9,797 nucleotides of DNA from Leptolyngbya sp. BC1307 (GTDB lineage: Bacteria; Cyanobacteriota; Cyanobacteriia; Phormidesmidales; Phormidesmidaceae): NCBI RefSeq assembly GCF_002286735.1, contig NZ_NRTA01000085.1, forward strand, positions 1 to 9,797, in the 5' to 3' direction. Of the stretch, positions 1 through 9,797 are shown piece after piece; the stretch's first letter is position 1; every line of letters starts with the position of its first letter. Position numbers and translations under genes: made by a program. The notes beneath the pieces are model-generated. The model worked only from the letters and a program-made list of their open reading frames with translations, had not been told where the DNA came from and searched no databases.

Positions 1-56
1 ATAACCAGAGCCTAGAAGTAGTGGCTTGGCAATAGCGTTTCTTACTGGTTTATCGA

Positions 57-97
57 ACAGCGTCGCTGTTCGTAAAAGGCTGAGATCTTGCACCATT
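57..97. repeat. Left terminal inverted repeat of the IS (imperfect)
   Basis: Block-wise match to the reverse complement of 1325-1370, aligned by eye with small indels. Confidence 0.5.
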
Positions 98-174
98 GTC
101 AGTAAGGGTTGCGTTGAGGGCCAAAATCTGAAAAAAAGGGCGTAGAAAAAGTTTAGAAGACGGTCATTAAAACC

Positions 175-1332
175 ATGCTTCAGCACGCCCAAGGGCTAGT
201 GTATAGCCTAATTTCACTCATGCCTAGTGTCTATCAAAAAGCCAGTCTAAAAGCCGTTTTGGGGCTATTTTTAGATGCGCAAGGCCATGCACTACCGGAA
301 CATACGCAAATCAAGTCAGCGAGTTCGCTCAGTCGGTTTTTTAATCGCTATCGTTGGCCAACCCGGCAAGTGATCCGCACTGCCCGCGCAGCCATCCTAG
401 AACAGCTCGCTACACATCCCGTCCGTAAGGGTGTGCCAGTGCGGCTGCTGATAGATTTAAGCACGCTGAGAAAGACAGGCAAGTTTTGGCATTTGAGCAC
501 GCCAACCGAGGACATCAATGCGCCTGAGCCCTGGGTGCGAATGCTCAATGGCAAGCGTGGACTGCATCTGGTCGTGCTCTATATCGTGATTGGCCAGCGG
601 CGAATACCGTGGAGCTTCCGAGTCTGGCGCGGCAAAGGGCGACCGAGCCCGAATCAATTGGCCTGTAAGCTGTTGGCCAGCGTACCTAAGTCTCTGATAA
701 AAGGCAGAACTGTGATTGTGCAGGCAGACACCGAATTTGGCACCGTAGAATTTCTCGGTGCCGTCCGTCAGCGCAAGTGGCGAGCCGTCGTTGGGGTGAA
801 AAACAGCCGTCTATTACAAGATGGGCGCAAGCTAAAAGACCTTCCAGGCAAGGCAAAACGGGGACTACAGGTTTACCTCAAGGATATCGACTACCCGCTT
901 ACAGTCTCTTGGTTTTGGCTTAAACGAGCGGACAATCAGCGAGAGCTGCGCTTTGTCGCTTCGACCCATCCTTATTCTGGTGTTTACCTCATCCGCTTAG
1001 GCCGCAAACGTTGGGCTATAGAAGGTTTCTTCAAAACCGCTAAGCATCAGTTTGGGCTGCATTGCTTTGGCCAAAGCACCAAAATCGGCGTGTATCGTTG
1101 GCTTGTACTGTCGCTCATTGCTTATCTGCTCGCCCATTGGGTTGACCTCTGGGCTTGGCCACCCGTCTTAGATTGGAAGGCCACCGCTAGGTTAACCCTA
1201 GAAAAACTGCTGCCCTCTGTGCTCTGGTTTCAACTGCTCAGACAAATCAGGCGCAATGTTGATATTGCTGCTCAATTTGGCTTTGAAATCATCATCAAAT
1301 CATTGCCTGATTGGGCTTATCGAGAATGGTGA
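175..1332 (+). CDS. DDE transposase, IS4 superfamily (DDE_Tnp_1-like)
   Basis: 385-aa ORF. Candidate catalytic triad contexts are LLIDLS, VQADTEFG and RWAIEGFFKTAK. The last is the R(3)E(6)K signature of IS4-type transposases. The ORF is bracketed by inverted repeats. Confidence 0.9.
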   Translation: MLQHAQGLVYSLISLMPSVYQKASLKAVLGLFLDAQGHALPEHTQIKSASSLSRFFNRYRWPTRQVIRTARAAILEQLATHPVRKGVPVRLLIDLSTLRKTGKFWHLSTPTEDINAPEPWVRMLNGKRGLHLVVLYIVIGQRRIPWSFRVWRGKGRPSPNQLACKLLASVPKSLIKGRTVIVQADTEFGTVEFLGAVRQRKWRAVVGVKNSRLLQDGRKLKDLPGKAKRGLQVYLKDIDYPLTVSWFWLKRADNQRELRFVASTHPYSGVYLIRLGRKRWAIEGFFKTAKHQFGLHCFGQSTKIGVYRWLVLSLIAYLLAHWVDLWAWPPVLDWKATARLTLEKLLPSVLWFQLLRQIRRNVDIAAQFGFEIIIKSLPDWAYREW

Positions 1333-1370
1333 AAGATCTGAGTTAAGGTTTTACTGGCAGCGCTTACTGT
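1325..1370. repeat. Right terminal inverted repeat of the IS (imperfect); it overlaps the last codons and stop of the transposase
   Basis: Its reverse complement matches 57-97 in blocks. The transposase stop (1330-1332) lies inside it, which is common for IS elements. Confidence 0.5.
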
Positions 1371-1389
1371 ATCGTTTACGTTCATCGTC

Positions 1390-1950
1390 ATGACTCAGCT
1401 CACTACCTTTACACTGCAACCGTTTTCTCCTACTGCCCAAACAACAGATCTCGCTATTAGCGGCTCGCTGGTGAGAAGTCAGTCTGTTCTATCGATTGTT
1501 TATCGGTTTGAGGGAGACTTTGACAAAGTGGTAATTCCGCCAGTGGGTGAGGCGGGCGATCGCCGCGATCAGCTCTGGCAACAAACGTGCTTTGAGTTCT
1601 TTTTAGGTGAAGGCCCCAACAAAGCAGAAACCGACCCTTACTGGGAGTTTAACCTCTCTCCGACAGGCGATTGGAATGTGTTTTCGCTGGCAGGCTATCG
1701 TCAGGGTTTGCGAGAAGAGAGGGCGCTAGGGGCGCTCCCGTTTACCGTTCGTACGGCGCAGACTCAGCTGCAACTGGCGCTAACGGTCGATGTGGGAGAG
1801 CTTGTTGACCCGGCTCAACCGCTGCGATTGGGCGTGAGTGCAGTGGTGGTGCTGGCGAGCGGCGAAGAGACTTTTTGGGCGATCGCTCATCCCGGCCCAA
1901 CGCCTGATTTTCACCATCCTGAGAGTTTTGCGCTTGAGCTACTGCCGTAA
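1390..1950 (+). CDS. Conserved hypothetical protein, possibly DOMON/CBM9-like (function uncertain)
   Basis: 186-aa ORF with two internal HIP1 sites (1556, 1879) and host-like codon usage. The segment WEFNLSPTGDWNVFSLAGYRQG resembles cyanobacterial proteins I recall being annotated as DOMON-like. That is from memory only. Confidence 0.7.
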   Translation: MTQLTTFTLQPFSPTAQTTDLAISGSLVRSQSVLSIVYRFEGDFDKVVIPPVGEAGDRRDQLWQQTCFEFFLGEGPNKAETDPYWEFNLSPTGDWNVFSLAGYRQGLREERALGALPFTVRTAQTQLQLALTVDVGELVDPAQPLRLGVSAVVVLASGEETFWAIAHPGPTPDFHHPESFALELLP

Positions 1951-2033
1951 CGCATCCTGTCAGTAAAGCCTGTGGTAGGTTTAAAGAGATTTACCAGTCT
2001 CCCAGAAACAACCTCATCGGATCATTAACCACC

Positions 2034-2303
2034 ATGTCTGAGCGCTCAGGAGGCCAGTCTCAAGCTAAAACCATTTTCCTACTCACTTCGATGGTGGGCT
2101 GGCTAGCCGTGGGCGCATCGCTGATCTATCTGGTGCCAGTAGCGGCTCACTGGCTGCGCCCCTCGGAGCTGACGGCAACCTGGATGACCACCCTCGGGCG
2201 GAGTGGCTACGACCCGATGCTGGCAGTCGTCGGTGGGGGCACGGCGCTGGTGCTGACGGTTGCAGGCAATTGGCTGTGGTACGAGAAATTTGAAGAGCGC
2301 TAG
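2034..2303 (+). CDS. Small membrane protein with two predicted TM helices (hypothetical)
   Basis: 89-aa ORF with two hydrophobic stretches (IFLLTSMVGWLAVGASLIYLVPVAA and MLAVVGGGTALVLTVAGNWLW). It is on the same strand as, and tightly spaced with, its neighbours. No family recognised. Confidence 0.5.
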   Translation: MSERSGGQSQAKTIFLLTSMVGWLAVGASLIYLVPVAAHWLRPSELTATWMTTLGRSGYDPMLAVVGGGTALVLTVAGNWLWYEKFEER

Positions 2304-2330
2304 GCATACCCTCGCAAAACATGGAATGGC

Positions 2331-3029
2331 ATGATGAAAACCATTGGGCTGCTCGGTGGCATGAGCTGGGAGTCAACGATTGAGTATTACCGGCTGCTGA
2401 ATGAAACCGTTAAAGCAGAGCTAGGCGGACTGCACTCAGCGAAGATCGTAATGGTTTCGGTCGATTTCGAAGAGATTGTAGCGCTCAAGCATGAGGGCGA
2501 CTGGGACAAAATTGGTCAACTGCTCGCAGCGGCTGCCGCCAAGCTAGAAGGGGCCGGGGCCGACTGTTTGCTGCTGGCGACCAATACCATGCACAAGGTG
2601 GCCGAGGCGATCGCGCTCTCAACTTCTCTACCGCTGATTCACATTGCCGATGCGACGGCTGTAGAAATCAAACAGAGCAGGATTAAGCGAATTGGGTTGC
2701 TGGGTACCCGCTTCACTATGGAAGAGTCTTTTTACAAAGATCGGCTGATCCATCAGCATGGCTTGGCCGTGCAGGTGCCCAATGACGAAGACCGCCGCTT
2801 TGTTCACAATGTCATCTATGACGAGCTTTGCCTGGGTAAAATTCGCCCGGTATCGCGCGATCGCTTTTGTGAAATCATCGCTCGTTTGGTCGCCTCGGGT
2901 GCTGAAGCTGTCGTCTTGGGCTGCACAGAAATCAGCCTGCTGGTTCACCCCGAAGACAGCGTCGTGCCCTTATTTGATACGACGGCTATTCACGCGATCG
3001 CCGCAGCTAAGTGGGCGATCGCGGCCTAG
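2331..3029 (+). CDS. Aspartate/glutamate racemase family protein (YgeA-like)
   Basis: The N-terminus MKTIGLLGGMSWESTIEYYRLLN is typical of the Asp/Glu racemase family. The two half-site motifs are LLATNTMH (Thr in place of the first catalytic Cys, as in YgeA-type members) and VLGCTEISLL. The start may be the second ATG at 2334. Confidence 0.85.
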   Translation: MMKTIGLLGGMSWESTIEYYRLLNETVKAELGGLHSAKIVMVSVDFEEIVALKHEGDWDKIGQLLAAAAAKLEGAGADCLLLATNTMHKVAEAIALSTSLPLIHIADATAVEIKQSRIKRIGLLGTRFTMEESFYKDRLIHQHGLAVQVPNDEDRRFVHNVIYDELCLGKIRPVSRDRFCEIIARLVASGAEAVVLGCTEISLLVHPEDSVVPLFDTTAIHAIAAAKWAIAA

Positions 3030-4158
3030 AGCTGCTTAGCCAACTCTGGGTAACACCGCCAGTAGCCCGACGAAAATCGTTTTCTGGGCGAGTCCAGTTA
3101 TTCGCCGAATTACTGAGATATCTAGCTAGGGATATCTAGATATAAATCGACGTAGATTGCGAACGGCTGCTGTGCAAGCGTCTGTAGGATTAGAAACCTT
3201 AAGGCTATTTCCCCCTTACAAAGAAGTGCAGTAGGCAGCTGTGGAAACAGGCACAGTGATAAAACATCTCGGTATCGCTTCTTTAGAGCGCAAACTGAGG
3301 CGATCGCTCATAAACATTGTCTCTCTCGTTAAGAGATGCCATAAATAGACTTCTCACTTCTGTATAAATACGGATATAGAGAATAGTCTAGCAGGGTGTA
3401 AATACCTGACTGTCAGGCAGTTTCCGGATAGTGACAGCAGGCGAAGAGAATCTATTTTGTAAACCAATAGACACTGCGGCAATGCTTGACTTTACAGAAA
3501 GCGATATTTCAGCTGGCTTTAGCGACCGGGTGTTAGCTGAGCCCGCGAGAGTGAAATTATCACGGCCAATGCGGTTAAGTCACGCTAGGAACGCAGACTT
3601 TCTACATCGGCACTCAGCAGGTCTCTAGCATTAATCAAAACCCCATTATCCGCAGCTTTGACCCCAGCTAAACATGCCAGCCCAAATGCGCCTGAATAGC
3701 CAAGCCGGATAGGTCTGTCGGCAGATGCTTTACGAAAGGGGCAAGCTTAGGATAAAACAGACTCAAATCAGCAGGCAGCAGGCCCTAGTCAAAAGTACGG
3801 TGATTACGGCGGGCAATCACCACTGCTAGAGCGGCTGCTTCTGGCGATGATGTAGTTAGTCAGTAGTCAGTCAAAGGATCGCCGGCAACGGTAGTTCTAA
3901 GCTGATTCTAACCGAGGGCTCAGTATCTCTGTATAGGCTATAGCTTCTCAAGACAGAAAAGACCTTATCACTCCTCCCCTTAAAGTTCAATTCTAATCCA
4001 AGGTATTGAAGTTATGTTAAGATAAACTCATAACGATTTTGAGTTAAGCAAACGTTAAACGGTATTTGACGATAGGTTGGCGGCTTTCGACTGCAGGTTT
4101 TGAAGTGCAGCGCGCATTGGCTACTAGCCCCCCTATTGATTCCTTAGAAATTTTCGGC

Positions 4159-4163
4159 GGAGG
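4159..4163 (+). promoter_or_regulatory. Shine-Dalgarno-like GGAGG upstream of the sigma factor start
   Basis: GGAGG at 4159-4163, with 11 nt to the ATG at 4175. Confidence 0.4.
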
Positions 4164-4174
4164 CCCCAAACACC

Positions 4175-5284
4175 ATGGCTACATCTGAAGCCCGCACCAC
4201 TAAAAAGAGCGCTACCGCACAGGGCGCTGAAGCAAAAGCTAAAGCAGCTAAAACGACTGCCAAGACGGCAGCTACGACGACTAAAACTAAAAAGACAGCC
4301 AAGCGTAAAGCCAAGCCGCTGTACACCACTGACGCAGTGCGTGCCTATCTACATGAGATTGGCCGCGTCCCTCTGCTCAGCCACGAAGATGAGATCGTGC
4401 TGGGTAAGCAGGTACAGCAAATGATGGCGCTGCTAGAGATCAAAGCAGGGCTGGTTGAACAGCTGCCAGAAGACGATGCCTCTGAAAATAATATTTCTCA
4501 GGCAGAGTGGGCGGCCGCCGCTGGCATGAGCGAAGATGAGCTGAGCAATCACATGCGTCGCGGTCAGCGCTCCAAGCACAAAATGATTGAGGCCAATCTG
4601 CGGCTGGTAGTCGCGGTTGCCAAGAAGTACCAAAAGCGCAACCTGGAGTTCTTAGATCTGATTCAAGAAGGCACTCTCGGCTTAGAGCGTGGGGTAGAAA
4701 AGTTTGACCCGATGAAGGGCTATAAGTTCTCTACTTACGCTTACTGGTGGATTCGTCAGGCGATTACGCGGGCGATCGCTCAGCAGGCGCGCACAATTCG
4801 CTTGCCGATTCACATCACCGAAAAGCTCAACAAGATCAAGCGCGTTCAGCGGGAGCTATCGCAGACGTTAGGGCGCAGCCCCAATGCGGCTGAGATTGGT
4901 GAAGAGCTAGAACTAGAGCCCAAACAGGTACGCGAGTATCTTTCGATTGCCCGTCAGCCAATCTCTCTAGATGTGCGCATCGGTGATAACCAGGATACTG
5001 AGCTGCAAGATCTCTTAGAAGATGACGGTGCTTCGCCCGAAGACTACACCGTGCAGCAGTCTCTACGCCAGGACATCTTTAAGATGCTCTCAGAGCTGAC
5101 GCCTCAGCAGCAGGAAGTGATCAACCTGCGGTTTGGCTTAGCCGATGGCAATCCGCTTTCTCTGGCTAAGGTCGGTCAGCGCATGAGCATCAGCCGTGAG
5201 CGCGTCCGTCAGCTAGAGCAGCAGGCGCTGAAGCACTTGCGTCGTCGGAAGGCTTCGATCAACGGTTATTTGGCTGCGAGCTAG
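4175..5284 (+). CDS. RNA polymerase sigma-70 factor, RpoD/SigA family (cyanobacterial group-2-type)
   Basis: Region 1.2: DAVRAYLHEIGRVPLLSHEDEI. Region 2: MIEANLRLVVAVAKKYQKRNLEFLDLIQEGTLGLERGVEKFDPMKGYKFSTYAYWWIRQAITRAI. Region 3: TIRLPIHITEKLNKIKR. Region 4.2: LSLAKVGQRMSISRERVRQLEQQALKHLR. I could not confidently assign SigB, C, D or E subtype. Confidence 0.93.
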   Translation: MATSEARTTKKSATAQGAEAKAKAAKTTAKTAATTTKTKKTAKRKAKPLYTTDAVRAYLHEIGRVPLLSHEDEIVLGKQVQQMMALLEIKAGLVEQLPEDDASENNISQAEWAAAAGMSEDELSNHMRRGQRSKHKMIEANLRLVVAVAKKYQKRNLEFLDLIQEGTLGLERGVEKFDPMKGYKFSTYAYWWIRQAITRAIAQQARTIRLPIHITEKLNKIKRVQRELSQTLGRSPNAAEIGEELELEPKQVREYLSIARQPISLDVRIGDNQDTELQDLLEDDGASPEDYTVQQSLRQDIFKMLSELTPQQQEVINLRFGLADGNPLSLAKVGQRMSISRERVRQLEQQALKHLRRRKASINGYLAAS

Positions 5285-5321
5285 TCACTGGCTAATTCGA
5301 TGAAACATGACTAATTAAAAA

Positions 5322-5360
5322 GTGGACGGTGAGTTGATGATCTTGCCGTCCACTTTTTTT
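5322..5360. terminator. Rho-independent hairpin shared by the convergent sigma and PHP genes (bidirectional)
   Basis: GTGGACGG (5322-5329) pairs with CCGTCCAC (5346-5353) and is followed by T7 (5354-5360). An A-run (5317-5321) precedes the stem and would give a U-tract on the minus-strand transcript. It sits between stop codons at 5284 (+) and 5365 (-). Confidence 0.75.
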
Positions 5361-5364
5361 GCGT

Positions 5365-6201
5365 TTATGAGCGGGTGCTTTTGAGGGCGATCGCTGCCGC
5401 CCGTAAAGGGGGAAGCAGTGTAAGAGGCACTGCCAGATCGTTTAGATCGCGAAAGTCTGGATTTTTTTCTTTTCTGGGGCCGTGGTAGTCGCTGCCGCCA
5501 GTCATCAGCAGGCCGTAAGTTTGGCAGTATTCTTCTAGCTTGCGGGTCTGGCTGGGGCTGTGCGTGGGGTGGTAGACCTCAATGCCCGTCAGCCCGGCTT
5601 CGACCAGCTCTGGCAAAATGGCTTCTACCGTGCCGCCGCGAAAGATGTAAGGATGTGCCCAGACTGAGACCGCGCCGCACTGTGTCAATAGCTCAATGCC
5701 TTCTTGAGCTGTAAATTTTTCGTAGGGGACGTAGGCGGGGCCGTCGTCTTTTAAGAAGCGGTCAAAGGCTTCTCTGTTAGATTTGACGTGGCCTGCTTTT
5801 TTGAGGGCGCTGGCAATGTGAGGGCGGCCGGGTGCCATCAAGCCGGATAGGTCAGGCAGCTCAATTGGGTAGCCCAGTTCGGCAAGCTTTGCGGCCATTT
5901 CGCGGGCGCGGCGTTTGCGGCCTTCGACTCGTTCTTGCAGGGGCGATCGCAGCTTCTCCGCATCCGGGTAAAAGCCCAGAATGTGCATGGATCGGCCATT
6001 GTAAACGGTGCTCAACTCCAAGCCGGGGACGATTTCTAGGTTGAGCAGGGTGGCGGTGGCGATCGCTTCGTCCCAACCGGCCATCGTATCGTGATCAGTA
6101 ATCGCCAGCGCCTTGACGCCTTTTTCTGCTGCGAACTTCACCAGTTCTGCGGGTGTAAGACTGCCATCGGAACAAGTTGTGTGGCTGTGAAGCTCTAGCA
6201 T
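5365..6201 (-). CDS. PHP-domain metal-dependent phosphoesterase (TrpH/YciV-like, COG0613-type)
   Basis: The N-terminal motif LELHSHTTCSDGSLTPAELV, then AITDHDT, and later WAHP and GGSDYHG are the His/Asp metal-binding motifs of PHP phosphoesterases. Confidence 0.85.
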   Translation of the reverse strand: MLELHSHTTCSDGSLTPAELVKFAAEKGVKALAITDHDTMAGWDEAIATATLLNLEIVPGLELSTVYNGRSMHILGFYPDAEKLRSPLQERVEGRKRRAREMAAKLAELGYPIELPDLSGLMAPGRPHIASALKKAGHVKSNREAFDRFLKDDGPAYVPYEKFTAQEGIELLTQCGAVSVWAHPYIFRGGTVEAILPELVEAGLTGIEVYHPTHSPSQTRKLEEYCQTYGLLMTGGSDYHGPRKEKNPDFRDLNDLAVPLTLLPPLRAAAIALKSTRS

Positions 6202-6252
6202 AGGGGCAAGTGTGTTTGAAAAGACTTAGCTTCGTTCAGTATCGCTCGAAAG

Positions 6253-6987
6253 CTATTTTTTGATCTGCTGTGCGAACCAAAGAGCGGCTTTCCCGTTCGA
6301 TTCTTGCGCCGTTTTCTGAATGGTGGCTTCTAGCAAGGTCACGGATAATCCCGTCAGGGCGCTAGAGGCTTCGCAGGTTTGGTAGGTGCCGGTTTCATCC
6401 AGTCGGAAGATGAAAACGCGGCCACCTCTTATGTCGATTACCCAGTATTCTGGGATTTTTAATGAGGCGTAGAGTTTTTTCTTTTCGTCTAAATCTGTGG
6501 CGAGCGTTGTGTCTGAAACTTCGCCGATAAAGTCGGGCACAGGCCACTTGTTTAAATCAACTTGTCGCTGTTCTCCCGGCTCCCATCTTGGATAATTTTC
6601 ACCCAAGTAAACGACGAGGTCGGGAGCGCCTGCCTTGAGCGGTTTTTTCTCTAGTAGGCAACGACCTAACGAGGTAAAGGTTTGGTCGGAGTTTTGTGCA
6701 AACCATGCAAACAGCAGGGCTATAAACAGGTCGCAAATGGCTGCGTGGTTAATGCCTTCCCAACCCATATCAACGACCAAGACTGAGTTTTCATCGAAAA
6801 ATAGTCGCCAGTGCTTTTCATCGAGTTCAAGTTCGTCACGGCGATCACAATACTCTTCCCAAGTAGCGGGTTGCCAGCGGTAAAGTGGGGTTGGCTGTGG
6901 GCTAGGGTCAGAGGGATAAGTGACGCTGAGGGCAGTCATGGGTGGGCGTTTTGATAAGGCCGATGCTTTAAGCGTAGCAAACTTCAA
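6253..6987 (-). CDS. Uma2-family (DUF820) PD-(D/E)XK putative endonuclease
   Basis: Typical Uma2 features are present: PLYRW..WEEY near the N-terminus, APDLVVY, FIGEVSD (the D...E.S core) and KIPEYWVIDIRGGRVFIFRL. The true start may be the internal ATG at 6939 (MTALSV...), giving 228 aa. Confidence 0.85.
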   Translation of the reverse strand: MKFATLKASALSKRPPMTALSVTYPSDPSPQPTPLYRWQPATWEEYCDRRDELELDEKHWRLFFDENSVLVVDMGWEGINHAAICDLFIALLFAWFAQNSDQTFTSLGRCLLEKKPLKAGAPDLVVYLGENYPRWEPGEQRQVDLNKWPVPDFIGEVSDTTLATDLDEKKKLYASLKIPEYWVIDIRGGRVFIFRLDETGTYQTCEASSALTGLSVTLLEATIQKTAQESNGKAALWFAQQIKK

Positions 6988-7010
6988 GTTTATGGAAAGT
7001 TTTTGATGAT

Positions 7011-7041
7011 TTGACCTGTCGTCGGGATGACTCTCTATAAT
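7011..7041 (+). promoter_or_regulatory. Candidate sigma-70 promoter for the 7067 ORF / STAND locus
   Basis: TTGACC (7011-7016), a 19-bp spacer, then consensus TATAAT (7036-7041), 25 nt before the ATG at 7067. The spacer is longer than optimal. Confidence 0.4.
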
Positions 7042-7066
7042 TTGGCTAGTTGCTCTGAGATTCTCT

Positions 7067-7492
7067 ATGGCTGACCCTGTAACGTTTACGGCTAGCGCGA
7101 TCGCGAACCTCGCCTTTCAAGAATTCTTGCAAACGAGCGCTGGCGAGCTGGCAAAGAAGTTTTCGGCAGCGGCCATTGCGAAAATGGGAGAGTTGCGTCA
7201 GATGATATGGAACCGATTGCAGGGTAAGAATGCAACGGCTGAGATAGCTTTGTCACAGGCGGAAAAGGGTTATGAGGGGTCAATTGAGATTGTCTCGACC
7301 TTTTTGAGTGTGGAGATGCTAGATGATGAATTTGCGGAGCAGGTGAGGGCAATCGCCCAGGAAATTCATGCGGGCAAACTGTTAGACCAAAGCAGTATGG
7401 TGCAAAACAACAGCGACAATGCTACTGGCTATCAGGTTAAGAATGAGGGCGGTGAGAACTACATGGGAAATATCACCATCCACAAGACTTGA
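7067..7492 (+). CDS. Small predicted all-alpha protein with an N/Q/G-rich C-terminal tail; candidate effector or adaptor module of the downstream STAND NTPase
   Basis: 141-aa ORF containing one HIP1 site (7097). A hydrophobic/amphipathic N-terminus (MADPVTFTASAIANLAFQEFL) is followed by helix-like heptad-ish segments and the tail QNNSDNATGYQVKNEGGENYMGNITIHKT. It is in the same reading frame as 7493-9277, separated only by TGA. I recognise no enzymatic motif. Confidence 0.65.
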   Translation: MADPVTFTASAIANLAFQEFLQTSAGELAKKFSAAAIAKMGELRQMIWNRLQGKNATAEIALSQAEKGYEGSIEIVSTFLSVEMLDDEFAEQVRAIAQEIHAGKLLDQSSMVQNNSDNATGYQVKNEGGENYMGNITIHKT

Positions 7493-9277
7493 GTGGAGTC
7501 GTCTGACAGAGATCGGACAAAGTTTGCTCGCTCAACCGGAACGCCTCAGAATTTACCACGCAGTGGGGCGGTGACGTTTGTTGGGCGTGAGCAAAAGCTA
7601 AAAGACCTTCATGCGCGGCTTCAGTCAGGGAGCCGCCTTGCGATTACAGCAATTTCTGGGATGGGCGGCATTGGGAAGACGGAACTGGCTTTGCAGTATG
7701 CGATCGCGCAATTCCAGTCAGGCTATTACCCCGGCGGTATTTACTGGCTGCGGGCGAGGGGCCAAGAGATTGCAACGCAAATTACGACCTTTGCGCAAAT
7801 GAACCTGAGGCTGACGCTGCCGGAGGGAGAAATTGACAAGCAGATTCAGCACTGTTGGCAATATTGGCCTGAAGGCGATGTGCTGGTTGTGATTGACGAT
7901 GTAACGGATTATGGGGCGATTAAACCCCACCTACCACCTTCAGATTCTCGGTTCAAGCTGCTAATCACCACGCGCTTGAATTTTGGGCGGAGTGTGGAGA
8001 ATTTTGCGATTGAGGAATTGGATGAAGAGAGTGCCCTGGCGATGGTGGAAGGCATTGTGGCGGATGGACGCATTCAAGCGCAGTTGGCAGATGCGAAGGC
8101 ACTGTGTCAGTGGGTGGGCTGCTTGCCCTTGCGTCTGGAGTTGGTGGGACGGTATCTAGCAGATGATTTGGATTTGTCAGTTCAGGAACTTTTGGCAGAG
8201 TTGGAGGAGACTCGGCTGGATGCTGAGGCACTGCAAGCAGTGGAAGCTGGGATGACGGCTGATCTGGGAGTAATTCAGGCGCTAGAGTTGAGCTGGCGGG
8301 AGCTGAGTGGGCTAGAACGAGATTTGGCCTGTTTGCTGGGGATGTTTGCGGTTGCGCCGATTCCTTGGGCACTGGTAGAAAAGTGTTTGGCTGAAGTAGA
8401 TGCCAAGAATTTGAGGAAGGCAAGGCAGAATGGGTTGTTGCATCGCAGCTTGCTGAAGCGAGTGGGCGACAATCTCTATCAGCTACATCAAATTGTTCAA
8501 GAGTTTTTTCGGGTGAAACTTAATCAACAAATCAAGCAGGGTGACGCTATCAAATCATCGTTTTGTGGTGTACTCGTAGAAGTTGCGCAAAGCATAGAAT
8601 ACAGTCTCACGCTTGCCCAAGCAAATGATGTTAGAGGAGCCATTATTCATTTAGAAGAATTAGCAAATTGCTGGGCTGATAGCCTGAATGACGAAGCATT
8701 GAAAGAGCCATTCACAGGGCTCGGCTATTTTTATAAAGGTCAAGGGATTTATGTCCTAGCATTGTCTTGGTATTTAGATTGCTTGAAACAAACTCAGAAC
8801 AGATTTGGTGAGACTCACCCCGATGTGGCCGCTAGCATGGATAATTTGGCCAACCTTTATAGCGTCCAAGGCAAATATAGAGCAGCAGAGCCAATGCATG
8901 TAAAAGCGTTAGCAATGAGAAAGCAGTTGTTAGGTGAGACTCATCCCTCTGCAGCAACTAGCTTGAATAACTTAGCCAATCTCTACTACCACCAAGGCAA
9001 GTATGCAGCGGCAGAACTACTGTATGTAGAAGCATTAGCGATGTGTAAGCAGTTGTTAGGTAGGGCACATCCTAATGTAGTCACCAGCCTGAATAACTTA
9101 GCCCATCTCTACAATGTTCAAGGCAAATATGAGGCGGCGGAACCGCTGTATACACAAGCGTTGGCGATAGGTGAACAGTTGTTAGGCGAGGCCCATCCCT
9201 CTATGGCCACCAGCCGATGCAATCTTGGTGTTTTATATCACGAGCAAGAAAGTTACTACTTGAGTGTTGTGCTCTGA
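7493..9277 (+). CDS. NB-ARC (AP-ATPase) STAND NTPase with C-terminal kinesin-light-chain-type TPR repeats; the N-terminus depends on a GTG start or TGA read-through, and the C-terminus appears truncated by an IS insertion
   Basis: Motifs: FVGRE..L lead-in, Walker A GMGGIGKT (7658-7681), Walker B VLVVIDD (7880-7900), LLITTR, and the GLPL-type motif GCLPL (8117-8131). These are followed by 42-aa repeats of the form HP..A.S.NNLA.LY..QGKY..AEPLY..ALA....LG. There is no in-frame ATG before the Walker A. The last repeat breaks at LYHEQ|ESYYLSVVL*. Confidence 0.85.
   Translation: MESSDRDRTKFARSTGTPQNLPRSGAVTFVGREQKLKDLHARLQSGSRLAITAISGMGGIGKTELALQYAIAQFQSGYYPGGIYWLRARGQEIATQITTFAQMNLRLTLPEGEIDKQIQHCWQYWPEGDVLVVIDDVTDYGAIKPHLPPSDSRFKLLITTRLNFGRSVENFAIEELDEESALAMVEGIVADGRIQAQLADAKALCQWVGCLPLRLELVGRYLADDLDLSVQELLAELEETRLDAEALQAVEAGMTADLGVIQALELSWRELSGLERDLACLLGMFAVAPIPWALVEKCLAEVDAKNLRKARQNGLLHRSLLKRVGDNLYQLHQIVQEFFRVKLNQQIKQGDAIKSSFCGVLVEVAQSIEYSLTLAQANDVRGAIIHLEELANCWADSLNDEALKEPFTGLGYFYKGQGIYVLALSWYLDCLKQTQNRFGETHPDVAASMDNLANLYSVQGKYRAAEPMHVKALAMRKQLLGETHPSAATSLNNLANLYYHQGKYAAAELLYVEALAMCKQLLGRAHPNVVTSLNNLAHLYNVQGKYEAAEPLYTQALAIGEQLLGEAHPSMATSRCNLGVLYHEQESYYLSVVL
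8807..9248 (+). repeat. Tandem 126-bp (42-codon) TPR-encoding repeats: three full units plus a half unit
   Basis: Units start at 8807, 8933, 9059 and 9185 (GGTGAGACTCA..., GGTGAGACTCA..., GGTAGGGCACA..., GGCGAGGCCCA...) with an exact 126-nt period. DNA identity is roughly three quarters by eye. A more degenerate unit precedes them (~8690-8806). Confidence 0.85.
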
Positions 9278-9797
9278 CGGTAGAAAAATAATTGAGGCGT
9301 TATCTAGCGAGTCATGCAGGCACCCCCTTATTCTGCTTGTCAAACAATTTGGCAAACACCTGCGACGCCGATTCACCCTGTTCAAGACAGTCATGAGCAA
9401 AGAGGATTAGCTTTTCTATCAGCGCTTGCGATTGCTGGCGACAGACCTGCCCGATGGATTGTGTGAGCTGGGTAGGGCGCTTGCCCGGAGCCTTTGTCGG
9501 GGGTGGCAAGCAAGCCAAGTGCAAGATTGAGTAAGCCACGAACACCAACGTCCAATGGGTTTGAATGGATTCAAAGGTTCGCATCCGATACTCATCAAGC
9601 CCGAGATATTGCTTTCCATCTCGATAAAAGGTTTCTATCGGCCATCTTTGTAAATATTTGGCGAGCACCTGTTTGGCTGACCAGTCAGCGCGATTGGTCA
9701 GCAGCACAGCGTAAGTCCCGGTGAGCTGTGCAGTTTCAAAGCTAATCACTAAACGCAGCTTGCCAAAGCGGGGAATTCGGCAGCAGAAGGTAAAACA
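9249..9797 (-). mobile_element. Partial second insertion sequence (IS4/IS701-like) that runs off the window; its near end abuts the broken TPR repeat
   Basis: The TPR periodicity and consensus end abruptly after 9248 (expected ...CAAGGCAAATAT, observed ...CAAGAAAGTTAC). A transposase ORF on the minus strand starts 63 bp further on. The terminal repeat cannot be verified because the other end is outside the window. Confidence 0.55.
9312..9797 (-). CDS. DDE transposase, IS4/IS701-like, C-terminal part (5' end lies beyond the window)
   Basis: The frame is open from the window edge (...CFTFCCRIPRFGKLRLVISFETAQL...), so the GTG at 9749 is probably not the real start. It contains a full Y(2)R(3)E(6)K signature: YLQRWPIETFYRDGK. 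The stop codon is at 9312-9314. Confidence 0.85.
   Translation of the reverse strand, partial: CFTFCCRIPRFGKLRLVISFETAQLTGTYAVLLTNRADWSAKQVLAKYLQRWPIETFYRDGKQYLGLDEYRMRTFESIQTHWTLVFVAYSILHLACLPPPTKAPGKRPTQLTQSIGQVCRQQSQALIEKLILFAHDCLEQGESASQVFAKLFDKQNKGVPA

Follow-up and report, generated by a model that had tools for sequence, protein, structure and literature searches.

Bell/BASS-NLR gene pairs of filamentous bacteria were described by Dyrka et al. 2020 (10.1101/2020.01.06.895854). Their hallmark is a single motif of ~25 aa shared by two neighbors, a small effector that has it at the C-terminus and an NLR that has it at the N-terminus, and the screen that found them required the motif on both proteins. 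The Bell effector was defined there as a protein of 120-140 aa with an all-helical N-terminal bundle of ~100 aa; stop codons, readthrough or in-frame arrangements are not mentioned in that study. An amyloid-signaling abortive-infection system with experimental support, Bab/Agp, has been reported from E. coli (Ibarlosa et al. 2024, 10.1101/2024.11.07.622273).

Here we analyze a locus within a 9797-nt stretch of DNA from Leptolyngbya sp. BC1307 (the window). We consider it very probable that the locus is a Bell/BASS-NLR module for regulated cell death. This kind of system is already known; the single-motif architecture found here was previously undescribed. An initial annotation of the window had proposed a conflict or cell-death module of an architecture poorly characterized in cyanobacteria. 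Homology backs the first part of this proposal, a STAND NTPase controlling a small non-enzymatic helical effector, but the second part has to be given up, the Bell/BASS-NLR system having been described in 2020 (10.1101/2020.01.06.895854).

Organization and setting of the locus

The locus consists of two open reading frames, ORF A and ORF B, that share one frame and are separated solely by a TGA codon (Table 1). The coordinates and the frame of this arrangement, a 141-aa ORF ahead of an NB-ARC/TPR ORF, are as first annotated, but the shared frame had been taken as incidental, whereas no other feature of the locus is as unusual or as conserved. A strict consensus promoter scan found none upstream of ORF A. 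On inspection we noticed a candidate operon promoter, missed by the strict scan because its spacer is 19 nt; its TATAAT and flanks are conserved upstream of the orthologs in L004, L005 and L006. The surroundings, which had been suggested to fit accessory DNA, are as first described: a Uma2 gene is the upstream neighbor, two IS transposase genes are present, and the final HIP1 site of the window begins at 7700, which agrees with the reported lack of HIP1 sites past 7707.

Table 1. Features of the window, with coordinates, strand and basis of assignment
Feature	Coordinates	Strand	Basis or remark
IS transposase gene	175-1332		
Uma2 gene	6253-6987	-	
Candidate operon promoter (TTGACC, 19-nt spacer, TATAAT)	7011-7041	+	Tentative, from sequence inspection
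ORF A	7067-7492	+	141 aa; ATG start, TGA stop
Bell-like helical domain, effector residues 1-105	7067-7381	+	AlphaFold2, N-terminus, dN/dS
C-terminal N/Q/G-rich tail, putative BASS-type amyloid-signaling motif, core MVQNNSDNATGYQVKNEGGENYMGNITI	7382-7489	+	Disorder, dN/dS, homology
In-frame TGA at effector/NLR junction, candidate readthrough site	7490-7492	+	TGA preference
Nucleotide-conserved post-stop element	7493-7522	+	Consensus, synonymous conservation, possible hairpin
Possible hairpin (8-nt spacer after stop)	core stem 7501-7506/7513-7518, outer pair 7499-7520	+	RNAalifold
Linker and conserved TPQNLPRSG motif preceding FVGR	7493-7576	+	Translated, by pN/pS; no conserved start codon
ORF B	7493-9277	+	NB-ARC and TPR; 594 aa counted from GTG
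NB-ARC NTPase domain	7589-8164	+	Pfam PF00931, ORF B residues 33-224
Walker A, GMGGIGKT	7658-7681	+	
Walker B, VLVVIDD	7880-7900	+	
Truncated array of TPR sensor repeats (42 aa each, three to four copies)	8828-9248	+	Pfam TPR_10, TPR_12, TPR_NPHP3
Foreign sequence and IS transposase fragment, to contig end, in place of NLR C-terminal cap	9249-9797	-	
IS transposase gene	9312-9749	-	Pfam DDE_Tnp_1; fragment

ORF A encodes a probable Bell-like effector

By sequence comparison ORF A is a conserved stand-alone gene and no chance ORF: we found 427 homologs at E <= 0.01, mostly of 140-150 aa, which form 269 clusters at 50% identity. The initial annotation had proposed tabulating how often such homologs lie beside NB-ARC genes; in 95 of the 125 informative homologous loci one lies directly downstream, with its NB-ARC P-loop within 1.5 kb on the same strand. 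The AlphaFold2 model of ORF A has six helices within residues 9-102 (pLDDT ~88) and a disordered tail at residues 107-141 (pLDDT <50), which matches the outline first given for this protein, namely a hydrophobic N-terminal helix, a helical middle and an N/Q/G tail. Pfam gave no match to ORF A and PADLOC nothing meaningful (one match at E = 0.038). A Foldseek search of the model against PDB returned nothing at E < 1, and a PDB sequence profile search returned nothing credible, only a spurious TAL-effector match; neither profile nor fold searches thus confirmed that the protein belongs to the Bell family.

The size of the 141-aa product, a short protein with an all-helical bundle of ~100 aa, is that of a Bell protein. 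Its N-terminus, MADPVTFTASAIANLAF, fits the 'MEPIS'-type N-terminus of Bell/Hell. The Bell-type N-terminus of the small protein can be written as M-x-[DE]-P-[IV], after which comes a hydrophobic helix; the window reads MADPVTFTASAIANLAFQEF, in which position 2-3 is acidic and the N-terminal helix hydrophobic (read by eye rather than with a profile), and homologs begin with MEPVS (P0075), MPEPI or MTDPI. The Bell-like domain has dN/dS of 0.09-0.24. The tail shows the tightest constraint in the locus, with dN/dS of 0.00-0.11 at dS of 0.3-1.6.

The N/Q/G composition of the tail had been correctly observed at the outset, while its putative role as a signaling motif went unrecognized. That composition, together with predicted disorder, purifying selection and homology, points to an amyloid-signaling-type motif. 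The homology is to effector tails whose motif recurs N-terminally in the neighboring NLR in loci that we call type I (tail motif on both effector and NLR; n = 65 non-redundant loci). In the type I locus L001, for example, an overlapping 1060-aa NB-ARC/TPR gene has MTQTNSDEVRAFQTAVSGGTVQIGGQY at its N-terminus, a counterpart of the ortholog's tail ...MVQNNSDNARGWQTKVEGGTAYIGEIHI. The local score of the tail against the NLR N-terminus is 40-124 in the 65 type I loci, 14-28 in the type II loci described below and 21 in the window. The tail of the window is by sequence homologous to a BASS, yet the locus is no canonical BASS pair: L001 has the motif on both proteins, whereas the window does not.

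Type II loci have the NLR in frame behind the effector stop

A second architecture, type II, occurs in ~20 loci of Leptolyngbya, Phormidesmis, Pseudanabaena and Acaryochloris, including the window. Our type II set comprises 19 non-redundant loci, plus L023, L157 and L158. Type II NLRs lack the tail motif and begin exactly at the stop codon of the effector. The NLR is in frame with the effector, with no further stop, in 18 of the 19; the distance from the stop to Walker A ranges from 153 to 225 nt and is always a multiple of three, as are all indels in the linker. The layout persists among lineages whose effector identity falls to ~40%, and it is found on pREB4 and pREB5, completely sequenced plasmids of Acaryochloris marina MBIC11017.

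The stop is TGA in 17 of the 19 non-redundant type II loci vs 14 of the 65 type I loci (Fisher p = 1e-7), although the type II counts are not independent because the loci share descent. TAG occupies the position in L074, and TAA replaces TGA in L007, which has an effector 95% identical to that of the window and an intact 780-aa NLR frame. The codon that follows the stop (codon +1) specifies Leu, Val or Met: it is CTA in eight, GTG in six (among them the window) and CTG in five of the 19 loci, GTG in L158 and ATG in L157. In three loci (L014, L031 and L072) the stretch from the stop to Walker A is devoid of in-frame ATG, GTG and TTG codons, and the first ATG of L023 is the M of GMGGIGKT. Codon 17 varies among loci (ATT, ACG, ATA or TTA), and no other start codon is conserved. 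Gene callers place the NLR starts inconsistently; PGAP used the GTG of codon 27 for the window NLR, giving 568 aa, and RefSeq resorted to an ATT start in Acaryochloris marina. In the in-frame type I NLRs without an intervening stop, an ATG is always found no more than 14 codons away from the stop.

The junction also occurs with other partners. In L157 a TIR-BASS effector precedes it, and P0153 and P0163 are true fusions without a stop. The closest NLR relatives, P0318 and P0319, have an N-terminal TIR fused at the same point, and an NLR of this clade with nothing before NLPRSG would therefore lack an output module. No sense codon was seen at the stop position among the best 120 matches to a 488-aa composite query, none of which had full coverage, and the matches to a 107-aa junction peptide were all either short fragments or N-termini of type I.

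A conserved nucleotide element follows the stop

The consensus across the junction is TGA STR NAS TCG TCT GAN ... CGG ACA AAG. Identity at the third codon position is 1.00 at codons +3, +9 and +10, vs 0.26-0.47 at conserved residues nearby, and conservation at synonymous sites spans ~30 nt past the stop. When L001-L154 and the window were scanned for the element, all 20 of the 20 matches lay directly behind a stop codon. RNAalifold predicts a post-stop stem; its 7-pair helix is 85.7% paired, vs 25-52% with the partners slid. Covariation is seen at one pair (UA 14, CG 2, AU 1) and rests on three sequences. The short hairpin (-6.7 kcal/mol, z-score -0.3) is no more stable than shuffled sequence, and a pseudoknot stem is good in one subclade only and weak in the window's own clade. 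We considered whether the hairpin loop holds an internal Shine-Dalgarno sequence for a downstream start and rejected this, there being no start codon at a suitable distance.

The NLR is under selection and is truncated in the window

Pfam NB-ARC (PF00931) matches ORF B at 45.1 bits vs a cut-off of 23.5, and the four motifs by which the domain had originally been recognized (GMGGIGKT, VLVVIDD, LLITTR and GCLPL) are all there. The TPR assignment of the C-terminus likewise holds, with matches to TPR_10 (E = 9e-44) and TPR_12 (E = 4e-38). ORF B matched none of the PADLOC defense models, Avs and bNACHT included, beyond a generic TPR one (5e-9). Purifying selection acts on the NLR, with dN/dS of ~0.14. 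In comparisons among four loci that all have the stop (L004, L005, L006 and the window), NB-ARC dN/dS is 0.12-0.17 at dS of 0.65-0.85; for linker codons 17-28 of close pairs pS is 0.34 and pN 0.05, a ratio of 0.14. The combination expected of readthrough, i.e. two ORFs in the same frame, a single stop, a downstream ORF without a start of its own, and purifying selection, is found in the type II loci.

Nucleotide homology between the window NLR and the other loci breaks off at ~9248, and ORF B ends, for its final ~9 codons and its stop, in foreign sequence beside the IS; the natural C-terminal ~45 aa of the window NLR are therefore missing. The intact NLR C-terminus is present in L005 and L001. 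With its sensor cap lost to the IS, the window copy may be inactive. A transposase gene likewise adjoins the TPR array in the closest loci, L004 and L006. The initial annotation had overlooked this IS truncation, as well as the lack of a partner motif on the NLR and the conservation of the same-frame layout across many cyanobacteria.

How the NLR may be expressed

The NLR has neither the tail motif nor a start codon of its own and lies in frame behind a conserved TGA, and it is therefore probably a readthrough product; on these sequence features we rate expression by readthrough of the TGA as somewhat better than an even bet. Points that weigh against it are the TAA of L007, the weak hairpin, the IS truncation of the window NLR and the lack of a sense-codon variant among the best 120 matches. 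A rather unlikely alternative is translational coupling, in which ribosomes would terminate on the TGA and start again on the very next codon, GTG in the window, to make a separate NLR without an N-terminal module. The element would then tune the coupling, and the NLR would activate the Bell-BASS effector through a contact that involves no shared amyloid motif. Bacterial genes often have stop and start codons side by side, no intrinsic terminator lies between ORF A and ORF B, and reinitiation at codon +1 would account for the shared frame too. Termination-reinitiation is possible in about one third of the loci because codon +1 is GTG or ATG there, but at the others this codon is CTG or CTA, and CTA is not a start codon. 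The restriction of codon +1 to Leu, Val or Met resembles a decoded sense position, no start codon is conserved elsewhere (codon 17 being variable), and coupling offers no reason for the strong preference for TGA. A coupled NLR would moreover be left without effector or adaptor, at the very point where its closest relatives have a TIR or a BASS motif.

A possible objection to any functional reading is that an ancestral all-in-one Bell-BASS-NLR gene was hit by a nonsense mutation, so that the NLR is an untranslated remnant and the small protein alone is functional. The existence of the true fusions P0153 and P0163, the frameshifts in L010 and the transposase that adjoins the TPR array in the window, L004 and L006 could be read in this way. 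We nevertheless hold such decay to be improbable, given the NB-ARC dN/dS of four loci that all have the stop, the linker pN/pS of 0.14, the linker indels in multiples of three, and the persistence of the layout in lineages with only ~40% identity between effectors and, in one completely sequenced isolate, on two plasmids; for the family, a nonsense-mutation pseudogene is contradicted by the selection analysis of NB-ARC (dN/dS) and linker (pN/pS). That the TGA is a site for selenocysteine or an opal-suppressor tRNA, with the hairpin as a bacterial SECIS-like element, is more improbable still. An in-frame UGA followed within ~10 nt by a conserved stem-loop inside coding sequence is what such a site would look like, but the stem has only 5-7 pairs, Rfam gave chance-level matches and none SECIS-like on 7300-7800, TAA and TAG are found at the site in L007 and L074, no ortholog has Cys there, and a scan of 19 loci for a suppressor tRNA found no tRNA gene. 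To our knowledge cyanobacteria generally lack the machinery for decoding Sec. Frameshifting or ribosome hopping was also considered and rejected on inspection; it is needless because the frame is unchanged, and there are no matching take-off and landing codons.

A proposed readthrough-made sensor

In the readthrough reading a single transcript would bear both the effector ORF and the NB-ARC/TPR sensor ORF. Most ribosomes would halt at the TGA and release the 141-aa effector, while a minority would pass it and make a fusion of the form Bell-BASS-linker-NB-ARC-TPR; such readthrough may be stimulated by the conserved element 8 nt beyond the stop and by the TGA-G/C context. Binding of a trigger by the TPR arm would cause the NB-ARC domains to oligomerize, which would cluster the N-terminal tails into an amyloid fold, and this fold would template free effector molecules. 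In the templated effector the Bell domain may then free its N-terminal hydrophobic helix to damage the membrane. The role of the module is probably anti-phage. Readthrough, amyloid templating, membrane attack and the defense role are what we infer, and we incline modestly to the reading as a whole: a Bell/BASS-NLR module of an undescribed 'single-motif' architecture, with TGA readthrough and templated membrane attack. We give an even chance to the corresponding generalization, a family of cyanobacterial NLR loci in which programmed UGA readthrough and a conserved post-stop RNA element would yield two products of a single frame, a free death effector (Bell-BASS or TIR-BASS) in abundance and an effector-BASS-NLR sensor in small amounts, with one motif as both seed and substrate and the ratio set by recoding efficiency.

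Programmed stop-codon readthrough is, as far as we know, very rare in cellular bacterial genes, and we found no report of it for NLR or amyloid-signaling systems in the searchable literature. If true, it would represent a new coupling of sensor to executioner, with one motif serving as seed and substrate and the stoichiometry fixed by the ribosome. It would also account for the arbitrary NLR starts in annotations (the GTG of codon 27 in the window, the ATT in Acaryochloris and, elsewhere, an ATG within the P-loop), and a recoding signal that functions in cyanobacteria, compact and open to testing, would become available. The idea is directly testable because the layout sits on pREB4 and pREB5 of Acaryochloris marina MBIC11017. 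Even without readthrough, about one fifth of the loci in this effector family break the two-motif rule of BASS signaling.

Comparison with known systems

Programmed readthrough is exemplified by the UGA of phage Q-beta coat/A1 and by the UAG of MuLV gag-pol, which has a pseudoknot 8 nt downstream. Our locus resembles these cases in having two in-frame ORFs, one stop of the leaky type and a conserved element ~8 nt on, and here too the short product would be abundant and the long one rare. It differs in being a bacterial immune locus of chromosome or plasmid and no virus, with a short element of weakly supported structure and with readthrough predicted from sequence.

Fungal HET-S/NWD2, the all-in-one HeLo-NLRs and the plant CC-NLR resistosomes share a common logic with the reading proposed for our locus: an oligomerizing STAND NTPase activates a helical domain that is N-terminal and targets membranes, and does so by direct fusion or via prion-like templating; there is no detectable sequence homology between any of them and the locus. 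Unlike these systems, the locus would, if readthrough occurs, make both an all-in-one protein and free effector out of a single pair of ORFs. Such a common source is described neither by Dyrka et al. 2020 (10.1101/2020.01.06.895854) nor by Ibarlosa et al. 2024 (10.1101/2024.11.07.622273).

The locus is like Bab/Agp in its small helical protein, a putative death effector whose N-terminal helix is conserved and whose C-terminus has a putative amyloid motif, and in the adjacent gene for a TPR-bearing sensor, which activates the effector in Bab/Agp and would do so here. The Bab/Agp sensor, however, is a TPR-GreA/B-PIN protein with an N-terminal BASS11 and no NB-ARC, its effector domain is shorter (~80 aa), and the two are ordinary separate genes; our effector matched no PDB entry by sequence or by fold.

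The closest likeness is to the Bell proteins and pairs of Dyrka et al. 2020. The effector agrees with theirs in its ~140 aa, helical domain of ~100 aa, hydrophobic N-terminal helix, acidic residue at 2-3 and C-terminal N/Q/G motif of ~25 aa. The host is a filamentous cyanobacterium, and the effector gene lies directly upstream of, and collinear with, one for an NB-ARC/TPR protein; the motif pair itself is seen in orthologous loci. Unlike the NLRs of those pairs, the NLR of the window and ~20 related ones have neither the motif nor a start of their own, and instead stand in frame behind a conserved TGA and its nucleotide element.

Effector gene, sensor gene and their surroundings

Features of the window and of homologous loci (handles beginning with L)
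Locus	Feature	Position	Strand	Remark
Window	IS4-like DDE transposase	175-1332		385 aa; left contig end
Window	186-aa ORF	1390-1950		adjoins the IS4-like transposase
Window	sigma-70 factor	4175-5284
Window	PHP-domain protein	5365-6201	-
Window	Uma2-family gene	6253-6987	-	upstream neighbour of ORF A
Window	ORF A (effector)	7067-7492	+	141 aa; TGA stop
Window	ORF B (NLR-like sensor)	7493-9277	+	first codon GTG at 7493, directly after the ORF A stop, same frame
Window	predicted stem core	7501-7506 with 7513-7518		8 nt past the stop
Window	foreign sequence with transposase fragment	9249-9797		up to contig end
L004	transposase gene	8224-9591
L006	transposase gene	6834-7790
L023	effector and NLR, plasmid pREB4	1829-2257 (effector); NLR to 4537
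L023	318-aa Bell/BASS-type protein	5001-5957
L074	distant Bell-like/BASS gene and NLR	847-1500 (approx.)
L157	TIR-BASS protein and NLR	871-1905

The window takes in an entire 9797-bp contig of Leptolyngbya sp. BC1307. ORF B encodes an NB-ARC domain (45.1 bits, Pfam) with GMGGIGKT and VLVVIDD motifs, followed by TPR_10/TPR_12 repeats. ORF A has no Pfam match and no PADLOC match of any meaning. A sequence search found 427 ORF A homologues (269 clusters at 50% identity), almost all of them cyanobacterial; because they are nearly all stand-alone proteins of 140-150 aa, the effector stop after ~141 codons is ancestral rather than a recent nonsense mutation. ORF A is thus a genuine gene, conserved in its own right, and of the Bell/BASS kind, combining a small helical domain with a putative death-effector role (Bell) with a C-terminal N/Q/G-rich bacterial amyloid signalling sequence (BASS). 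The structure prediction that the initial annotation had called for (AlphaFold2, 38-sequence alignment) agrees with its helical reading, giving a six-helix bundle over residues 9-102 (pLDDT ~88) and a disordered tail over 107-141. The effector begins with M-x-[DE]-P-[IV] (MADPV in the window, MEPVS in homologue P0075) and continues into a hydrophobic helix; this region has been described as conserved in Bell and Hell domains (Dyrka 2020). In contig L001 the orthologue tail MVQNNSDNARGWQTKVEGGTAYIGEIHI is repeated as MTQTNSDEVRAFQTAVSGGTVQIGGQY near the N-terminus of an overlapping 1060-aa NB-ARC/TPR gene; such a short motif, common to effector C-terminus and NLR N-terminus, defines bacterial amyloid signalling sequences. 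Fold and profile searches of ORF A against the PDB gave no homology to a solved Bell-like structure, and its Bell membership thus rests on architecture, on the motif at its N-terminus and on genomic context. Bell, BASS and NB-ARC also occur truly fused, with no stop between them (P0153, P0163). The 318-aa protein of L023 has a Bell domain and BASS-type motif, then ~170 extra C-terminal aa, with no NB-ARC gene downstream.

The neighbours named in the initial annotation are borne out: the Uma2 gene, transposase genes of IS elements at either end of the contig, and a last HIP1 site at 7700. The window (2331-6987) has synteny in common with the closely related loci L004 and L005, in the order sigma-70 factor, PHP-domain protein, effector/NLR; just upstream of the effector the relatives carry a nucleotidyltransferase (plus HEPN in L004) whereas the window carries the Uma2-family gene. 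The effector gene, TGA junction and NB-ARC domain of the window copy are intact. Its TPR homology stops at ~9248, and the natural NLR C-terminus, present in L005 (...HPWTQGIENSLNSLPPNE) and L001, is absent, so the sensor may be disabled. In the window, L004 and L006, three of the four closest loci, the TPR array runs directly up against a transposase gene at its 3' end, at differing positions; TPR arrays may be recurrent IS targets, or else assembly break points.

Two architectures downstream of the effector stop

We analysed the sequence 3' of each effector stop across 155 loci: 148 with ORF A relatives from genomes and metagenomes, six contigs (L001-L006) from exact protein look-up, and the window. 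The association with NB-ARC genes, which the initial annotation had proposed to tabulate, was found in 95 of 125 informative loci (P-loop within 1.5 kb downstream, same strand). Thirty loci (e.g. L015, L037, L050, L128) have an effector with a typical GWQTKVEGGTAYIGEIHI tail and 700 nt or more of sequence behind it, with no same-strand NB-ARC P-loop within 1.5 kb; in L002 an NB-ARC P-loop lies ~2.5 kb from the effector on the opposite strand.

Type I NLRs (65 non-redundant loci) have an N-terminal extension of ~80-150 aa containing a copy of the effector tail motif (local score of tail against NLR N-terminus 40-124). Relative to the effector their frame is near random, with 27 in frame and 38 out of frame (p = 0.10 against one third), and those in frame without an intervening stop all have an ATG 1-14 codons past the effector stop. 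Type II NLRs (19 non-redundant loci, window included) lack the motif (score 14-28). Walker A lies 153-225 nt past the stop, always at a multiple of 3, and in 18 of the 19 the NLR continues the effector frame without another stop; L010, the remaining locus, carries several frameshifts. TGA serves as the stop in 17 of 19 type II loci, as against TAG 35, TAA 16 and TGA 14 in type I (Fisher p = 1e-7), and the in-frame excess over type I has p = 4e-5, counts in both comparisons being phylogenetically non-independent. Codon +1, the first after the stop, is CTA in eight type II loci, GTG in six and CTG in five. Type II hosts are Leptolyngbya and Phormidesmis relatives, Pseudanabaena, Synechococcales MAGs and Acaryochloris marina MBIC11017, where the loci lie on conjugative plasmids (L072/L155 on pREB5, L023 on pREB4); the plasmids of this strain are completely sequenced.

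Type II effectors are ~40-100% identical, with synonymous sites saturated between clades. Among the four closest loci (window, L004, L005, L006; TGA in all), dN/dS was 0.12-0.17 for NB-ARC (dS 0.65-0.85), 0.12-0.21 for TPR and 0.00-0.11 for the effector tail (dS 0.3-1.6). Codons 17-28 past the stop ([IT]PxNLPRSG...) show pS 0.34 versus pN 0.05 in close pairs, with eight synonymous and no non-synonymous changes between L014 and L026, and indels within the first 12 codons are of 3 nt, in frame. In L014, L031 and L072 there is no in-frame ATG, GTG or TTG between effector stop and Walker A, and the earliest ATG of L023 codes for the M of GMGGIGKT, inside the P-loop. Annotated starts vary: RefSeq uses an ATT codon 48 nt past the effector stop for A. 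marina NLRs (WP_071820028, WP_071820034), PGAP places the start of the window NLR on codon 27, a GTG (568 aa), cutting the conserved NLPRSG motif, and other gene callers chose MESSD, MPRSG, MGGIGKT or MAITAISG. These patterns argue for a functional type II NLR that is translated all the way from the stop.

In the closest NLR relatives there is either a BASS extension or, joined on exactly at the junction point, an N-terminal TIR (P0318 and P0319, ...RTQRTVRTPQNLPRSG), so a type II NLR starting after the stop would be without an output module. Effector modules appear, from these sequences, to be swapped at one fixed NLR junction. P0318 and P0319 are all-in-one TIR-NB-ARC-TPR proteins, 72-74% identical to the window NLR and joined at the ...RT..TPQNLPRSG point. 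P0145 (617 aa) has Bell and a BASS-type motif, with further sequence ending, by eye, in a TIR-like FFSYSHKDE segment.

A conserved element behind the stop

Every type II junction reads TGA-STR-NAS-TCG-TCT-GAN-(6-9 nt)-CGG-ACA-AAG, despite widely different effector tails before it. Identity at the third position reaches 1.00 in codons +3, +9 and +10, as against 0.26-0.47 in invariant Pro and Asn codons close by, and a regular expression for the element had 20 matches on both strands of L001-L154 and the window, each directly behind a stop codon. This nucleotide conservation is solid; an RNA structure is proposed tentatively. RNAalifold predicts a stem after the stop, its 7-pair helix 85.7% paired versus 25-52% in slid controls, with one covarying pair (UA 14, CG 2, AU 1), and residue changes from Ser to Pro, Leu or Ile preserve base pairing. 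The hairpin alone is thermodynamically ordinary (-6.7 kcal/mol, z = -0.3). The second stem of a candidate H-type pseudoknot, between a purine-rich loop and a CUCC-type tract ~9 nt downstream, is built from several pair types; it pairs well in Pseudanabaena and Acaryochloris-type loci and weakly in the window's own clade.

L157 encodes a TIR-domain protein of 209 aa that ends in a BASS-like tail (...GFQINVSGGTVNISPPTQQPD); behind it come TGA ATG GAG TCG TCC GAA ... CGG ACA AAG, the type II element, and then an NB-ARC N-terminus, with the NLR disrupted past Walker A in the sampled contig. Bell effectors are therefore not alone in having this junction, which behaves as a module linking an effector ORF with a BASS end to an NLR. 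In L074 a TAG stop is directly followed by a perfect 7-bp hairpin (CUGGAGG/CCUCCAG) and an in-frame NLR of another, unrelated family, which may be an independent instance of the same stop-plus-hairpin design.

Expression of the type II sensor

The simplest model covering all type II loci, and one we favour by a modest measure, is that the NLR is expressed by programmed UGA readthrough. This would account for an NLR lacking both motif and start codon, the sense-like L/V/M codon past the stop, the preference for TGA with C or G next, and the post-stop element together with purifying selection on the linker. Of the stop contexts known in E. coli, UGA-C is the leakiest. Counting against readthrough are L007, with a TAA stop and an intact NLR frame, and the finding of no sense-codon variant at the stop position among the best 120 matches to a composite query.

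The main rival, termination followed by reinitiation at codon +1, would be viable in GTG and ATG loci, the window among them, but not in CTA loci, and we consider it rather improbable. That type II NLRs are decayed pseudogene remnants is unlikely given the purifying selection on NB-ARC and the scarcity of non-synonymous change in codons 17-28, and selenocysteine decoding of the TGA is unlikely also.

The Bell/BASS-NLR module itself has been described (Dyrka 2020); that study makes no mention of a single-motif, in-frame-stop architecture with a conserved junction, and we found no report of this architecture in the literature searched. The design would be of high interest if readthrough proved true by experiment. 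Readthrough would give free effector for the most part, plus a little effector-BASS-NLR, and NLR oligomerisation would then cluster the single motif, which would template the free effector, a scheme modelled on HET-S/NWD2 and Bab/Agp.

Follow-up and report, generated by a model that had tools for sequence, protein, structure and literature searches.

What is made from a single reading frame that one stop codon interrupts? The question is raised by a locus of Leptolyngbya sp. BC1307 (assembly GCF_002286735.1, contig NZ_NRTA01000085.1, positions 1 to 9,797, forward strand); the window is this whole stretch of 9,797 nt. Translation of 7067-9277 yielded 737 codons with one internal stop, TGA 7490-7492, within the junction CAC AAG ACT TGA GTG GAG TCG (7481-7501). 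Two open reading frames of common frame and with a spacing of 0 nt meet at this point:

7067..7492, + strand: ORF1, ATG start, 141 aa, ending at TGA 7490-7492 (ORF list and translation)
7490..7492, + strand: in-frame stop TGA with G at +4, its position kept in 26 junctions
7493..9277, + strand: ORF2, GTG start, 594 aa, NB-ARC and TPR

An earlier sequence-only reading had described one 737-codon frame split by a single in-frame TGA, and the sequence, the ORF list and the translation confirm this. The start-codon table and the sequence also agree with its statement that ORF2 lacks an in-frame ATG upstream of the Walker A motif and an obvious Shine-Dalgarno sequence: the only in-frame ATG, GTG or TTG codons there are the GTG codons 1 and 27, and the window has no GGAG-type Shine-Dalgarno sequence ahead of 7493. 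A promoter and terminator scan gave no signal between ORF1 and ORF2. That reading had left open a recent nonsense mutation, a sequencing error, or a real arrangement providing much free effector and either a little sensor or a read-through fusion. The comparative data presented here favour the last of these; the hairpin behind the stop, the logic of the amyloid motifs and the C-terminal truncation of the sensor had been overlooked.

ORF1 was not assigned to a Pfam, NCBIfam or PADLOC family, and PADLOC reported for the window a generic TPR match only. A sequence search of the PDB with ORF1 yielded no match, and the comparison of its model with the PDB (Foldseek) no significant one (best E = 0.35). 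Two parts of the protein were distinguished:

7091..7372, + strand: predicted helical bundle of ORF1, residues 9-102 (AlphaFold2 model)
7397..7483, + strand: C-terminal G/N/Q-rich motif MVQNNSDNATGYQVKNEGGENYMGNITIH, residues 111-139, kept across homologues and BASS-like

In the AlphaFold2 model (alignment A1) the pLDDT of the helical block 9-102 was mostly 85-91, with 70 at residues 21-30; residues 107-141 stayed below 50 and the C-terminal motif was unstructured. The N-terminus MADPVTFTASAIANLAF has an acidic residue at position 3, followed by a hydrophobic helix. The small proteins of Bell/BASS pairs are characterized by about 120-140 aa, a helical bundle, a hydrophobic N-terminal helix and an acidic position 2-3, all of which ORF1 presents, and the properties of its C-terminal motif agree with the BASS motifs of Dyrka et al. 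2020 (bioRxiv 10.1101/2020.01.06.895854). In these features ORF1 resembles a helical effector of the Bell type whose C-terminus bears an amyloid-type (BASS) motif; the helical domain is probably membrane-attacking. ORF2 is the adjoining collinear NB-ARC/TPR gene, as in Bell/BASS-NLR pairs.

The relatives showed two arrangements. Class A comprised 26 non-identical loci from several cyanobacterial orders with zero spacer and common frame; class B comprised relatives with separate genes, in which the NLR bears its own N-terminal motif copy, and 45 class-B stops were used as control. In class B the neighbouring NLR carries the second motif copy N-terminally, e.g., MTQTNSDEVRAFQTAVSGGTVQIG in L007. 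Class-A sensors carry no N-terminal copy; in the window, the ORF2 N-terminus VESSDRDRTKF... reaches FVGRE after 28 residues and no amyloid-type motif was found in it. Class-B sensors have a copy of their own, whereas in the window the motif would come to stand on the sensor N-terminus only if the stop were read through. Across the class-A stop the spacing from BASS to FxGR was 48-52 aa with one outlier of 64, and in class B 37-56 aa. The domain order predicted for a read-through fusion occurs naturally in the single-chain Bell-BASS-NB-ARC-TPR proteins P0224 (967 aa) and P0234 (957 aa), at 42-50 % identity.

The recurrence of the zero-spacer, same-frame junction in 26 non-identical loci places the arrangement far beyond chance. 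It was also present behind a second effector family and ahead of three NTPase types; a profile comparison of the two junction-bearing effector families gave a probability of 37 %. The syntenic orthologues L001, L002 and L003 (78-95 % identity), in which a sense codon might have replaced the stop, all keep it; thus the window stop is not an assembly error. Judged by the 26 junctions and by the best 120 of 427 ORF1 homologues, the stop is the norm. The stop was TGA at 23 junctions, TAG at two (L041, L044) and TAA at one (L003), and the +4 base was C at 20, G at five, A at one and T at none. TGA was more frequent in class A than in class B (23/26 versus 13/45, p = 1.3e-6, Fisher test ignoring shared ancestry). 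Likewise, again with shared ancestry ignored, C at +4 was observed in 20/26 versus 9/45 and T in 0/26 versus 17/45. UGA followed by C is a weak terminator in bacteria according to data from E. coli. With UGA followed by G or C and never by U, the junctions present a predicted weak termination context, as expected for read-through.

A conserved RNA structure follows the stop:

7493..7500, + strand: spacer GTGGAGTC of 8 nt between stop and hairpin, including the non-conserved GTG
7501..7518, + strand: RNA hairpin, 5' arm GUCUG 7501-7505, loop 7506-7513, 3' arm CGGAC 7514-7518

The spacer measured 8 nt in all 26 junctions, with the consensus CTRGAGTC. The helix of 5 bp starting at +12 was predicted independently by RNAalifold, and in the window a sixth pair, A-U, is possible. 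Pairing was found in 129 of 130 hairpin cells (99.2 %), with both sides changed in 14 cells, and slid controls fell to 21-48 %; the shuffle controls, like the Fisher tests, ignore shared ancestry. Pair 13-28 was seen as UA, CG, AU or GC and pair 15-26 as CG, GC, UG, AU or UA; on this evidence compensatory changes at two pairs have maintained the hairpin. The synonymous third base of codon 4 covaries with the second base of codon 8. Eleven G.U cells in the helix indicate an RNA on the sense strand. Thermodynamically the window hairpin was unremarkable (-6.7 kcal/mol, z = -0.45), and no Rfam family matched at the junction. A search of 525 kb with model R1 matched at such junctions only, save one sub-threshold chance match. 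In locus L120 a GAG sense codon takes the place of the stop, ahead of a hairpin with four of five pairs and a GUN4 domain.

The loop GGGG and a CCCC located 8-11 nt past the stem may form an H-type pseudoknot, a candidate with suggestive signs in many loci and none in the clade of the window. An unrestricted duplex test gave a mean z of -0.65; a position-restricted test gave a combined p of 5.7e-6 on energy and of 0.13 on helix length. The window (p = 0.19) and L008/L078 (about 0.8) lent the pseudoknot no support. Two further features were considered and rejected. A Shine-Dalgarno sequence in the spacer (GGAG in CTGGAGTC) is not conserved (CTACAGTC, CTAAAGTC) and has no start codon at a suitable distance. 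Ribosome hopping from ACT to ACA fits the window; inspection by eye revealed no consistent match in L078, L010, L021, L041, L039, L044 and L048. The hairpin has only 5 bp, and known stimulators of read-through are usually larger. To our knowledge, structured stimulators are established for eukaryotic ribosomes and not for bacterial ones.

The codon behind the stop bears on a restart of the ribosome. In termination-reinitiation coupling, translation would resume at the codon abutting the TGA and give a separate sensor with a Met-Glu-Ser-Ser start and no amyloid motif. We consider this unlikely. GTG abuts the stop in three loci only (the window, L001 and L006); at 20 of the 26 junctions the +1 codon is CTG, CTA, CTC, GTA, ATA or GAG. 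CTG can serve as a weak start, and was counted for reinitiation together with the three GTG codons. Bell/NLR pairs are moreover often tightly spaced, 57 % lying at most 10 bp apart and 42 % overlapping (Dyrka et al. 2020). However, 12 of the 26 junctions have CTA, CTC, GTA, ATA or GAG at +1, and ATG or TTG never occurs. A start-type codon at +1 was present in 3/26 junctions, and the conserved start abutting or overlapping the stop that marks stop-start coupling was not found. Leucine at +1 is never encoded by TTR: a change from CTG to TTG would be synonymous and create a start, yet it was never seen, a pattern that speaks more for T being selected against at +4 than for a start being selected. 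Reinitiation would also leave the sensor without the motif borne by class-B sensors, and no role in bacterial reinitiation is known for a hairpin placed at +12. The stress laid on the abutting GTG in the sequence-only reading was misplaced; judged by the aligned junctions, this codon is incidental.

A start further downstream concerns the sensor itself, which is organized as follows:

7493..7573, + strand: linker codons 1-27 VESSDRDRTKFARSTGTPQNLPRSGAV, coding in the ORF1 frame, with GTG 1 and GTG 27 as the only start-type codons
7589..8164, + strand: NB-ARC domain, residues 33-224 (Pfam PF00931, E = 9.5e-12)
7658-7681, + strand: Walker A motif GMGGIGKT of ORF2 (sequence)
8816..9256, + strand: TPR repeats of ORF2 (Pfam TPR_10/TPR_12), array shortened

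The GTG codons 1 and 27 of the window could act as starts. Internal initiation, e.g., at GTG 7571 (codon 27, just before FVGRE), would render the stretch behind the stop a non-coding RNA element with a role in stability, processing or protein binding. A GTG at codon 26 or 27 is shared by the window, L001-L003, L006, L008, L078, L021 and L117, and many cyanobacterial genes are expressed without a Shine-Dalgarno sequence, a point counted for this possibility. We nevertheless regard it as improbable. The codon-26/27 GTG is missing in L010, L041, L048, L116, L118 and L119; in these loci a canonical start either is absent ahead of Walker A or is found only past FVGRE. From stop to Walker A, no in-frame ATG, GTG or TTG occurs in L010, L041, L048, L116 and L118; despite the lack of a canonical start, the sensor frames of L010, L041, L048 and L118 are intact with 765-850 codons, and that of L116 is open for at least 423 codons, to the contig end. 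Gene callers had to place the sensor start at the methionine within the P-loop. The 20-25 codons upstream of the GTG show, furthermore, a third-position bias: substitutions at the three codon positions numbered 20/9/35 in the first 10 codons and 41/40/113 around NLPRSG. Indels among relatives in this region are multiples of 3, and NLPRSG is conserved as protein, against the non-coding role. By these substitution patterns, the sequence 3' of the stop is evolving as coding sequence in the ORF1 frame.

Downstream, ORF2 ends at a mobile-element remnant:

9312..9749, - strand: IS701/IS4-family transposase gene fragment (Pfam DDE_Tnp_1, NCBIfam transpos_IS701), directly 3' of the truncated ORF2

The fragment matches the last approximately 70 profile positions of DDE_Tnp_1 and transpos_IS701 only. 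Similarity of ORF2 to its orthologues stops at residue 588 of 594 (BLASTP versus L002, 667 aa; L003, 780 aa; L118, 835 aa; L010, 793 aa), and at least 80 C-terminal residues with the C-terminal TPR cap are missing. Frameshifts or stops were also observed in several other class-A sensors (L006, L008, L020, L021, L047). The truncation beside a transposase fragment and the frameshifts elsewhere would fit a window sensor that is no longer functional, so that only the free effector, or nothing, mattered and the junction were a relic. This seems improbable: ORF2 is still an open frame of 594 codons with intact NB-ARC motifs, and the L001 sensor, in another flanking context, breaks off at the same point, which indicates that the short form has persisted. 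Moreover, a relic in the window leaves the conservation of the junction in lineages with intact sensors unexplained.

The comparative data refute a fault of sequencing or assembly, and likewise a nonsense mutation of very recent date in a gene for a single Bell-NB-ARC-TPR chain as known from P0224 and P0234. Among 427 ORF1 homologues, the best 120 are without exception stand-alone proteins (137-195 aa); all close relatives, assembled independently, have the stop; and the stop varies between TGA, TAA and TAG at one position across 26 diverged loci. Among the 120 listed matches of a junction-spanning protein search there was no close fused homologue with a sense codon, the inspected high-coverage matches being N-termini of class-B NLRs that bear a motif of their own; the fused forms P0224 and P0234 are distant.

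Programmed read-through, to which we assign a probability of roughly 0.55, would turn the locus into a two-product immune module encoded in one reading frame, with abundant free effector and a little effector-motif-sensor fusion. Most ribosomes on ORF1 would terminate at UGA 7490-7492 and release the 141-aa Bell-like effector with its putatively amyloid-forming BASS-type tail. A small fraction would decode UGA by a near-cognate tRNA and go on, favoured by the weak termination context and by the hairpin 8 nt past the stop. The predicted product is a fusion of about 737 residues in the order Bell - BASS - linker - NB-ARC - TPR. This fusion may act as the sensor: its TPR/NOD part would detect a trigger and oligomerise, and the BASS tails thereby brought together would seed a cross-beta fold that templates the abundant free effector, with cell death as the expected output. 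A broader proposal, plausible but tentative, is a portable cyanobacterial recoding cassette consisting of leaky stop, 8-nt spacer and hairpin or pseudoknot. With such a cassette, NLR-type sensors would arise by infrequent read-through from the amyloid-tailed cell-death effector that belongs to them, in a gag-pol-like manner, with a fixed ratio and identical motifs; the cassette would have been reused before different sensor types.

The known NLR systems that signal through amyloids are either gene pairs with matched motifs or proteins of one chain. A third solution is suggested by the window locus together with at least 25 others: a single frame, in which a stop has been maintained and an RNA hairpin follows, could supply both effector and sensor from the same mRNA in a set proportion. 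Confirmation would make this one of the rare instances of programmed read-through that concern cellular bacterial genes and involve a conserved RNA element; the cassette, if real, would represent a structured, conserved read-through signal in chromosomal bacterial genes. Read-through would also explain the matched motifs of sensor and effector, and would correct a widespread mis-annotation, in which gene callers start the sensors inside the P-loop or at arbitrary codons.

The closest systems are the Bell/BASS-NLR pairs (Dyrka et al. 2020) and the Bab/Agp antiphage system of E. coli (Ibarlosa et al. 2024, bioRxiv 10.1101/2024.11.07.622273). With both, ORF1 shares the helical protein of about 140 aa, the hydrophobic N-terminal helix, the acidic position 3 and the G/N/Q-rich tail of about 25-30 aa, a likeness in general features. 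As in the Bell/BASS-NLR pairs of filamentous bacteria, ORF1 directly precedes a collinear NB-ARC-TPR gene, here in the genome of a filamentous cyanobacterium, and the close relatives of class B have the canonical matched motif on the NLR N-terminus. In contrast to these pairs, the window sensor has no N-terminal motif, N-terminal domain or conserved start codon; it continues the effector frame past one conserved stop, which is followed by a conserved hairpin. Both publications make no mention of stop codons, read-through or such a junction. The all-in-one Bell-NLR proteins P0224 and P0234 would share the order Bell - (BASS) - NB-ARC - TPR with the read-through product. They are encoded by a single uninterrupted frame, whereas the window frame contains the in-frame TGA 7490-7492, and the maintenance of the stop across lineages indicates the free effector as main product. 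Bacterial selenocysteine recoding also combines an in-frame UGA with a hairpin close behind; it was rejected, since L003 has TAA and L041 and L044 have TAG at this site. A SECIS element is moreover far larger than the hairpin, and Rfam gave no match.

Established read-through systems are the Qbeta coat/A1 proteins, MoMLV gag-pol with UAG, an 8-nt spacer and a pseudoknot, and the UGA-C with stem-loop of alphaviruses and coltiviruses (PMC13517186). Unlike the viral cases, the putative read-through junction lies in a bacterial chromosomal gene and has a hairpin of only 5 bp with a pseudoknot candidate. Four features by which read-through is recognized are present: an open coding frame in the same phase without a conserved start, a conserved stop, a predicted weak context and a 3' structure at about 8 nt. 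The hairpin start at +12 agrees with the stimulators of MoMLV, VEEV and CTFV (PMC13517186). As in these viruses, one frame would give an abundant short product and a predicted rare extended one, across a putatively leaky UGA followed by C (often UGA CUA) and a covarying RNA structure from +12.

ORF1, the gene of the effector-like small protein, and ORF2, the gene of a sensor with an NB-ARC domain and TPR_10/TPR_12 repeats, share one frame that runs for 737 codons (7067-9277) and contains one stop codon. Translation confirmed this description of the junction, as made in the sequence-only reading. The features are the following.

175-1332: at the window end opposite to ORF2, a complete transposase gene of the IS4/IS701-like DDE type, 385 aa
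7067-7492: ORF1, ATG start, 141 aa
7481-7501: junction in the window sequence, CAC AAG ACT TGA GTG GAG TCG, with the stop at 7490-7492
7493-9277: ORF2, GTG start, 594 aa, in the frame of ORF1
7501-7505, 7506-7513, 7514-7518: hairpin of GUCUG, loop and CGGAC
7658-7681: Walker A motif of ORF2
9312-9749, minus strand: ORF of an IS701/IS4-family transposase fragment past ORF2

A sequencing error, one of the options considered for the TGA, is contradicted by the syntenic orthologous loci L001, L002 and L003, which retain the sigma factor and PHP neighbour genes and have the stop at the same place, followed by the next codon as TGA GTG, TGA CTG and TAA CTG, respectively. The shared position argues also against a recent nonsense mutation, as do the ORF1 homologues: 427 were obtained and the best 120 of these were all 137-195 aa long. 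The fused form, suggested as a possible norm among orthologues, was not seen in near relatives; among the 120 hits listed for a junction-spanning query, none was a fused protein close to that of the window. In the databases, the exact ORF1 sequence is annotated as a hypothetical protein from Leptolyngbya sp. BC1307, and no family in Pfam, NCBIfam or PADLOC matched it. The AlphaFold2 model shows residues 9-102 as a helical bundle, with block pLDDT values of mostly 85-91, and residues 107-141 as a tail without structure; no significant match to solved structures was obtained by structure or sequence. The Bell domain, a helical effector domain, is characterized by a hydrophobic helix and an acidic residue at position 2-3 (Dyrka et al. 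2020). The N-terminus of ORF1, MAD-PVTFTASAIANLAF, fits this signature, and the tail fits the description of the amyloid-type BASS motif in the same study. ORF1 is, by architecture and context, a putative member of the Bell/BASS type.

Two architectures were distinguished among 47 genome and 66 metagenome loci, plus loci fetched for individual proteins. In canonical relatives (class B), the small protein terminates in a variable tail, and a short spacer separates its gene from the ATG of the NLR; this spacer often contains a ribosome-binding sequence similar to GGTAAGG. The class-B NLR possesses its own N-terminus of about 110-140 aa, which starts with MTDPI and holds a second copy of the C-terminal motif of the small protein, e.g., NNSDNARGWQTKVEGGTAYIGEIH in the effector and MTQTNSDEVRAFQTAVSGGTVQIG in the NLR of locus L007. 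In the window type (class A), the stop is followed directly and in frame by (L/V/I)-(E/Q/K)-S-S-... and then by the NOD motifs: FxGR falls within codons 24-34, and loci with NB-ARC have Walker A 156-174 nt past the stop. Class-A sensors in the loci compared lack the N-terminal domain and the motif. Class A was seen in Leptolyngbya, Phormidesmidales, Stenomitos, Synechococcales, Leptolyngbyaceae, Mastigocoleus, Moorena, Myxacorys and unclassified MAGs. Many class-B pairs (e.g., L051-L053, L061-L063, L065, L067) have the NLR in the frame of the effector, as in TGA CTC GCC ATG..., with a short spacer free of a second stop; about half of the class-B pairs are in frame 0, one third being expected.

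Reinitiation at the codon abutting the stop is possible in the window, where this codon is GTG. Among 26 distinct junctions, however, the codon was mostly CTA or CTG; three loci had GTG, while GTA, ATA, CTC and GAG were each seen once, and ATG and TTG did not occur. The GTG stressed in the sequence-only reading is incidental, and class-A sensors have no conserved start. Reinitiation leaves the CTA, CTC, GTA, ATA and GAG codons of other loci unexplained, and equally the hairpin, the missing sensor motif and the avoidance of TTG: the leucine codon at +1 was not TTR in any of the 26 junctions, though a change from CTG to TTG is synonymous and creates a start. Some loci would allow internal initiation at a start like GTG 7571, and others rule it out. 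In ORF2, GTG codons 1 and 27 are the only in-frame ATG, GTG or TTG upstream of Walker A. L010, L041, L048, L116 and L118 contain none between stop and Walker A, and yet their downstream frames are open over 793, 850, 765, at least 423 and 835 codons, respectively; L010, L041, L048 and L118, in which the frame is complete, have natural C-termini. The called gene starts of the class-A sensors in L116 (1083), L118 (898) and L119 (2773) are the ATG within Walker A (GMGGIGKT), 169 nt past the effector stop, thus class-A sensors are systematically mis-annotated in public data. Length differences after the stop are multiples of three among relatives, and substitutions at the three codon positions numbered 20/9/35 within the initial ten codons and 41/40/113 near NLPRSG. 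Judged from these patterns, the region after the stop evolves as expected of coding DNA that continues the frame of ORF1.

The stop context differed between class A (26) and class B (45) in Fisher tests that ignore kinship: TGA was the stop in 23/26 and 13/45 (p 1.3e-6), the +4 base was C in 20/26 and 9/45 (p 3.6e-6) and T in 0/26 and 17/45 (p 1.2e-4), respectively. UGA is the leakiest stop in bacteria, and UGA-C the weakest tetranucleotide in E. coli. For natural UGA read-through, a review gives 3-5 % in the coat gene of Qbeta and 1-6 % in cat-86 of B. subtilis (PMC13517186).

All class-A junctions carry an 8-nt spacer (consensus CTRGAGTC), then a 5-bp helix with a loop of 8-9 nt, which RNAalifold predicted unguided. 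With one loop nucleotide taken out for register in L039, L047 and L048, standard pairs filled 129 of 130 cells in the 26 junctions, versus 84.8 % in shuffles, none of 500 matching the observed value. Both sides had changed in 14 cells, and pairing fell to 21-48 % when the partner was slid by 1-3 columns. Pair 13-28 occurs as U-A, C-G, A-U and G-C, pair 15-26 as C-G, G-C, U.G, A-U and U-A. The encoded residues differ (SSDxDRT, SPAGEQA, SSASGSD, SSDSAPD, PSGGAPI, SAGGAPP), and the synonymous third base of codon 4 tracks the second base of codon 8. That 11 cells are G.U indicates pairing at the RNA level, on the sense strand. The helix is short, and the window hairpin alone is thermodynamically ordinary (-6.7 kcal/mol, z = -0.45). 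No Rfam family matched the junction hairpin. A covariance model built on the junctions retrieved nothing but class-A junctions from 525 kb of related loci, apart from three hits: a new junction in L029 (8171), the fused variant in L120 and a weak chance match in L025. A candidate second helix, loop GGGG with CCCC 8-11 nt past the stem, has variants CGGCA/UGCUG (L039), CGGC/GCCG (L048) and GAGG/CCUU (L029); many loci are suggestive of it, with combined p values of 5.7e-6 for energy and 0.13 for helix length, but the window, L008 and L078 give it no support.

The junction is a module. In L029 (7784-8205), it follows a second small protein of about 126 aa, MDPITVATIAL...KLAEKIGFVFQGGYNPVKIEKFEL, which looks unrelated to ORF1 and has the same stop, spacer and hairpin before an NB-ARC gene; a canonical class-B pair lies 3.7 kb away in this locus. 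Profile comparison of the two effector families gave a probability of 37 %. The second family comprised 116 homologues, nearly all of 115-149 aa and none above 204 aa, and its members showed the same junction with new compensatory variants: TGA CTC CAG TC GCCGG...CCGGC before a 208-codon ORF that is not an NTPase (L124), TGA CTA CAG TC GTCGG...TCGAC before an 892-codon nSTAND-type NTPase (L125) and TGA CTA GAG TC GGCGG...CCGCC before NB-ARC (L127). Downstream partners include NB-ARC-TPR, a GGFGKS-type NTPase (L039, L044, L047), the nSTAND-type NTPase and a non-NTPase domain (L009). In L009 (1929-2336), the sequence past the junction, ...EIILFLASAPDGLQRRDREFREIESGL..., contains no NTPase, therefore the junction also joins effectors to non-NLR partners; this downstream sequence resembles the post-motif region of the proteins P0216, which also has a C-terminal TIR-like part, and P0306. 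A second-family member of Leptolyngbya sp. PCC 6406 (L122, 3001-3400) is followed by TGA CCA GCG TAG..., without junction or sensor; this cultured strain thus appears to have an orphan effector. Both effector families and the class-B NLRs begin nearly identically, with M-(A/T/-)-D-P-(I/V)-T or MTDPI, which may reflect an N-terminal signature or a common origin of the N-terminal helix.

Long proteins were few in an exhaustive representative search. P0224 (967 aa) and P0234 (957 aa) are single-chain Bell-BASS-NB-ARC-TPR proteins, so the architecture of the predicted read-through product exists in nature. L120 (1501-2682, P0251) has GAG at the exact stop position (CAT GAG CTG AAG TCA TCG GGA GGG GTT CCG ACA AAG) and a hairpin paired in 4/5 positions; here a Bell-like and BASS-like part is fused to a GUN4 porphyrin-binding domain. 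P0232 and P0330, other relatives, also end with GUN4-like sequence.

It is plausible that these bacterial immune genes contain a conserved cassette for read-through with a structured RNA. UGA would stop most ribosomes and release free effector, while a few would pass it and make a Bell-BASS-linker-NB-ARC-TPR chain. Counted across the stop, 48-52 residues separate the motif core from FxGR (one outlier of 64), as against a range of 37-56 in class-B sensors with their own motif; in the fusion, the motif would therefore be placed relative to the NOD as is usual. Sensing might then cause oligomerisation, nucleation of the amyloid fold and conversion of the free effector. Read-through would set the stoichiometry and keep the motifs of effector and sensor identical.

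Decay, a further rival explanation, holds in part for this genome. Similarity of ORF2 to its orthologues ends at residue 588 of 594 (...HEQ, then ESYYLSVVL and stop; tail 9257-9277), and 80 or more residues of its TPR cap are missing, the last 80-250 residues of L002, L003, L010 and L118 being absent; the transposase fragment follows. A transposase gene lies also at the other end of the window, thus the region is IS-rich. In L001 the cut is at the same residue, but the flank is unrelated and contains a full DDE transposase. The interval that separates the effector gene from the conserved PHP-domain gene varies: the window (6253-6987, minus strand) holds a Uma2-family endonuclease gene, L001 (4178-4952) a nucleotidyltransferase/HEPN pair and L002 (4566-4910) a lone nucleotidyltransferase gene. 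The interval resembles a small variable site or a slot of a defence island.

A full-text literature search combining read-through, cyanobacteria, NB-ARC and amyloid found nothing relevant, and stop codons, read-through or in-frame junctions are mentioned neither by Dyrka et al. 2020 (bioRxiv 10.1101/2020.01.06.895854) nor in the Bab/Agp paper (Ibarlosa et al. 2024, bioRxiv 10.1101/2024.11.07.622273). Class B is the arrangement of the Bell-domain/BASS-NLR amyloid signalling pairs of the former, with functional support from the Bab/Agp system of the latter. When the count begins at the first base of the stop, the structure of the class-A junction has its start at +12. PMC13517186 lists matching start positions for the pseudoknot of MoMLV and for the stem-loops of VEEV and CTFV, and gives UGA CUA as the type II context of alphaviruses.
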